Shown: in pieces, positions 1 to 64,000 of the stretch
Position numbering within the stretch: the first letter of the stretch is position 1
Layout of the letters: each line of letters starts with the position of its first letter
NCBI GenBank assembly: GCA_900767645.1
Contig: CAAFZY010000021.1
Span: 11,137-75,136, forward strand
Source: Alphaproteobacteria bacterium
GTDB lineage: Bacteria > Pseudomonadota > Alphaproteobacteria > RF32 > CAG-239
Reading direction: 5' to 3'
DNA length: 64,000 nucleotides
Notes under the pieces: generated by a model
What the model was told of the DNA's origin: nothing
What the model saw: the letters and a program-made list of their open reading frames with translations, nothing else
Databases searched by the model: none
Translations under genes and position numbers: made by a program

Positions 1-439
1 GTTCTTGCTTTTGCGCTTCGGTCACATAGTCGGCGTTATCTTTGGTAAAATCGGGCGCGGCGGCCAAACCTAAAATTCCGCACACGCGTTCAGGGCGCAA
101 AGTTGCCGCTTTTAAGCTGAGCCAACCGCCGAGCGAGGCGCCGGCTAAAATGATTTTGCCGGACAGACTGTCAATAATTTCCAACAGTTGCTCTTTCCAA
201 ATATTAAAATCTGCTTTTTCAATATTGGCGGCGTCAGAACCGTGTCCGGCAAGTTCATAACGATAAAACGAAATATTGTGTTTTGCGCACCATTCTTTTA
301 TTTCATCAGGCTTGCGTCCCCACGGGTCGGCGCAAAATCCGTGCGTGTAGACTAAAGTAATTTCTGTATTATTGGAAAAATCTGCTTGAATATACTCAAA
401 ATCAGTTGTAAAACCATTAGAAAAAGTGTGCTTTTGCAT
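1..439 (-). CDS. alpha/beta-fold hydrolase, partial (3' end lies beyond the window start)
   Basis: Absent from the ORF track because it has no stop in the window. Minus-strand ATG at 439-437. My translation is MQKHTFSNGF...LVYTHGF...ILAGASLGGWLSL, which has an HG oxyanion motif and a GxSxG nucleophile elbow. Confidence 0.6.
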   Translation of the reverse strand, partial: MQKHTFSNGFTTDFEYIQADFSNNTEITLVYTHGFCADPWGRKPDEIKEWCAKHNISFYRYELAGHGSDAANIEKADFNIWKEQLLEIIDSLSGKIILAGASLGGWLSLKAATLRPERVCGILGLAAAPDFTKDNADYVTEAQKQE

Positions 440-486
440 ATAAAATAACTCCGTTAATTAAAATTAAGAGGGATTGTATAATCAAA

Positions 487-1641
487 ATGGAAAAAAATAA
501 AGATAAAAAACCTGTTGTTCTGCAAGTTTTGCCGGAACTTAATCAGGGGGGTGTTGAAATCGGCACCATTGAAATTGCCACCGCATTGCAAGAACATGGA
601 ATTTCTAATTTTGTGGCATCGGCCGGCGGACGTTTGGCATATAATCTTGACCGTATAAAAGTTCCGCATTTTACATTGCCGCTTAAAACCAAAAATCCGT
701 TTAAATTATGGCTTAATTATCGCCGTCTGGTTAAAATAATCAAAGAAAACGGCATTAATATCGTGCATGCCCGCTCGCGCGCGCCGGCATGGAGTGCTTA
801 TTGGGCGGCTAAAAAAACCGGAGCTAAGTTTTTAACCACTTTTCACGGTACTTACGGTTTAAGCCCCAAATGGATTAAAAAATATTATAACCGCGTTATG
901 ACATACGGTGATTTGGTAATTGCCGTTTCTAATCACATCAAAAAACACATTTTGAAAAATTATGATTGCGATGAAAAAAAGATTCGTTTGATTCACCGCT
1001 GCGTTAATATGGAAAAATTTGATGTGAACAAAATGACGGCTGAACGTATGATTAAGCTTATGGAAGAGTATCATTTACCTGAAGATAAACCGATTATCCT
1101 GCTTATCGGGCGTTTGACCCGTTGGAAGGGACAGCGCCTGATGATTGACGCTTTGGCAAAAATTAAAGATTCTGATTATTTTTGCGTGTTTGTCGGCGAT
1201 GATCAAGGGCGTGATTATTATACTCAAGAATTAAAAGAAACAATCAGCGCTCAAGGGCTTGACGGTCGTTTTGCCTTTATTCGCAATGTTACCGATGTTC
1301 CTGCCATGATGATGATTTCAGATGTTGTGGTTTCAGCCTCAACCGAGCCGGAAGCCTTCGGGCGTATTGCCGCAGAAGGCGAGGCTATGGGACGTATCGT
1401 GATTGCTTCAAATATCGGCGGTTCGCTCGAAAACATCAAAGACGGCGTTACAGGTCGACTTTTTGCCAGCGGCGATGCCGACGCTCTGGCTGAAGCCTTG
1501 AAATGGGCTTTAAACCTCACTACTGAAGAACGTGAGAAAATCGGTGCGGCTGCAATTGAATATGTTAAACAAAATTTCACAAAAGAAATTATGTGTGATA
1601 AAACTATTGCAGTTTATCAAGAATTGATTAATATGGACTAG
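487..1641 (+). CDS. glycosyltransferase, GT-B fold (family 4/1-like)
   Basis: 384-aa ORF. The C-terminal EPEAFGRIAAEGEAMG resembles the E-x7-E motif of retaining GT4 enzymes. A GAGGGA RBS lies upstream. Confidence 0.8.
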   Translation: MEKNKDKKPVVLQVLPELNQGGVEIGTIEIATALQEHGISNFVASAGGRLAYNLDRIKVPHFTLPLKTKNPFKLWLNYRRLVKIIKENGINIVHARSRAPAWSAYWAAKKTGAKFLTTFHGTYGLSPKWIKKYYNRVMTYGDLVIAVSNHIKKHILKNYDCDEKKIRLIHRCVNMEKFDVNKMTAERMIKLMEEYHLPEDKPIILLIGRLTRWKGQRLMIDALAKIKDSDYFCVFVGDDQGRDYYTQELKETISAQGLDGRFAFIRNVTDVPAMMMISDVVVSASTEPEAFGRIAAEGEAMGRIVIASNIGGSLENIKDGVTGRLFASGDADALAEALKWALNLTTEEREKIGAAAIEYVKQNFTKEIMCDKTIAVYQELINMD

Positions 1642-1671
1642 TTACAAATTTTTAAAGAAAAGAGGAAAATA

Positions 1672-3603
1672 ATGGTTAATATCAAGTTGCCTGACGGCAG
1701 TGTGATGAAAATGGAAAATGGCGCTAACGGTTATGATGTTGCCGCCAAAATCAGTGCGGGTTTGGCTAAAGCCGCATTGGCAGTTAAAGTTAATGATAAA
1801 TTACAAGACTTAACAACTCCGATCACAACCGATGCAACAGTAACCGTTATTACCGCCAAAGATAAAGACGGATTACACATTTTGCGTCACTCGGCTTCAC
1901 ACATTATGGCGGAAGCAGTTAAAGAATTGTGGCCTGATGTTCAGGTTACAATCGGTCCTGCCATTGATAACGGTTTTTACTATGACTTTTCGCGTAAAGA
2001 ACCGTTCACTACTGAAGATTTTGCTAAAATTGAAGCCAAAATGCATGAAATTGTTAAACGCGATGAAAAAATTGAGCGTTTTGTGTTGCCACGTAATGAA
2101 GCGGTTAAATTCTTTACCGATAAAGGCGAACATTATAAAGCTGAAATTATTAATGATTTGCCTGAAGATGAGGTTATATCGCTTTATAAGCAAGGAGATT
2201 TTACTGACTTGTGCCGCGGGCCGCACGTTCCGTCAACCGCTAAAGTAGGCGATGCCTTTAAGTTAATGAAGGTTGCCGGCGCATATTGGCGCGGCGATTC
2301 CAACAATGAAATGCTGCAGCGTATTTATGCTACCGCTTGGGCTGACAAAAAAGACCTTAAAGCTTATTTGGATATGCTTGAAGAGGCGGCTAAGCGCGAT
2401 CACCGTAAATTGGGGCGTGAAATGGATTTGTTCCATTTTGAACCTGAATATGCCCCCGGCGCGGTTTTCTGGCACGATAAAGGCTATAAAATTTATCGTA
2501 AGTTGATTGAATATATGCGCAATCGTCAGGAAAATAACGGCTATACCGAAGTTTCAACTCCGCGCGTTATGGACAGATGTTTATGGGAAATTTCCGGTCA
2601 CTGGGATAAGTATGGCGCGCATAACTACTCCGGTCAAACTGAAGATAAAAAGTGGTTCTGTATTAAACCGATGAACTGCCCCGGCGGATTGCTGATTTAC
2701 AAACAAGGCATCAAGTCGTACCGTGATTTACCGTTGCGTATTGCCGAATTTGGTAAAGTAAACCGTTATGAGGCTTCGGGCGCCTTAATGGGCTTGATGC
2801 GCGTGCGTGAATTTACACAAGATGATGCGCACATTTTCTGCACTCCGGAACAAATGGAAGAAGAATGCATCACCACTTTGAAACTGATTTTGGATATTTA
2901 CAAAGATTTCGGCTTTGAAGATGTTAAAATTTATCTTTCAACACGTCCGGACAGCATTTATCGTATCGGCTCAGATGAAATTTGGGATTTGTGCGAAAAC
3001 TCATTGGCTAATGCCTTAACCTCGCATGGTTACAAGTATGAAATCAATCCGGGTGAGGGTGCGTTTTACGGTCCTAAACTTGAATTTATTTTGAAAGACG
3101 CTATCGGTCGTGAATGGCAATGCGGCACTATTCAGGTTGATATGAACTTACCGGAACGTTTTGATATTTCATACATCGGCGAAGATGGTGAAAAACACCG
3201 TCCGGTAATGTTGCACCGCGCTTTGTTCGGCTCAATTGAACGCTTTTTGGGTATTTTAATTGAAAATCACGCCGGACGTTTGCCGTTGTGGCTTTCGCCG
3301 GAACAAGTTGTGGTTATGCCGATTGTAAGTGATTTTGACGATTATGCGGCTGAAGTTGCCAAAGAACTCCGCAAAGCCGGATTGAGCGCTAAAACCGATT
3401 TGCGTAATGAAAAAATCAATTACAAGATTCGCGAACACTCTTTGGCTAAAATACCGGTAATTGCCGTTGTCGGCGCCAAAGAAAAAGAAAACCGCACGGT
3501 TACGGTTCGTCGCCTTGGCTCTGAAAAGCAAGAAGTTGTTAAACTTGCTGATTTTGTTAAGGCTTTGGCAGCGGAAGCAACCATGCCGCACCTTGGCGAA
3601 TAA
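1672..3603 (+). CDS. thrS: threonine--tRNA ligase
   Basis: 643 aa with an N-terminal TGS-like region, the editing-domain HSASH motif and class II core motifs (FRVREFTQDDAHIF). An AGAGGA RBS is present. Confidence 0.95.
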   Translation: MVNIKLPDGSVMKMENGANGYDVAAKISAGLAKAALAVKVNDKLQDLTTPITTDATVTVITAKDKDGLHILRHSASHIMAEAVKELWPDVQVTIGPAIDNGFYYDFSRKEPFTTEDFAKIEAKMHEIVKRDEKIERFVLPRNEAVKFFTDKGEHYKAEIINDLPEDEVISLYKQGDFTDLCRGPHVPSTAKVGDAFKLMKVAGAYWRGDSNNEMLQRIYATAWADKKDLKAYLDMLEEAAKRDHRKLGREMDLFHFEPEYAPGAVFWHDKGYKIYRKLIEYMRNRQENNGYTEVSTPRVMDRCLWEISGHWDKYGAHNYSGQTEDKKWFCIKPMNCPGGLLIYKQGIKSYRDLPLRIAEFGKVNRYEASGALMGLMRVREFTQDDAHIFCTPEQMEEECITTLKLILDIYKDFGFEDVKIYLSTRPDSIYRIGSDEIWDLCENSLANALTSHGYKYEINPGEGAFYGPKLEFILKDAIGREWQCGTIQVDMNLPERFDISYIGEDGEKHRPVMLHRALFGSIERFLGILIENHAGRLPLWLSPEQVVVMPIVSDFDDYAAEVAKELRKAGLSAKTDLRNEKINYKIREHSLAKIPVIAVVGAKEKENRTVTVRRLGSEKQEVVKLADFVKALAAEATMPHLGE

Positions 3604-3619
3604 GCTAAAATAAACAATA

Positions 3620-3653
3620 AAAACCGCCGTTTATGAAAATAAGCGGCGGTTTT
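3620..3653. terminator. bidirectional rho-independent terminator between thrS and pilin-like gene A
   Basis: aaaaccgccg/cggcggtttt 10-bp stem, flanked by an A-run on one side and a T-run on the other. Confidence 0.7.
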
Positions 3654-3660
3654 GTGTTGC

Positions 3661-4500
3661 TTAAGCCTTAAAGAAAATGAAAAAAGAACATCTGCTTTCG
3701 GAATTACATGATGAGCAAAAATCATCAATTTCTTTAACTCCGACATCTCGCAATTTGGTGCCGTTATATTTTGATAAATCACCAAGCAAAATACCGGAAT
3801 TGACAAATCCGTGAGTTGCATCGCTGTTGCCGGCGCGAATTTGTACTTCATCAATATTTTCGTGGTTTTCTTTAGCAACCGTAACCGCATTACGGCAAAT
3901 TTCAATGGAGCGCTGAGAGACGGTATTGTTTACTCTCTCCATATACCAAGCGATAAAATACTCACGGTTTTGATATACCGGCTCTAAATAGTATGTAATG
4001 CTTATGCTGTTATTAAAAATATCGTATATGCGATTGTTCTTATAAGTCATTCCGTTCGGTATCAGATTTAATTTGTAAAAAATTTCGGTACTGATTTCAT
4101 TTTCGGAAAAAGAGCGTGACAAATCAGGCCCGATTTGAATAGCGCTGTTAATTAAGCTGTTAAACGATTCCGAAAATTTGTTAAGTTTGTACTTGAACAT
4201 CGCCTTGCTGTAACCTGCAATCGCCCCGACAGATAAAACTCCAATAATGGCCAGAACGCCGAGCATTTCAACCATAGACCGACCGGCACACAAGCCGTCA
4301 TTCTCAAACTTGACCCGATAATCTGCCCCCTCACTGTCATTATCGGGCTTGACCCGATAATCCAGGTGGGACAAATTAGCTACTTGGTTTGACCTGGACT
4401 CTCCGATCAAGTCGGAGAGTGACAAGGGAGAGGTGAACACCTCTCTTACGTCGGAGCGTGACAAAGTGTGGTGTAAAAAGCGGCTGAAATTTGATTTCAT
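3661..4500 (-). CDS. type IV pilin-like protein (prepilin N-terminal cleavage/methylation-type domain), paralog A, 73-aa predicted leader
   Basis: G|RSMVEMLGVLAIIGVLSVGAIAGY: Gly at -1, Glu at +5, then a hydrophobic helix. The Cys-rich C-terminus (FCSSCNSESRC) is shared with paralogs at 18177 and 62160. Confidence 0.7.
   Translation of the reverse strand: MKSNFSRFLHHTLSRSDVREVFTSPLSLSDLIGESRSNQVANLSHLDYRVKPDNDSEGADYRVKFENDGLCAGRSMVEMLGVLAIIGVLSVGAIAGYSKAMFKYKLNKFSESFNSLINSAIQIGPDLSRSFSENEISTEIFYKLNLIPNGMTYKNNRIYDIFNNSISITYYLEPVYQNREYFIAWYMERVNNTVSQRSIEICRNAVTVAKENHENIDEVQIRAGNSDATHGFVNSGILLGDLSKYNGTKLRDVGVKEIDDFCSSCNSESRCSFFIFFKA
4340..4445 (-). repeat. chain of four stem-loops inside the leader coding region of pilin-like gene A
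   Basis: Palindromes at 4428-4445, 4398-4420, 4361-4398 and 4340-4360. They match the chain at 62216-62320. Confidence 0.75.
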
Positions 4501-4593
4501 ATTAAAAATCTCCTCAAAAAGTTAATTCTGAAAAGATTTTAGCTCGCGTTTTTTTTTTGCAATATTTACGAGTCCGTGCTGTGTATAAGTTGT
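4501..4593 (-). promoter_or_regulatory. conserved pilin upstream cassette (promoter + 5'UTR), copy A
   Basis: About 90% identical by eye to 18083-18176, 57786-57864 and 62066-62159. Contains TTGCAA, an A10 tract (T10 on plus strand, 4549-4558), TAAAAT and a GAGGAG RBS. Confidence 0.6.
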
Positions 4594-4688
4594 AATAACC
4601 ACCACGACAGCTATGCTGTTTTAAAGCTGAAAAATCCCCGAATGCGCGAGACAGACGAGGACTTTTTTATTTCAAATCAATCAGCTGC

Positions 4689-6428
4689 TTAATTAGCTTT
4701 AAGCATAACTTCAGGAGATTCTATGCCAAGCAGACTTAACAGTTTTTTAAGCATGTCGCGTACCAATGCCGCAAGTTTTAAGCGGGATGCCGCAATTTGC
4801 TTGTTTTCAGCCGTCATAATCGGGCAGGTGTTGTAAAAATTGCTGAACACTTGCGCCAAAGTGTAAGCATAATCAGTGATAATGCTTGGTTCTTTGCCGG
4901 CATAGGCGCGCATTATAATATTTTCAAACTGAGCAAGCTTTAATGCTAAATTCCGTTCGTCATCACTTTCAATCATAATTTTGCCTGCATGCAATTCGGC
5001 AGAATCGGCTTTGCGTAAAATGGAATTAATCCTCGCAATGGCATACTGAATATAAGGACCTGTTTTGCCGTCAAATTTAGCAAAATCTTCCAAATCAAAA
5101 ATATAACCGGAAGCAATGTTGTTTTTTAGGTCTTGAAACTTCATGGCGCCGATGGCAATTTGGTTGACAAGTTTTTCAATCTCAGCTTTGCCATAACCGG
5201 CAACTTCATCAGGTTTTGGCATAGATTGGCGAACTTTTTCTTTGCTCATATTGATTAAATCAGCAAGGTCCATAACGCCGCCGTCACGAGTCTTAAAAGG
5301 CTTTCCGTCAGTGCCGTTTACAGTGCCAAAGCCGATATGTTCAAGCTTGACATCGGGAGCAATGCCTAACATTTCAGCAATCTTAAAAATTTGTTCAAAG
5401 TGCAGAGATTGTCGTTTGTCAACCACATAAATAATTTCATCGGCTTTAAGGTCGTCAACCCGCATTTTTATGGTGGCAATATCGGTTACCTGATAGCCGA
5501 AACCACCGTCTGATTTTACCAAAATTACCGGCGGCATCGGTTTGTTACTTTCCGGCAGGCGGATAATGGTGGCTCCGTCGTCAACCTCAGATAAGCCTTT
5601 TTCTTGGGCGATTTTTACAATTTCAGCGCAAGTGTTATGAGCATCGCTTTCGCCGAGCAATAAGTCAAAATGAGCGCCAAGCTCGTCATAATTTTCTTTA
5701 ACCGCGGCAACCGAAACGCTGCGCAAATGCTGCCATGCCTTGCGGTACTCAGAGTTGCCGTTTTGCAGCTCGGCCGTAATGCGGCGGGCGGTTTCTTTAG
5801 CGGCTTCGTCTTCTTTGCAACGAATGTTGGCTTGCTTGTATAAAGTGGAAATCTGCTCAATATTATAAGTTTCGGCTTTAGATAAGTCACCATCATGGCT
5901 GATAATTTCAGCCAATATCATACCCATCGGGGTGCCCCAATCGCCAAAATGAATATCTGAGATAACGTTGTTGCCGACAAATAATTCAATCCGGCGGATT
6001 GCTTCGCCGATAACAGCTGAACGCAAGTGCCCGACATGCAATGATTTTGCCACATTCGGGCCCCCGAAATCCATCACCACTTTAGCCGGATTTGCAACTT
6101 TACCACAGCCGAAGCGCTCATCTTCAGACATATTATCCAGCATTTTACCGATAAAGCCATTGTTAAGCTTTATATTTATGAAACCCGGACCATCAATTGA
6201 AACAGCGGCAATATCGGCATCGTTTTGAAGCTCGTTTACAATAGTTTGCGCAATTTCACGCGGGTTTTTATGCAAAATTTTAGCCTGCGCCAAAGCACCG
6301 TTGCACTGAAAGTCGCTTAAATCGGGGCGGTCAGATGGCTTTACAACGGCAAAGCGCGGGTCTAAGTTAAGTTTGTTAAAAATAGTATTGAGTTTGTTGT
6401 TAAGTGTTTTTTCAATCGATAAAGTCAT
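4689..6428 (-). CDS. argS: arginine--tRNA ligase
   Basis: 579 aa with the class I HIGH-like motif (SLHVGHLRS) and the typical ArgRS N-terminal and anticodon-binding architecture. Confidence 0.95.
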   Translation of the reverse strand: MTLSIEKTLNNKLNTIFNKLNLDPRFAVVKPSDRPDLSDFQCNGALAQAKILHKNPREIAQTIVNELQNDADIAAVSIDGPGFINIKLNNGFIGKMLDNMSEDERFGCGKVANPAKVVMDFGGPNVAKSLHVGHLRSAVIGEAIRRIELFVGNNVISDIHFGDWGTPMGMILAEIISHDGDLSKAETYNIEQISTLYKQANIRCKEDEAAKETARRITAELQNGNSEYRKAWQHLRSVSVAAVKENYDELGAHFDLLLGESDAHNTCAEIVKIAQEKGLSEVDDGATIIRLPESNKPMPPVILVKSDGGFGYQVTDIATIKMRVDDLKADEIIYVVDKRQSLHFEQIFKIAEMLGIAPDVKLEHIGFGTVNGTDGKPFKTRDGGVMDLADLINMSKEKVRQSMPKPDEVAGYGKAEIEKLVNQIAIGAMKFQDLKNNIASGYIFDLEDFAKFDGKTGPYIQYAIARINSILRKADSAELHAGKIMIESDDERNLALKLAQFENIIMRAYAGKEPSIITDYAYTLAQVFSNFYNTCPIMTAENKQIAASRLKLAALVRDMLKKLLSLLGIESPEVMLKAN

Positions 6429-6440
6429 TTTTTATTCCTG

Positions 6441-6773
6441 TTATTTAACGCATTTAAAATAAGCATGAGAGGGGAGTACCAACTTGCAACTGAAATGGGT
6501 TGTATTTATTTTTTCAGCATGGGTTCCGGTGTTGTTTTTAACACATTCGGCATCGGCAAGTTGTTGCAATTCGTCCTCGGTTGTCCATAAACCATTGTAG
6601 CAAACGGCCGGAGCTTCGGGTTTTGATTTTCCCACATACAGGCGGCTAATATCCCGTACGCCGGCATTTCGTCGTCGGTCAATAAAAGGTTCAAACAGCG
6701 AGCAGGCGGTTAAACTAATTAAAAATAAAGTTGCAGTAATGATTTTTATACTGGACAATTTTAAAAACTCCAT
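6441..6773 (-). CDS. small lipoprotein, unknown function
   Basis: Signal peptide with lipobox LTAC. I prefer the internal ATG (MEFLKL...) over the TTG start used by the ORF track. Confidence 0.5.
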   Translation of the reverse strand: MEFLKLSSIKIITATLFLISLTACSLFEPFIDRRRNAGVRDISRLYVGKSKPEAPAVCYNGLWTTEDELQQLADAECVKNNTGTHAEKINTTHFSCKLVLPSHAYFKCVK

Positions 6774-6822
6774 TACATTAAATTCAAATTGTTTCAACTA
6801 TATTATACAAAGAAGTTTTTAA

Positions 6823-7428
6823 ATGCAAAGCGAAAATGAATATATTGGCGATGATAAGTTCAAAAAATTTTTAGAGCACTATCATTGTCCGACAACTTTA
6901 GACACAGTTAAAATGAAATTTGTCGGCGCAATATGCAGTCCTAATCTGGAACTGCGTCCGACAGACGTAATTTCATCGTTTTGGCCGGAAAATGAACAGC
7001 CTCGTCTTGAAACCAAAAAAGAAGCAGAGTTGTTTTTTAAGTTTTTTATGGGACTGTGGGACGAAATGTTTAATTTGGTTAAAGCAAATAAAGTAAACTT
7101 GCCTGCTTTTACCAAAGAAGAAAAATCCAATTTGCCGCTTTGGTGCCAAAAACGTTATGAACAGATTGAACTCGGTTATTTGGAAGGCTTTTGGGGCGGA
7201 TGCGATGACTTAAAACTTCCGGCTTACATTGCGCAAATTGCCGATTCTTTATCGGAGCTGGCTGATTTGTATCCGGTGCTTGCCAAACGCGCTTTTGCCG
7301 GTGATGACGCAGCTGAAATTAACAAAACCTTGGCGCATACCGATAAAATGGTTGAGAGGGCTATTAGTTTTATTATTGAAAACTCGGTTTTGCCGCGTAT
7401 AGATTCATTACGGCGTAAAACCAATTAA
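6823..7428 (+). CDS. hypothetical protein (possibly UPF0149/YgfB-YecA-like)
   Basis: 201-aa ORF with only a loose by-eye resemblance to UPF0149 N-terminal regions. Confidence 0.3.
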   Translation: MQSENEYIGDDKFKKFLEHYHCPTTLDTVKMKFVGAICSPNLELRPTDVISSFWPENEQPRLETKKEAELFFKFFMGLWDEMFNLVKANKVNLPAFTKEEKSNLPLWCQKRYEQIELGYLEGFWGGCDDLKLPAYIAQIADSLSELADLYPVLAKRAFAGDDAAEINKTLAHTDKMVERAISFIIENSVLPRIDSLRRKTN

Positions 7429-7440
7429 CGGAGGTAAAAA

Positions 7441-7977
7441 ATGGACGCATTGGAATGTATTTTAACCAGACGTTCGGTCAGACAATTTGACAGCGCTAAA
7501 AAAATTACTCACAGCGAGATTGAAGAGCTGCTGAAAGCCGCTTCATACGCGCCTTCGGCTCATAATAAGCAACCGTGGTGTTTTTTGGTTATTGAAGATA
7601 AAGAAGTTATTAAAGGTTTTCGGCAAATTCAGCCTTGGACGAGCTTTGCCAAAGACGCCTCTTGCGTGATTATTATTTGCGCCGATACCGATGTTGCTTT
7701 TCATCGTGAAAAAGAAGACGAACAATGGAGTTTTGCAGATATTGACTGTTCGCTTGCCGCGCAAAATTTGCTTTTGGCATGCCATGCCAAAGGTTTGGGC
7801 GCGTGCTTTTGCGGAGTGGCGCCGATGCCGACGGTTATGAATGCTCTTAAAAAATATCTGAATTTGCCGGAAAATATCCGCCCGCTTACCATAATTCCGG
7901 TAGGGTATCCGCTTGAAGAGCCAAAACAGCCGGATAACAGATATAATCCGGACAAAGTTCACTGGGAAAAATGGTAA
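7441..7977 (+). CDS. nitroreductase family protein
   Basis: 178 aa. RRSVRQF near the N-terminus and APSAHNKQPW are typical of the FMN nitroreductase fold. Confidence 0.8.
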   Translation: MDALECILTRRSVRQFDSAKKITHSEIEELLKAASYAPSAHNKQPWCFLVIEDKEVIKGFRQIQPWTSFAKDASCVIIICADTDVAFHREKEDEQWSFADIDCSLAAQNLLLACHAKGLGACFCGVAPMPTVMNALKKYLNLPENIRPLTIIPVGYPLEEPKQPDNRYNPDKVHWEKW

Positions 7978-8430
7978 TTATTTCGCTTGTTCCTTAAATT
8001 TTAAGGCTTGCTCACGGGCGAGGGAGTCTACTCGCTCGTTTTCGGGGTGGCCGTTGTGGCCTTTTACCCATACCCATCTTATTTCATGCGGTTTAATTAA
8101 TTCATCAAGCTTGGTCCACAAGTCAACGTTTTTAACATCGTTTTTTTTGTTGGAGGTTTTCCAATTGTTGCGTTTCCAGTTGGGCAGCCACTCGTTTATG
8201 CCGTTCATTACATACTTGCTGTCAGTGTACAGAGTTATATTGCAAACGGTTTTTAAGGCTTTTAACGCTTCAATTACCGCGGTTAGTTCCATGCGGTTAT
8301 TGGTGGTGTCGGCCGCACCGCCGCTTAATTCTTTTTCAATGTCTTTGTGACGCAAAATAACGCCCCAGCCTCCGGCTCCGGGGTTGCCGGAACAGGCTCC
8401 GTCGGTAAAAATTTCAACTCGTGCCGCCAT
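7978..8430 (-). CDS. rnhA: ribonuclease HI
   Basis: 150 aa with [16 protein letters not shown] and the C-terminal GHxGxxxNExxD motifs of RNase HI. Confidence 0.9.
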
Positions 8431-8431
8431 A

Positions 8432-9496
8432 TTATTCGCTCTTTAAATATTCAGTAAAAAATTCGGTTGCTAAGCTTTCTTGCTCGTCTTCTTCCCGTAA
8501 TGCTCGGGCTACAAATGAGCGCAGTTGATTTTTGGGAATATAAATTCGAAAATCTTTCGGAACAGCTCCTTCCGCGCCGATTACGCCGTTAATGCACAAA
8601 TCTTCTTCAATATACGGCGATAAAATTATCTGCACATTGGCAAATTTAAGCATACCGCGCGGAGGCAGGCGCAATTCCGGACGGGTGATTAAGTTGGTAT
8701 GACCGCTGATACCGGTTAAAGCGTCCATTTGGCTGTAATTTAAAAAACGCACCTTGTTGTATTCGCTGCCGGTAGATTCGGTAGTGCATGATAAATAAAT
8801 CTCTCGCGCCAGAGCGTTGCTTTGGTTGTGAGCTTGAATGGAAAAACCGATTTTAACATATTTTTCCGGCGGATTATCAATGGTTTTGGGATAAAGCATA
8901 TCTTCATCGGCGTTTTCTAAAATTTCAAGTGATTTATCTTTAATTTCAAGTTCAATATTCGGCTGCGGACGCTTACCGAACATACCGGCAATTACCGCAT
9001 ACGGCGCCGGAACATTATTGGAGCCGGAACGAATGTAAATAGTGCTGTTGCCGGTGGTCATCAGCGGCGTAATTTCAGATTTCGGAATGTAAGTGGCTAT
9101 AAAACCGTTACCTTCGGAATCGCAACTGATAATATGGTTGCGAACCTTGTTATGGCTTGGAATGGTGCAACCGGAAATGGCGCTTTCAAGCCAACTTAAA
9201 AAGCGATGCACATTTTGTACCTTAACTTTGGCTTGGGCAACATCGCCGACTTCGGTATCGCGGGCGCACTCAACACCCCAAATTACAACTCCGCCTTCAG
9301 AGTTGCCGAATCCGGAAATGGCTTTGGCTAAATTTTTGCGGTCATCGCGATGAAGCGTGTTAAAATTTTTGCCGGTTGAAACCGCTTGCTTAAAATCAAG
9401 AAACAATTCTTCGCTTTGGCGGGTTAAAATAAACTCATCAATAGCATCTTCGCCAAAGTAAATAAGCTTTTGAAAAATATCTTCCGCACGTGACAT
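8432..9496 (-). CDS. AlbA_2 (Schlafen-like, formerly divergent AAA_4) domain protein with an unassigned C-terminal half
   Basis: The N-terminal E..LDFK ... [17 protein letters not shown] pattern is characteristic of AlbA_2. The stop is 1 nt from the rnhA start. Confidence 0.6.
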
Positions 9497-9556
9497 GGTA
9501 TTATCTCCACTCAGTTAAATTTAAATAAAATTTAGCACAAGTTGGATAACAAAGCC

Positions 9557-10819
9557 TTAAAATTGCAAATATTTTTGCAGACGCTCATAATCGGGATAAT
9601 CGGTTATGTCGCCAAGCAACGTATAAGTCGGCTTTGATGTGAACAACATTTGCGCGGCTTTTTGAATATCTTCGGCACTAACCGCTTCAATACGCTCAAC
9701 AATTTCAGCAATCGGAATAACCCGATTATACAAAAGCATTTGGCGGGCAATAACCTCAGCCGTTGCCGACGAGCTTTCAAGCGCCATCAGCATACTGGCT
9801 TTAAGTTGCACTTTGGCACGGTTAATTTCAGCTTCAGTAACTTTATCTTGTACCACTTTTTTAATTTCATCAGCTATTACCGGCACAATTTGATTGATTT
9901 CAGATCCGGATAATCCGGCGTATATGCCGAATAAGCCATTGGCAGTATGCGAGTTGGTAAAGCTGTAAACGGTATATACCAAGCCTCTTTTTTCACGAAT
10001 TTCCTGAAACAGGCGTGACGACATTCCGCCGCCGAACAAAGTTGAAAACACTGAAATCGGGTAATACATCGGGTTAAAATACTCAACACCCTTAAAGCCG
10101 ATTAAAACATGAGCCTGTTCAATATCGCGTTTTTCAGTGTAAAAGCCGCCTTCATAAACTTGCGGAGCGGGAGTAAAGAGCTTTTTGGCCCTGAAATCGG
10201 CAAGGCGGGCTTCAACCATTTTAACAAACAAGTCATGATTTAAGTTGCCGACCGCAACCACCATCATATTTTCAGCCGCGTAATTGTGCTGCATATACCT
10301 GCGTAAATCGTCGGCGGTAAAAGCGCGGACTTTTTCAGCCGGACCTAAAATAGAACGCCCTAAAGGCTGATTGGGAAAGGCTTTTTCTTGAAAATAATCA
10401 AAAATTACGTCATCAGGAGTATCATTACCCTGTTTAATTTCCTGCACCACCACTTCTTTTTCTTTAACCATTTCATCAGCCGGAAAAGTCGGGTTTGCGA
10501 TAAAATCAGCAATTACATCAAGCGCAAGTTCTAAGTCGTTTTTAAGCATTTTTGCGTAAAATGCGGTAAATTCGCGCGAGGTGTAAGCGTTGTTTTGTCC
10601 GCCGACATTTTCAATTTCTTCCGAAATTTGTAAAGACGTGCGTTTTTCAGTGCCCTTAAACACCATATGTTCAACAAAGTGCGAGATGCCGTTAATATCT
10701 TCTGTTTCATAGGCGGAGCCTGTGTTTACCCAAATTCCCAATGATACGGTTTCATTTTGCGGTCGCTCCGATGTAACAATGCGGAGACCGTTGCTTAATA
10801 TTGTTTGTTTTGTTTGCAT
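9557..10819 (-). CDS. M16 family (pitrilysin/MPP-like) zinc peptidase
   Basis: 420 aa with the inverted zinc motif HFVEH followed by MVFKGT. Confidence 0.85.
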   Translation of the reverse strand: MQTKQTILSNGLRIVTSERPQNETVSLGIWVNTGSAYETEDINGISHFVEHMVFKGTEKRTSLQISEEIENVGGQNNAYTSREFTAFYAKMLKNDLELALDVIADFIANPTFPADEMVKEKEVVVQEIKQGNDTPDDVIFDYFQEKAFPNQPLGRSILGPAEKVRAFTADDLRRYMQHNYAAENMMVVAVGNLNHDLFVKMVEARLADFRAKKLFTPAPQVYEGGFYTEKRDIEQAHVLIGFKGVEYFNPMYYPISVFSTLFGGGMSSRLFQEIREKRGLVYTVYSFTNSHTANGLFGIYAGLSGSEINQIVPVIADEIKKVVQDKVTEAEINRAKVQLKASMLMALESSSATAEVIARQMLLYNRVIPIAEIVERIEAVSAEDIQKAAQMLFTSKPTYTLLGDITDYPDYERLQKYLQF

Positions 10820-10844
10820 TTTTGCCCTTTATTTAAAATCTAAA

Positions 10845-10873
10845 TTGACAGCATTATATCGTGCGTATAACAT
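10845..10873 (+). promoter_or_regulatory. sigma70-type promoter candidate for elbB
   Basis: TTGACA, 17-nt spacer, TAACAT, about 35 nt upstream of the ATG. Confidence 0.4.
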
Positions 10874-10908
10874 AAATCAACCATAATCGTATCAACAGGA
10901 GCTTTAAT

Positions 10909-11574
10909 ATGCAAAAACAATACAAATTTGCCGTAGTGCTGTCAGGCTGCGGCAGAGCCGACGGTTCGGAAATTCATGAAGCAACATGCGCGTTGCTTGC
11001 CATCAGTAATGCCGGTTGCTCATATCAGTGCTTTGCGCCGGATATTGAACAAGCCGCGGTAGTTAATCATTTAACCGGCAAAAGAACAGGCGAAAAACGC
11101 AATGTTTTGATAGAATCGGCTCGTATCGCCCGCGGAAATATCAAAAAACTGACTGAATTTAATCCGCAAGATTATAACGCCGTAATTTTTATCGGCGGGG
11201 TTGGCGCAATTACCAACTGGTGTGATTTTGCCGTTAAGGCTGATGAATGCACGGTTGAACCGTCGGTATACAATGCGGTTATAAACAGTTTTAAGCTCGG
11301 AACGGTAATCGGGGCCATGTGTATTGCTCCGGTATTAATTGCCAAAGTTTTAGGCGGCGAGGGCGTTTGCGTTACTATCGGCAATGATAGCGAGGTTGCA
11401 AGCTTAATTGCCGCCATGGGCGCCAAACATCAAAATTGCACAGTTGCGGAAGCTTGCGTTGATGAAAAATGTAAAGTTGTGACCACGCCGGCCTATATGC
11501 TTGCATCATCAATTTCAGAAGTTGCGCAAGGTGCTCAAAATATGGTGAACGAAATACTTAAGTTGGTGAAATAA
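10909..11574 (+). CDS. elbB: isoprenoid biosynthesis glyoxalase ElbB (DJ-1/PfpI superfamily)
   Basis: Close by-eye match to E. coli ElbB along its length (VLSGCG..DGSEIHEA...TTPAYML). Confidence 0.85.
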   Translation: MQKQYKFAVVLSGCGRADGSEIHEATCALLAISNAGCSYQCFAPDIEQAAVVNHLTGKRTGEKRNVLIESARIARGNIKKLTEFNPQDYNAVIFIGGVGAITNWCDFAVKADECTVEPSVYNAVINSFKLGTVIGAMCIAPVLIAKVLGGEGVCVTIGNDSEVASLIAAMGAKHQNCTVAEACVDEKCKVVTTPAYMLASSISEVAQGAQNMVNEILKLVK

Positions 11575-11587
11575 CAGGCTGAATATT

Positions 11588-12307
11588 ATGCATTTTGTCG
11601 ACACACACATTCACTTACAAAATTTTGATATACCGGCAGAAGAAGTTATTAGTCTTTTGCGGCAAAACGGCGTTGATAAATGCATTTGTATTTCAGCTAC
11701 GGAAGATGATTGGAAAAAAATCGGTAATTTGGCGCAAAAGTTTCCGCAAACGGTGATACCTGCCTTTGCCGTTCACCCGTGGCATGCGACAACCCCGCAA
11801 TCAGGCTGGCAAGAACGTTTAGAACAAAAACTCAAAGAGTTTCCGCAAGCTTTAATCGGCGAGTGCGGACTTGACCTTTTAAAAGGGGCGGAAATTTCAC
11901 TGCAACAAAAAGTATTTGAAGAGCATATTGCTCTTGCCAAACAATATAATCGTCCGCTCTTGTTGCATATGGTAAAGGCTTGGAGTTTGTTAAATGATTA
12001 TTTGAAGATGTTGCCCCAGCCATTTGTTTTTCATTCATTTAACGGAAGCTCCGAAATGCTGCGGCAAATAATTAAGCACAATGGTTATATTGCTATAAAT
12101 GCTAAAATTTTGCAGACAAAGCATGCGGAAGAGGTTATTAAAAGCGTACCGAAAAATCGCTTGCTTTTAGAAACCGATGCTCCATATCAAACTAAAATAT
12201 CCGATTTGCCGATTTTGTGCGAAAAAATAGCTTTAATACGCGGCGAGAGGGTTGAAGAAACGGCTGAGAATGTATATAATAACTCATTGAGGATTATAAA
12301 TTTATGA
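11588..12307 (+). CDS. TatD family metal-dependent hydrolase
   Basis: N-terminal DTHIHL and the TIM-barrel hydrolase pattern. ATGA overlap with the next gene. Confidence 0.8.
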   Translation: MHFVDTHIHLQNFDIPAEEVISLLRQNGVDKCICISATEDDWKKIGNLAQKFPQTVIPAFAVHPWHATTPQSGWQERLEQKLKEFPQALIGECGLDLLKGAEISLQQKVFEEHIALAKQYNRPLLLHMVKAWSLLNDYLKMLPQPFVFHSFNGSSEMLRQIIKHNGYIAINAKILQTKHAEEVIKSVPKNRLLLETDAPYQTKISDLPILCEKIALIRGERVEETAENVYNNSLRIINL

Positions 12308-13029
12308 ACGATAAAAGACTTATGCGCACCAAGGCCTTACTTGGTGAAAACGGTGTAAAAAATTTGCAAAACGCCACGGTTATGCTCTTCGGGCTCGGTG
12401 CAGTCGGCGGTTATGCGCTTGAGGGCTTGGCACGTGCCGGTATCGGACATTTAATTTTGGTCGATTTTGATGTTTTTGATGAAAGCAATATCAATCGCCA
12501 GATTTTGGCATTAAGTTCCACCGTTGGCAAAAAAAAGACGGAGGCGGCCAAACAAAGGGTTTTGGAAATTAATCCAGAGTGTAATGTTGAACTTGAAGAT
12601 GTTTTTGTAACCGGCGAAAATATCGACATTTTATTAAACCGCAAGATTGACTATGCTGTTGATGCAATTGATGTGATGAAGTCTAAATGCTGTTTAATGT
12701 ATGAGCTTTACAAACGGCAAATTCCGTTCATCAGCTCAATGGGGGCGGCACTTAAAACCGATGCTTCGTGCATTAAAACAGCCAAGCTCTCGCAAACGGT
12801 TAATTGTCCGATGGCGCGTTGTATTCGGCAAAACTTAAAAAAGTGCGGCGTTGATTTAAGCAAAATAGATTGTGTTTTTTCGTCGGAACAATGCAATTTG
12901 CCGGAAGGAGCAATTAGTAAAAATCCTCAGGGCGGTAAAAATATTTTAGGCTCACTGCCTACCATTACCGCTATTTTCGGCTTAACCATCGCCAATAAAA
13001 TAATTGGAGATATTGCAAAAGGAAGGTGA
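12304..13029 (+). CDS. tcdA: tRNA threonylcarbamoyladenosine dehydratase (ThiF/E1-like)
   Basis: GLGAVGGYALEGLARAGIGHLILVDFD...NINRQ Rossmann/E1-like motif, with size typical of TcdA/CsdL. Confidence 0.8.
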   Translation: MNDKRLMRTKALLGENGVKNLQNATVMLFGLGAVGGYALEGLARAGIGHLILVDFDVFDESNINRQILALSSTVGKKKTEAAKQRVLEINPECNVELEDVFVTGENIDILLNRKIDYAVDAIDVMKSKCCLMYELYKRQIPFISSMGAALKTDASCIKTAKLSQTVNCPMARCIRQNLKKCGVDLSKIDCVFSSEQCNLPEGAISKNPQGGKNILGSLPTITAIFGLTIANKIIGDIAKGR

Positions 13030-13032
13030 TTT

Positions 13033-14283
13033 ATGCAACATAATTCGGCGGACTATAAGGACTATAAAATTAAAATTGTGGTACTCGGACGCCGAAAATC
13101 AGGCAAAACAAGCTTTATTCGTCTGATAACCGGCACAAAGGCCGATAATAAAGGTAAGTCATCTGCGCTTGCCGCCGAAACGTATGAAATATCGCAACAA
13201 ATGTATCCGATAGGTTCGTTATTGTGGTTTGATACTCCAGGTTTCAGCGGTGATAATAACAGCATAAAAAATCAGCTTACCGCTTTGACTCCGGTTTTAA
13301 CCGCCGCCGATGTGGCGGTTTTGGTGTGCGAGGGAGATAAAATCGGCAAAATCGAACGAACTTTAATCACTGATTTAGAACTTAAAAAAATTCCGTTGAT
13401 TGTGGTATTTAACAAAGCCGATACTCATCATATCAGCAACACAGTCGGAGCAATTGCCGTAAACTCAACCGATTGGTTGTCTCGTGATAAAGTTTTGCTT
13501 GAACTTAAAGAGGCTTTAATAAAAGTTTGTCCCGAAGATTTACTGATACCGCCGGTTTTGCTCGGAGATTTGGCGCCAAACGGCGGTTTGGTTGTTATGA
13601 TGATTGCCAATGATTATAAAGCGCCGCAAGGACGGTTGACACTGCCGCAAATGCAAGCGGCGCGTGATTGTATCAATCATCAGCAACAGATATTAATCGT
13701 TACGGAAAAAGAATACTCCAACACATTGAATAAATTGAAAAATCCGCCTGACTTGGTGATTTGCGATTCTGATTTGGTAACGGCTATGGTTGCGCAAACG
13801 CCGCCTTATGTTAAATGCACCACCTTTGCGGTTTTAACCGCCCGTATGCAGGGCGATTTGCAACAAATGACCGATGGCGCTTTGGCATTATGGAAACTTA
13901 AAAACGGCGATAAAGTATTAATTGCGGAACCGTTCAGACCCGATGAATTAAAAGATGATGTCGGTACGATTAAAATTCCGCGCCAAATATCCGAAAAAAC
14001 CGGTAAAGATTTAATAATTGAGCATTTCTTCGGCTCTGATTGCCCATTCGGACTTGAAAATTACAATCTGGTAGTGCATCGAGGATTGCACCTTTCCAGT
14101 AGGCGCGAATTTATGACGGAGCAGAGCAGGTGCGCTAAGGCTAATGTGCCTTTAACCAATTACAGCGTTTGCATTTCAGAGCTGAACGGAGCGCTTGAAA
14201 CCATATTGCGCCCGTTTCCGAACACTTTGGAACGCTATAAACGCCGCCGTGATGAAATTTTTACGCCTAAACGGCAACCATAA
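13033..14283 (+). CDS. HydF-like GTPase paralog lacking the [4Fe-4S] cysteine ligands
   Basis: Collinear with the next gene and with Thermotoga HydF. G1 GRRKSGKT, G3 DTPGF and G4 NKAD are present. CxH is replaced by FRP, and HCGGC by HRGLH. Confidence 0.75.
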   Translation: MQHNSADYKDYKIKIVVLGRRKSGKTSFIRLITGTKADNKGKSSALAAETYEISQQMYPIGSLLWFDTPGFSGDNNSIKNQLTALTPVLTAADVAVLVCEGDKIGKIERTLITDLELKKIPLIVVFNKADTHHISNTVGAIAVNSTDWLSRDKVLLELKEALIKVCPEDLLIPPVLLGDLAPNGGLVVMMIANDYKAPQGRLTLPQMQAARDCINHQQQILIVTEKEYSNTLNKLKNPPDLVICDSDLVTAMVAQTPPYVKCTTFAVLTARMQGDLQQMTDGALALWKLKNGDKVLIAEPFRPDELKDDVGTIKIPRQISEKTGKDLIIEHFFGSDCPFGLENYNLVVHRGLHLSSRREFMTEQSRCAKANVPLTNYSVCISELNGALETILRPFPNTLERYKRRRDEIFTPKRQP

Positions 14284-14375
14284 CTTTCAGGCGTTGTATA
14301 AAATTGTTGATATTGTTGCGTTTTTTATCTTTTGAGCTATTATTTGTCATATTTTACTTTTTAAAGGATACTTAA

Positions 14376-15596
14376 ATGCAACAAACACCTAAAGGATTAC
14401 GTCTGCAAATTGCTTTATTAGGGCGGGTTAATGCCGGAAAATCGAGTTTTTTGAACTTGGTTACCGGTCAAGATATTTCTATTACCTCTGATGTTGCAGG
14501 AACGACTACCGATGTGGTTGAAAAAGCGCAAGAGCTTTTGCCGATTGGACCGGTTTTGTGGCTCGATACCGCAGGTTTTGGTGATGACACCAAACTTTCA
14601 GATAAAAGAATTGAAAAAACAATAAAAGTTTTAGACCGTGCCGATGTGGCGGTTTTGGTGTGCGAGGGTGATAAAATCGGCAAAATCGAACGCAAGATAA
14701 TAGAGCAAATTGAAGCAAAGAAAATTCCGTTGATTGTGGTATTTAACAAAGCAGATATTCGCAAAGTGAAAAATCCGGAAGGGGCTATTGTTGTAAATTC
14801 ATTGGATAAAAGTTCGCGAGACAAAGTTTTAAACGAACTGAAAGCGGCTTTAATTAAAGTATGTCCGGAAGATATGCTTAATCCGCCGGCATTGCTCGGT
14901 GATTTAGCGCCTCAGCATGGTACGGTGGTGATGATTGTGCCGATAGATTACGAGGCGCCGAAAGGGCGGATTATCTTGCCGCAGGTGCAGGCTATTCGCG
15001 ATTGTTTGGATTATAATCAGACTGTGATCGTGGTAAAAGAAAACGATTACGCGGCAACTTTACAAAACTTAAAGAAAGCGCCTGATTTGGTGGTTTGCGA
15101 TTCGCAAGTGGTCAATAAAATGGTTGAGGAAACTCCGCAACAGGTTAAATGCACAACATTTTCGGTTTTAATGGCGCGCTTAAAGGGCGATTTAGATAAA
15201 TTGACCCAAGGAGCAGCGGCTATTTGGAACTTAGAGGACGGTGACAGGGTTTTAATTGCCGAATCGTGTACTCATCATGCCATGAAAGATGATATCGGTA
15301 CGGTTAAAATTCCTAACTTGTTAAAGTTGAAGACCGGTAAGGATTTGATTATTGACCATGTTTCAGGCTGCGAATTCCCTTATAATTTGGATAAATATAA
15401 TCTGGTTATTCAGTGCGGCGGTTGTATGCAAAATAGGCGCGAAATATTATCGCGCATAAATAAATGTGAACAGGTGAAGGTGCCGATTACCAATTACGGA
15501 ATTTGTATCTCAGAGTTGCAGGGCGTGTTGGCAAGGGTTTTGGAACCTTTTGGCGATACTTATCACCGTTATGCCGCTCAAAAAGAGCGTAAGTGA
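14376..15596 (+). CDS. hydF: [FeFe] hydrogenase H-cluster maturation GTPase HydF
   Basis: G1-G4 motifs are present, plus PIDYEAPKGRIILPQVQAIRD, ESCTHH and QCGGC. These match the HydF CxH...(H)CxxC cluster site. Confidence 0.85.
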   Translation: MQQTPKGLRLQIALLGRVNAGKSSFLNLVTGQDISITSDVAGTTTDVVEKAQELLPIGPVLWLDTAGFGDDTKLSDKRIEKTIKVLDRADVAVLVCEGDKIGKIERKIIEQIEAKKIPLIVVFNKADIRKVKNPEGAIVVNSLDKSSRDKVLNELKAALIKVCPEDMLNPPALLGDLAPQHGTVVMIVPIDYEAPKGRIILPQVQAIRDCLDYNQTVIVVKENDYAATLQNLKKAPDLVVCDSQVVNKMVEETPQQVKCTTFSVLMARLKGDLDKLTQGAAAIWNLEDGDRVLIAESCTHHAMKDDIGTVKIPNLLKLKTGKDLIIDHVSGCEFPYNLDKYNLVIQCGGCMQNRREILSRINKCEQVKVPITNYGICISELQGVLARVLEPFGDTYHRYAAQKERK

Positions 15597-15632
15597 TTTT
15601 TTGTTGTATTTCAAATCATTAACGCAAAAAAC

Positions 15633-15658
15633 GATACAACTCGATACAAAATGATACA
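15633..15658 (+). promoter_or_regulatory. three direct GATACA repeats spaced exactly 10 bp apart (candidate transcription factor site)
   Basis: GATACA at 15633, 15643 and 15653, about 80 nt upstream of the ATG at 15738. Confidence 0.4.
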
Positions 15659-15737
15659 TTTTTCTTCTTGTAAAAAAATATTTTATTAATTTTAATATTA
15701 GATAGGATTGATTTTAATATTAAACAAGGAGAGAATA

Positions 15738-16925
15738 ATGTTAGGAAAAACAAATTCAAATCTTAAAAGCGCCGGTGGCGGGGCAACCGTTACCGCGGTG
15801 AATAAAACCGGCGCGGCTATCAGCTCCGGCGATAAGGTGTGGATTAACAACGGCTCGCAAGTTGCGGGCAGCCAATTGGCAGTTAATCAAGTGGCAAGTG
15901 GCGGAGTAATAGGACCGGTGATTGACCCGTCGGGAACTTTCGGTTGGTCAGCAAGCGTTAAATATTCGCTTACCGCCGATACAATTACCAAGCTAGGTGA
16001 AACTCCCGCCGGAATGAATGCGGGTAAAGTTGTTTATGGTGCCGGTAACAGTATGTTTCTTCACGGCGATACCGGTGCTCAACGTTGCGATAGTATTAAT
16101 CAATATTCACTCGGTGATTTCAGCAACCTTATCACAAATGGCAGTTATATGTTGATAGGTAACGGAACCGGTACTCTTAAAAAGATTGACTTGAATACCG
16201 GCGAAGTGCTTAAAACTTATTCAAAAACAGCTTCAAACGAAGGGTGGTATGCTTCTTTCGGTAATATCATATATTACTTTGGTTCCGGCGGAAGTACCGC
16301 TAAAAAATGGACGGTTGATGATGAAACTCTTAGCGTTACCGAAACATCTATTCCTTTTGACAACGGTGCTGTTATGTATCCGCTTGGCGTTACTGCTGAC
16401 GGAAAATATATAATATGCGGAAGACATACACAGTCAACATTTTCCACAGCCGCTTTTGTGCGCATTGTTGAGCGTATCAGTGAAGACCATCTTAAAAGTT
16501 TGCCTGAAAATGAAATACCGGCAGATTTACAGCCTTATTTCACCACTAAAAAAGGATTTATCAGCTTTAACCCCAACAACGGGGTTTTGGCAGTGGTAGT
16601 ATCGCCGACCGATTATGTTGTTATGCAATATAAAAACGGAGTTTGGCATAAGTTAAACATTGATTTGGGTTATCCTGAAAACGCAACGGGAGTTACTTGC
16701 GGTGTAAGTTTCAGCAACGATATGAATCGTTGTTCTATCGGCTATAAAGCCACAAACACCGGAACTTCCACAAATGCACATTTTGTAAACTTAACCACAG
16801 TTACCGGATATGTTGCTGTTCCGTATAAGCCTTATAATATCAGTGCTGAAACGGTAACAGGCTATGCTAAAGGTGCGGCAAGTGTTGACGGCTCGTTCGA
16901 GGCGAGCGTGGCAAGTGCTGAATAA
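15738..16925 (+). CDS. hypothetical protein (395 aa), Gly/Thr/Ser/Asn-rich, beta-rich looking, no signal peptide
   Basis: ATG preceded by an AAGGAGAG RBS. The ORF-track TTG start at 15708 was rejected. The gene has its own terminator and spot counts suggest higher GC than neighbours. Confidence 0.6.
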   Translation: MLGKTNSNLKSAGGGATVTAVNKTGAAISSGDKVWINNGSQVAGSQLAVNQVASGGVIGPVIDPSGTFGWSASVKYSLTADTITKLGETPAGMNAGKVVYGAGNSMFLHGDTGAQRCDSINQYSLGDFSNLITNGSYMLIGNGTGTLKKIDLNTGEVLKTYSKTASNEGWYASFGNIIYYFGSGGSTAKKWTVDDETLSVTETSIPFDNGAVMYPLGVTADGKYIICGRHTQSTFSTAAFVRIVERISEDHLKSLPENEIPADLQPYFTTKKGFISFNPNNGVLAVVVSPTDYVVMQYKNGVWHKLNIDLGYPENATGVTCGVSFSNDMNRCSIGYKATNTGTSTNAHFVNLTTVTGYVAVPYKPYNISAETVTGYAKGAASVDGSFEASVASAE

Positions 16926-16949
16926 AAACAGCCTAAAGGCGGAAAGGAA

Positions 16950-16972
16950 AGGGGCGGAAACGTCCCTTTTTT
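16950..16972 (+). terminator. rho-independent terminator
   Basis: aggggcg-GAAA-cgtccct stem-loop followed by TTTTT. Confidence 0.7.
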
Positions 16973-17055
16973 ATATGATTAATCATTATTTAGATATCCG
17001 GATGGTGTTTGAGTTGCATATGTAAAAAAATAATAACAGCTTGTAAAGTTAAGTT

Positions 17056-17070
17056 TTATGATTATTATAA
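17056..17070. promoter_or_regulatory. PerR/Fur-family-like operator overlapping the dfx promoter
   Basis: TTATGATTATTATAA matches the PerR-box consensus TTATAATNATTATAA at 14 of 15 positions by eye. It lies 30 nt upstream of the dfx ATG. Confidence 0.35.
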
Positions 17071-17099
17071 AATAGATAATAATCTTTAAGGAGGCTAAA

Positions 17100-17474
17100 A
17101 TGGAATTTTACAGATGCAATCATTGCGGAAATATTGTTACTTTATTACACAATTCCGGCGCGCCGCTTTCGTGTTGCGGCGAACACATGGAAAAAATACC
17201 GGAAAATACGGTTGATGCTTCGGCTGAAAAGCATGTGCCGGTTATTAAACAAACCGGTAATAATGTAGTGGTAAAAATCGGAAGTATTCAGCACCCGATG
17301 GAGCCGAAACATTACATTATGTGGATTATTTTGGAAACAAAAACCGGCTATCAATTAAAACATTTAAGAGCAGGTGAGGCGCCGGAGGCAATTTTTGAGC
17401 TTACTGCTGATGATGAAGTTGTAAAAGCGTATGAATATTGCAATATTCACGGCCTGTGGAGTGTTGCTTTATAA
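17100..17474 (+). CDS. dfx: desulfoferrodoxin (class I superoxide reductase)
   Basis: N-terminal desulforedoxin CxxC...CC site, plus C-terminal SOR centre residues (EKHVP, HPMEPKHYI, CNIHGLW). Confidence 0.85.
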   Translation: MEFYRCNHCGNIVTLLHNSGAPLSCCGEHMEKIPENTVDASAEKHVPVIKQTGNNVVVKIGSIQHPMEPKHYIMWIILETKTGYQLKHLRAGEAPEAIFELTADDEVVKAYEYCNIHGLWSVAL

Positions 17475-17532
17475 GAAAATTTTTGCCCAAACTCTCTATT
17501 TTTAACAAAATTTAAAAAGTTAAAAAAATCAG

Positions 17533-17561
17533 TTGACGAAAAGGAAAAGATACGTTAAATA
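17533..17561 (+). promoter_or_regulatory. sigma70-type promoter for tRNA-Ser
   Basis: TTGACG, 17-nt spacer, TAAATA, 14 nt before the tRNA 5' end. Confidence 0.5.
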
Positions 17562-17574
17562 TAGTCGCAACCAC

Positions 17575-17663
17575 GGAGAGTTGGCAGAGTGGTAATGCAG
17601 CGGATTGCTAATCCGTCATCGTGTTAAAGCGATGCACAGGTTCGAGTCCTGTACTCTCCGCCA
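17575..17663 (+). tRNA. tRNA-Ser (anticodon GCU)
   Basis: I folded the cloverleaf by hand: 7-bp acceptor stem, anticodon loop TTGCTAA, long variable arm, GTTCGAGTC T-loop and encoded CCA. Confidence 0.9.
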
Positions 17664-17665
17664 TT

Positions 17666-17695
17666 AAAAAAGGAAACGCAAGTTTCCTTTTTTTG
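17666..17695 (+). terminator. rho-independent terminator after tRNA-Ser
   Basis: aggaaac-gcaa-gtttcct stem-loop followed by a T-run. Confidence 0.75.
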
Positions 17696-17721
17696 TTGTT
17701 TGAAATTTGAGAGTATAAGAG

Positions 17722-17982
17722 ATGAACATATTTGCTGAAATTGTCGGTTATATTGCCGGATTATGCATCGCGACATGCTTTTTGCCGCAAACATTACAGA
17801 CTATCAAAAGTAAAAACGTAAAAGACCTGTCATTAATAAGCTATATCATTTATTGCACCGGAATGATTTGTTGGGTGGTTTATGGTATTTATTTACACTC
17901 CGTGCAGATGATTTTGTTTAATTTGATTTCACTTTATTTTGCCGGCACCATTTTATATATGATTATCCGTTATAAAAAATAA
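17722..17982 (+). CDS. SemiSWEET (PQ-loop) family transporter
   Basis: 86 aa with three predicted TM helices and an LPQ motif in TM1. Confidence 0.75.
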   Translation: MNIFAEIVGYIAGLCIATCFLPQTLQTIKSKNVKDLSLISYIIYCTGMICWVVYGIYLHSVQMILFNLISLYFAGTILYMIIRYKK

Positions 17983-18082
17983 ACTTTAAAAACAATAAGT
18001 TAGTCTCCTGTTAGACTGGATTATGAGCACCCCGCCTTCGGCACCCCTCCATAGAGGGGAATTTTAACCCGCGGCTTTAAAT

Positions 18083-18176
18083 ACAACTTATACACACCCC
18101 GGACTCGTAAATATTGCAAAAAAAAAACGCGGAGTAAAATCTTTTCAGAATTAACTTTTTGAGGAGATTTTTGATT
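18083..18176 (+). promoter_or_regulatory. conserved pilin upstream cassette, copy B
   Basis: Same cassette as copy A. The A10 tract is at 18118-18127 and a GAGGAG RBS precedes the ATG at 18177. Confidence 0.6.
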
Positions 18177-18806
18177 ATGTATACACAATCCGGTCGGTCT
18201 ATGGTGGAGATGCTTGGCGTTTTGGCGATTATCGGCGTTCTGTCAGTCGGCGCTATCGCCGGTTACTCCAAGGCAATGATGAAATACAAACTAAATCAGC
18301 ACGCTCAGGCGGTAAGTATGCTGATTAATAATGTGCTGCAGCTAAAAGGGCAACTGCAATATGAACCTGATACCGAAACATGTTATGGCGAATTGTTTAA
18401 AAAGATGAACTTACTGCCTGATGGAATAAATTATGTTACCAATTGCGGTCTGACAGAAAAGTGGTTTAACGGTAATATCAGTATTTATTATAACAACAGT
18501 CCAACAGGAACAAGGCAAAATAATTTTGGCGGGCTTATATTCAGTCTTCCGGTATCATCGCAAGGCGAGGAGATATGCCGCAATATTTTGTTTGCGGCAA
18601 AAGAAAACGCCGCTAATTTATGGCAGGTTGAGTTGGTAAAGCGAACATCAGATTCCGTCGCTATATATCCGGAAAAAGCGCTTTTAGGTAATAATTATTG
18701 CGAAAAAGGTGAAAAATGCCTAAACAATATGACCTTGAATGATACAGATGTTGCTTGCAATATATGCGATGGAGAATCATGCTCTTTGTATGTGCTGTAT
18801 GAATAA
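18177..18806 (+). CDS. type IV pilin-like protein, paralog B, short 6-aa leader
   Basis: MYTQSG|RSMVEMLGVLAIIGVLSVGAIAGY. Conserved EICRN..AKENAANL and the C-terminal CNICDGESC motif. The ORF-track TTG start at 18159 lies in the RBS region. Confidence 0.7.
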   Translation: MYTQSGRSMVEMLGVLAIIGVLSVGAIAGYSKAMMKYKLNQHAQAVSMLINNVLQLKGQLQYEPDTETCYGELFKKMNLLPDGINYVTNCGLTEKWFNGNISIYYNNSPTGTRQNNFGGLIFSLPVSSQGEEICRNILFAAKENAANLWQVELVKRTSDSVAIYPEKALLGNNYCEKGEKCLNNMTLNDTDVACNICDGESCSLYVLYE

Positions 18807-18975
18807 CCTGCCAATTTATAAAATAATGCGCTTTGTGCGTATTCAGCCGGTACAAGTAGAATAAAATCTTTCACAGAACAGAAAAACAATTAAATAAATT
18901 TATCAAACTAAAGGGGTGATTACAAAACATGCTTTTGTCGCATAATGTATATTATGTATACAAAACGGGCGGAAA

Positions 18976-20556
18976 TTACAATAAAGAGGCTTTTATCAGT
19001 GTTTTGGCGTATTCTGACTGCGGTTTCTTAAATACATTGTCCGTAGCGCCTTGCTCAATAATTTGTCCGTCTTTCATCACGGCAACGCTATCTGCAATCG
19101 CTCGCACAGCACGCATATCATGCGATATAAACACATATGCAATATTGAACTTTTGTTGCAAACTATTAAGCAAATCAATGATTTGTGCCTGAATAGTTAC
19201 ATCAAGCGCTGAAGTCGGCTCATCTAAAATTACCAGTTTAGGATTAACTATCAAAGCTCTGGCGATGGCTATACGCTGCCGCTGTCCGCCTGAAAATTCA
19301 TGCGGATATTTGTATAAGTCATCTGCGCTTAAACCTACTTCAGATAACATTGTAATAACTTTTTGCGTAATTTCTTCTTGTTTCAAACGCGGAAAATGCA
19401 CTTTTAAGCCTTCAGATATAATTTCAAGCACATTTAAGCGCGGATTTAAAGAATTGTACGGATCCTGAAACACAATTTGCACGTTTTTACGAAACTCACG
19501 GCTTTTAATTTCAAGTCCTGCTAATTGTATTTTGCCGGAAAATTTAATCATATCGGCTAAACACATACCCAACGTGGTTTTACCGGAGCCGCTCTCGCCG
19601 ACTATGCCTAACGTTTGTCCCGAACAAAGCGCTAAAGACACATTGTTTACGGCATACAAACGCTTGGTTATCTTTCCGAAAAAGTTTTTTTCAAGAGGAT
19701 AAGCAACCGTTATGTTCTCAGCTTTTAATATTTTTTGCTCTTCGTATTTTTTGTTTGTTTTCAGTAAGCTGGAAGAATGTATTAACCTTTTTGTATAATC
19801 ATTTTGCGGATGTGAAAATATATATTCAGCCTCTCCGCTTTCAATAATTTTGCCATTGTGCATTACAATTATTTTATCGGAAATTTTACGCACCAAACGC
19901 AAATCATGACTGATAAACAATATTGAAATATTAAGCTTATTTTTTAAATCAAGCAGCAAATTGATAATTTGCTCTTGAATAGTAACATCTAAGGCTGTGG
20001 TCGGTTCATCAGCGATTAAAATCTGCGGATTATTGGCGATTGCCATAGCAATCATCACGCGTTGCCGCTGTCCGCCGGAAAGTTCATGCGGATAAGCATT
20101 ATATCTTGCCGCCGGATTTTTAATGCCGGCTAATTTCAAAAGCCTTACAGTTTGTCGTTTGGCTTGTTTTAGCGTCATTTGTTGATGCGTAAGCAGATTT
20201 TCGGCCACTTGCTCGCCTACTCTGTGCAACGGATTTAATGACGACATCGGCTCTTGAAATATAAAGCCGATTTGTCCGCCGCGAATTTGCCTTAAATTTT
20301 GTTCCGGAGCACCAATCAGCTCCTCTCCGTTGAATCTGATTGAAGAATTGTCGGTGATTTCGGCTTTACCTTGCGGCAGTAAGCCTAATACAGACAGCGC
20401 GGTTACCGATTTACCGGAGCCGCTCTCGCCGACTATGCCTAAAACTTCGCCTTTTTTAAGGCTGAAAGCAATGTTATCAACGGCAATAAACGGTGATTGA
20501 TTATTACGTTTAAATATTACAGATAAATTTTTAACTTCCAACAAATTTTCGGTCAT
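18976..20556 (-). CDS. yejF: ABC transporter ATP-binding protein, two fused ABC domains (YejF-like)
   Basis: Collinear by eye with E. coli YejF. Two Walker A sites (GESGSGKS/T) and two LSGGQRQR signatures. Confidence 0.85.
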   Translation of the reverse strand: MTENLLEVKNLSVIFKRNNQSPFIAVDNIAFSLKKGEVLGIVGESGSGKSVTALSVLGLLPQGKAEITDNSSIRFNGEELIGAPEQNLRQIRGGQIGFIFQEPMSSLNPLHRVGEQVAENLLTHQQMTLKQAKRQTVRLLKLAGIKNPAARYNAYPHELSGGQRQRVMIAMAIANNPQILIADEPTTALDVTIQEQIINLLLDLKNKLNISILFISHDLRLVRKISDKIIVMHNGKIIESGEAEYIFSHPQNDYTKRLIHSSSLLKTNKKYEEQKILKAENITVAYPLEKNFFGKITKRLYAVNNVSLALCSGQTLGIVGESGSGKTTLGMCLADMIKFSGKIQLAGLEIKSREFRKNVQIVFQDPYNSLNPRLNVLEIISEGLKVHFPRLKQEEITQKVITMLSEVGLSADDLYKYPHEFSGGQRQRIAIARALIVNPKLVILDEPTSALDVTIQAQIIDLLNSLQQKFNIAYVFISHDMRAVRAIADSVAVMKDGQIIEQGATDNVFKKPQSEYAKTLIKASLL

Positions 20557-21569
20557 CGGTTTTTCCTTGCGTCAAAAGCATCGCGCACGCCCTCACCGAT
20601 AAAAATCAGCAAAGTTAATAATCCGGATAAAACAATAAAAATGGTTATGCCAATCCATGGCGCTTGTAAGTTATCTTTGCCTTGCCGAACTAAATCGCCC
20701 AAGGACGGATACTCGTTTGATAACCCCAAGCCCAAGAAGTCAAGCGAGGTTAGCGCTACAATGGCTTCCGATAAAATAAACGGAATAAAAGTTACGCTTG
20801 TGACTAAAGTATTTGGCAGTATGTGTCTGAAAATAATGCGAAAATTGCCAACTCCCAGAGCTTTGGCCGCTGCCACATATTCAAAATTGCGAGTGCGTAA
20901 AAATTCTGCGCGCACCATAGAAGTTAATGACGTCCACGAAAACAGCATTAAAATCAGTAAAATGGTCCAAAATGTGGGCAAAAATACGCTGGCGACAATG
21001 ATTAAAATAAAAAGTTGCGGTAATGATTCCCATATTTCAATAAAGCGCTGCAAAATTAAATCTACCTTACCGCCGAAATATCCTTGAACAGCGCCGATTA
21101 CAATACCGATAATCGAAGAAAATGCCGTTAGTAAAAAAGCAAACAATACCGACAGCCTGATGCCGTACAAAATGCGGGCGGCAATATCTCTGCCCTCATC
21201 ATCGGTGCCTAAAAGATGGTGCTTATTAGGAGCAGACGGCACCGGAGTGTTAATTTCATAGTCAACGGTATTATATGAAAAAGGTATCGGCGGCATTAAC
21301 ATCCAACCGTTGTTTTTTATATTATCTGCAATGTACTTATCCTGATAATCGGCAGGAGTCGGAAAATCGCCGCCGAAAAATTCATCTGTATAGGTTGTGG
21401 CTATCGGAAAATAAAATTGCCCTTTATACTTTAATAACAGAGGTTTATCATTGGCGATAAGTTCTGAAAACAACGATATGGTAAAAACCAAAATAAAGAT
21501 TACGGCTGAAATTTTAGCACGTTTATTTTGCTTAAAAGCATTAAAGCGTTGTTTCCAAACCGGACTCAT
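20553..21569 (-). CDS. yejE: ABC transporter permease (YejE-like)
   Basis: Collinear by eye with E. coli YejE (SELIANDKPLL ... RAEFLRTRNF.Y..AA.ALGV). Confidence 0.85.
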   Translation of the reverse strand: MSPVWKQRFNAFKQNKRAKISAVIFILVFTISLFSELIANDKPLLLKYKGQFYFPIATTYTDEFFGGDFPTPADYQDKYIADNIKNNGWMLMPPIPFSYNTVDYEINTPVPSAPNKHHLLGTDDEGRDIAARILYGIRLSVLFAFLLTAFSSIIGIVIGAVQGYFGGKVDLILQRFIEIWESLPQLFILIIVASVFLPTFWTILLILMLFSWTSLTSMVRAEFLRTRNFEYVAAAKALGVGNFRIIFRHILPNTLVTSVTFIPFILSEAIVALTSLDFLGLGLSNEYPSLGDLVRQGKDNLQAPWIGITIFIVLSGLLTLLIFIGEGVRDAFDARKNR

Positions 21570-23572
21570 TTATTTTCAGACTCTTTCAATAACAATTCAT
21601 TTTGCAAATCAGGCGTTGCGGAATCTTGCTGCTCGGTTACATTCGCCGGCAATGGTTTGTCTTTGGTAACAATATCAAGTTTTGCGTTATTGTTGATTTT
21701 GTTGATGTAGCACCATTTCATGTACCATTTTTCAAAATCAGGCACATATGATATTGCTTCTTGTTCCGTAATATCAAGAGCCGCAAGCCGATTAACCAAC
21801 TCGTCTTTTAAGCTTTGGTGAATATTAACCGCTTCCAACCCTTTGCAATCGGCATCATGATATATATATTGGCGCAAAATGTCTTGAGTACGGCAAATGT
21901 TGTCGTCGATATTAATTTGCTTGTTGTTAGGAGATTTTATCGCCAAGGTGGTCATTTTATCGTATAAAAAGTTATTGATAAAATCATCGTAAGGAATGTT
22001 TTTGAAATCATCAACACTGGACATGCCGTTAATTACAATAACAGATTTATTGAGTATACCGGCATTGTCAAGTTTGTTTATAAATTCTTGTAATTTACCA
22101 AACAAGCATTGTGTTTGTTCAAAATAAGCATAGCGTTTGGCTTTAGTGTTATCCGTTTTTATCCAAGGCATATTTTCCATATTAATCCACTTTTCGCGAG
22201 GTTTTATGCTGCAAAATTCATCATATACAAACATATCGGACGGTATATCAGCATACACAAAGTAAGCTTGCGGGCCTTTATCGTTAATTACATCCTCGGC
22301 TACGATATCAAAAGTTTTCACAGAGTTAATAACGTACAGATTGTTATAATTGATGCCAACCATCGGTATTGTTTCGGGTTGCCCGAAAATGCGCAAAGCC
22401 TGATAAATGCCGGACATATCTTTAAAGATTTTCATGCTGGAAATCCATTCAATCAAGAGCACCTGCGAACGGTCAATCGAGCTCATGTCCGAGCTGTATA
22501 AATTAACCGGACGATTAAGCTTTTCCATACAACGATCAACATTAAACACGTGGTTTTTATGGCACAAATCAAACCCGCGCGACTTATAAGCGGAAATTTT
22601 GTATCCGGCTTTGCGGAATGTATCAAACATCTGATTATCTTTTAAAAAGATATATTCGTCATTAACGTTAAAAAATTTCCAATACTTATAAATCATCATG
22701 GTGTCTAAAATGTGTTTTGAGGCTTCATCATCGCTGAACAAATTAACCGCCAGCACCATATTAATAAACGAATTGTTTTCTTCGTTATAAGAGTTTGAAA
22801 ATATACTGAATTTGTTTTTGGCGTAAAATCCGTTAATAAGCTGCGTCACCTTTTGAGCTTTAGCATCGTTAATGCTGTGAAAATATTTAGTCGGAGCTAA
22901 GTTCGGCAACATTAAATAAATAAATTTTTTATCGGTATCGGAAGAATACTCTTTTAACTGAGATTGATAAAGTTCTATAAAATCATGCTGATTTTTAATA
23001 TTGTTTAATTCATGACGTAAAATTCCGATAAATGCAACCGCAAACAATAATACATAAACTGACAAGATTATGATGTTGGCACGCCATAATAACCATAACA
23101 CCAATAAAGCAAGCAATACCGAAACCACAATATATGAGCCGATGTATAAAAAGTGCGGTGTGGCAGAACCCATTAAGTTATGCACAAATTCATCCAAAAA
23201 AGTTTGAATATCAAATTGAGCGAATTGATTAAACAATACTATTGAAAACCAACAAGTTACCAATGCGCATATAATATTTTGCATTAATTGCGAAAATGAA
23301 AAAATCGACATAATAAGCAAAGATAAAAACAGGATTGCCGCCATTAAACCGACTAATTCGGTCGCCAACACATAGTTTCCGCCGAAAATATTTAAGTTAC
23401 CGGAATCGGTAAACAAAATTAAGTCGATGGCCATTAATAAAAATATGTATAAGGCTTTTAATATGGTGCTTATAATCAGTGCGGGTATTTTAAATTTAGG
23501 CTGAGCTTTATGACCGCGAAAAAACTTTTCGCTTTCAAAGGTAAGCGGTGAGCGGAAATGGCGTCCATACAT
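21566..23572 (-). CDS. polytopic membrane protein with a large C-terminal soluble domain, unknown function
   Basis: 668 aa with about 5-6 N-terminal TM helices. The C-terminal domain only loosely recalls sulfatase/phosphoethanolamine-transferase layouts and shows no obvious catalytic Ser/Thr motif. ATGA overlap with yejE. Confidence 0.55.
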   Translation of the reverse strand: MYGRHFRSPLTFESEKFFRGHKAQPKFKIPALIISTILKALYIFLLMAIDLILFTDSGNLNIFGGNYVLATELVGLMAAILFLSLLIMSIFSFSQLMQNIICALVTCWFSIVLFNQFAQFDIQTFLDEFVHNLMGSATPHFLYIGSYIVVSVLLALLVLWLLWRANIIILSVYVLLFAVAFIGILRHELNNIKNQHDFIELYQSQLKEYSSDTDKKFIYLMLPNLAPTKYFHSINDAKAQKVTQLINGFYAKNKFSIFSNSYNEENNSFINMVLAVNLFSDDEASKHILDTMMIYKYWKFFNVNDEYIFLKDNQMFDTFRKAGYKISAYKSRGFDLCHKNHVFNVDRCMEKLNRPVNLYSSDMSSIDRSQVLLIEWISSMKIFKDMSGIYQALRIFGQPETIPMVGINYNNLYVINSVKTFDIVAEDVINDKGPQAYFVYADIPSDMFVYDEFCSIKPREKWINMENMPWIKTDNTKAKRYAYFEQTQCLFGKLQEFINKLDNAGILNKSVIVINGMSSVDDFKNIPYDDFINNFLYDKMTTLAIKSPNNKQINIDDNICRTQDILRQYIYHDADCKGLEAVNIHQSLKDELVNRLAALDITEQEAISYVPDFEKWYMKWCYINKINNNAKLDIVTKDKPLPANVTEQQDSATPDLQNELLLKESENK

Positions 23573-23663
23573 TTTTTATTATCCTGTTATTATTCATAGA
23601 TGTTTTATTATTTACAAAGATGCCGCCAATAACAAGTTTTTATACATACCTATCCACAATAAT

Positions 23664-23699
23664 AAAAAGAGCGGAGAAGTAAATCCCCGCTCTTTTTTT
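23664..23699 (-). terminator. rho-independent terminator downstream of rpsD
   Basis: agagcgg/ccgctct stem flanked by A- and T-runs. Confidence 0.6.
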
Positions 23700-23715
23700 G
23701 AGTAATACGTCCGGA

Positions 23716-24330
23716 CTATCTGGAGTAAAATTCGATAACCAGATTCGGTTCCATAAGAGCCGCATACGGAATATCATCAAACTTCGGTACAAAAGTAAAT
23801 TTTGCCGATAATTTTTTATTGTCTACTTCCAAGTAAGACGGAGCTTCACGGCTCTGTGATTCAACAGAAGCAACAACCAAAGCCATAGATTTTGATTTTT
23901 CTCTGACTTCGATAACATCGCCGACTTTTACCATGTATGAAGGAATATTTACTTTTTTGCCGTTTACGGTTACGTGGCCGTGATTTACAAACTGACGAGC
24001 AGCAAATACGGTCGGAACAAATTTGGCTTTGTATACCAAGTTATCCAAACGTGATTCAAGCAAACCGACCAAGTTTTCAGCAGCGTCACCCGAACGACGA
24101 ATAGCTTCGGCGTAATATTTGTGGAATTGCTTTTCTGAAATGTTACCATAGTAGGTTTTTAATTTTTGCTTAGCATATAATTGCTCGCCGTAGTCAGTGG
24201 TCTTTTTTCTTCTTTGACCGTGTTGACCGGGAGCATAGCTGCGTTTGTTAATCGGGCTGTTGGCATCACCCCAAAGGTTTACGCCATAGCGACGGCTGGG
24301 TTTTTTCTTTGCAGAAACGATACTTTTCAT
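23716..24330 (-). CDS. rpsD: 30S ribosomal protein S4
   Basis: 204 aa with a typical S4 N-terminus and an S4 RNA-binding domain. Confidence 0.95.
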
Positions 24331-24525
24331 TAAATTAAATCCTTATATTGTTATTTTAGGTTATTGTCCCGATAGTTTTAAACATAAATTCAAAACGGGA
24401 TACATGTATCCGCTTTCTCGGAAGTGAGGCTAAAATAATACAAATTAAATCAATATGCAAGCAAAAACTTAAAATAAAACTGGAATTTTGAAAAATTAAA
24501 CGTAAAATAAGGAACGGAGGGCAAA

Positions 24526-26247
24526 ATGTCATACAATTTGTTGTTTGAAAAAGCTAATGAGTTATATTCGGCCGGAGCATATAATCAGGCAGAAGATTTG
24601 TATCGGCAGATTTTAGAGGCAGTGCCCGAAAACCCCGATGTTTTATGTATGATGGGATTAACCGCTCATGCTAAAGGTTGTTTTGATGAAGCATGCGAAT
24701 ATTTCTATAAGGCGTTGCAATATACTCCCCGTCATGTACCGCTTTACTTTAATTTGGCCGTTTCATTAACAGCGGCCGGAAAATCGCATGAGGCAATAAA
24801 CGCTTATTTTGAAGTGATAAAATTAAACCCGCACATAAAAGAAGCTTATAATAATTTAGGGGGAATTTACGAAAGCTTAAATCAGCCGGAAGCAGCCGAA
24901 GAATATTATCGCAAGGCATTGGCTTCAGATGCGTCATACCTGGAACCGGCAGTTAATTTAGCCATGCTTGAAAATGATGTAATCACTTTGCAAAATCTGG
25001 CCGATAAGAATCCGACTTCAGCCCTGCCCTTATATTATTTATCCTTGTTGAATTTTAAGCAAAATAATTTTACAAAGGCGGACGAATATATTAAATCAGC
25101 ACAAAATTTTGATAACGCTTCGGCAGATATTTATTTACTTGCCGGCAATATTGCCTTAAAACTTAACAACTTTGATGAGGCCTCTAAAGCTTTTACAAAC
25201 GCTTTGCAAATAAACGCTAAATGCGTTCCGGCGCTTATTAACCTTGCCTTACTCACACAAGATGAAAGTTTATACCGCAAAGCGCTTGATTTAGCACCGG
25301 ATAACGCTGATGCGCATGCCGGATTGGCAGCTCTTTTGTATCGGCAAAAGCGCACATTGGAAGCGTTGGAGGAATATCGACGGACGGTAATTATTAATCC
25401 TGACATACCTGAAGTGAGCAATAATTTAGCAATGATATTAAAAGATATCGGCGAGTATGAACGCGCGGCCGATTTGCTCTTAAACGCCATTAAGCAAGCG
25501 CCGCAATACGTTGAATTTTCTGTTAATTTGGCGGAAATACTCACCTTATTTTATTATCAACAGCCTGAAAACGCTAAAAAAATTGCCAAGCAATGGCAAA
25601 AGTTTATGCCGGATAATTTATTTGCCAACCGCGTAGTTGCCGCATTTAACGGAAGCAAGAGTGTCAATAGTAAGCCCTACTCCGAAGCCTTGTTTGATGT
25701 GTTTGCCGAAAATTATGAGCAAATCATGCAAAATATTAATTATTCCGCCATAAACAAACTTAAAGAAATAGGCTTTGCGCCCATAGGCAAAATTTTAGAT
25801 TTAGGTTGCGGAACCGGTTTGGTCGGGCAAGCCTTTAAATCGGCCGAAAATAAATTTACCGGCGTTGATATTTCACAAAAAATGCTTGATATGGCGGCGC
25901 TAAAAAATGCATATACCGATTTAATTAAAGATGACATTGTGCATTTTTTGCACACATCAAACTTGAAGTTTAACTTTATTATAGCTCTCGACGTGGTTGA
26001 ATATATTGACGATTTTACGGATATGATTATGCAAATGAAACATATCCCGTTTGTTTTTACAATTGAAAATGCTTCTGAAAAAGTAACCGATTTTCAGCTT
26101 GACGCCAGCGGAAGATACCGACATAATCCGCAATATATCCGTAATCAGCTTGCCGATGCCGGGTACAAAAACATTACATCATATCCGCTGATTTTGCGAC
26201 AAGAGAACGGCACTGATGTAAACGGAACTCTGTTTTGGGCGGAATAA
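24526..26247 (+). CDS. TPR-repeat protein fused to a class I SAM-dependent methyltransferase
   Basis: Multiple TPR-like repeats in the first ~370 aa, then ILDLGCGTGLVG (SAM motif I). Confidence 0.75.
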   Translation: MSYNLLFEKANELYSAGAYNQAEDLYRQILEAVPENPDVLCMMGLTAHAKGCFDEACEYFYKALQYTPRHVPLYFNLAVSLTAAGKSHEAINAYFEVIKLNPHIKEAYNNLGGIYESLNQPEAAEEYYRKALASDASYLEPAVNLAMLENDVITLQNLADKNPTSALPLYYLSLLNFKQNNFTKADEYIKSAQNFDNASADIYLLAGNIALKLNNFDEASKAFTNALQINAKCVPALINLALLTQDESLYRKALDLAPDNADAHAGLAALLYRQKRTLEALEEYRRTVIINPDIPEVSNNLAMILKDIGEYERAADLLLNAIKQAPQYVEFSVNLAEILTLFYYQQPENAKKIAKQWQKFMPDNLFANRVVAAFNGSKSVNSKPYSEALFDVFAENYEQIMQNINYSAINKLKEIGFAPIGKILDLGCGTGLVGQAFKSAENKFTGVDISQKMLDMAALKNAYTDLIKDDIVHFLHTSNLKFNFIIALDVVEYIDDFTDMIMQMKHIPFVFTIENASEKVTDFQLDASGRYRHNPQYIRNQLADAGYKNITSYPLILRQENGTDVNGTLFWAE

Positions 26248-26254
26248 GCTTTAA

Positions 26255-26983
26255 TTAATAAAAGTTTTTATCCCCTTTTATGCGTTTACTCGGACGCATG
26301 TCTATAAGTTTTCCGTCTTTAAGCGTAACCAGTCTATCCATTTTGGCGGCAAGTTCCATGTTATGGGTTGCAATTAAGGCTGAAAGTCCGGTTTCTTTCA
26401 CAATATCAAGCAATGCAAAAAACACATTATCTGATGTGTGAGGATCTAAGTTGCCGGTCGGCTCATCGGCCAACAGAAGTTTAGGCGTGTTTGCCAAAGC
26501 GCGGGCAATGGCAACTCTTTGCTGCTCGCCCCCCGAAAGTTCGGACGGACGATGGCTGATTCTGTCTTTCAGCCCCAAACGCGACAGCAACCATTCGGCT
26601 TTTTCTTTAACATCTTTGGTGTTTTTACCGGCAATCAGTTGCGGCATCATAACATTTTCAAGCGCATTAAAATCAGGCAACAGGTTATGATATTGATAGA
26701 CAAAGCCCAAATAATCGCGGCGCAAAGATGTGCGCACTCCGTCATCGGCTTTAGAACAATCTTCGCCATCAAGAAGAATTTGTCCTGATGAGGGTTTGTC
26801 AAGCAAACCGGCAATTTGCAATAAAGTTGATTTACCGGAACCGGACGGACCGATTAACGCCACCACCTCATTGGGCGCAATTGATAATTCAACGCCGTTC
26901 AGCACTTCAAGCTTTTGTTCACCCTGATAATAGTGTTTGTATATATCTTGAAGTTGCAAAGTGTTTACAGGTTTATTACTCAT
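26255..26983 (-). CDS. lolD: lipoprotein-releasing system ATP-binding protein LolD
   Basis: Walker [18 protein letters not shown] and Walker B LLLADEP. The start was trimmed to the ATG at 26983, which overlaps the lolC stop (ATGAGTAA). Confidence 0.85.
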
Positions 26984-28223
26984 AACGCAAGGCCTCCACC
27001 GGATCAAATTTTGCAGCGCGATATGCCGGATAAATTGTGGCTAAAAATGACAATAACAGCGAAACTCCGACCACAACGCCAACCTCGGTCCAGTCAATTT
27101 CAGCCGGAAGTTTGGATAGAAAATAAATTTCAGCCGAAAAAAGTTCGCGGCCGGACAAGCCTTCCAAAAATCGGCGGATAGAATCAATGTTTTCACAAAA
27201 CACTACGCCTAAGCCCAAGCCGATAAGCGTTCCAACCACACCGATAAATGCGCCGTCCATGAAAAAGATACGCATAATCATACCTTTGGTTGCCCCCATG
27301 GTGCGCAAAACCGCAACATCGCGACCTTTATCCTTAACCAACATAATCAAGCCGGTAATAATGTTAAATGCCGCCACCAATATAATCAAAGTCAAAATCA
27401 AAAACATAACATTGCGCTCAACGTCTATGGCGTTGAAAAAGGCAGAATTGCTTTGTTTCCAATCATAAACATAGCCATCGTAACCGATACTTTGTTCTAT
27501 AATTTCACGAATTTTAAGTAAATCTTCATCATGGAGCAAGGTTACATCTATCTGAGTTGCCGCTTCAGGCAAGCTGAAATAAATTTGAGCCGACTCTAAA
27601 GGCATAAACAAATGGGTTGAATCGTACTCATACATACCAACGTTAAAGGTACCCAAAACCTGATAAGTTTTCATTCTTGGCACGGTTCCGAATGCTGTTA
27701 CTTTGCCGTTTGGCGAAATAAGGGTGATTTCATCGCCGGCAATTACACCCATCTTGTTAGCCAAACGTTCGCCCAAAATAACTTTATTGCCGCTGAATTG
27801 TTCAATATCAACTCCGGCAAGTCCGTTGCGGATAACTTGTTTTTTAAGTAAATCTTCTTTGTTTATTCCGCGTACAATCGCCCCTTCGGCAGTGCCGCTG
27901 CCTGAAATTAACAATTGCTTTTCAATCATCGGAATGGCAACTTCCACACCTTCGATTTTTTCAATATCGGCTGCCGCATTTTTATAGTCGGTAAACGGAA
28001 ATCCTTGCGCGGCAACGATGGTAATGTGTCCGTTAATCCCAAGTATTCGCGACAGGAGCTCGCTTTTAAACCCGTTCATTACCGCCATAACAATAATTAA
28101 CGTTGCCACACCCAATGCAATGCCGGTAAACGCGAACCCCGTAATTACCGAGATAAATCCCTCTTTGCGTTTGGCTCTTAAATAACGGCCTGCAACCATT
28201 CGTTCAAATTTTGAAAAAATCAT
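26976..28223 (-). CDS. lolC: lipoprotein-releasing ABC transporter permease, LolC/LolE family
   Basis: 415 aa with MacB-like/FtsX topology, and it is adjacent to lolD. Confidence 0.85.
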   Translation of the reverse strand: MIFSKFERMVAGRYLRAKRKEGFISVITGFAFTGIALGVATLIIVMAVMNGFKSELLSRILGINGHITIVAAQGFPFTDYKNAAADIEKIEGVEVAIPMIEKQLLISGSGTAEGAIVRGINKEDLLKKQVIRNGLAGVDIEQFSGNKVILGERLANKMGVIAGDEITLISPNGKVTAFGTVPRMKTYQVLGTFNVGMYEYDSTHLFMPLESAQIYFSLPEAATQIDVTLLHDEDLLKIREIIEQSIGYDGYVYDWKQSNSAFFNAIDVERNVMFLILTLIILVAAFNIITGLIMLVKDKGRDVAVLRTMGATKGMIMRIFFMDGAFIGVVGTLIGLGLGVVFCENIDSIRRFLEGLSGRELFSAEIYFLSKLPAEIDWTEVGVVVGVSLLLSFLATIYPAYRAAKFDPVEALRYE

Positions 28224-28279
28224 TTATTTCTTCTCCCTGCCCTGATTGTAACGGGGCTGTTTGCGGTTTGCAAATAAAA

Positions 28280-29416
28280 CTATTTAAACAAGTCTTTAAT
28301 TTTGTTGAAAAAGCTCTTTATTTCCGGCTGGCAGTTATTATCTTCACTCAAGCTTCTGAACTCTTCCAACAGTTCTTTTTCACGCGCGGATAAGTTAGTC
28401 GGGGTCACCACATTCAAAATCACATACAAATCGCCGCGTTTGTCTTGATTCATGATGCTCATACCTTCGCCTTTAATGCGCAACTTATTGCCGGTTTGAG
28501 TTCCTGCCGGAATAGAGAGTTCAACCTTTTTGCCGTCAATGCCCGGAATTTCAATTTTGCCGCCCAATGCCGCGCATACCATGGCAACAGGTACCGCCGT
28601 GTATAAATCTTTGTTATCGCGCTCATAAAGCTTATGGTCTTTAACGGTTACATAAACATACAAATCGCCCTTTTCGCCGCCACGCTTTCCGGCTTCACCG
28701 GCGCCGTTAATACGCATACGCACATTATTTTCCATTCCGGCCGGAATTTTAACTTTGAGCGATTTTTCAACTCTGACGGCGCCTTTGCCACCGCAATCTT
28801 TACATTTATCTTTAATCACGCGTCCTTCGCCATGACATTCGGGGCAAACGGTTTCAAAAAATAAAAATCCGCCGCGGTTGCTTCTGACTTTGCCGCTGCC
28901 ATGACATGTTGGGCAGACAGGGGCTTCTTTACCGTCAGCCGTGCCATAACCGTTGCATTTTTCACATGGTTCCGAAGTTTTTATTTTAATTTCTTTTTCA
29001 ACGCCGGTAAAAGCTTCTTCAAGTGTAATTTCAAGATTATAAGTTAAATCGGCGCCGCGAACCGCACCATTGCCGCCGCGCGGTCTGCCTCCGCCCATAA
29101 AATCAGAAAATATATTTGAAAAAATATCGGATAAATCCTCGGCATTCATACCAAAGCCGGCGCCGAACGGATTACCGCCGCCCATTCCGCCCTGAAAAGC
29201 CTGCGCACCGTATCTGTCGTATGCAGCGCGTTTTTGATCATCTTTTAAAACTTCATATGCTTCATTAATTTCTTTGAACTTTTGTTCCGCCTCTTTATTA
29301 CCGGGGTTGCGGTCAGGGTGATATTTCATTGCCAGTTTTCTGAATGCGGCTTTAATTTCATCTCCGCTGGCGTCTTTACTGATTTCCAAAAGTTCGTAAT
29401 AATCTTTTTCCGTCAT
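28280..29416 (-). CDS. dnaJ: molecular chaperone DnaJ
   Basis: J-domain HPD motif (KYHPDRN), a G/F region and four CxxCxGxG zinc-finger repeats. Confidence 0.95.
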   Translation of the reverse strand: MTEKDYYELLEISKDASGDEIKAAFRKLAMKYHPDRNPGNKEAEQKFKEINEAYEVLKDDQKRAAYDRYGAQAFQGGMGGGNPFGAGFGMNAEDLSDIFSNIFSDFMGGGRPRGGNGAVRGADLTYNLEITLEEAFTGVEKEIKIKTSEPCEKCNGYGTADGKEAPVCPTCHGSGKVRSNRGGFLFFETVCPECHGEGRVIKDKCKDCGGKGAVRVEKSLKVKIPAGMENNVRMRINGAGEAGKRGGEKGDLYVYVTVKDHKLYERDNKDLYTAVPVAMVCAALGGKIEIPGIDGKKVELSIPAGTQTGNKLRIKGEGMSIMNQDKRGDLYVILNVVTPTNLSAREKELLEEFRSLSEDNNCQPEIKSFFNKIKDLFK

Positions 29417-29424
29417 TTTTCTCT

Positions 29425-30315
29425 CTATTTATTTCCTGTTAATTTCGGGCTTACCCACATATTGCCTTTTCGTAAAAATTCCGGCAGTTCCGGCAATGAA
29501 GAAGCGCCGGCCGCCTTGGCGTGCCCTCCTCCGCCGAATTGCGCCGCCACCTTTGAAACATCCACATTGTCTTTGGCGGTGTAAAATGATAAATTCCAGC
29601 AGTTTTTTTTGTTCATGAAAAAGTTTACCATCATATCGTAATCTTTAACATTATCAAGCGAATCGTAAAACTCGGAATATCCTTGCGGTATATTGGCGCA
29701 AATACACTTTAATCCCTGATATTCGCTTTCAAACGCTTCGGAGCGAACCAAACGGTAATTGCGATTGCGAATATAGAGTAAAATAGCCTTACCTTTTTCA
29801 ACCATTTCAGAAACATCAAGGGTGTCGTTAATCAATTCGCTCCAAATTTTATCGGTGGGACGATTAACGCCCAACGCCTGCATGGCATACTCAAACGGGC
29901 GCACTCGCTTGTCACGCAAATCAAATACATCGTTTAGACCCAACAATTTAATGCCGAGCGGCAGCGGACGATCGGGATAAAAATATTCCCATGTAAGCAT
30001 AAGTGCCGCCGTACCAACGCGGCGTATTCCTTTTATCGGTTTGCGGTTTCCTTCAGCCATGATTTTTTCATACTTGTCGATTACCGAAACATGGTGATCA
30101 ATCCACGTGAAGTCGCGGGTTTGACTCAACTGAAACATAAAATCAAGAGGAAGCGAAAAATCGCAAACAATTATTTTATCATGCTTATTTATTTCATCAT
30201 AGGGAATTTCCATGTCGTGGTTAAGTCCCATTAATTCGGTTTCAGGGTACACGCTTTTAACAATAGCGGCAGACCCTTTTCCGTCATGATCGGCAATATG
30301 GTATATACACAGCAT
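29425..30315 (-). CDS. DHH/DHHA1 family phosphoesterase (NrnA-like)
   Basis: Motifs HIADHDG, VCDFS, DHH (WIDHHVS) and the DHHA1 GGGGHAKAAG motif. Confidence 0.7.
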   Translation of the reverse strand: MLCIYHIADHDGKGSAAIVKSVYPETELMGLNHDMEIPYDEINKHDKIIVCDFSLPLDFMFQLSQTRDFTWIDHHVSVIDKYEKIMAEGNRKPIKGIRRVGTAALMLTWEYFYPDRPLPLGIKLLGLNDVFDLRDKRVRPFEYAMQALGVNRPTDKIWSELINDTLDVSEMVEKGKAILLYIRNRNYRLVRSEAFESEYQGLKCICANIPQGYSEFYDSLDNVKDYDMMVNFFMNKKNCWNLSFYTAKDNVDVSKVAAQFGGGGHAKAAGASSLPELPEFLRKGNMWVSPKLTGNK

Positions 30316-30332
30316 TACAACTTCCTTTCCTA

Positions 30333-31118
30333 TTAAAACTCAACAGTCATATTATCATAAGCAGGATAAACATTATCCGGCGTAAGTTTATTGACATTGT
30401 CATAATCACATTCAACCGCCATATGATTAATAATGGTTTTGCGCGGATTGATGATTTTAACATATTCAAGCATCTGTTCCAACCCCATGTGCGACCGTTG
30501 CGGTATTATGGTGGTTAAAGGCATAACTAAAACCTCAGGCTGTTTGGTAATCAGCTTTAATCCCGATTCCGAAATTTTTTTACAGTCGGCGATATATACC
30601 AACTTACCGTCATCAATAATATAACCGGTGGAGTGAACCGGATGTCCTTCCAATGAAATCGGCACGATTTTAACATCATTGATGTAAAATTCTTTGCCCT
30701 CTTCAATGATATGAATATCTAAACTCGGAAAAAATATCGGATTGTTCATATGCGCTTTATCGGCCACCAAATATGGAAACCGGTGATAAATGGCATCTGA
30801 TGTTTGCTGATTGGCATAAACATCAAGCGGGCGCAATAGAATACGATTCAAGTCGCGCAAATCGTCAATACCATGCAAATGATCGGCATGCCCGTGCGTA
30901 TACAGCACCGCGTCTAAAAAACGAATATTGTTATTTAACAACTGGATACGGATGTCAGGCGATGTATCAATTAAAATTTTTGTAGAACGAATTTCCAAAT
31001 ACACGCCGGTGCGACTACGACAATTTTTCGGATTATTCGGGTCGCAATCACCCCATCCGTTAGCAATTGCCGGAACTCCGGGGGCGGCGCCGCTGCCCAT
31101 TATTATAAGTTTGCTCAT
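30333..31118 (-). CDS. MBL-fold metallo-hydrolase
   Basis: The HxHxDH motif appears as YTHGHADHLHG. Confidence 0.75.
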   Translation of the reverse strand: MSKLIIMGSGAAPGVPAIANGWGDCDPNNPKNCRSRTGVYLEIRSTKILIDTSPDIRIQLLNNNIRFLDAVLYTHGHADHLHGIDDLRDLNRILLRPLDVYANQQTSDAIYHRFPYLVADKAHMNNPIFFPSLDIHIIEEGKEFYINDVKIVPISLEGHPVHSTGYIIDDGKLVYIADCKKISESGLKLITKQPEVLVMPLTTIIPQRSHMGLEQMLEYVKIINPRKTIINHMAVECDYDNVNKLTPDNVYPAYDNMTVEF

Positions 31119-31159
31119 CTGCTTTATCTTTCTTTATTTTTTTTGTTTTTACAGTATTT

Positions 31160-31939
31160 TTAAACTCTTTGTGCTTTTGCAAATAACTTAAAAAAGTTGT
31201 TAGTAGTTATAGCCGATATCTTATTTAAATCAAGACCTTTTATTTTAGCCAAACATTCTGCCGTATGCACTATAAACGAAGGTTCGTTGACTTTACCGCG
31301 TAACGGAACCGGTGCCAAATACGGGCTGTCGGTTTCAAGCAATAATTTTTCTTCCGGCACTTTGGCAAACGATGCTCGCAGCTCTTCCGAGCTTTTGAAG
31401 GTAATAATCCCCGATGCCGAAACATAAAAGCCTATATCAAGCAATGCCGAAGCCAATTTCCAAGCGGAAGAATAGCAGTGCAAAACGCCGGTAAAAGGCT
31501 TTTGTTTATAGGCGGATGTTAAAATTTCCGCAGTGTCGTCTTCTGCCTCGCGACTGTGAATAATTATCGGCAATCCGCTTTGTTGCGCGGCGGTTATCAT
31601 TTTTTTAAGCACCTTAATTTGCACATCTTTAGGACTGAAATCATAAAAATAATCAAGACCGCACTCGCCGATTGCCACTACTTGCGGCAATAAAGTGTTT
31701 TTCAAAACATCTTCAGCGGTTATATTTTCATAATCAGTCGCATCATGCGGGTGCACTCCGGTTACGGTTGAAACTTCCGGATATCTTTTGCTGATTTCCA
31801 GCTGTAACGGAAGTTCATCAAATTTACCGCCGGCATTTAACATATATTCGATACCGGCTGCTCGAGCGCGTTGCATAACCGCATCTAAACCAACATATAT
31901 TTCATCGGAGCCCAAATGGCAATGGCTATCAACTAACAT
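31160..31939 (-). CDS. TatD family hydrolase
   Basis: N-terminal DSHCHL, GECGLDY and ETDSPYL motifs. Confidence 0.85.
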   Translation of the reverse strand: MLVDSHCHLGSDEIYVGLDAVMQRARAAGIEYMLNAGGKFDELPLQLEISKRYPEVSTVTGVHPHDATDYENITAEDVLKNTLLPQVVAIGECGLDYFYDFSPKDVQIKVLKKMITAAQQSGLPIIIHSREAEDDTAEILTSAYKQKPFTGVLHCYSSAWKLASALLDIGFYVSASGIITFKSSEELRASFAKVPEEKLLLETDSPYLAPVPLRGKVNEPSFIVHTAECLAKIKGLDLNKISAITTNNFFKLFAKAQRV

Positions 31940-32983
31940 TTACATTGCTCCGCAAATGGTGGTTATAATATTGTACATAACCTGTTTTTTATCCATATTA
32001 AGCGATGCAACCTCGTTGACCATGGCTGTAATTTTATTCCATGCGTTGCTAAGCTCCTCAACCTTTTCGCCGCCTTTCATATTTTCGGCAACAAAGTGTT
32101 TAATCAGCTCGACAGCCAAGTTCCATGCATCTTCATCACGCGCCGCATCATCACAAAATTGCAATGCGTCCGTTAAATTATACTGTTCGCGAGCATAGAA
32201 TAAGCTTTCAAGCAACTTGTATTTGTTCAGCCCGCCGTATTCGGAATAACGCAAGGCATTACCTATACTTCCGGAGCTGATTTCAGCAAGTCCTTTAACT
32301 TCCGCTTCAGTTAATGCGGGATTATAGCGGCGCAACAATGAAGCAACTTCATCTTGGGTTAAAGGCTGTAAATTTATTTTAGCGCAACGCGAACGAATGG
32401 TTGGCAACAGGCGATTGGGGTTATGGCTGATTAAAAGCAACATGCTTTTAGCCGGCGGTTCTTCCAAAATTTTAAGTATGGCATTGGCGCTGGCAATATT
32501 CATATCGTCAACGCTGTCTACAATCACAATACGCCAACTGCCGTCGAATGATTTTTTGCCTAAAAATTCATTGATTGTTCTGATTTCATCAACTTTAATT
32601 ACTGCCGATTTTTTTAAGCTTTGAACTTCATCATCGCTTAAAGCTTCGCCATCTTTAATTGCTTTGATAATTTTTTTCTTATCGTTTTCAATAAAATCGC
32701 GTTCAATAATTTTTAAATTAGGATGCGACCGATTGGCAACCAACCTAAAGGCAGTATTACTCTCAGGAAGTTCTAATGTGGCGTAAGCATCTTTATTCGC
32801 CTCATCCGCCGCAAGTAAAAAACGAGCCATGCGATAAGCCAAAGTTGCTTTACCGATACCTTCCGGTCCGGTTATCATCAACGAATTATGCAGAGTTCCG
32901 GCTTTCCAAGCCCTTAAAAACAGTTCTTCGGCTTCATGATGCCCGCATAAATACGGATTGGTATACGGTTCGATTTTTTCCAT
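31940..32983 (-). CDS. holB: DNA polymerase III subunit delta'
   Basis: AAA+ like P-loop GPEGIGKATLA and a conserved position next to tmk. Confidence 0.8.
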   Translation of the reverse strand: MEKIEPYTNPYLCGHHEAEELFLRAWKAGTLHNSLMITGPEGIGKATLAYRMARFLLAADEANKDAYATLELPESNTAFRLVANRSHPNLKIIERDFIENDKKKIIKAIKDGEALSDDEVQSLKKSAVIKVDEIRTINEFLGKKSFDGSWRIVIVDSVDDMNIASANAILKILEEPPAKSMLLLISHNPNRLLPTIRSRCAKINLQPLTQDEVASLLRRYNPALTEAEVKGLAEISSGSIGNALRYSEYGGLNKYKLLESLFYAREQYNLTDALQFCDDAARDEDAWNLAVELIKHFVAENMKGGEKVEELSNAWNKITAMVNEVASLNMDKKQVMYNIITTICGAM

Positions 32984-32992
32984 GACAATCCT

Positions 32993-33646
32993 TTATAAAT
33001 TAAACTTTGCCTCAATTACGGCAACAATGTCATCATGCAATTTTGCAACGGTTTTGTCGGCATTTAACACTACGCATCTTTCCGCCTCGTTTTCGGCTAT
33101 TTCCAAATAACCGCGGCGCAATTTTTTATGCCATTGAAGCGCTTTATTTTCAAAGCGAATTTCTTTGGTTGCCATGCCTTCGGCTTTTTTGAACGAACGC
33201 GCCAGACCTATTTCAGGATTAATATCCAAGATAATAGTCAAATCAGGCTTAAAATTACCGGCAACAAACTTATACAGGGCATTGATATCCTCGCGCGACA
33301 AACGCTTATCATAAGCATAATATTGATAAGCCATTGTAGAATCGGCAAAACGGTCGCTTAAAACCCATTCGCCTTTTTCAAGCGCCGGCCATACTTTTTG
33401 CGTCAGGTGTATGCGCCGGTCGGCAAAAAACAACAGAGCCTCGCTAACAGCGTCTATTTTATCAGAATCGCCTTCGGTTAAAATATGGCGCAACTGTTTG
33501 CCGATTTCCGTTCCTCCGGGTTCTTTGGTCAGAATCGTTTTTTTGCCTTTTTGTTCAAGATAATCTGCCAGTAGTTTGATTTGAGTCGATTTTCCGGTTC
33601 CCTCACCGCCTTCGAAAGTAATAAATTTACCGGCTGAGATGTTCAT
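32993..33646 (-). CDS. tmk: dTMP kinase
   Basis: FITFEGGEGTGKSTQ P-loop and the DRF motif. Confidence 0.9.
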   Translation of the reverse strand: MNISAGKFITFEGGEGTGKSTQIKLLADYLEQKGKKTILTKEPGGTEIGKQLRHILTEGDSDKIDAVSEALLFFADRRIHLTQKVWPALEKGEWVLSDRFADSTMAYQYYAYDKRLSREDINALYKFVAGNFKPDLTIILDINPEIGLARSFKKAEGMATKEIRFENKALQWHKKLRRGYLEIAENEAERCVVLNADKTVAKLHDDIVAVIEAKFNL

Positions 33647-34788
33647 TATTTATCTCCTAACACCAAATACTTTAAGTTTGCCCAAAAGCGTCCCATTACT
33701 CCGAGTTCGGCAACATTATCGGTTGCCACCAAATCAATTTTTTTGATTTCACCTTCCGGATCGGTTATTTCGGCATGACCGATAAGCTCGCCTTTTTTAA
33801 TCGGCGCTTTAACCGGCTCATCATAAACAACTTTCATTTTATACTGTGAACGGGCACTGCGGCGGATAGTTTCGCTAACATCTTCCGGCACGGCGATATT
33901 TACGCTTTTAACCGTACCGTACCAAACCGGAACTTCGGCCATAACTTGTCCGGCAGATAAAATTTTGTAGTTATCAAACTCACGGAAGCCATAATTCATA
34001 AGACGCTCAGCCTCTTCCGAACGCTCTTTGTTGCTGTTCATGCCCGACATAACCTCAATTAAGCGGCGGCCGCCTTTGGCAACCGACGCGGTAAGGCAAA
34101 ATCCGGCCTCATCGGTATGTCCGGTTTTCAAACCGTCAGCGCCCGACATAGTATAGAGCAACGGATTGCGGTTGCCTTGCTTAATGTTGTTATGCTTAAA
34201 TTCTTTTTCGGAAAAGATATGGTAAAATTGCGGAAATTCTTTAATGATTTTACGCGCAAGCAAAGCCAAATCTTCAACCGACATTTTTTGATCAGGATGC
34301 GGCAATCCGGTTGAGTTGGCAAAAGTGCTGTTTTTCAGCCCGATTTTTTCAGCCGTTTCATTCATTAAAACCGCAAAATCTTCTTCCGTGCCGGCAATAT
34401 TTTCAGCTGCGGTAATGCAAGCATCGTTACCTGATTGTACGATAATTCCTTGTAACAAGTCTTCAATAGTAACATTTTCACCGATTTTTAAGAACATGGT
34501 GGAACCGCCGCTTGCCGCGCCGCCTTTGCGCCATGCGTTTTCACTGACGGTAAAAGTATCTTCCAATGAAAGAGAGCCGTTTCTTAACTTGTCAAAAATT
34601 ATGTATAAGGTCATGAGCTTACTCATGGAAGCCGGCGCCACTTTAACATCATGATTTTTTGTGTAAATATATGCTCCGGTATCATAATCAATTAAAATTG
34701 CATTGCGCGCGGCGGTTTCAAAGGCAAAAGCCTGTCCTGAAATACTGCTTAACAGTAACGCCGTAAATAACATTTTTTTACCATTCAT
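33646..34788 (-). CDS. D-alanyl-D-alanine carboxypeptidase (PBP5/6 class)
   Basis: Signal peptide, SxxK (ASMSKLMT), SGN and KTG motifs. Confidence 0.85.
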   Translation of the reverse strand: MNGKKMLFTALLLSSISGQAFAFETAARNAILIDYDTGAYIYTKNHDVKVAPASMSKLMTLYIIFDKLRNGSLSLEDTFTVSENAWRKGGAASGGSTMFLKIGENVTIEDLLQGIIVQSGNDACITAAENIAGTEEDFAVLMNETAEKIGLKNSTFANSTGLPHPDQKMSVEDLALLARKIIKEFPQFYHIFSEKEFKHNNIKQGNRNPLLYTMSGADGLKTGHTDEAGFCLTASVAKGGRRLIEVMSGMNSNKERSEEAERLMNYGFREFDNYKILSAGQVMAEVPVWYGTVKSVNIAVPEDVSETIRRSARSQYKMKVVYDEPVKAPIKKGELIGHAEITDPEGEIKKIDLVATDNVAELGVMGRFWANLKYLVLGDK

Positions 34789-34800
34789 CTTAATTTCTCC

Positions 34801-35619
34801 TTATTCTTTTATGATTTTGGCATCATAAACGCCATAATTTCTGATTTTGTTAAGCGTAACCACGGCTTCTTCTTCATGCGAAAAAGGCCCGATACGCACC
34901 CGATAAAACATTGTGTTGCCGACAAAAGCATTATTTACGCGGCTTTTGCCGAACTTTGAAAGCTTGGCAGACAGATTGTCGGCATATTCTTTTTGTGAAA
35001 ATGAACCGGCCTGAATATAATATGATGATGCCAAGCTTGCGGTTGCCGGTACTTTCATAACCGGAATTGTTACATTATCCGGAACATTTTGCCCCAGCAA
35101 CGCCGCTTTAAGCGCCTTACTTTCTTTAGCCATAACTTCAACTCTGACTTTTGTAATTCCTTTTGTCTGATAGCCCAACAGTTGCGCGCCGCGTTTGGAA
35201 ATATCAATAATGCGTTCTTTGGCATACGGACCGCGGTCATTAACGCGCAACACCAGCGAACGCCCGTTTTCCAAGTTGGTGACTTTAACAATTGACGGCA
35301 ACGGCAATGTACGATGGGCGGCAGTTAAAGTGTTCATATCATAGCGCTCGCCGTTGGCGGTTTTTTTGGCGTGAAAATCTTCGCCGTACCAACTGGCCAT
35401 ACCGACTTCGGAATAATTATAATCTTCAGCCGGATAATACCATTTGCCCATAATTTTATACGGATTGCCGACCTTGTATACTCCGCCGTATTGTTTAATG
35501 GTAATTGCTTGCGCCTGCGGCGACAGGCCGCTTAATTCAGGCGTTCCGGTTGAAGAGCATGCCGCCAAAACGGTTATCAGCATTAAGCTTATGCAAATTT
35601 TTATTTTATCAAAGTTCAT
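34801..35619 (-). CDS. rlpA: septal ring lytic transglycosylase RlpA family lipoprotein with C-terminal SPOR domain
   Basis: Lipobox LAAC, a DPBB motif (ASWYGEDFHAKKTANGERYDM) and a SPOR-like C-terminus. Confidence 0.85.
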   Translation of the reverse strand: MNFDKIKICISLMLITVLAACSSTGTPELSGLSPQAQAITIKQYGGVYKVGNPYKIMGKWYYPAEDYNYSEVGMASWYGEDFHAKKTANGERYDMNTLTAAHRTLPLPSIVKVTNLENGRSLVLRVNDRGPYAKERIIDISKRGAQLLGYQTKGITKVRVEVMAKESKALKAALLGQNVPDNVTIPVMKVPATASLASSYYIQAGSFSQKEYADNLSAKLSKFGKSRVNNAFVGNTMFYRVRIGPFSHEEEAVVTLNKIRNYGVYDAKIIKE

Positions 35620-35655
35620 TTTATTGTTTATTCTCGCTTTTAATAATCTTTCGGC

Positions 35656-36987
35656 TTAATTTAGCTTGCTTTTTGTTTTACGTCCAGCATCATTTTCAGC
35701 CTGTGAATTTTTTGCTTTTGAATTTTTAGGCGGTTGCACCGGAACAATAAATCCGGTTTTTGAATTGTAATGACGTATTTTATTCAAAAGTTGCCAATCA
35801 GGATATCCGTCTTGATGCATACCGGCTTTTGCCTGCAATCTTTTCACTGCTTTTTTGGTTTTCGGGCCTAAAATGCCGTCTTCTTTCAATTTGGTGCGCA
35901 AAAGCTTGTTGGCAAACGCCTGCACTTCTTTTACTTCCATATCTGTGAGCTTATATTGCTGATTGTTGTTGATGGCATTGTGCGGCAGTTCATTATTAAC
36001 GTAATCGGCCAATATACCGATGGTTAAAGCATAATTTTCGGAACGATTCCAAATCATAATCCGCTTAAAGTTACCAAACACCAAATAGGCCGTTCCTTTG
36101 CGGCCGTCCGGAATGATTAGCCAACCTTTTAATTCGCTACTCCATGCAAGTTTTTTATTGTCCATGGTTCTAATGCCTAAATCAGACCATTGCTTAACTG
36201 TTTTCGGGGTTTTATATCCGCTTTCAAGATAGTTGAAATTCCATGGCAGACGAACCATTCCGCCCCACGGCTCATCGGGTTTCCAGCCCAATTGGCTTAA
36301 ATAATTGGCGGCTGAGCCGACGGCATCATCAAACGAATCCCAAATATCGACCACTCCGTCGCCGTCATAATCAATTGCGTAAGCATTATAAGTTGAAGGC
36401 ATAAACTGAAAATGCCCCATTGCTCCCGCCCATGAACCAAGCATTTTATTATTTTGCAGGTTATATTTTTCCATGATTTTCAAAACATTATACAGTTCGT
36501 TTTTGAAAAAAGCCGAACGGCGGTTTTTGTAACTCAAATTAGTCAAACCGTCAATTAAATGATATTTGCCCTTGTTTTCGCCGAAATTGGTTTCAACCGC
36601 CCAAAAAGCAGTTAAATAATTAAGCGGAACCCCGTATTCGCGTTCAAGATTAGGATAATCTTTTTGTAATTTGCGATAATAACTGCGAGCTTTTTCAACA
36701 CGGTGCGGATTTACCAAACGGTTTATATAATCTTTGGAAGTTAAAATAAATTCAGCTTGTTTTTTGTCTTTACAAACAACTTCAGGCGCTTGGTGATAAT
36801 AGGTGTTATCACCATAGGCCTTTTCTATGGTTTTAGGACTGATACCGCGTTTTATCATATCGGCTTTCAGCTCGCTTAAAAAAGCAAGCCATTCTTTCGT
36901 GGGCTCTGTTTCGACAGATTTAGCCTGCACCGTAAAGACCATTGCCGAAAACATTATTATCAAACATATTTTTTTCAGAACAAACAT
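35656..36987 (-). CDS. lytic murein transglycosylase (MltB-like) with C-terminal peptidoglycan-binding domain
   Basis: Signal peptide, an SLT_2-like core (WAVETNFG, GAMGHFQFMPST) and a PG_binding_1-like C-terminus. Confidence 0.8.
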   Translation of the reverse strand: MFVLKKICLIIMFSAMVFTVQAKSVETEPTKEWLAFLSELKADMIKRGISPKTIEKAYGDNTYYHQAPEVVCKDKKQAEFILTSKDYINRLVNPHRVEKARSYYRKLQKDYPNLEREYGVPLNYLTAFWAVETNFGENKGKYHLIDGLTNLSYKNRRSAFFKNELYNVLKIMEKYNLQNNKMLGSWAGAMGHFQFMPSTYNAYAIDYDGDGVVDIWDSFDDAVGSAANYLSQLGWKPDEPWGGMVRLPWNFNYLESGYKTPKTVKQWSDLGIRTMDNKKLAWSSELKGWLIIPDGRKGTAYLVFGNFKRIMIWNRSENYALTIGILADYVNNELPHNAINNNQQYKLTDMEVKEVQAFANKLLRTKLKEDGILGPKTKKAVKRLQAKAGMHQDGYPDWQLLNKIRHYNSKTGFIVPVQPPKNSKAKNSQAENDAGRKTKSKLN

Positions 36988-37084
36988 TGCGCACCCTATT
37001 TACAAATATGTGCCAAGTGTAAAGCATTTAAAACAAACTTGCAACCCGCTCTTGAATTTATAAGATGATTTTTGCACAAGATGA

Positions 37085-38392
37085 TTACGCCAAAAGCTTA
37101 ATTCCGAAAATTTTATATAATTTCGCAGCCTCGGTCGCGCCGATTTTTACTGAAAAGACAAGTTTTTCATCAGTTTGCATTTTGTTGATAACTTCGGCGT
37201 TGGTATAGAGCCATGACTGTAATTTGCCGTTTCCGACATCTGCCTCAATCTGATAAATTTTGTTATGCGCCGTAAGTTTGGCATCAATCGTTTTAAGTAA
37301 AGTATCGCAGCCCTGCCCCGTTGTTGCCGAAACCGCCAAAAGAGTTTTGGACTGATTGCTTAATTTATGAGTCAAAACCGCTTTTTCATCAGTTGTCAGC
37401 AAATCGATTTTATTTAACACTTCAATATAATTATCGGCGTTTTCTATTTGTTTTAAGCCCAAATTGTGCAAAACTTCAAGCACGTCGGCGCGTTGCAAAT
37501 CAGTGTCGGCATTGGATATATCGCGCACATGCACCACTATATCGGCTTCCAATACTTCTTCCAACGTGGAGCGAAACGCCATCACCAACTCATGCGGCAA
37601 ATCAGAAATAAAACCTACCGTATCGGAAAAAATAACTTCTCGGCCCGACGGCAAAGTCACTTTACGCAAAGTGGGGTCAAGCGTGGCAAAAAGCATATTT
37701 TCAGAGAGCACATTGCTTCCTGAAAGCCGATTGAACAGCGATGATTTGCCGGCATTGGTATAACCGACCAGCGCCACAATCGGATACGGAACTTTGCGAC
37801 GATTGCCGCGTTGCAATTCACGCGTATTTTTAACTTTTTCAAGCTCTTTTTTAATTTTGATGATTTTTTCATCAATAATACGCCTGTCAAGCTCAATTTG
37901 CTTTTCACCGGGACCACCTAAAAAACCCGCGCCGCCGCGTTGGCGCTCAAGGTGCGTCCAGCTTCTGACCAAGCGCGAGCGCTGATAAGTTAAATGAGCA
38001 AGCGCAACCTGCAACTTACCTTCATTGGTCTGCGCGCGTTCGCCGAAAATTTCAAGTATTAATGCCGTACGGTCAATAACCTTCAGGTTAAGAGCTTTTT
38101 CCAAATTACGCTGCTGAATCGGGGTGAGCGCTGCGTCAACAATCATCAATCTGATATCATTAATCTCGGCTTTTTGCTTAATATTTTCAATAAAAGTGCC
38201 GCTGAAAAAAGTTGCGGGTTTTATTTCGCGGATTTTGGGCGATTCGGTAAATACAACGTTTAAATTAATAGCCAGAGAAAGCCCGATTGCTTCAGCCAAA
38301 CGGCTTTCGGCAGACATGAGCTTTTTCCGGCTTAAAACAAACGGACAAACCACACATACGTTGGTTTTAACGTTTTGATTAAATTCAGGCAA
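37085..38392 (-). CDS. hflX: GTPase HflX
   Basis: G1 GYTNAGKSSL, G3 DTVGF and G4 NKID. It is adjacent to hfq. Confidence 0.9.
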   Translation of the reverse strand: MPEFNQNVKTNVCVVCPFVLSRKKLMSAESRLAEAIGLSLAINLNVVFTESPKIREIKPATFFSGTFIENIKQKAEINDIRLMIVDAALTPIQQRNLEKALNLKVIDRTALILEIFGERAQTNEGKLQVALAHLTYQRSRLVRSWTHLERQRGGAGFLGGPGEKQIELDRRIIDEKIIKIKKELEKVKNTRELQRGNRRKVPYPIVALVGYTNAGKSSLFNRLSGSNVLSENMLFATLDPTLRKVTLPSGREVIFSDTVGFISDLPHELVMAFRSTLEEVLEADIVVHVRDISNADTDLQRADVLEVLHNLGLKQIENADNYIEVLNKIDLLTTDEKAVLTHKLSNQSKTLLAVSATTGQGCDTLLKTIDAKLTAHNKIYQIEADVGNGKLQSWLYTNAEVINKMQTDEKLVFSVKIGATEAAKLYKIFGIKLLA

Positions 38393-38395
38393 GTT

Positions 38396-38614
38396 TTATT
38401 CTTCTACAACATCAACGGCTTGCACCGGCATAATGGTGGAAACGGCGTGTTTATAAACAAGCTGAGTGTGTCCGTCGCGCCGTAACAGCAAAGAGCTGTC
38501 GTCAAACCATGTAATCACGCCCTGCAACTTTACGCCGTTAATTAAAAACACGGTAACCGCAATTTTGTTTTCTTTTATATCATTTAAAAAATCATTCTGA
38601 GCATTTTTAGTCAT
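38396..38614 (-). CDS. hfq: RNA chaperone Hfq
   Basis: 72 aa with Sm1/Sm2 motifs ([13 protein letters not shown] ... YKHAVSTI). Confidence 0.9.
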
Positions 38615-38726
38615 TTAATAATATCCTTATCAGGTTATTTATTCTTTGTCAGTTATTTAAGATAAGCGCATACTCATAAATAGTAAAGAGTTGATTTTTA
38701 AAAAGGGGATAACTTTATATTTTAAA

Positions 38727-39260
38727 TTATTCCTCATCTTTTGACGCACGGTATTTTTCAAGTTTTTTCAAAAGCATATTACGCTTTAAGCGGCTTAGGC
38801 GGTCAATATATAAAATTCCGTCCAGATGGTCGATTTCATGCTGGAGAACAACCGCCTCATAATCAACGGCCTCAATTTCAGATTCTTTTCCGTTATAATC
38901 GGTGTAACGAACTTTGATTCGTTCATGGCGTTCAACATCGGCGCTTTGCCCCGGAACCGAAAGACAACCTTCACAAAAAATTATTTTTTCTTCTGATTTA
39001 TAAACAATTTCAGGGTTAATCAAATACATCGGTTTGCCGGCTTTCCAGTTATCGTCTTCACCGTGTTGCTTGGTGTCAATTACAATAACACGCTTGGAAA
39101 CTCCAACCTGTGGAGCTGCCAAGCCGACGCCTTTATCCGCGTACATGGTTTCAAGCATATCATCTAAAAGCCGGCGCAACTCGTCGTCAACTTTCAAAAC
39201 CCGTTCGCATTTTTGGTGCAATATCGGGTGCGGATATTCATAAAGCTGCAAAACCGCCAT
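38727..39260 (-). CDS. def: peptide deformylase
   Basis: GVGLAAPQ, EGCLS and HEIDH motifs. Confidence 0.95.
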   Translation of the reverse strand: MAVLQLYEYPHPILHQKCERVLKVDDELRRLLDDMLETMYADKGVGLAAPQVGVSKRVIVIDTKQHGEDDNWKAGKPMYLINPEIVYKSEEKIIFCEGCLSVPGQSADVERHERIKVRYTDYNGKESEIEAVDYEAVVLQHEIDHLDGILYIDRLSRLKRNMLLKKLEKYRASKDEE

Positions 39261-39273
39261 TTTTTCCTCCGTG

Positions 39274-39762
39274 TTAAGCTCTTACGGCGTGAGCAATTTG
39301 ATCAAGCAAAGCGTTTACCATTTTGGGCTCGTTTTTGTTGTAAAAAGCATAAGCTAAATCAACATATTCTTGAATTAAAACTTTAGTATCAACGTCCATT
39401 GTATTGGTTAATTCATAAACAGCGCACAACAGTAAAGCCTGCATGGTGCCGTCCATGCGCTCTAACGACCATTTTTCTTTTAAATAATGTTCAAGCGAAC
39501 GTTCCAAATCTTGTTTTTTGGCATGAACGCCGCGTACCAAACTTTCGAAGTATTCGGTATCAATCGGCGAAATTTCAATCATTTCTTCTGTTTCGGTCAC
39601 GGCATCTTCTTCAATAACATAACGCCCGACTTTGCCTTCCGTGAAGTCTTTAATAACTTCATCAACCGGCAACTGACCGTAAGCAATCATATAGGTTGCC
39701 TGCACGGCTGCCAAACGAGCGCCTGATTTGCGGCGAATTTTTCCCGATACAAATTTAGTCAT
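39274..39762 (-). CDS. nusB: transcription antitermination factor NusB
   Basis: NusB-like helical protein. The start was trimmed to the ATG at 39762, which overlaps the nrdR stop (ATGACTAA). Confidence 0.85.
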
Positions 39763-40252
39763 CGTTTTTTCCTTCAATATTATTTTCTAAAACCGGCTTT
39801 GCCAATTTATCAATTGTATCAACAAATTCTTCAAAGTCTTTAATTTCTTTAAAATCTTTATAAACCGACGCAAAGCGAATATACGCAATGTTGTCAAGGC
39901 GGGATAAAGCTTCCATTACCGCCTCGCCGATTGCTTCGGTGCTGATTTCGTTTTCTCCGGAGCTTTCAAAGCGGCGCTGAATTGAATTTACCACTTTATC
40001 AACCCGTTCAGGCGAAATCGGACGCTTGCGAACGGCAAGCTCAATGGAGCGATAAAGCTTCTCACGGTCAAAAAACGTTCTCTCGCCGTTTTTTTTAATA
40101 ACAATCAGCTCCCTCAATTGCACCCGCTCAAAGGTGGTAAAACGCGAACCGCATTCCGGACACTCGCGGCGGCGCCGAATAGAGGTATCGTCATCGGTGT
40201 TGCGCGAATCTTTTACAACCGTGTCATCACACCCGCAAAACGGACATTTCAT
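39755..40252 (-). CDS. nrdR: transcriptional repressor NrdR
   Basis: N-terminal zinc ribbon MKCPFCG...[12 protein letters not shown] plus an ATP-cone. Confidence 0.9.
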
Positions 40253-41583
40253 GCTTTAAGCCCCTTTTCTTTTAACTCATCAGCCACTTGATAAAGCTTT
40301 GACGAATATCTTGCTCCTTTTATAAGGACAATATCTTTATTTTGCAAGAGCTGATTTAATAAAAAATCAGCCAAATTATCTTTATTTTCAAAATAATATT
40401 GCGTTATATGCGGCGGAAGCTCGGCTAACATATCTTTCATTTCAGGGCAAACGCCGACCACAATATCAATATTGCTTCTGGCAAGCTCCCGCCCGATTTC
40501 AATATGTTTTTGCTTAGAACAGGCTCCGAGTTCGGCCATTTTACCCAAAACCGCAATTTTACGACCGTCGGCTTTAAGCCCGTTTAATGACTTTATTGCA
40601 AGTTTCATAGCTTCGGGCTGCCCCGAATAACTGTCGTCAATTAAAGTATAAGTTCCTTTATTGGCGGAAAGGTTTAAGGTATAAGGTTTTCCTCTGCCCT
40701 CCAAAGGTTCAAAAGTCTTGATTTTTTCAGCCGCTTTAGCAACATTTAGCCCTAAAGCCTCAACAGTTTTAAGCACACACCACGCATTATACAGGCAGTG
40801 TTCGCCTGCAGATACATTATCAACCTTTACTTTAGGCTGATGATTTTGTCCGAACTTAACAATTTCGGCGTTATGCGCGGCGGCTTTTTGCTCCAGAATA
40901 TCGGCATAGTTTGTGTCGGCGTTAATAATGGCAATTCCGCCCTTTGGCGGCAAGCCCTCAAAAATTTCCGCCTTAGCCTCGGCAATGCCTTGCAGATTTT
41001 TAAAAAACTCAATATGCATCGGGTACACGTTGGTGATAATGGCAATATCGGGCTTAACAAATGAAGTTAATCGCGATATTTCGCCTTTGGAGCTCATGCC
41101 CATTTCAATAACGGCAAAATCAGCCGTTAAATCCATATTGCACAAACTTTCGGGCACCCCGATAAAATTGTTGTGATTGCCAACGGTGGCATAAACTTTG
41201 CCGAACTCAGTCAAAGCAAATTTAAGCTCTTCTTTGGTGGTGGTTTTGCCGGCGCTGCCGGTTAAGCCGATAACTTTTCCTTTAAATAATGAGCGGTTAT
41301 AAGCGCCTATTTTGCCATAAGCGATTAAGGTGTCCGTCACCACAATTTGCTTTTCAGGCAGAACATCCGGAAGTAAGCGATTTACAATCACAAGCGGGCA
41401 CCCCGCGGCAATAACGTCAGGTACAAAATCATGACCGTCAAATTTTTCGCCGGAGATGGCAATAAACACATCATGCTGTCCGCATTTGCGGCTATCGGTT
41501 GAAACGCCGGTAATAACTGCCGGCGCAACCTTAGAATCAGAGCCGACAATTGCGGCTATTTGCTCAGATGAAAGCGCTTGCAT
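40249..41583 (-). CDS. murF: UDP-N-acetylmuramoyl-tripeptide--D-alanyl-D-alanine ligase
   Basis: Mur ligase P-loop [10 protein letters not shown], with size and layout typical of MurF. Confidence 0.85.
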
Positions 41584-41584
41584 T

Positions 41585-43078
41585 TTATTTATCTTTCTGC
41601 AAATCTTTCAAATCAGGACTGGTTTTAACATAGTTATTGACCATAATTTCGGCTTTTTTAGGCATAACCACGCACCCCGGACCACCGACGCAACCGCCCT
41701 CGCAACACATAACTTCAATCAAGTTAAATTCGCCGGCGCTTTTTTTAGCGGCATACATTTTAAGCTTTTTGAAGGCGTCTTTGTTTAAGCCGTTAATCGG
41801 TTCGGGTTTGCAAACAGCGCTATCACCGACAATATGAGCAACCGCGCCGGCAACCCCGCCGCTGACCGGAAAGATACGACCTTGCGCCGATGAAACTTTG
41901 GCAAAAGCAGAATTTTCACATGTTGCAACATTAATGCCCGCAGCGGCTAACATAGCGGCAATTTCATCAAACACCAAAACATAATCAACGTCTTTATCTC
42001 CCTCTGCTTCAATACGCTTAGCCAAGCACGGACCGACAAATACGCTGACACATTCCGGATTTTGTTTTTTAACCAACTCGGCAATGTAATACATCGGGGG
42101 TTTGGTGCTTGAAACATACGGTGCAATTTCAGGAATGTGGGTTTGAGTCGCTTTATACCATGCCGGACAGCAGGAAGTTGTCATAAACGGGTGGCCTTCT
42201 TCCATACGCTCAATAAATTCTTTAGCCTCGTTTAAGGTGGTAACGTCAGCGCCTTCGGCAACCTCAACCACATCGGCAAAACCAAGCTGTTTTAAGGCTG
42301 TGATAATTTTGGCGGCGTCTGTGCCGAACTGACCGATAACCGCCGGAGCCAACATGGCAACCACCGGTTTTTGCGCGCGTTTAATTTGGTTTAACACGTC
42401 GGTTATTTGCGAATTGTACACAATGGCGCCGAACGGACAAGATTTGATGCACTTTCCGCATGAAATACATTTGTTGTAATCAATGTGTTCAAAGCCGTTT
42501 TCATCTTTGGTGATTGCTCCGACCGGACAAGCGTCTTCACACGGAACCGGAGCTTTATTAATGGCACCGTACGGGCACACGTTGGCGCACATGCCGCATT
42601 TAATGCAATTTTCTTGATTGATAAAAGCTTTATCTTCAACTGTGATAGTCTTCTTAGGGCAATTAACCTCACACGGACGTGCAATGCATCCGCGGCACAT
42701 ATCGGTAACCGTAAATTGAGTTTTCATACAAGCGGCACAGGCTGACGGCAAAACCGAAACAGTTGCTGTCGGCGCAGCATTGCGGGCTAAAGCTTCTTTG
42801 GCAAATTCTGCCAACGGGCGGGATAAATCTTCTTTTTCAGGGGTAAAACCTAAAACAGCCACAATGTGTTCTTTAATAACCTGACGGTCTTTGGCAAGCG
42901 AACCGCGCAACGGGCGCGCATTATCGGGAACTAAAATTTGCGGCAGATTATCAATATCGGCAAAATTATTTTTAACAAAGCTTTCTGCAACTTTTACCAA
43001 AAGTTCGGCATGCATGGTTGCAACATTATTTTTTGCTGTAAGCATTAAAGTGGTTACCTTTCCGTTAGTAAGAATCAA
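41585..43078 (-). CDS. hydA: monomeric [FeFe] hydrogenase (group B-like) with N-terminal ferredoxin-type clusters
   Basis: H-cluster motifs L1 TSCCP, L2 GPCLAK and L3 EVMCCEGGCVGGPG, plus two CxxCxxCxxxCP ferredoxin motifs. Confidence 0.85.
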   Translation of the reverse strand: MILTNGKVTTLMLTAKNNVATMHAELLVKVAESFVKNNFADIDNLPQILVPDNARPLRGSLAKDRQVIKEHIVAVLGFTPEKEDLSRPLAEFAKEALARNAAPTATVSVLPSACAACMKTQFTVTDMCRGCIARPCEVNCPKKTITVEDKAFINQENCIKCGMCANVCPYGAINKAPVPCEDACPVGAITKDENGFEHIDYNKCISCGKCIKSCPFGAIVYNSQITDVLNQIKRAQKPVVAMLAPAVIGQFGTDAAKIITALKQLGFADVVEVAEGADVTTLNEAKEFIERMEEGHPFMTTSCCPAWYKATQTHIPEIAPYVSSTKPPMYYIAELVKKQNPECVSVFVGPCLAKRIEAEGDKDVDYVLVFDEIAAMLAAAGINVATCENSAFAKVSSAQGRIFPVSGGVAGAVAHIVGDSAVCKPEPINGLNKDAFKKLKMYAAKKSAGEFNLIEVMCCEGGCVGGPGCVVMPKKAEIMVNNYVKTSPDLKDLQKDK

Positions 43079-43131
43079 AATTTTTTACACTATAACGGCT
43101 TATGTTAAAAATTGCAAGACCGATTTATGTT

Positions 43132-43169
43132 AAAAAAAAGAAAACGGCGCCCCAAAAAGGACACCGTTT
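43132..43169 (-). terminator. rho-independent terminator of the 994-aa lipoprotein gene
   Basis: On the minus strand: aaacggtg ... cgccgttt stem followed by a T-run. Confidence 0.55.
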
Positions 43170-43306
43170 GTTTTTTGTTTTACGCCGATAACATTCCGTT
43201 ATCGGGTGATCTTATTTTTTCTTCCATAACATTGGTTTTAAAAAATTTAACAAAAAATATCAAACCTCAACACTAAAACAAAAAGCATTGAGTAAAAAAT
43301 ACAGCA

Positions 43307-46291
43307 CTAGCGCAACCTCATGACAACCTTGCCGTTGTGGGAAATGGTCAAAGTTCCATTTGAAACAGAGAAGTTATATCCTTCAACAACTGTTGACAGG
43401 TTACCATTTCTCCAATTCCAAATTGTCAAAGATGTATTTCTAACGTTACGTACGCAGGTATTATCCTTATAGTACGCAATGCGGTCAGATAAATCTTTGG
43501 CAATTGCCGGCGCCCACTTACCGATAGCATAACTGCCACGGTTTGCAGACGTTGTATAATAGCCGGAATTGTACTCTGAGCCAAAGTTTCCTTTGACAAA
43601 GTAGCCGCTGAGTATCTGCTCCTTGGTAGGGACAGTTTGCGACATCGGAGTTATAACCGCAACAGCGCCTTTTTCGGTGCGAAGGGTAAAGCACAATTGT
43701 GCATAATGTCCTCCTACCTGATCAGCAGGCACTGCTGAAACTCCCATACCGATGATTTTGCCCCACTCTTCAGGAATGAACGGCTCAATCGGCTTTTCAA
43801 TCGCAATCTTAGCAGCTGCGGAAGCAGAAGCCTGATAGTTATCGCCGGTGATTACATAGTTGGTGTTTACCTTGTTCTGATAATCATATACCAGATAGAC
43901 AACACCGTTCTGTGTAGTCTCCGTTGCTTGCTGAGATACGCTTGAGCCTGCCTCGCTGATGTTCCAATTAGCAAAGTCGAACGTAACGGTATAATAGCCG
44001 TCAGCGTCAACATAAACTGCTTTCTGGAAGTCATACGAGTAGACGTTCTTGAATGGATTAACGCCGTTTGTTGCGGTAGATGAATACTGCATATAACGTG
44101 TTGTTACCGTCCAATTTCCGTCTGTGCTTTGGTTCTCGCGGATTGTGCTGCTGCCGTTGCCGTTGGTATTATAGCTGTTGTTTACAGTATAAATCCATTG
44201 CAGAGCCGGCTCACTGAAGTGACGGGAAAGGTTTTTAGTGATAGTACGTGACTTTTCACCTGAAACCGACCATGTCTCAACTTCCGTAAAGGAAAGTCTT
44301 TCAGTGTTGGCATCAATAATCTCGCGCTTGACATCTCTGTAGGTCTTGCCGATAAGCTTATCTTCCTGCGCTTTTACTGTCAAAGCCCTTTCGTAAGGAA
44401 CAGCCACACGGTAGGTGGTGATATCCTCATTGGCGGCTTTGGTTCTGGCCGTTTTAGGTTCATTCTTTGCAACCTCCACATCAAAGTAGAGAGTTACGGT
44501 GTTGACCTTCAACGTCTCAGAAGATGCTTCCTCGTTCGGGGTCACTTCTGCGGTTGCATAAGTGATTTTCCTGATTGAGGAGTATACGAAATTGGTATCG
44601 CCATACGCGAGCAATTCGTATACAGTGGCAGCTGAAACCTTCTCATCGGCATTAAACTTATAATTATAGTTCAATGACCTTGTGGTCTTTGCGAATCTGC
44701 CGTTGGTGGTAACATTAATCTTGTCGCCGTCATGTGACGAATTGGCAAGTTTAACGTTATTTAAGGCAGCTTCGTTATCCACATAGACACGATTAGGAAC
44801 AGTAAAGGCAGCGCCTAAATCAAGCGGCTGCACAAAATGTTTGCGACTGACTACATCCTGGTTATTTTTGTAAATAACTTCGTAGCCGGTAACATTTTGT
44901 TTTACCGTTTCAAGCAAAGCAGTTTTCGTTTGAAATTCTGCCTCGTAATTCGTATCTTCGAGTTTGGTCTCATACTCCTCCGGCGGGGTCGGGGTGTTGT
45001 GCTTGAAAATGCGAACATACGGAACACGAATGGTGTAATCCGCAATTTTAGCGCCGTTTTCACGTTCTACTGTTGCAACAAAGAACAGATTGACGTTATA
45101 AACTGTGCTGTCCGCATTCGACAATGCAGTGTTTTTGACTGATTTTCCGTTAGAGAAAATTATATTGCTGATAACAGCATGCTGCAAAGTGGTATCGCCA
45201 TACGTGAGTGCCTCATAAGCCGCATTGATATAAACTTTCTCTCCTTCATTAAAGTTGAACTGATAGTTCTGCTCAAATGAAGATTTAACAAACCTGCCAT
45301 TAACCGCTTTGGTTTCGCTCAAATTGTCTTTTGACTGTGAAGTCATCGCAACCTGAGTTAAAGCACTTTCACTGGCGACATACACCTTTTTAGGAAGCAC
45401 AGCCGCATCAGCGACAAGGTCCAGACTTTCAGCGAAAGATTTCTTGCCGAGAACCGTGGCATTGTTGTATGAAACAACGTTGCCGGCAACCTTTTGCTTA
45501 ACCGTAAACAGCCTGCACACGGTGGTGTCAAACTGATAGTTATAGCTAAGGTCTTCAATTCTTGTAAAGAAATTATCAGGCAACTTACCGTTCTTGTATA
45601 TCCTTTGGATTGGAACGCGGACAAGCATGTCGCGCCTTGATCCGTCCACGTTAAGCTCCGCTACAAAGAAGAGATTAACGTCAAACACGGTTGAATCCGC
45701 ATTTGAAAGAAGATTGTTTTGAACGGCCGTGAACTTGTTATAGCTCACGGTATGAACTGTTGTCGCTGCTAGAGCTGAATCCTTCGCCGCAACTTTCAGT
45801 ACCTGCCATGAAGCATCGGCACTCACGACTTCATTTGCGTTAAACGCAAAATCATAGCTCTGCTTAAAGGTGGCAAGCTTGAAAGGATTTTTAGCAACCT
45901 CAGATGAAGTTACATTTCCTTTATTTAAGCTCACCTGCCCTACCTCAGACAGAAGTTCTTTTTCAGCAACATACACCTTTGCAGGCTTACTGCTGAAAAC
46001 AACATTGAGATCAAGATCCTGATCAAATCTCTGACGAGAAACTTCAGAACCTTCTTTTGACACGATTTCTCCGCGCACATTCTGCTCAACGGTGAACAGT
46101 TTATTTGCGGTCGTATCAAAACGAGCCACCAACGAGATATTGTCATATCCCGTCTGAGATTTTGTTCTCACCTCGGACTCAAGCCCTAAATAGGTGGTCC
46201 TTTCCATCTCGTCACAGCCTATAAGGGCAAACGAGAAAACGGCGATTGCCATTAATTTGGCCCATACCGTAATTTTTGCTTTCTTTGCCAT
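43307..46291 (-). CDS. large repeat-containing lipoprotein, unknown function (994 aa)
   Basis: Signal peptide with lipobox LIGC|D, three ~197-aa tandem repeats and a distinct ~350-aa C-terminal domain. Monocistronic, with a 257-nt AT-rich upstream region. Confidence 0.7.
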   Translation of the reverse strand: MAKKAKITVWAKLMAIAVFSFALIGCDEMERTTYLGLESEVRTKSQTGYDNISLVARFDTTANKLFTVEQNVRGEIVSKEGSEVSRQRFDQDLDLNVVFSSKPAKVYVAEKELLSEVGQVSLNKGNVTSSEVAKNPFKLATFKQSYDFAFNANEVVSADASWQVLKVAAKDSALAATTVHTVSYNKFTAVQNNLLSNADSTVFDVNLFFVAELNVDGSRRDMLVRVPIQRIYKNGKLPDNFFTRIEDLSYNYQFDTTVCRLFTVKQKVAGNVVSYNNATVLGKKSFAESLDLVADAAVLPKKVYVASESALTQVAMTSQSKDNLSETKAVNGRFVKSSFEQNYQFNFNEGEKVYINAAYEALTYGDTTLQHAVISNIIFSNGKSVKNTALSNADSTVYNVNLFFVATVERENGAKIADYTIRVPYVRIFKHNTPTPPEEYETKLEDTNYEAEFQTKTALLETVKQNVTGYEVIYKNNQDVVSRKHFVQPLDLGAAFTVPNRVYVDNEAALNNVKLANSSHDGDKINVTTNGRFAKTTRSLNYNYKFNADEKVSAATVYELLAYGDTNFVYSSIRKITYATAEVTPNEEASSETLKVNTVTLYFDVEVAKNEPKTARTKAANEDITTYRVAVPYERALTVKAQEDKLIGKTYRDVKREIIDANTERLSFTEVETWSVSGEKSRTITKNLSRHFSEPALQWIYTVNNSYNTNGNGSSTIRENQSTDGNWTVTTRYMQYSSTATNGVNPFKNVYSYDFQKAVYVDADGYYTVTFDFANWNISEAGSSVSQQATETTQNGVVYLVYDYQNKVNTNYVITGDNYQASASAAAKIAIEKPIEPFIPEEWGKIIGMGVSAVPADQVGGHYAQLCFTLRTEKGAVAVITPMSQTVPTKEQILSGYFVKGNFGSEYNSGYYTTSANRGSYAIGKWAPAIAKDLSDRIAYYKDNTCVRNVRNTSLTIWNWRNGNLSTVVEGYNFSVSNGTLTISHNGKVVMRLR
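44381..46159 (-). repeat. three tandem ~196-198-aa protein repeats within the lipoprotein gene
   Basis: Anchors recur at aa 58, 254 and 452 (FDT/FDT/FQT followed by LFTVxQxV). Each unit also has SNADSTV(F/Y)xVNLFFVA and RVP(I/Y)xRI. Confidence 0.7.
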
Positions 46292-46548
46292 AAATTTTAT
46301 GTTAATTAGTTAATATTTATTGCTAACAAATTTTACGCATACCAAATGTTATGAAAAATCTTTTCAATTTTTCAATAATTTAACATAAGAGTAGACATAA
46401 TTTGTATTTTATAGAAGGGATTTTAGCATATAACTTACTAAAAAACAAGCACAAAATTAAATTTGCCAAAAAAATTAAACTGCAAAAATACCTGCCGCAA
46501 CACAGCAAGCAGGCATTTTTGTTTTAGCTATTGTAAAAGCTTTATAAA

Positions 46549-47523
46549 TTAAGCCTCAATGAAAATACGCCCGTTTTCAATAACGGCTTTACCGCCGAGC
46601 GGAATGGTTGCAATCGGGGTGGTATGCCCCATATCGGTATTGGCAATAACCGGCATATTTTTAAGTTCCGGCTTAGAATTAATGATAAATTCCAGAGTCT
46701 CGCGGCTCATGCCGGAAGCTTTTTGGAACCTACCGATAACCAGGCCTTTAACGTTTGCAAAGTCAGGCTGATTAATCAGCGCTTGCAGGTTGCGCTCAAA
46801 ATGAACCGGCTTTGATTCATCATCGTCTTCAATAAACAAAATGGTGTTTTTCACAAACTGCGGACGATATTCAGTGCCTAAATTAAGATTAAAGGTGCAT
46901 AAATTGCCGCCGATTATCGTGCCCTCGGCGTTGCCGGAGTGAATATGCCACCAGCCGGCATTTTTGATAAATTCGCGCTGCTCCTGATTTAAAAACCACG
47001 AATCGTCGCTCCATTCTTCAGAAGCCTTTAATTCGCATTTTCCACGATTAAACAATACATTATGAGCGTTTGTTAAAGTATATTCGCAGCCTTTTAACAT
47101 ACCCAAAGAACTGTAATGCGGGCCGTAATATGTAACCATACCGGTTTTAGCATATATAGCGGCATGCAATGCGGTAATATCCGAAAAGCCGATAAATACT
47201 TTCGGATTTTGTTTAATAACTTCAAAGTCTAAATGCTTCAAAAGCTGATTGGAGTTAAACCCGCCGATAACCGTAAACACGCCATTAACCGATTTATCGG
47301 CAAATGCGGTCATTAAATCGGCGGCGCGTTTTTCAATACCGGCGGAGCCTAACATATCAAAATTTTCATCTGTGGTGTTAGGGGCAAAAACCACCTCAAG
47401 CCCCCACTTCGCCAAACGTTGTTCGGCAATTTTGCGGCAGTCGGCTCCTATCAGTTTTAAGCCGCGCGACGGCGCCACAATCATAATTTTGTCGCCTTTA
47501 TGTAATTTGGGTGCGTTTAACAT
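46549..47523 (-). CDS. LD-carboxypeptidase (peptidase S66; LdcA/MccF family)
   Basis: The nucleophile motif GFSDITAL, and typical size. Confidence 0.8.
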   Translation of the reverse strand: MLNAPKLHKGDKIMIVAPSRGLKLIGADCRKIAEQRLAKWGLEVVFAPNTTDENFDMLGSAGIEKRAADLMTAFADKSVNGVFTVIGGFNSNQLLKHLDFEVIKQNPKVFIGFSDITALHAAIYAKTGMVTYYGPHYSSLGMLKGCEYTLTNAHNVLFNRGKCELKASEEWSDDSWFLNQEQREFIKNAGWWHIHSGNAEGTIIGGNLCTFNLNLGTEYRPQFVKNTILFIEDDDESKPVHFERNLQALINQPDFANVKGLVIGRFQKASGMSRETLEFIINSKPELKNMPVIANTDMGHTTPIATIPLGGKAVIENGRIFIEA

Positions 47524-47524
47524 T

Positions 47525-49186
47525 TTAATTCTCCTTAGTTTCTTGATAAATATGGAAAAAAGTAACCGGTTTAATATCGGTTGCCTGTTGAACTTTTTTA
47601 CGAATCCGTCCTTTGATAAAATCTTTAACCGCCGGAGTTAAACCGCCGCATTCATGGAGTTTTTCTTCAATTTGCGGGATAACCGCCTGTTTAATTTCAG
47701 CGGCAAGCGGTTCCCAATCTTTAGCCTCTAAAATATCAATTGAAGAAATTTGCAAATCAGCCACGCGGTTATCGGCAGTGATTACCGCGCTGATAAATAA
47801 ACTGCAGTTATAGGCAATTTTTTTGCGGTTTTTAACAACGTAAGAAGTTAAAGACACGCAACGTCCGCGATCAACGCCCATAACCGCGGATTCAACTTCT
47901 TCGGTTTTGGTAATATTGCCGCCGTTTACTAAAAACATATCGCCGTTTTGCCCAGAGCAAACTTCGGGAACGCCGCAACTTAACGCAAAGCGTTTATGCT
48001 CGCGGATAAAGCGTTTGTCGCCATGCACCGGAAAAACAATTTGCGGGCGCAAAATTTGATACATTTTTTGAAGCTCTTCTTTTGACGGGTGTCCGGAAGT
48101 GTGCACGAGCTCAGTTTCTTCGGTGATAACCGTAACGCCCAAATCAATCATTTTTTCTTGCATATGCTCAATTTTTTCTTCGTTTCCGGGAATGATTTTG
48201 GAAGAAAAAATAATAGTGTCATTTTTGCCAAGTTTGACATATTTGCTCTCACCGTTGGCGATAACGCTTAATGCGCTACGGTAATTGGCTTGCGAACCGG
48301 TGCAGATGTATAAGGCTTTATCTTCGGTAATGCCTTGCACTTCTTCGGGCGTGTAAACTTTGGGTAAATCAGTGAAATAGCCGCATTCTTTGGCGATTTT
48401 CATATTGGTAATTAAGCTTTTGCCCATTAAAACCGGAGTTCTGTCGGCCTTTTCCGCCGCTAAAACCAAACTTTCAAGCCGCATTAGGTTAGAGGCAAAG
48501 CAGGTGACAATTAAGCCGCCTTCAATTTGCGGAATACGCTCAAGCAAGCTTTGACGAATAACCGCCTCGCTCGGTTGAATTTTTTCAAGCATAACATTGG
48601 TAGAGTCGCACACAAACATATTTATGCCCTCATCGCCGGCGGATTTCAGTTCTGCCATGCCGGTCGGGAGCATATCAAGCCTGCCGTCATCAAAGCGCCA
48701 ATCGGTGGCATGAAAAATATTGCCGTATTCGGTTTTAATCAGCAAACCGCAAGTTTCCGGCACGGAATGCACCAACGGAATATATTTTACCGTAAACTCG
48801 TCAAGTTCTATTGTATCACCGGCGCGCACGGGGTTTAACGGCACGATTTTTTCCATTTTATATTCTTTTAAGCGCTCTTTTATCAGTCCCAACGCAAAAG
48901 GAGTGCCATACACCTGACATTGCAAAGACGGCCAAATATGAGCGATGGCGCCCATGTGGTCTTCATGTCCGTGAGTGATAAAAATGCCTTTTACATCAGT
49001 TTTAAATTCTTCAAGAAATTCCGGCGATGCATAGCACATATCCATTCCGGGATAATCATCATTTAAAAAACCGTAACCGGCATCAACCACTATCCATTTG
49101 CCGTTGACGCCGTAAGCGTACATATTCATACCGATTTCATCGGCACCGCCCAGCGGCAAAAAATAGATTCCTTCTTTTTTATTCAT
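47525..49186 (-). CDS. rnj: ribonuclease J
   Basis: MBL HGHEDHMGA motif plus beta-CASP and C-terminal domains. The start was trimmed to MNKKEG..., which overlaps the birA stop (ATGAATAA). Confidence 0.9.
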   Translation of the reverse strand: MNKKEGIYFLPLGGADEIGMNMYAYGVNGKWIVVDAGYGFLNDDYPGMDMCYASPEFLEEFKTDVKGIFITHGHEDHMGAIAHIWPSLQCQVYGTPFALGLIKERLKEYKMEKIVPLNPVRAGDTIELDEFTVKYIPLVHSVPETCGLLIKTEYGNIFHATDWRFDDGRLDMLPTGMAELKSAGDEGINMFVCDSTNVMLEKIQPSEAVIRQSLLERIPQIEGGLIVTCFASNLMRLESLVLAAEKADRTPVLMGKSLITNMKIAKECGYFTDLPKVYTPEEVQGITEDKALYICTGSQANYRSALSVIANGESKYVKLGKNDTIIFSSKIIPGNEEKIEHMQEKMIDLGVTVITEETELVHTSGHPSKEELQKMYQILRPQIVFPVHGDKRFIREHKRFALSCGVPEVCSGQNGDMFLVNGGNITKTEEVESAVMGVDRGRCVSLTSYVVKNRKKIAYNCSLFISAVITADNRVADLQISSIDILEAKDWEPLAAEIKQAVIPQIEEKLHECGGLTPAVKDFIKGRIRKKVQQATDIKPVTFFHIYQETKEN

Positions 49187-49922
49187 CTTTTTCCTCTTTT
49201 GGTGCGACAAACATATCTCCGGCAATAACGGTTTCAATCATTTGTCCGTTTTTTAACAACAGGCAACCGTTATCATCAATACCGGCAAAAATGCCGCTTT
49301 TATTATTGTTTTCTTGTTGTATCACTATCGGTTTGTTAAGATTATAGGCATTGTTTACCCATATTTGTTTTAACAGGGTAAACCCTTCTTGACGATAAAT
49401 GTACAACAGAGTGTTCCAATTCGCAATAAATTTTTTCAGCACGGCGATTCGGTCGGTTTTTGCGCCCAATGCGTTAAGCCCCGCCGTGGCATAACCCGAT
49501 ACGCCCAAATCAGGGTGCGAAACAACATTAATTCCCACTCCCATAATCCAAAAATCGTAAGGGCCTCGCTCAAACAAAATGCCTGAAATTTTACCACCAC
49601 CGACCAAAACGTCATTCGGCCACTTCAATTTTATATCAACACTCGGACAAAAGTGTTTAACCGTTTGCATCACCGCAATGCCGCTGATGATTACGAGTCT
49701 GCTTAAATCTTGAGCTTTTGCCTGAAACGCCATTGACATAAACAAATTGCCGTTTTCGCTAATCCATGTATGACCGCGACGGCCTCTGCCCTTGGTTTGC
49801 TGTTTTGCTGTTACTACGCACGGAGCTTTAATTTTATTGCAAAGATTGTAAACTTCGCTATTGGTGCTTTCGCAAATTTCTTCATCTTTCCATATTATAC
49901 CTATATCGTTGATATTGTTCAT
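49179..49922 (-). CDS. birA: biotin--[acetyl-CoA-carboxylase] ligase (no HTH domain)
   Basis: GRGRRGHTW motif. At 247 aa it has no N-terminal repressor domain. Confidence 0.85.
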   Translation of the reverse strand: MNNINDIGIIWKDEEICESTNSEVYNLCNKIKAPCVVTAKQQTKGRGRRGHTWISENGNLFMSMAFQAKAQDLSRLVIISGIAVMQTVKHFCPSVDIKLKWPNDVLVGGGKISGILFERGPYDFWIMGVGINVVSHPDLGVSGYATAGLNALGAKTDRIAVLKKFIANWNTLLYIYRQEGFTLLKQIWVNNAYNLNKPIVIQQENNNKSGIFAGIDDNGCLLLKNGQMIETVIAGDMFVAPKEEKDE

Positions 49923-51325
49923 ATTTTAACCCCGCTTATCAGCCACAATGCCTCATTAAACAAAACTTCAGGATAAAAGACTATACTTAAACACAATAAA
50001 ATATTAAGCATAATCAAGATATAGATTATCGGCTCGGTGCGATCAATGCCGATGGCGGCAGGCGCAAAAAAGACGGTGCGAAAAATTTGCATAAATGCCG
50101 GCAAAATAATGATTATGGCAAGCATCACCGCCGCCATGATTAAGTATTGCTCATTAAGTGCCAAATAATTAAGCGTATTCCATGTTGCAAAAAACATCGG
50201 CAACGGTGAAATAAGCATTAACGTCAGCATAAAAAATAATAACGCCGCAGCTAAAAACGACTTGTTTCGGGCAACTCCGCTTAATGTATTTAAATTTGCC
50301 AGATATTCGCCGTTACGCTTAAACGCAAAAAGAACCGTGTATATACCGGCCATTACCAGTGTGTATATTTGTACATAACCCATGCTTGCCGCCACATTTT
50401 CAGCTTTAAAAGGAGCAATCAAAATTAACATTATTCCCAAATTAAGCAAACCGGCAAATGAAAAAATTCGACGCATGTTGCGGCTGGTATTGGCGCCGAA
50501 CGCTCCGATAAGCATTGATATTAAGCCGAAAGTCAAATAAATGTTTTGCAAATTTTCAGCAAGCGGCGCAAACAGCAATATATTTATTTTGATAAAACCA
50601 ACCCATAAAGCAATGTGAGGAACAAAGGCAAAATATGCGGCAACCGGCAAAACCGCCAAACCTGAAACATCAGAGTTCCAAAAATGAAGCGGAGCAATAC
50701 CCAACATAAAAACAAATATCAACAACAAGCCGATAGCGGTTAAAAAGAGCATATTTGCGGGCATTTGAGAAATTTGTTCGGCAGCGGTTGCGTAGCTTAA
50801 CCCTTGAGGATAAAGGATTAATACCGCAATTAACGCCAATAATATAAAAAACAACACGCTCAACCCGTAACGTCCGCTGATATTATGAAATTCTTCATTT
50901 TCTTGGCTGAAGCGCAAAAATAAATATTGCAACATTGCCAAACCGACAAGCGCGGCAACCATAATATCAAGCCGTACGGTATACAAAAGCAAATTAAAAC
51001 AAAACAACAACAAAAGCGTTGATGAACAAAAACGAAACGCCGGCAGTTTTTCAGTTGTGAACCACTTTAATGCAAGCAGAAGCCACACTAAAAATGCCGA
51101 TGAAGTTAAAACATAGGCAATCGTAGTTAAAATATCCGCGGTAAAACAGGTAGGAAAAATATAATTACGATTCCACACCGAAACAGCCATACTCAGCAAA
51201 ACAAACATTTTGGCGGCAAAAAAGTATTCTTTGGCGGAAGTGTCGCCCCATAAACGACGAAGCAATAAATACAGCACACCAATCGGTAAAACAGAAAATT
51301 GCAGAATTTCAAGTAAATATGCCAT
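49919..51325 (-). CDS. NuoN-like antiporter-type membrane subunit (divergent)
   Basis: Polytopic, 468 aa. APLHFWNSDV aligns with NuoN PFHMWVPDVY. It sits immediately upstream of birA-rnj, as nuoN does in many Alphaproteobacteria. Confidence 0.6.
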   Translation of the reverse strand: MAYLLEILQFSVLPIGVLYLLLRRLWGDTSAKEYFFAAKMFVLLSMAVSVWNRNYIFPTCFTADILTTIAYVLTSSAFLVWLLLALKWFTTEKLPAFRFCSSTLLLLFCFNLLLYTVRLDIMVAALVGLAMLQYLFLRFSQENEEFHNISGRYGLSVLFFILLALIAVLILYPQGLSYATAAEQISQMPANMLFLTAIGLLLIFVFMLGIAPLHFWNSDVSGLAVLPVAAYFAFVPHIALWVGFIKINILLFAPLAENLQNIYLTFGLISMLIGAFGANTSRNMRRIFSFAGLLNLGIMLILIAPFKAENVAASMGYVQIYTLVMAGIYTVLFAFKRNGEYLANLNTLSGVARNKSFLAAALLFFMLTLMLISPLPMFFATWNTLNYLALNEQYLIMAAVMLAIIIILPAFMQIFRTVFFAPAAIGIDRTEPIIYILIMLNILLCLSIVFYPEVLFNEALWLISGVKI

Positions 51326-51337
51326 TATATTCTCCGC

Positions 51338-52747
51338 TTAAAAGACAAACCACAACGGTTTTATAAAAGACAACAGTAAAATTGCAAGCACTACAACGGC
51401 GGCAAAAAACTGAATATTATCAATATCCGAAACTTTTACATCAACTGCATCAAGGCACGATTTGTCTTTTAAGGCGTACAAATTTTGCAACATAAACACC
51501 GCCGCAAGCAAAAGCGTAAATACCGCGACAGTTCCGATGTAAACGTTAGCGGTTAAGATTTGCGAAACAATAATAAAATTGTTCCAAAACAAAGCTGAAA
51601 CCGGAAAACCGATTGCCGCCAACAATAAGGCTCCGTAGGCAAACGAAGCTTTAGGCTGAAAGCACAAAACACCTTCGGGAGAACCGGAAGTTTTTTCGCC
51701 CTGCTCTTCAATGTGAAAAACCAACATGGAAAGTGCCGCAAACATCAGTAAAAAGGCAAATAAGGAATAGGCAAGATTGCGTTGCAAAATGGTGGTGGGT
51801 GTAAAAATGCCTAACAGATAAAGCAAATAATAAATAAAGATGTATGAAAACAATTTATCACGCAACTTTAATGAGCTGTAACCTACAAAAGCCAAATAAA
51901 GCATTGTCAAAATGCAAAAAAATTCAAATACAGGCGCCAATGATGATATTTGTTCTGGAATTTCCGCCGGCCAAAAACGCATAAATCCGAACAAACCGGA
52001 AATCGGCAATATACTTGCGCATATAAAGGTTAAAGAATTGCGTAAACCGGTATTGACAGAGCTTATCCAGTAATGAAACGGCCACACCGGTATACGAAAC
52101 ATAAAGGCCAGAAAAATACCGCTCCAAATTAAAATTCCGTGTTGCGAATCTATGTTTATTTCAGAAATGCGATATAGCGGAATATTGCCGTTTTCATAAG
52201 CATAAAGCATTACTACCGGCAACAACAGTAAAACCGAGCCGATAAAATTATACATAAAAAAGCGACTGGCAATTTGATTTTTGCCGTTTAAGCCGATTTG
52301 CATAAAAAGCGGCGGAATCAGCAAAACAAAAAAGGTATAAAAAGAAAACAAATCCAAGGCTGAACAGAATCCGCCGAAACAGCACAATAAAATTAAGCAA
52401 AACGCAATTTCGGCCTTTTGAGATTGTTTCCTGATACCGAGAACGCCTATTAAAAACGCAAAATGAATTCCAAGCAACAAGGTAAGAGCAAACACATCAG
52501 TGCCCAAAACAATGGTAACCTGAGGAATAATCCGCCAATTGTATTTATGAATAAACTGAAAACCGTCATCAGATATATTTATTTGCGAAAACAGCAATAA
52601 AAGCAACATTATATTGCAAATAATCGTCCAAACGGCAACATTTACGGCGTTTGGCGCGCCGGTTGTGGTTTCAGCACGCGAAAAAACGGAAAACAGACCT
52701 CCCAACAGCGGTAACAATATAACAGCCAACAGCAAATTTTCAGTCAT
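51338..52747 (-). CDS. NuoM-like antiporter-type membrane subunit (divergent)
   Basis: IPVWPFHYW aligns with NuoM PMFPFHTW. The start was trimmed to MTENLLL, giving a TGATG overlap with the upstream gene. Confidence 0.6.
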   Translation of the reverse strand: MTENLLLAVILLPLLGGLFSVFSRAETTTGAPNAVNVAVWTIICNIMLLLLLFSQINISDDGFQFIHKYNWRIIPQVTIVLGTDVFALTLLLGIHFAFLIGVLGIRKQSQKAEIAFCLILLCCFGGFCSALDLFSFYTFFVLLIPPLFMQIGLNGKNQIASRFFMYNFIGSVLLLLPVVMLYAYENGNIPLYRISEINIDSQHGILIWSGIFLAFMFRIPVWPFHYWISSVNTGLRNSLTFICASILPISGLFGFMRFWPAEIPEQISSLAPVFEFFCILTMLYLAFVGYSSLKLRDKLFSYIFIYYLLYLLGIFTPTTILQRNLAYSLFAFLLMFAALSMLVFHIEEQGEKTSGSPEGVLCFQPKASFAYGALLLAAIGFPVSALFWNNFIIVSQILTANVYIGTVAVFTLLLAAVFMLQNLYALKDKSCLDAVDVKVSDIDNIQFFAAVVVLAILLLSFIKPLWFVF

Positions 52748-54414
52748 CAGCCGTTTCTCCTTATTATAAACCATGCGCAAATAACTAAAGACAGCGCCGT
52801 AAACAATAAATAGCATATGGCATTAAGGCGGCTGACTTTACGGAATGTGCGAATCGTAATATCGCTTAACAAATTACTCAGCATCAGCAAGGTTTTTTCA
52901 AAAAACATAAAATCAACAAACACCGCAAGCGTTTTGCCGATGGCTTTCATAGGCTTTACAAACAACGCATTATAAAGATGCGGAAAAATATCAATACTTT
53001 GCAAACGGTTACAAAACGAATCGTCTTTATCAAAACAACGAAACGGGAAAATCAATATTAAAAGTACAAAAAAAGTTACACCGGCTGCTCCGAAGCGCCA
53101 ATTGTTTTGTTCAAAACGAGCAATTAATGATAAGGCGACCAATGCGCCAAACAAAACAAGAAGCGGCGAACGATCGAATTTTACTTTTAAAAATTTAGGT
53201 TTTACAAGACGATACACTTGGCGCAAGGTGTGTGACGAGCCAAGCAGAAACGCAAACGCAAATCCGCCGAGCCAGATTCGGAAAACGGCATTGCAATATG
53301 AACCCAAAAGCATACCGAGTACGCTTACCGCCATTATCCACAACAGCGAAACTCCGATAAAAGGAACCGGATTGCATGGCCTTATTTCAGAAGAGCCCAC
53401 TAAATTATTTTTACGGCTGATATAATAATGAAGGTAGTAAAAACAAATATTAATCAAAAAGCTGTTGATTATGACAAACGAAAATTTGCTATTCCAAACA
53501 AAATCAGGCAACGATGCAATTTTTATCAATAAAGAAATAAGCATCATATTAAAATATACTAATTTTTCTTTCAGGTTGTTCATAATCACCGCACCCATTG
53601 CTCCCCATGCCACAGTCAACACAACAGCAATATCCACAATCGGCAAAAAAGCAGTAAATTCAGATAAAAAACCAAACAACTTAACAAATAAGATTAATGC
53701 GGCTGCAGGCGATGATAAATAAAAAAGCATAATCAGTCGATGAAAACGAGCGCTTTTTAAGTCAAGGAAACAGGTATGAAAAACAAAAAATCCCAACTTA
53801 ATAAACAGGCTGATTAAAATAATCAGCGCCGCAAAATCATGATGAGGAACATTTACGGACGTTAAGCGTGAGATGGTAAGATTTTCAAGCCCGCCGCGGA
53901 GCAAGGCAAATGCTAAAAACAGGCCCATATCCGCCACCAAATTGTATATTGCATAACGACGACCGGCATTAATATCCTGAATAAACAACTGGCTTAAAAT
54001 ATCAATCACAAACACAAAAGTTATCAGCTGAATAAAATTACCGGCAGTAATAAGCATAGTAAGCGCGGCAAAATTTAAGCATATAAAGGCTGAAATATTT
54101 TTCTTTTGTGTTTCAAACCGAAAGGTTAAATTGTTGATTAATGAAAATAAAGTTATGGCAAAAAACGGAAACACCATACGATAATTACGCAATGATGAAT
54201 TAATATTTAAACGTATATCGCCGCTTAAAGAGGCGTCCCAAAGCACAAAAAACGACTCGGTCTGACCGTTTAACCATGAATTTATAAAAGCAAAAAACAA
54301 TATACCTGTAATTCCGGTGCAAAGCATGGTAATAATAAGGCTGTAACGCAAGCGCGTCTGCCATAGTGAGAAAAATCCAAGAACGGTCATCGTTATAACA
54401 ATTTCGGCAATCAT
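52747..54414 (-). CDS. NuoL-like antiporter-type membrane subunit (divergent)
   Basis: 555 aa. The C-terminal LYNALFVKPMKAIG aligns with E. coli NuoL LYDKVFVKPFLGIA. The central IKLGFFVFHTCFLD aligns with GKSAQLPLQTWLAD. Confidence 0.6.
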   Translation of the reverse strand: MIAEIVITMTVLGFFSLWQTRLRYSLIITMLCTGITGILFFAFINSWLNGQTESFFVLWDASLSGDIRLNINSSLRNYRMVFPFFAITLFSLINNLTFRFETQKKNISAFICLNFAALTMLITAGNFIQLITFVFVIDILSQLFIQDINAGRRYAIYNLVADMGLFLAFALLRGGLENLTISRLTSVNVPHHDFAALIILISLFIKLGFFVFHTCFLDLKSARFHRLIMLFYLSSPAAALILFVKLFGFLSEFTAFLPIVDIAVVLTVAWGAMGAVIMNNLKEKLVYFNMMLISLLIKIASLPDFVWNSKFSFVIINSFLINICFYYLHYYISRKNNLVGSSEIRPCNPVPFIGVSLLWIMAVSVLGMLLGSYCNAVFRIWLGGFAFAFLLGSSHTLRQVYRLVKPKFLKVKFDRSPLLVLFGALVALSLIARFEQNNWRFGAAGVTFFVLLILIFPFRCFDKDDSFCNRLQSIDIFPHLYNALFVKPMKAIGKTLAVFVDFMFFEKTLLMLSNLLSDITIRTFRKVSRLNAICYLLFTALSLVICAWFIIRRNG

Positions 54415-54472
54415 ATAATTTCCTAATAAAAAAGGGCTATTGCAGCCCTTTGAAAACGCTTATTATCAACAA

Positions 54473-54793
54473 TTAGTCCATTAACGATTTAACATCTTTA
54501 ACAATCCGCATCGGAGCTTTATATTCACGCACCACATCATCGTTTTCAATTTCAACAATTTGCAAAGATGTAACGCTTTTAAGCGGAATACGGGCGCCTT
54601 CAACAATATCTTCAAAATAGACAACGCTTTCATGGCTGCGATACAAAAGCGCATATTGCGAGCCGTCATAAACAAACAAGGGGGTTTCTGGTCCGCCGTT
54701 GCATTGTTGAATGATAATTAAAATTTCGCCTTTATCATTTTGCAGAATGTCATATCTGTTATTTTTATTTGTTGAGCCTGTATTTTCAGCCAT
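54473..54793 (-). CDS. hypothetical soluble protein (106 aa), first gene of the NuoLMN-like operon
   Basis: ATG with a GAGG RBS 7 nt upstream. I recognised no motifs. Confidence 0.45.
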   Translation of the reverse strand: MAENTGSTNKNNRYDILQNDKGEILIIIQQCNGGPETPLFVYDGSQYALLYRSHESVVYFEDIVEGARIPLKSVTSLQIVEIENDDVVREYKAPMRIVKDVKSLMD

Positions 54794-54903
54794 TTCAAAC
54801 CTCATTTAAGTTAATTCAGCTTATCAATTGTAAGTAACGTAACATATAATTATTAAGAAATAAACAGCAAATTCACTTTTTTTAACTTTTTTTTATTTTT
54901 CTA

Positions 54904-54932
54904 TTGACAGGGCATTTTTTATATTTTATATA
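54904..54932 (+). promoter_or_regulatory. sigma70-type promoter for tRNA-Lys
   Basis: TTGACA, 17-nt spacer, TATATA, 17 nt before the tRNA 5' end. Confidence 0.5.
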
Positions 54933-54948
54933 CTTGCTCATTGCGTGA

Positions 54949-55024
54949 GGGCTCGTAGCTCAGTTGGTAGAGCATTTGACTTTTAATCAAAGGGTCATGG
55001 GTTCGAATCCCGTCGGGCTCACCA
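54949..55024 (+). tRNA. tRNA-Lys (anticodon UUU)
   Basis: I folded the cloverleaf by hand: anticodon loop CTTTTAA, GTTCGAATC T-loop and encoded CCA. Confidence 0.92.
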
Positions 55025-55025
55025 A

Positions 55026-55058
55026 TAAAAAAGGTCACCTTTTAAGGTGGCCTTTTTT
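55026..55058 (+). terminator. rho-independent terminator T1 after tRNA-Lys
   Basis: ggtcacct-ttta-aggtggcc followed by T6. It is part of a 46-nt palindrome (55020-55065) that includes the tRNA 3' end. Confidence 0.75.
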
Positions 55059-55060
55059 AT

Positions 55061-55200
55061 TGGTGAACTCGTGCGATGCTGAAGAGCCCATCGGTTCGGA
55101 GCGGATAGTTGGTGAAAACGAGCTTGAAAAGCGAAGTTTGAACCTTACGGCGCGAGGAGGACCCGCTTGCGGGAGTACCCTATCCCGTCGCACTTGAGCA
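55061..55200 (+). ncRNA. candidate structured RNA or integration scar between two copies of the same terminator (class unassigned)
   Basis: Closing helix 55068-55078 with 55086-55098 (11 bp, one 2-nt bulge). Inner helix 55103-55108 with 55180-55185. Hairpins at 55084-55097 and 55162-55173. No promoter of its own is visible. Confidence 0.3.
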
Positions 55201-55213
55201 TTTTACTTATATC

Positions 55214-55241
55214 AAAGGTCACCTTTTAAGGTGGCCTTTTT
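55214..55241 (+). terminator. terminator T2, a near-exact copy of T1
   Basis: About 25 nt (aaggtcaccttttaaggtggccttttt) identical to T1. It is preceded by atcccgtcg, which copies part of the tRNA-Lys T-arm/acceptor. Confidence 0.7.
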
Positions 55242-55255
55242 AATGTTTTCATTTA

Positions 55256-55284
55256 TTGACAAAACGGCGTTTTTCGGATAATAT
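55256..55284 (+). promoter_or_regulatory. sigma70-type promoter for the 587-aa membrane protein gene
   Basis: TTGACA, 17-nt spacer, TAATAT. The ORF-track start at 55256 is this -35 box. Confidence 0.55.
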
Positions 55285-55372
55285 TAGCGTTAAGAAACAA
55301 ATTTTTATAATATTATTTTATGAGGTGGACCTAAGGACTCCATGCGCGCCTCTTATTCAAAGCGCAAACAAT

Positions 55373-57133
55373 ATGATTATGGCAACATATTTCGTATTTT
55401 CGGTTATTTTAACCGCGGCATACTTTATTTTTAACCTGTTGGTTAAAAAGCCGGAAAAGAAATCCACATGGGTGTGGGTAAGTGTCGTTTCTGTCGTAAT
55501 CGGCGGAGCGTTTATGCTACTTAACTACTTTGCTATGCCGACATTCTCGTGGAAACGGGTGCCGATGTATCTGGAAATCGTCATCTTTATGTGGATGACG
55601 TTGGCATGTACGGCGGCGCGATTGGACTATGCTTATGAAAATAAGCTGTGGCGCGGTGGCCTTATCACAGCAACCATCAGTGTCTTGTTGCTCATTTTTG
55701 CCGGTATTTACACGTGGGACCTTTTCCACGCTAAGTATCAGCAGAATTTACTACAGGTTGAAATGGTTGAAAACAGCGATGAAGAGAAAATTGTTTCTCC
55801 GATTCAGGTAGAAAAGATCTGCACTGTAAGCCCGCAAGTGGCAGAGCGTGTTATCTTGACTAAAATGGGTGACTTAAAAAACACCTATGAGCTTGGCGAG
55901 ATGACTAAGCAGTCATTTACCGGCGATTTTATCGCCACCACAAACGATGGCAAGCAGGTGCATATCTGCTACACCGACCAGTTGGTGTACGTTGCTCCGC
56001 TTGAGCACCGCACAGTGTTCACTTGGGCAAAACAGCCATACGCTCCGGCATACGTATTTGTTGATGCCTCTGATGAGGATAAAGCATACGTTATTACCGA
56101 GGTTAACGGCGAGCCGGTAAAGTTGGTATACACCAACGGCGCTAATTTCGGCACCAACCTCGAAAGGCACTTGCGCTCTAACGGTTACACATCAACTTTG
56201 CTTGATGACTTTAATATGGAACTTGATGAAAACGGTCGTCCGTTTTCGCCTGTTACCACATTAAAAAACACCGTCGGGTTGTCTACTCAAGTGGTAACCG
56301 GAGTTGCCGTGGTTGACATGCAAACCGGAGAAATCAACTGGTACACACCGGAAGACGCTCCCAGCTTTGTCAACTGCATTCAGCCGGAATGGCTTGTTTA
56401 TGAGCGTCTCTATACTTGGGGCGACTATATAAACGGCTATATCCACTGGAGCAACAAAAACGGCCTGCTCCGCGCTTGTAGTGGTATGGATATTGTTCAG
56501 ACTGAGGACGGGTGCTGCTATTATGTAGGCATTCAGGCTCAAAACGATTCTATCGGTACCCAAGGGTACATGTTGATAGATATCCGCTCCGGCGCCGCTA
56601 AGTATTTTAAGCGAACCGGCATATCTGAACAGGAGGCTGCTCGAGTGCTTGAAGCCAATACTGACTTAAACCTTGAAATGAATCAGGGCGTGCTTTGTTT
56701 GACCGAACCGATATTCTATAATATCGAAGGCTTGAAAACTTATTTCAGCACCTATGTGTCAAGTAAAGACTACACAGTTAAGTATTACGGCTTCTGCAGC
56801 GCTGACGACAAGTCGGTTTGGGGATACGGGACAACTCTTGAAGAAGCTAAAGCTTCTTACCTTGCGTCTTTTTACAAAGAAAGCGCAAACAAGAGCGTTA
56901 AGTTCCAGACCGCCGATGTACAGTCGGTTATCAGCATTGAGGCTAAAGTGCTTGAAAAAGTTCAGGAAGGCAATGCTTATTACTTCCGCTTGGAAGAACA
57001 AGAAGGCAAAACCTTTTATGCTTATTCAAGCATAATTCCGGAAGTCCGCTGGTCCGCAAAAAAAATCAAAGTTTCATTCAACAAAACTGACAGCAATATT
57101 ATTGCCATCAGCTCTTATCAAAAAGTTGAATAA
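55373..57133 (+). CDS. membrane protein with about 4 N-terminal TM helices and a ~470-aa extracytoplasmic-looking domain, unknown function
   Basis: First in-frame ATG is just before TM1 (MIMATYFVFSVIL). There is no clear SD, so the start is uncertain. Spot counts give 47-53% GC. Confidence 0.6.
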   Translation: MIMATYFVFSVILTAAYFIFNLLVKKPEKKSTWVWVSVVSVVIGGAFMLLNYFAMPTFSWKRVPMYLEIVIFMWMTLACTAARLDYAYENKLWRGGLITATISVLLLIFAGIYTWDLFHAKYQQNLLQVEMVENSDEEKIVSPIQVEKICTVSPQVAERVILTKMGDLKNTYELGEMTKQSFTGDFIATTNDGKQVHICYTDQLVYVAPLEHRTVFTWAKQPYAPAYVFVDASDEDKAYVITEVNGEPVKLVYTNGANFGTNLERHLRSNGYTSTLLDDFNMELDENGRPFSPVTTLKNTVGLSTQVVTGVAVVDMQTGEINWYTPEDAPSFVNCIQPEWLVYERLYTWGDYINGYIHWSNKNGLLRACSGMDIVQTEDGCCYYVGIQAQNDSIGTQGYMLIDIRSGAAKYFKRTGISEQEAARVLEANTDLNLEMNQGVLCLTEPIFYNIEGLKTYFSTYVSSKDYTVKYYGFCSADDKSVWGYGTTLEEAKASYLASFYKESANKSVKFQTADVQSVISIEAKVLEKVQEGNAYYFRLEEQEGKTFYAYSSIIPEVRWSAKKIKVSFNKTDSNIIAISSYQKVE

Positions 57134-57149
57134 CTTGATTAACTTTAGA

Positions 57150-57186
57150 AGATACCCTTACGTTTTTGCGTAAGGGTATCTTTTTA
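57150..57186 (+). terminator. rho-independent terminator
   Basis: 12-bp perfect stem gatacccttacg/cgtaagggtatc followed by TTTTT. Confidence 0.8.
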
Positions 57187-57257
57187 TATTGCAAAAGAAA
57201 AGCTTTCAAGATATTCTAATGACAAAGAATATTATTAACGCTTAAACTATTGTAATT

Positions 57258-57737
57258 ATGAACGGATATATAGAAACCAGAGTTGTTTTAGGACTCATTA
57301 TTTTGCTGAATTTAACAATTGCATACGGAAGCAATGCAGTTCATCGACACATAAGCAAGCGCTTATGGAACGGATTATTTATTGTTCAAGCAGTGGCAGT
57401 AACCTTATATATACTCCTTAATGATATTGTCACCCCGATTCAAAACGTTGATTGTATGACAATATTCGGATATATATTTGTGTACTTTTTCATGTTTCTT
57501 GGATGGGCAAGTTGGTTGCCGAACACATTTTTGGAACCCGATACGGTTTATCTGATGGAACCTTGCGATATGTTCATATATAAAAACGAACATTATGTTT
57601 CAGGGGTTGTGAAAACAGGTCTGAAAGAAACGCATGTGTTGTTAAAAAACGAACCGCCTCGCCCGTTGCCGCAACAGCCGATTGCCGTAAAACTTTTGTG
57701 TATTTGTGACGGTTATATTTTTGTTACCGCAATTTGA
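57258..57737 (+). CDS. small membrane protein (3 TM helices plus a ~60-aa C-terminal domain), unknown function
   Basis: 159-aa ORF between two strong hairpins. I recognised no motifs. Confidence 0.5.
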   Translation: MNGYIETRVVLGLIILLNLTIAYGSNAVHRHISKRLWNGLFIVQAVAVTLYILLNDIVTPIQNVDCMTIFGYIFVYFFMFLGWASWLPNTFLEPDTVYLMEPCDMFIYKNEHYVSGVVKTGLKETHVLLKNEPPRPLPQQPIAVKLLCICDGYIFVTAI

Positions 57738-57778
57738 ACTTTAAGCGTATACTTGATATAAAGTATACGCTTAAAGTT
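57737..57778 (+). terminator. 18-bp perfect hairpin after the 159-aa gene (no T-run)
   Basis: aactttaagcgtatactt-gatata-aagtatacgcttaaagtt. Confidence 0.5.
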
Positions 57779-57785
57779 TATCTAT

Positions 57786-57980
57786 ACAACTTATGCACAG
57801 CATAGACTCGTAAATATTGCAAAAAAAAACGCGAGCTAAAATCTTTTCAAAACCAACTTTTTGAAATATTGCACCGACGACCTCACTTGTTTGCGCGACT
57901 TAACCATGGACGATATTTACACTTTATGCACCAATCATATTGGCGCAAACGACTCATTGTTTTCATATGCTTTTGATTAA
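57786..57980 (+). pseudogene. internally deleted pilin-like gene: upstream cassette fused to the last ~35 codons
   Basis: 57786-57864 matches the pilin cassette (A9 tract) up to ctttttga. The downstream frame reads CTDDLTCLRDLTMDDIYTLCTNHIGANDSLFSYAFD*, which aligns with the paralog B C-terminus CLNNMTLNDTDVACNICDGESCSLYVLYE*. Confidence 0.6.
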
Positions 57981-57982
57981 AA

Positions 57983-59800
57983 TCAGAGTTGTGAAGCGTA
58001 TAAATCCCATAATTTTTCTTGCTCGCCGATATTATAATTAACTTCGGCGAGTTTTTTATTTAACTCAGCATAGTCAATATTACCTCCGGCGGCAAGCTGC
58101 TCTTCAATGTCATGTTGTTGCCAATAAAGTTCGTCCAAAGCAGTCTCTGTTTGTTTAATTTTAACCTGCAAAGTGCTTTTAGACATCTTTTTTTCTTTTA
58201 CCGGACATGCTTTCTGCTTAGGTTTCAGCTCATTTTTATCTGTTTTTTCATTGAGCAAAAAATTGCGATAATCTTCCAAATCGCCGTCATATTTTTTACA
58301 AGTGCCATCACGCACAATCCACAAATCATCAGCCACGCATTGCAGCATATAAAAATCGTGCGTAATTAAAATTACTGAACCGGTATAGCGATTAATCGCA
58401 TCAATCAAAGCCTCGCGCCCTTTTAAGTCCAAGTGATTGGTCGGCTCGTCCAAAATCAGCAACTGCGGTTTCGGTAAACAAATTTCCGCCAAGAGCAACC
58501 GCACTTTTTCACCTCCCGAAAGCGATGATATTTTAGTAATCGCCTTTTCTGCCTCAAGCCCGAATCCGGCTAAATAAGTACGAATCTTGGCTTCAGGTTT
58601 ATCCGGCATTAAAGCGGTTAAATATTCCACCGGAGTTTTATCTGCCGGCAGAGCCTCGTTTTGATCTTGATTAAAATACCCTACCCGCAGTTTTGGTGAT
58701 TTAAACACCGTCCCGGTAAGCGGCTTTAAAGCGCCGGAAATAAGTTTGGCCAGCGTTGATTTACCGTTACCGTTGCGCCCAAGCAATCCGATACGCTCGT
58801 TTTCAACCAAATTCATATTAACTTTGCTCAAAACCGGCACATTGTTATAGCCTACCGCCACATCTTCAAGCTTCAAATACGGCGATGGCAAGTTGTCGGT
58901 TTCAGGAAAGTTAAACACATCTTTTTTATCGGGGACAAACTGTAACTGCTCGCCCATTTTTTCAATCATTTTAATACGGCTTTGCGCCTGTTTGGCTTTG
59001 CTTGCCTTATAACGGAATTTATCAACAAAGGCTCGTAAATGCGCACGTTTTTCTTCATCTTTTTGAATTTGCCGCTTTAAATTTTCTGTCTTTGACGCGT
59101 ATGTTGCTTGAAATGTTTGGTAATTACCATGATACAGCACCAATTTTTTGTGCTCAAAATTTAAGATTGCCTCGCAATTATTATTCAAAAAACTTTTGTC
59201 ATGGCTGATAATTAACAAAGTGCCGCGATATTTTTTCAAATAACTTTCAAGCCAGACCGTTGCCTCCCAATCAAGATGGTTTGAAGGCTCGTCAAGCAAC
59301 AAAATATCAGAATTTTGAAACAAAGCGCCCGCCAAAGTCAATCGCATGCGCCAACCGCCGGAAAAGTCATGTATCGGGCGGATAAAATCTTGCTGTTCAA
59401 ATCCTAACCCATGCAAAATGGCGGCAACCCTGCTTTCTGCCGAATCGGATTCCAACAAGCGCAAATGCTCGTGAATATCGGCAAGTTCGCTTTCTTTTGC
59501 CGTCAAAAGCTTTTCGCGATAATATATCAACGGTTTGTTTTTGCTTAATACAAATTGCAAAATCGGCACCGAAGTATCGGATATTTCTTGCTCGGCAAAG
59601 GCGATAATCGCATTTTTCGGCGTTTCGATTTTGCCTAAAAACGGCTCGACTTGCCCAAGAATTGCTTTAAACAGAGTGGATTTTCCACAGCCGTTGTCAC
59701 CGACAATCCCCACTTTTTGTCCATCGGCAATTTGGCAAGAAGCGCCGTCTAAAAGCTCTTTACCGGCCACCATTAATGTTATGTTATCAATTTGTATCAT
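57983..59800 (-). CDS. ABC-F family ATPase (Uup/YheS-like) with C-terminal coiled-coil
   Basis: Two ABC domains with no TM segments, an inter-domain linker and a charged C-terminal extension. Confidence 0.85.
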   Translation of the reverse strand: MIQIDNITLMVAGKELLDGASCQIADGQKVGIVGDNGCGKSTLFKAILGQVEPFLGKIETPKNAIIAFAEQEISDTSVPILQFVLSKNKPLIYYREKLLTAKESELADIHEHLRLLESDSAESRVAAILHGLGFEQQDFIRPIHDFSGGWRMRLTLAGALFQNSDILLLDEPSNHLDWEATVWLESYLKKYRGTLLIISHDKSFLNNNCEAILNFEHKKLVLYHGNYQTFQATYASKTENLKRQIQKDEEKRAHLRAFVDKFRYKASKAKQAQSRIKMIEKMGEQLQFVPDKKDVFNFPETDNLPSPYLKLEDVAVGYNNVPVLSKVNMNLVENERIGLLGRNGNGKSTLAKLISGALKPLTGTVFKSPKLRVGYFNQDQNEALPADKTPVEYLTALMPDKPEAKIRTYLAGFGLEAEKAITKISSLSGGEKVRLLLAEICLPKPQLLILDEPTNHLDLKGREALIDAINRYTGSVILITHDFYMLQCVADDLWIVRDGTCKKYDGDLEDYRNFLLNEKTDKNELKPKQKACPVKEKKMSKSTLQVKIKQTETALDELYWQQHDIEEQLAAGGNIDYAELNKKLAEVNYNIGEQEKLWDLYASQL

Positions 59801-59816
59801 ATCGCACTCATTTATA

Positions 59817-59849
59817 TAAAAAAAGAGGTTTTATTAAAAACCTCTTTTT
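59817..59849 (-). terminator. rho-independent terminator after tRNA-Pro
   Basis: agaggtt/aacctct stem with flanking A- and T-runs. Confidence 0.7.
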
Positions 59850-59926
59850 ATGGTCGGGACGAGAGGATTTGAACCTCCGGCTTCTTGCACCCCATGCAAG
59901 CGCTCTACCAGGCTGAACTACGTCCC
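59850..59926 (-). tRNA. tRNA-Pro (anticodon GGG)
   Basis: I folded the cloverleaf by hand on the minus strand: CGGGACG acceptor, anticodon loop ATGGGGT, TTCAAAT T-loop and encoded CCA. Confidence 0.9.
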
Positions 59927-60205
59927 GTTATGTGAATAAAACTCATAATAATCTTTGGTGCAAGCAGCCTCCGGCTTCTTGTCTTGCTTCGTAAAGCTCG
60001 TTTTATAAAAACTCGCTAACTCCGCTTCGGTCAAAGTAACTGTAACATTCGCTAACTTCGTTTCGCTGTTCCTCAACATACACAGTTTATTTTTTATTGC
60101 AAGTATTTTTTTATCTTGTTGGTCATTATGATAAACTATTTGCTTTTAGATTTGCTTTATGTTAGTTCTGTTCCAACTTATAACCACTAAACAAAAGGTA
60201 AAATT

Positions 60206-61543
60206 ATGAAAGTTGGAATTATCGGTACCGGATATGTCGGACTTCCTACCGGCGTCGGTCTGGCTGAACTTGGACATGATGTTATTTGTATTGATAAAGA
60301 CGAAAACAAAATCAACGCACTGCAAAACGGTCAAATTACATTGTATGAGGAAGGTTTGGAAGAGCTTCTGCGCAAAAATTTCCAATCCGGCAAAATAAAA
60401 TTTACAACCTCAATGCAACAAGGCATTGCCGATGCCGATGTTGTTTTAATTGCCGTCGGCACGCCTCCTCACCCCGTTACCAAAGCAGCAGATATGCAAT
60501 ACATATACGCCGCGGCGGAAGAACTTTCGCATTATTTAACCGGCTATACGGTTGTGGCGGTTAAATCAACTGTTCCGGTCGGAACCGGCGATGAAGTTGA
60601 AGCAATTATCCGTAAAAACAACTCCAAAGCGGATTTTGACGTTATCTCCGTGCCGGAATTTTTGCGTGAAGGCTATGCCGTCAAAGACTTTTTTAACCCT
60701 GATCGCATTGTTATCGGCACCGAATCGGAACGCGCCAAATCAACAATGGCTGAATTATATGCCTCTTTTGCCGACAAAACCACGATTTTATATGTAAAGC
60801 GCCGCTCTTCCGAAACCATTAAATACGCATCAAACGCTTTCTTGGCGGTTAAAATTCATTACATCAACGAAATGGCGGATTTTTGCGAACAATCAGGCGC
60901 TGACATCAGCGAGGTCGCCAAAGGTATGGGACTCGACACTCGTATCGGCAACCGCTTTTTGAACGCCGGCCCCGGATACGGCGGCAGTTGTTTTCCGAAA
61001 GACACTATGGCTATGGCATATATGGCGCGCCAAAACGGTGTGAATATGACGCTTATTGAAGATGTTATTAAAGAAAACACCAACCGTAAAAAGAAAATGG
61101 CTCATCGAATTTTAGAAGCAGTTAAAGATATACCGAATGCTAAAATTGCGGTTTTGGGTTTGGCTTTCAAAAACGGCACTGATGACTGCCGTGAAAGTCC
61201 GGCGATGGAAATTATCAACGAACTGCTCCGCTTTAATGCCGATATCACCGCTTTTGACCCGCAGGCCATGAAAAACGCCAAGCATTTACTCGGCGAACAG
61301 ATTAAATTTGCCGATAATATGTATAGTGCGCTTCAAAATGCCGATGTTGTGGCAATTTTAACCGAATGGCCGGAATTTAAAGAGCTTGATTTACATAAAA
61401 CCGCCAAATTATTGCGTCATACAAACATTGTTGACTGCCGCAATTTGCTAAACAAAAATCAAGTTTCCGAATTGGGCTTTAATTACTCTTGCATTGGTTA
61501 TAATTCCGCATTCGGCTGTAACAAAAGCAAAAAAGCCGCGTAA
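60206..61543 (+). CDS. ugd: UDP-glucose 6-dehydrogenase
   Basis: N-terminal GTGYVGL Rossmann motif and the catalytic GGSCFPKD motif. Confidence 0.9.
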   Translation: MKVGIIGTGYVGLPTGVGLAELGHDVICIDKDENKINALQNGQITLYEEGLEELLRKNFQSGKIKFTTSMQQGIADADVVLIAVGTPPHPVTKAADMQYIYAAAEELSHYLTGYTVVAVKSTVPVGTGDEVEAIIRKNNSKADFDVISVPEFLREGYAVKDFFNPDRIVIGTESERAKSTMAELYASFADKTTILYVKRRSSETIKYASNAFLAVKIHYINEMADFCEQSGADISEVAKGMGLDTRIGNRFLNAGPGYGGSCFPKDTMAMAYMARQNGVNMTLIEDVIKENTNRKKKMAHRILEAVKDIPNAKIAVLGLAFKNGTDDCRESPAMEIINELLRFNADITAFDPQAMKNAKHLLGEQIKFADNMYSALQNADVVAILTEWPEFKELDLHKTAKLLRHTNIVDCRNLLNKNQVSELGFNYSCIGYNSAFGCNKSKKAA

Positions 61544-61544
61544 C

Positions 61545-62027
61545 ATGCCGCAATGTTTTAATCCGGTAATTTTTCCGGAAACAAAATTTTTAATTATCGG
61601 CACCATGCCGAGCGAAGCGTCATTAAAAGCTCAAGAATATTACGCTTTTAAGCAAAATGCGTTTTGGAAAATTGTGGCCGATATTGCAGGTTGCCCGCAA
61701 ACTGATGATTATATGCAAAAGCTTAAGATGTTGCAAAAAATCAAGGCCGGTTTATGGGATAACCTGCAATATTGCGAGCGCACCGGCAGTTTAGACAGTA
61801 ATATACGCAACGAATTTCCCAATGATTTTACAAGTTTGCTGAATAACAATCCGCAAATTAAGAAGCTTTTATTTAACGGGCAAAAATCATTGGCATTTTT
61901 CCAGAAATATCAGACTGATTTGTTAAAAAGATATGATTATGCGGCGTTGCCTTCAACAAGCCCTGCCAACGCCTCAGTAACATATCAAAACAAACTTATT
62001 TTATGGAAATCCGCTTTAACGGATTAA
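61545..62027 (+). CDS. DNA-deoxyinosine (hypoxanthine) glycosylase, UDG superfamily
   Basis: FLIIGTMPSEASL...YYAFKQNAFW pattern. The start was trimmed to the ATG 1 nt after the ugd stop. Confidence 0.7.
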   Translation: MPQCFNPVIFPETKFLIIGTMPSEASLKAQEYYAFKQNAFWKIVADIAGCPQTDDYMQKLKMLQKIKAGLWDNLQYCERTGSLDSNIRNEFPNDFTSLLNNNPQIKKLLFNGQKSLAFFQKYQTDLLKRYDYAALPSTSPANASVTYQNKLILWKSALTD

Positions 62028-62065
62028 TTTTTTCTTTGCATAGTTGCCAAAAGACGGCAGTTGTT

Positions 62066-62159
62066 ACAACTTATGCACAGCATAGACTCGTAAATATTGC
62101 AAAAAAAAAACGCGAGCTAAAATCTTTTCAAAACCAACTTTTTGAGGAGATTTTTACTA
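62066..62159 (+). promoter_or_regulatory. conserved pilin upstream cassette, copy C
   Basis: TTGCAA 62097-62102, A10 tract 62101-62110, TAAAAT 62118-62123 and a GAGGAG RBS. Confidence 0.6.
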
Positions 62160-62966
62160 ATGAAATCACATTCTAGCCGCTTTTTACATCGTATATTGTC
62201 ACACTCCGGTATAAAAGAGGTGTTCACCTCTTCTTTGTCACTCTCCGACTTGATCGGAGAGTCCAGGTCAAATAAAGTAGCAAATTTGTTCCACCTGGAT
62301 TATCGGGTCAAACCCGATAATGACAGCTTATGTGCAGGGCGCAGCATGGTAGAAATGTTAGGCGTGCTCGCCATCATCGGGGTGCTGTCGGTCGGGGCGA
62401 TTGCCGGATATTCCAAAGCCATGTTCAAATATAAGCTCAATAAACAGGCGGAAAGCTTTAATATACTGCTGAATAATGCTTTACAACTGACTGAAGATTT
62501 AACCAAAACGGTAAAATCCGTTGATATTGACACTGATTTTTTTGCTAAAGCGAACTTATTGCCTGACGGTATGTACTATAAAGCCAGTAAGAATCGTATT
62601 TATGATATTTTCAACAACAAAATTGCGCTTTATTATATAAAGAACGGTTATGCAAAGGTTTATGAATATGTTTTATTGATTGATATGGAACGAGCCGGCG
62701 CTAAAATAAGTGACCGGAGCCGCGAAATTTGCCGCAACATAGCATTAACCGCCAAAGAAAACGCCGCCAATTTACATTCATTCAGAATGCGGTCTTCTAC
62801 CGAATCAAGCTACACGGAAAATACTTTATACGGGGGATTATCAACAGTTAATTATAATTTATTACAAAATGCAACAATTAAACAAATTGACGATATGTGC
62901 GCATCTTGCGACTCTGAAGTTGGTTGCCAAATTGTTATGTATCTTAACTTAATACGATATAAATAA
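62160..62966 (+). CDS. type IV pilin-like protein, paralog C, 60-aa predicted leader
   Basis: The ATG has the same spacing from the RBS as in paralogs A and B. CAG|RSMVEMLGVLAIIGVLSVGAIAGY, and a C-terminal CASCDSEVGC motif. Confidence 0.7.
   Translation: MKSHSSRFLHRILSHSGIKEVFTSSLSLSDLIGESRSNKVANLFHLDYRVKPDNDSLCAGRSMVEMLGVLAIIGVLSVGAIAGYSKAMFKYKLNKQAESFNILLNNALQLTEDLTKTVKSVDIDTDFFAKANLLPDGMYYKASKNRIYDIFNNKIALYYIKNGYAKVYEYVLLIDMERAGAKISDRSREICRNIALTAKENAANLHSFRMRSSTESSYTENTLYGGLSTVNYNLLQNATIKQIDDMCASCDSEVGCQIVMYLNLIRYK
62216..62320 (+). repeat. chain of four stem-loops inside the leader coding region of pilin-like gene C
   Basis: Stems are 62216-62231 (6 bp), 62240-62262 (9 bp), 62262-62299 (7 bp with a long loop) and 62300-62320 (8 bp). 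Confidence 0.75.
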
Positions 62967-62968
62967 GC

Positions 62969-63003
62969 AAAACCCCGCCGGAAAATCATTCAAGCGGGGT
63001 TTT
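62969..63003. terminator. bidirectional terminator between pilin-like gene C and recA
   Basis: aaaccccgc/gcggggttt stem. Confidence 0.7.
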
Positions 63004-63021
63004 CGCCGTAAACAAGATTAA

Positions 63022-64000
63022 TTAATCTTCATCACTGACCGGTTCATCATCACCGATTAACTCTGTGGTTAAATGACCGGCATCGGCGCGAATTTTGTTT
63101 TCAATTTCATCGGCAACAGCCGGATTATCACGCAGGAACAATTTTGCGTTTTCACGTCCCTGCCCCAACTTTTCGCCTTTGTATGAGAACCATGCGCCTG
63201 ATTTTTCAACAATTCCGGCTTTGACGCCCAAATCAATCAATTCACCGGTTTTGGAAATGCCCTCGCCGTACATAATGTCAAAGTCAACGGTTTTGAACGG
63301 AGGAGCAACCTTGTTTTTAACAATTTTAACGCGGGTTTGGCTACCGATAACATCGTCTTTATCTTTAATGGCGCCGATGCGGCGAATATCCATACGAACG
63401 GAAGCGTAAAATTTAAGCGCGTTACCGCCGGTGGTGGTTTCGGGGTTGCCGAACATAACGCCGATTTTCATACGAATCTGGTTAATAAAAATAATCAGCG
63501 TATTGGAGCGTGAAACGGTTGAGGTGAGTTTACGCAAGGCCTGACTCATCAAGCGAGCTTGCAAGCCCATGTGCGAATCGCCCATTTCACCTTCAAGTTC
63601 GGCCTTCGGAACCAAAGCGGCAACCGAGTCTACAACTAAAACATCAATTGCGCCGGAGCGAACCAAAGTGTCGGCAATTTCCAACGCCTGTTCGCCGGCA
63701 TCAGGTTGCGAAATCAGCAAATTTTCAATATCAACGCCGATTTTTTTGGCATAAGACGGGTCAAGCGCGTGTTCGGCATCAATAAAGGCACAAGTTCCGC
63801 CTTTTTTCTGAGCTTGAGCAATAACACTCAATGCCAATGTGGTTTTACCGGAGCTTTCAGGACCGTAAATTTCAATGATACGACCTTTAGGTAAGCCACC
63901 GATACCAAGGGCGATATCAATACCGAGCGAACCGGTGGAAACAGCTTCAATATCAATGTTGGTGCTTTGTCCCAACCGCATAATCGAACCTTTACCGAAG
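63022..64000 (-). CDS. recA: recombinase RecA, partial (5' end beyond the window end)
   Basis: [13 protein letters not shown]-loop and the canonical RecA core. The frame stays open upstream of the ORF-track Met (..[10 protein letters not shown]). Confidence 0.95.

Follow-up and report, generated by a model that had tools for sequence, protein, structure and literature searches.

Three pilin-like paralogs, which we call C, A and B, are found in the window, that is, the whole stretch of 64,000 nucleotides of alphaproteobacterial DNA analysed here. In two of the three, C and A, a chain of hairpins lies in frame between the start codon and the site at which a prepilin leader would be cleaved. This locus raises the question of what such strongly structured DNA is doing inside a coding region, and whether it is kept there for its peptide, for its pairing or only as a tolerated passenger. 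On balance we think that these genes probably have a genuine translated prepilin-type leader inflated by palindromic repeat modules, and that the modules would be nucleic-acid elements of which the reading frame alone is under selection, a view drawn from the comparison of sequences.

Three pilin-like paralogs and their upstream region

The positions of the features are shown in Table 1. Alignment of the three paralogs showed that about 100 nt upstream of the start codon are nearly identical in C, A and B (TTGCA(A)10CGCGAGCTAAAAT, then the SD sequence GAGGAG and the ATG). An earlier note on this DNA had stated that the three genes start at the same SD-spaced ATG and that their leaders before G/RSMVEML, in which the slash marks the predicted cleavage site, comprise 6 aa in B, 60 codons in C and 73 codons in A. 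The ORFs and the alignment confirmed this. The leader of B reads MYTQSG/RSMVEML, and the codons of C and A, counted up to and including the G, are all open and in frame. The promoter-like box was kept in 73 loci, most often with a 15-nt spacer. A sigma-70 consensus scan upstream of C returned no promoter; the spacer of TTGCAA-N15-TAAAAT is outside the range of the scanner.

Table 1. Positions of the pilin-like genes, leaders and hairpins in the window
Feature	Position	Strand	Details	Basis
Paralog C, whole gene	62160-62966	+		ORF
Paralog A, whole gene	4500-3661	-		ORF
Paralog B	18177-18806	+	SD and ATG as in C and A; leader 6 aa; module-free state	
Upstream block common to all three paralogs	62064-62159	+		Paralog alignment
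Promoter-like box	62097-62102 and 62118-62123	+	TTGCAA and TAAAAT; 15-nt spacer including A10	Paralog alignment
Inverted repeat over SD	62119-62133 vs 62140-62154	+	SD GAGGAG at 62144-62149	Folds, covaries across loci
Leader-coding segment of C	62160-62339	+	60 codons, last = G(-1); translation MKSHSSRFLHRILSHSGIKEVFTSSLSLSDLIGESRSNKVANLFHLDYRVKPDNDSLCAG	Open frame from SD-spaced ATG
39-nt unit containing hairpin 1 of C	from 62197	+	Opens with truncated hairpin arm TTGTCACACTCCGG	Fold
Hairpin 1 of C	62215-62232	+	7-bp stem	Fold
Class I module of C	62235-62327	+	93 nt: TTGTC + hairpins 2, 3, 4 + GACAGC	Profile, covariation, fold
Hairpin 2 of C	62240-62262	+	Loop CTTGA	Class I module
Hairpin 3 of C	62263-62298	+	CCAGGT..ACCTGG	Class I module
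Hairpin 4 of C	62299-62321	+	Loop TCAAA	Class I module
Mature pilin-like protein C	62340-62966	+	Start RSMVEMLGVLAIIGVLSVGAIAGYSKAM; Glu at +5	ORF
Leader-coding segment of A	4282-4500	-	73 codons	ORF, alignment, fold
Class I module of A	4333-4425	-		nhmmer profile, alignment
Extra 39-nt hairpin unit of A	~4295-4333	-	G-U-rich stem	Alignment
Mature pilin-like protein A	3661-4281	-	Including stop codon	ORF

The AF2 model of mature C (pLDDT 88) consists of an N-terminal helix, residues 2-57, and a beta-rich head, and all of 15 diverse homologs have the junction G/RSMVEMLGVLAIIGVLSVGAIAGY unchanged. As in the signal peptides of type IV prepilins (class III; PMC10191384), whose leaders are cytoplasmic and variable in length, the leader is hydrophilic with Gly at -1, and the stretch of about 20 hydrophobic residues behind it has Glu at +5. 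The present signals differ from those of type IV prepilins in having Arg at +1, not Phe or Met, and in their long leaders (60-73 aa for the window genes, elsewhere up to about 100 aa), which would be translated from hairpin DNA. TIGR02532 matched the leader-junction stretch below its cut-off (13.3-15.2 vs 16.3 bits). Homologs of C number more than 7,500, and for a few of them the name given in the source is 'type II secretion system protein'. Foldseek of the C model against the PDB gave no match at E <= 0.001, and a profile search of PDB sequences gave only 'Fimbrial protein', weakly (E = 0.85); neither search bore out a pilin fold. An ORF matching Peptidase_A24 (PF01478, 63.4 bits) was found at L050:2547-3245, in a related MAG that carries many pilin-like genes; the PilD tblastn query was approximate, and the assignment of this ORF is based on the Pfam match.

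Stability and pairing of the hairpin chain

The hairpin-bearing leaders were far more stable than their dinucleotide-shuffled controls, as the folding check proposed earlier now showed. The z-scores were -5.78 for the C leader and -3.79 for the A leader, with 0 of 200 shuffles as stable; the value was -6.5 once the 5' UTR was included, and the 93-nt module folded as DNA gave -8.2. The four hairpins proved to have been placed correctly to within 1 nt. Exact or nearly exact copies of the chain occur in the 64-kb window at the A and C sites only, and none is expected there by chance. The extra 39-nt (13-codon) unit of A was borne out by a clean 39-column gap in C, and the leader lengths of homologs also step by 13 codons (46, 59, 72 and 85 aa). 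The statement that the stems of A and C are identical does not hold for hairpin 1, in which one compensatory pair differs (AAGAGG/CCTCTT vs GAGAGG/CCTCTC). The reported contrast between the hairpin chain and the adjacent mature codons, rich in synonymous differences, is real, and patchy gene conversion between paralogs explains part of it.

The class I module is two-fold symmetric, in that hairpin 2 and its flank recur in inverted form as hairpin 4 and its flank. A module profile in nhmmer matched both strands with nearly equal scores. Among 31 copies, 97.8% of the stem cells were paired against 84.3% in shuffles, and none of 500 shuffles reached the observed value. Changes on both sides of a pair were seen in 118 cells, compared with 43 in the shuffles; slid-register controls were 23-42% paired. 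Compensatory changes occurred in 10 of the 18 pairs of the two outer hairpins. The earlier note had proposed to look in orthologs for third-position-biased variation with broken stems. Instead, divergence at the three codon positions was flat in the module (0.19/0.15/0.16) as opposed to the adjacent mature codons (0.12/0.05/0.57).

Copies of the module have been inverted, both as whole modules and in the centre only. Opposite orientations stand in different paralogs (L005:67-159 vs L005:5343-5435), and a flip changes the leader peptide completely. Non-coding copies are also present: those of L056 and L022 precede the promoter-like box, and another is at L082. The class I hairpins bear no GTAG/CGTC end tag, GTAG occurring solely in some loop alleles of hairpin 3. 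In a scan of the window and six related loci with Rfam 15, tRNAs alone passed the gathering thresholds, and nothing credible appeared around the leader at E <= 5. The covariation, the flat divergence, the inversions and the non-coding copies show that the class I modules are elements at the level of nucleic acid rather than peptide-coding ones.

Could the pairing be that of a functional RNA? A cis-acting structure in the mRNA might tune its stability, the speed of its translation or its response to temperature, and the leader would offer the sole coding stretch that is unconstrained by protein. Pairing is indeed strongly kept across species, and a gene with a weak likeness to flagellin has a class I copy a short way upstream. 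A second class of modules, class II, which is absent from the window, also fits such a role: the sense strand folds better in 24 of 26 copies, with a mean advantage of 8.8 kcal/mol, and class II modules have one fixed orientation, whether they lie in leaders or in arrays 3' of pilin genes. They carry a conserved CAAGTAG in one arm. This strand bias and fixed orientation hint at an RNA-level role for class II. The class I modules, however, behave differently. Their sense and antisense strands fold equally well, G-U pairs are rare in their stems, both orientations occur, and in other species copies lie upstream of the promoter-like box. The module begins about 55 nt past the ATG; in the predicted fold that includes the UTR, the ATG is unpaired and the SD pairs with the upstream inverted repeat, not with the module. 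Moreover, a short and a long leader can replace each other at the same locus. We therefore regard a functional RNA structure as a somewhat unlikely explanation of the chain, and the RNA thermosensor suggested earlier, like any RNA-specific structure, is not supported for class I. Start-site occlusion by the module, a separate candidate, was rejected because the ATG is unpaired; paralogs with short leaders carry the same inverted repeat.

Reading frame through the modules

The frame from the SD-spaced ATG to G/R was intact at 103 of the 109 sites with complete upstream sequence. In 44 unique long leaders no in-frame stop was found in 2,632 codons, compared with 170 and 180 stops in the +2 and +3 frames. 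Of 18 metagenome copies of the module itself, 16 were in frame, as was every genome copy with complete upstream sequence. Together with the covariation and the lack of codon periodicity described above, these values agree with the dual constraint, on pairing and on an open frame, that the earlier note had proposed. The allele ATTATCGGG, frequent in the right-hand hairpin, was never found in the left-hand one, where it would read CGA TAA, and the module of the window would gain an in-frame TAA if flipped. An ON/OFF switch by inversion was considered and rejected, as 0 of more than 60 sampled copies stood in the stop-containing orientation.

The long leader might instead be a functional cytoplasmic peptide or domain, or might remain untranslated with the true start downstream. 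Conservation is fairly good over the first 16 codons of the leader (MKSxFSRFLHHxLS), as a functional peptide would lead one to expect. Against this, the module shows no codon periodicity, its flip replaces the peptide completely, and the predicted structure of the C leader peptide has no confident fold (pLDDT 30-36). As for a downstream start, neither an SD nor an in-frame start codon is present near G/R in A or in B-type sequences, and the absence of stops from 2,632 codons is left without an explanation if the leader is untranslated. We consider both forms of this idea extremely improbable.

Because the modules come after the sole SD and ATG, pilin synthesis must translate through them. Selection would thus remove those copies, orientations and alleles which shift the frame or create a stop. 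The long leader is probably translated and then cleaved at G/R. A leader removed by prepilin peptidase had been suggested as a permissive site for insertion, and this suggestion fits the low pLDDT of the leader peptide, the Peptidase_A24 ORF in the clade and the occurrence of short and long leaders at one locus.

Distribution across the clade

Pilin-like loci number at least 549 in gut alphaproteobacterial MAGs, each genome having 9-24 or more paralogs. Of 109 sampled genes, 46 have leaders of more than 30 aa; all of these consist of hairpin modules and all are in frame. The longest is given as about 100 aa, since P0078, called at 110 aa, has an internal SD-ATG. The profile matches in 1.12 Mb of related genomes, sampled as DNA anchored on pilin genes with at most 10 kb on each side, were confined to the 5' ends of pilin genes and to a single upstream array, and a modest copy number elsewhere in the genome is possible. 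Away from pilin ends, hairpins of the module type were at about chance level in the same 1.12 Mb. A stem-agnostic pattern gave 18 matches in metagenomes, of which 17 were at a pilin 5' end and one adjoined a non-pilin gene. No copies were found in the viral contigs scanned. A genome-wide dispersed repeat was also considered as a candidate; it was rejected, as the hairpin and profile scans place the copies at pilin ends only. The question put earlier, whether the chain is multicopy or sits inside other ORFs, thus has a divided answer: it is multicopy across the pilin family, and it was not found in unrelated genes in the 1.12 Mb.

This distribution bears on the idea of an active non-autonomous transposable element (of the MITE/RPE type) with a strong preference for pilin leaders as targets. 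A palindromic unit of about 93 nt that lies in frame in either orientation is what such an element might look like, as in the Rickettsia palindromic elements described in PMC10969869, and the L082 copy is outside a pilin gene. The copies within one genome are, however, not near-identical, and the same discrete alleles occur across several species. Unrelated genes in the 1.12 Mb are free of copies. When the filled B locus is compared with the empty one, no target-site duplication is evident, and the adjoining 5' UTR differs as well. An active element of this kind is thus very unlikely.

Exchange of leaders between paralogs and strains

Three conspecific strains were compared at the C locus. Mismatches rose from 0-1 to 5-16 per 60 nt, and did so only across 62082-62402; one of the strains also has an in-frame 39-nt indel. 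In another strain the mature pilin at the B locus is 99% identical and is preceded by a class I leader of 73 aa, and this exchange between short and long leader takes the 5' UTR along. These comparisons show that the module spreads when the segment made up of 5' UTR and leader is replaced in a gene-conversion-like manner, not by clean insertion.

It might be supposed that the palindromes drive such variation themselves, either because stalled forks or the cutting of hairpins or cruciforms start conversion, or because they are intragenic invertons of the kind known from gut bacteria (PMC10028968). The sharp hot spot of divergence around the module, the exchange of the entire leader cassette at the B locus, the whole-module and centre-only inversions and the TAA that inversion of the window module would bring into frame are all in keeping with this. 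The hot spot, however, coincides with the whole homology block that the paralogs share, which would be prone to conversion even without hairpins; the module-free B allele was converted too, and the stop-containing orientation was missing from all of the more than 60 sampled copies. We think that a driving role of this kind is unlikely.

Proposed origin of the long leaders

Taken comprehensively, the results are best accommodated by translated leaders inflated with repeat modules. Two types of module, a 93-nt two-fold-symmetric triple hairpin and a 39-nt single-hairpin unit, reside at the ends of one expanded family of pilin-like genes in a clade of gut Alphaproteobacteria. The peptide that they encode may be unconstrained filler on the cytoplasmic side, removed at G/R by a type IV leader peptidase, and the modules would be dispensable for the pilin itself. 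They are gained, lost, inverted and duplicated in 39-nt steps, and pass between paralogs and strains when the segment between the promoter/5' UTR and the codons of the N-terminal helix is replaced in a gene-conversion-like manner. Across species, the pairing of the stems would consist of a small set of perfectly Watson-Crick alleles, and it might be kept by selection at the DNA level or by template-switch, 'palindrome-perfecting' mutation.

The stems are intact across species beside saturated synonymous sites, as a functional structure would show, and this observation runs counter to the view of the modules as passengers. A less likely reading is that the modules are a working DNA or RNA device placed where the peptide is discarded, which either breaks at its hairpins and thereby starts gene conversion, diversifying a repertoire of 10-25 or more pilin genes, or sets the expression of each paralog. 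If so, a 'UTR inside an ORF' would exist across a clade of human-gut Alphaproteobacteria.

Comparison with known repeats

Rickettsia palindromic elements are about 100-150 nt long and lie in ORFs with the frame kept and the peptide tolerated; they are interpreted as selfish DNA and occur in many unrelated genes and in intergenic DNA (Ogata et al. 2000, 2002; summarised in PMC10969869). The likeness to them noted earlier is upheld in part. As in those elements, the class I module is palindromic, lies inside an ORF in frame, in either orientation, and adds a tolerated peptide. Dispersal into unrelated genes and clean insertion were not borne out. Unlike the scattered Rickettsia elements, class I modules are found at the ends of one gene family, in a segment that is presumably cleaved off, and move between paralogs by gene-conversion-like exchange.

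REP, BIME and REPIN sequences are extragenic by definition, with tens to hundreds of dispersed copies, a GTAG/CGTC end tag and a RAYT transposase (PMC3733652). The present modules share with REP/BIME the short G+C-rich imperfect palindromes, the inverted doublets and the tandem arrays, and class II relatives lie in arrays just 3' of genes with a conserved GTAG in one arm. In contrast, the module of the window is intragenic, confined to one family and without a conserved tag. Extragenic siting of the REP kind is seen in the L056 relatives and in the arrays that class II modules form 3' of pilin genes, not in the window copies.

Palindromes in coding sequence are also known elsewhere. Palindromic amphipathic repeat coding elements (PMC2996958) and the coding palindromes of Nematomorpha mitochondrial genes (PMC6649704) are inverted repeats within coding sequence that can be read without stops. 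The leader modules differ from both kinds in that their peptide would be discarded and unconstrained. Repeats of those two kinds become part of the finished protein, and constraint acts on the peptide that they encode. Finally, the intragenic invertons of gut bacteria (PMC10028968) have intragenic inverted repeats, two orientations and a preserved frame in common with the present modules; the orientations here, read from assembled consensus sequences, differ between paralogs or species only, and none of the sampled copies is OFF.

Significance of the module-bearing leaders

To our knowledge, known prepilin leaders have at most a few tens of residues, and the leaders described here would stretch that range several-fold. 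We think that the module-bearing leaders are likely to be REP/RPE-like repeats tolerated in a leader that is cleaved off, so that a signal leader can be a safe harbour for structured repeat DNA. It is unusual for repeat DNA to occupy a stretch of a gene whose encoded peptide would be of no consequence, and the arrangement recurs across this gut alphaproteobacterial group. It would also provide a natural case of nucleotides that are under selection for their frame and under constraint for their base pairing, with the two separable from each other.

In addition, the survey revealed a very large, unstudied and fast-recombining pilin-like family in uncultured gut Alphaproteobacteria, which is likely to be a system of surface variation. 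Gene callers and signal-peptide predictors will mis-handle module-bearing genes, and annotators may take the leader for a domain. The pilin-like family also breaks metagenome assemblies at the 5' block that its members share.

The pilin-like genes and their upstream block

The three pilin-like genes of the window, A, B and C, are preceded by a near-identical block of about 100 nt that contains a promoter-like box (TTGCAA, an A-rich 15-nt spacer, and TAAAAT), the SD sequence GAGGAG, and an ATG. In B, this ATG leads directly into MYTQSG/RSMVEML, where the slash marks the predicted cleavage site. The same ATG opens C and A, with 60 codons up to the Gly in C and 73 in A, and no second SD or in-frame start codon was found near the G/R site of either gene. 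The pilins are surrounded by housekeeping genes of an ordinary kind (ArgRS, ThrRS, a UDG-family gene, UDP-glucose dehydrogenase, recA, and an ABC transporter).

The N-terminus, with Gly at -1, Glu at +5 and a hydrophobic helix, was invariant across homologs. The match to TIGR02532 scored below the cut-off, and the AF2 model showed a 57-residue N-terminal helix with a beta-rich head. When the PDB was searched by structure and by sequence, no significant pilin match was obtained. Class III leaders are cytoplasmic and variable in length (PMC10191384). We infer that the leader is cleaved at G/R. A related MAG with many long-leader pilin genes also encodes a 233-aa Peptidase_A24 (type IV leader peptidase) ORF at 63 bits. 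Pfam matched only its peptidase domain, and it has no methyltransferase domain, which fits the unusual Arg at +1.

Each of the three paralogs has a 15-bp inverted repeat (AAAATCTTTTCAAAA / TTTTGAGGAGATTTT) that extends from the TAAAAT box as far as the SD. Where other genomes have short-leader paralogs, the repeat is a perfect 19-20 bp reaching the ATG, with folding energies of -25 to -30 kcal/mol, and its arms covary (CTTCTC/GAGAGG, CTTTTC/GAGGAG). According to the transcription start, the repeat is an anti-SD mRNA hairpin or else a DNA operator. The promoter-like box, TTGCA(A)n-CGCGAGC-TAAAAT, is kept in 73 pilin loci, with a modal spacer of 15 nt. Its A tract has a length of 8-12. Orthologs differ in it by a single base, A10 in the window against A9 in L099, which may reflect slipped-strand phase variation or else an error in assembling the homopolymer. 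Immediately 5' of the B promoter block lies an element of 40 nt that has a hairpin of its own (GCACCCCGCCTTCGGCACCCCTCCATAGAGGGGAATTTT). An exact 21-mer of this element is present in one orientation or the other at 9 further pilin loci, and in the 8 of these where its position was checked it lies about 115-275 nt upstream of a predicted cleavage site.

Positions of the features and fold z values against dinucleotide shuffles (L numbers are loci from related genomes or metagenomes; other positions are in the window)
Feature	Position	Strand	Fold z
Pilin-like gene C	62160-62966	+	
Pilin-like gene A	4500-3661	-	
Pilin-like gene B	18177-18806	+	
Leader of C			-5.78
Leader of A			-3.79
Leader of C with its 5' UTR			-6.5
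93-nt core, folded as DNA			-8.2
Class I module of C	62235-62327		
TAAAAT-to-SD repeat, C	62119-62154		
TAAAAT-to-SD repeat, B	18136-18171		
TAAAAT-to-SD repeat, A	4505-4540	-	
Promoter-like box, C	62097-62123		
Promoter-like box, B	18114-18140		
Promoter-like box, A			
40-nt element	18026-18066		
405-aa ORF	15708-16925		
Class II modules	L013:10631-10939		
	L045:4710-5010		
	L062:790-889		
	L076:936-1216		
Peptidase_A24 ORF	L050:2547-3245	-	
Non-coding class I copy	L082:7696-7820		
Module with replaced 5' part	L096:2201-2360		
Extra tandem pilin	L104:3997-4620		

Anatomy of the class I module

The earlier note had placed four hairpins in the leader-coding segment of C, with counterparts in A, and we found them at the same positions. 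The leaders of C and A were both more stable than dinucleotide shuffles, and the extra in-frame unit described in A proved to be a clean 39 nt (13 codons). Hairpins 2 and 4 had no exact or near-exact copies in the 64 kb beyond A and C.

These hairpins belong largely to a single 93-nt module with two-fold symmetry (class I). Its layout is TTGTC, a 9-bp hairpin (loop CTTGA), CCAGGT-24 nt-ACCTGG, a 9-bp hairpin (loop TCAAR), and GACAG. The class I profile matches its own reverse strand nearly as well as the forward strand; that is, the right-hand hairpin and its flank are the inverted counterpart of the left-hand one. The two hairpins of any one copy are different alleles, and the module therefore folds as local hairpins and not as one long stem. 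Hairpin 1 and the extra unit of A are members of a 39-nt periodic series, and the leaders of homologs lengthen in 13-codon steps (46, 59, 72, and 85 aa).

Spread across the clade

A protein search returned more than 7,500 relatives of C. Most of the best 120 have long leaders, made of recognisable variants of the same pieces. With the mature part of the pilin alone as query, at least 549 pilin-like loci were found in species-representative genomes. The 80 loci retained came nearly all from MAGs labelled uncultured Alphaproteobacteria or Proteobacteria, many plainly gut or faecal; the one exception was a bin labelled Lachnospiraceae with the same genes. In this sample each genome has at least 9-24 paralogs, and many contigs stop just upstream of a pilin gene.

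The related DNA was sampled around pilin genes or by the class I pattern. The window and L001-L098 contain 127 G/RSMVEML sites, 109 of them with complete upstream sequence. Leaders were short (12 aa or fewer) at 49 of the 109, of 13-30 aa at 8, and longer than 30 aa at 46, the longest being about 100 aa. The other 6 had no clear SD-ATG; two of these resemble short leaders whose SD is weaker, and a third is 5'-truncated. The leaders form several sequence families unrelated to each other. Pilin-family leaders of 40 aa or more had fold z values between -3 and -10, save one weakly structured 44-aa leader (L019, z = -1.4). At one locus (L096) the module and an intact pilin N-terminus are present, and the promoter, SD, ATG, and first leader codons are replaced by unrelated sequence; this may be a silent copy that has lost its 5' end, a pseudogene, or a chimera made in assembly.

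Constraint on pairing and on the reading frame

The pairing statistics were taken from 31 class I copies, sampled irrespective of their stems. Standard pairs filled 97.8% of the pair cells, compared with 84.3% after shuffling, and none of 500 shuffles was as high. Cells changed on both sides numbered 118 against 43 expected (0/500 shuffles), and 10 of the 18 pairs of the two outer hairpins showed compensatory changes. When the partners were slid by 1-3 columns, pairing was only 23-42%.

The earlier note had held that third-position-biased variation with broken stems would speak against selection on structure. What we found was paired stems and a divergence that is flat by codon position within the module, at 0.19/0.15/0.16; the 35 codons that follow gave 0.12/0.05/0.57. 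Flipping the module gives a wholly different peptide, the two readings being LSLSDLIGESRSNKVANLFHLDYRVKPDND and LSYSGLTRISRWNKFANWFDLDTPIKSECD. In AF2 models from a 28-sequence alignment, the pLDDT of the leader was 30-36 and that of the globular head was above 90. The constraint on the leader thus appears to be on the nucleic acid, not on the peptide.

The 44 unique long leaders (2,632 codons) contain no in-frame stop, with 170 stops in the +2 frame and 180 in the +3 frame. This result is not circular, because the G/RSMVEML sites were discovered independently of the upstream sequence. As far as sequence can tell, the reading frame of the long leaders is under selection. Together with the covarying stems, it bears out the dual constraint, on structure and on an open frame, that the earlier note had proposed. 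No allele is commoner in the right-hand hairpin than ATTATCGGG/CCCGATAAT, which never occupies the left-hand position, where it would read CGA TAA. A stem-agnostic scan of metagenome contigs gave 18 class I copies. Of these, 16 are read in frame as part of a pilin leader that has its SD and ATG, one is missing the 5' part, and one is in non-coding DNA.

DNA-level or RNA-level structure

The hairpins might be a functional RNA structure. We think this unlikely, because class I is symmetric between strands in its fold. The sense and antisense folds differed by a mean of 0.08 kcal/mol, the sense being better in 13 of 31 copies. G-U pairs are rare in the stems, a handful of perfectly Watson-Crick alleles is common to several species, and mismatched stems are mostly recombinants of two alleles. 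Both orientations occur: within one contig of one genome the whole module is inverted (L005:67-159 and L005:5343-5435), and at L005:9134-9226 the central segment alone is inverted relative to the window. In two short-leader loci of other species (L056, L022), the same kind of module forms tandem arrays upstream of the promoter-like box, and the non-coding copy is followed, about 60 nt downstream, by a weakly flagellin-like ORF. These findings favour a palindrome at the DNA level over a structure dedicated to the mRNA. No Rfam family matched.

The flagellin-like ORF scored 17.7 bits for Flagellin_N, below the cut-off, and is interrupted by the contig end; a good TTGATT-N17-TAATAT promoter-like site precedes the class I copy there.

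Class II modules, which do not occur in the window, are long imperfect hairpins that measure about 100 nt. Their internal loops (GCAGATACG / CAAGTAGRTGC) are conserved, and their centre is GTGTACA..GTACAC. They are found in in-frame leaders of other paralogs and in tandem arrays directly 3' of pilin stop codons, always in the orientation of the pilin gene. The sense strand folded better in 24 of 26 copies (minimum-free-energy folds).

Movement of the modules

We compared the C locus in three conspecific strains, all of which have UDP-glucose dehydrogenase, UDG, pilin, and recA in this order. The background was 0-1 mismatch per 60 nt, rising to 5-16 only at 62082-62402, the block common to all paralogs; one strain has an additional in-frame 39 nt. 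At the B locus of another strain, the flanking genes are the same and the mature gene is 99% identical, and a 73-aa class I leader replaces MYTQSG together with about 45 nt of the 5' UTR. This strain also carries a further pilin gene in tandem. The patterns at the two loci are what ectopic gene conversion, acting between paralogs over two blocks of homology, would leave behind, and not what clean transposition would; an active MITE is accordingly a highly improbable source of the modules. The B-locus swap shows that the modules are apparently dispensable for the pilin. The inversions of the whole module and of its central segment would suit a device that varies the pilins through recombination or inversion, which we nevertheless consider distinctly improbable.

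The best-supported reading, towards which we lean, is that REP/BIME-like or RPE-like palindromic modules lie inside the leader-coding region of a pilin-like family. They would have settled in the gap that codes for the leader, flanked by two conserved blocks of this expanded family, and their shuffling would be due to gene conversion, inversion, and the local duplication of 39 nt. The only filter on them may be frame and lack of stops, since translation must cross the modules and the peptide would be discarded. Perfect stems may be maintained by selection on some DNA-level property, or by template-switch mutation at quasi-palindromes, through which bacteria are known to copy one arm onto the other.

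The likeness to Rickettsia palindromic elements drawn in the earlier note holds in some features, but at least one defining test failed here. The same is true of REP/BIME repeats, coding palindromes, and intragenic invertons, which are likewise among the closest described systems. A full-text literature search gave no paper joining prepilin leaders with palindromic in-frame elements.

In the conspecific strain represented by L104, an extra complete paralog (207 aa, MYTQSG leader) lies in tandem after B, at about 18824 of the window; the pilin gene number therefore varies between strains. Between the 405-aa ORF of the window and its L104 counterpart, a gene call without a Pfam hit, every 60 nt hold 3-13 mismatches, where the background is 0-1; the ORF may be another fast-evolving or recombining gene.
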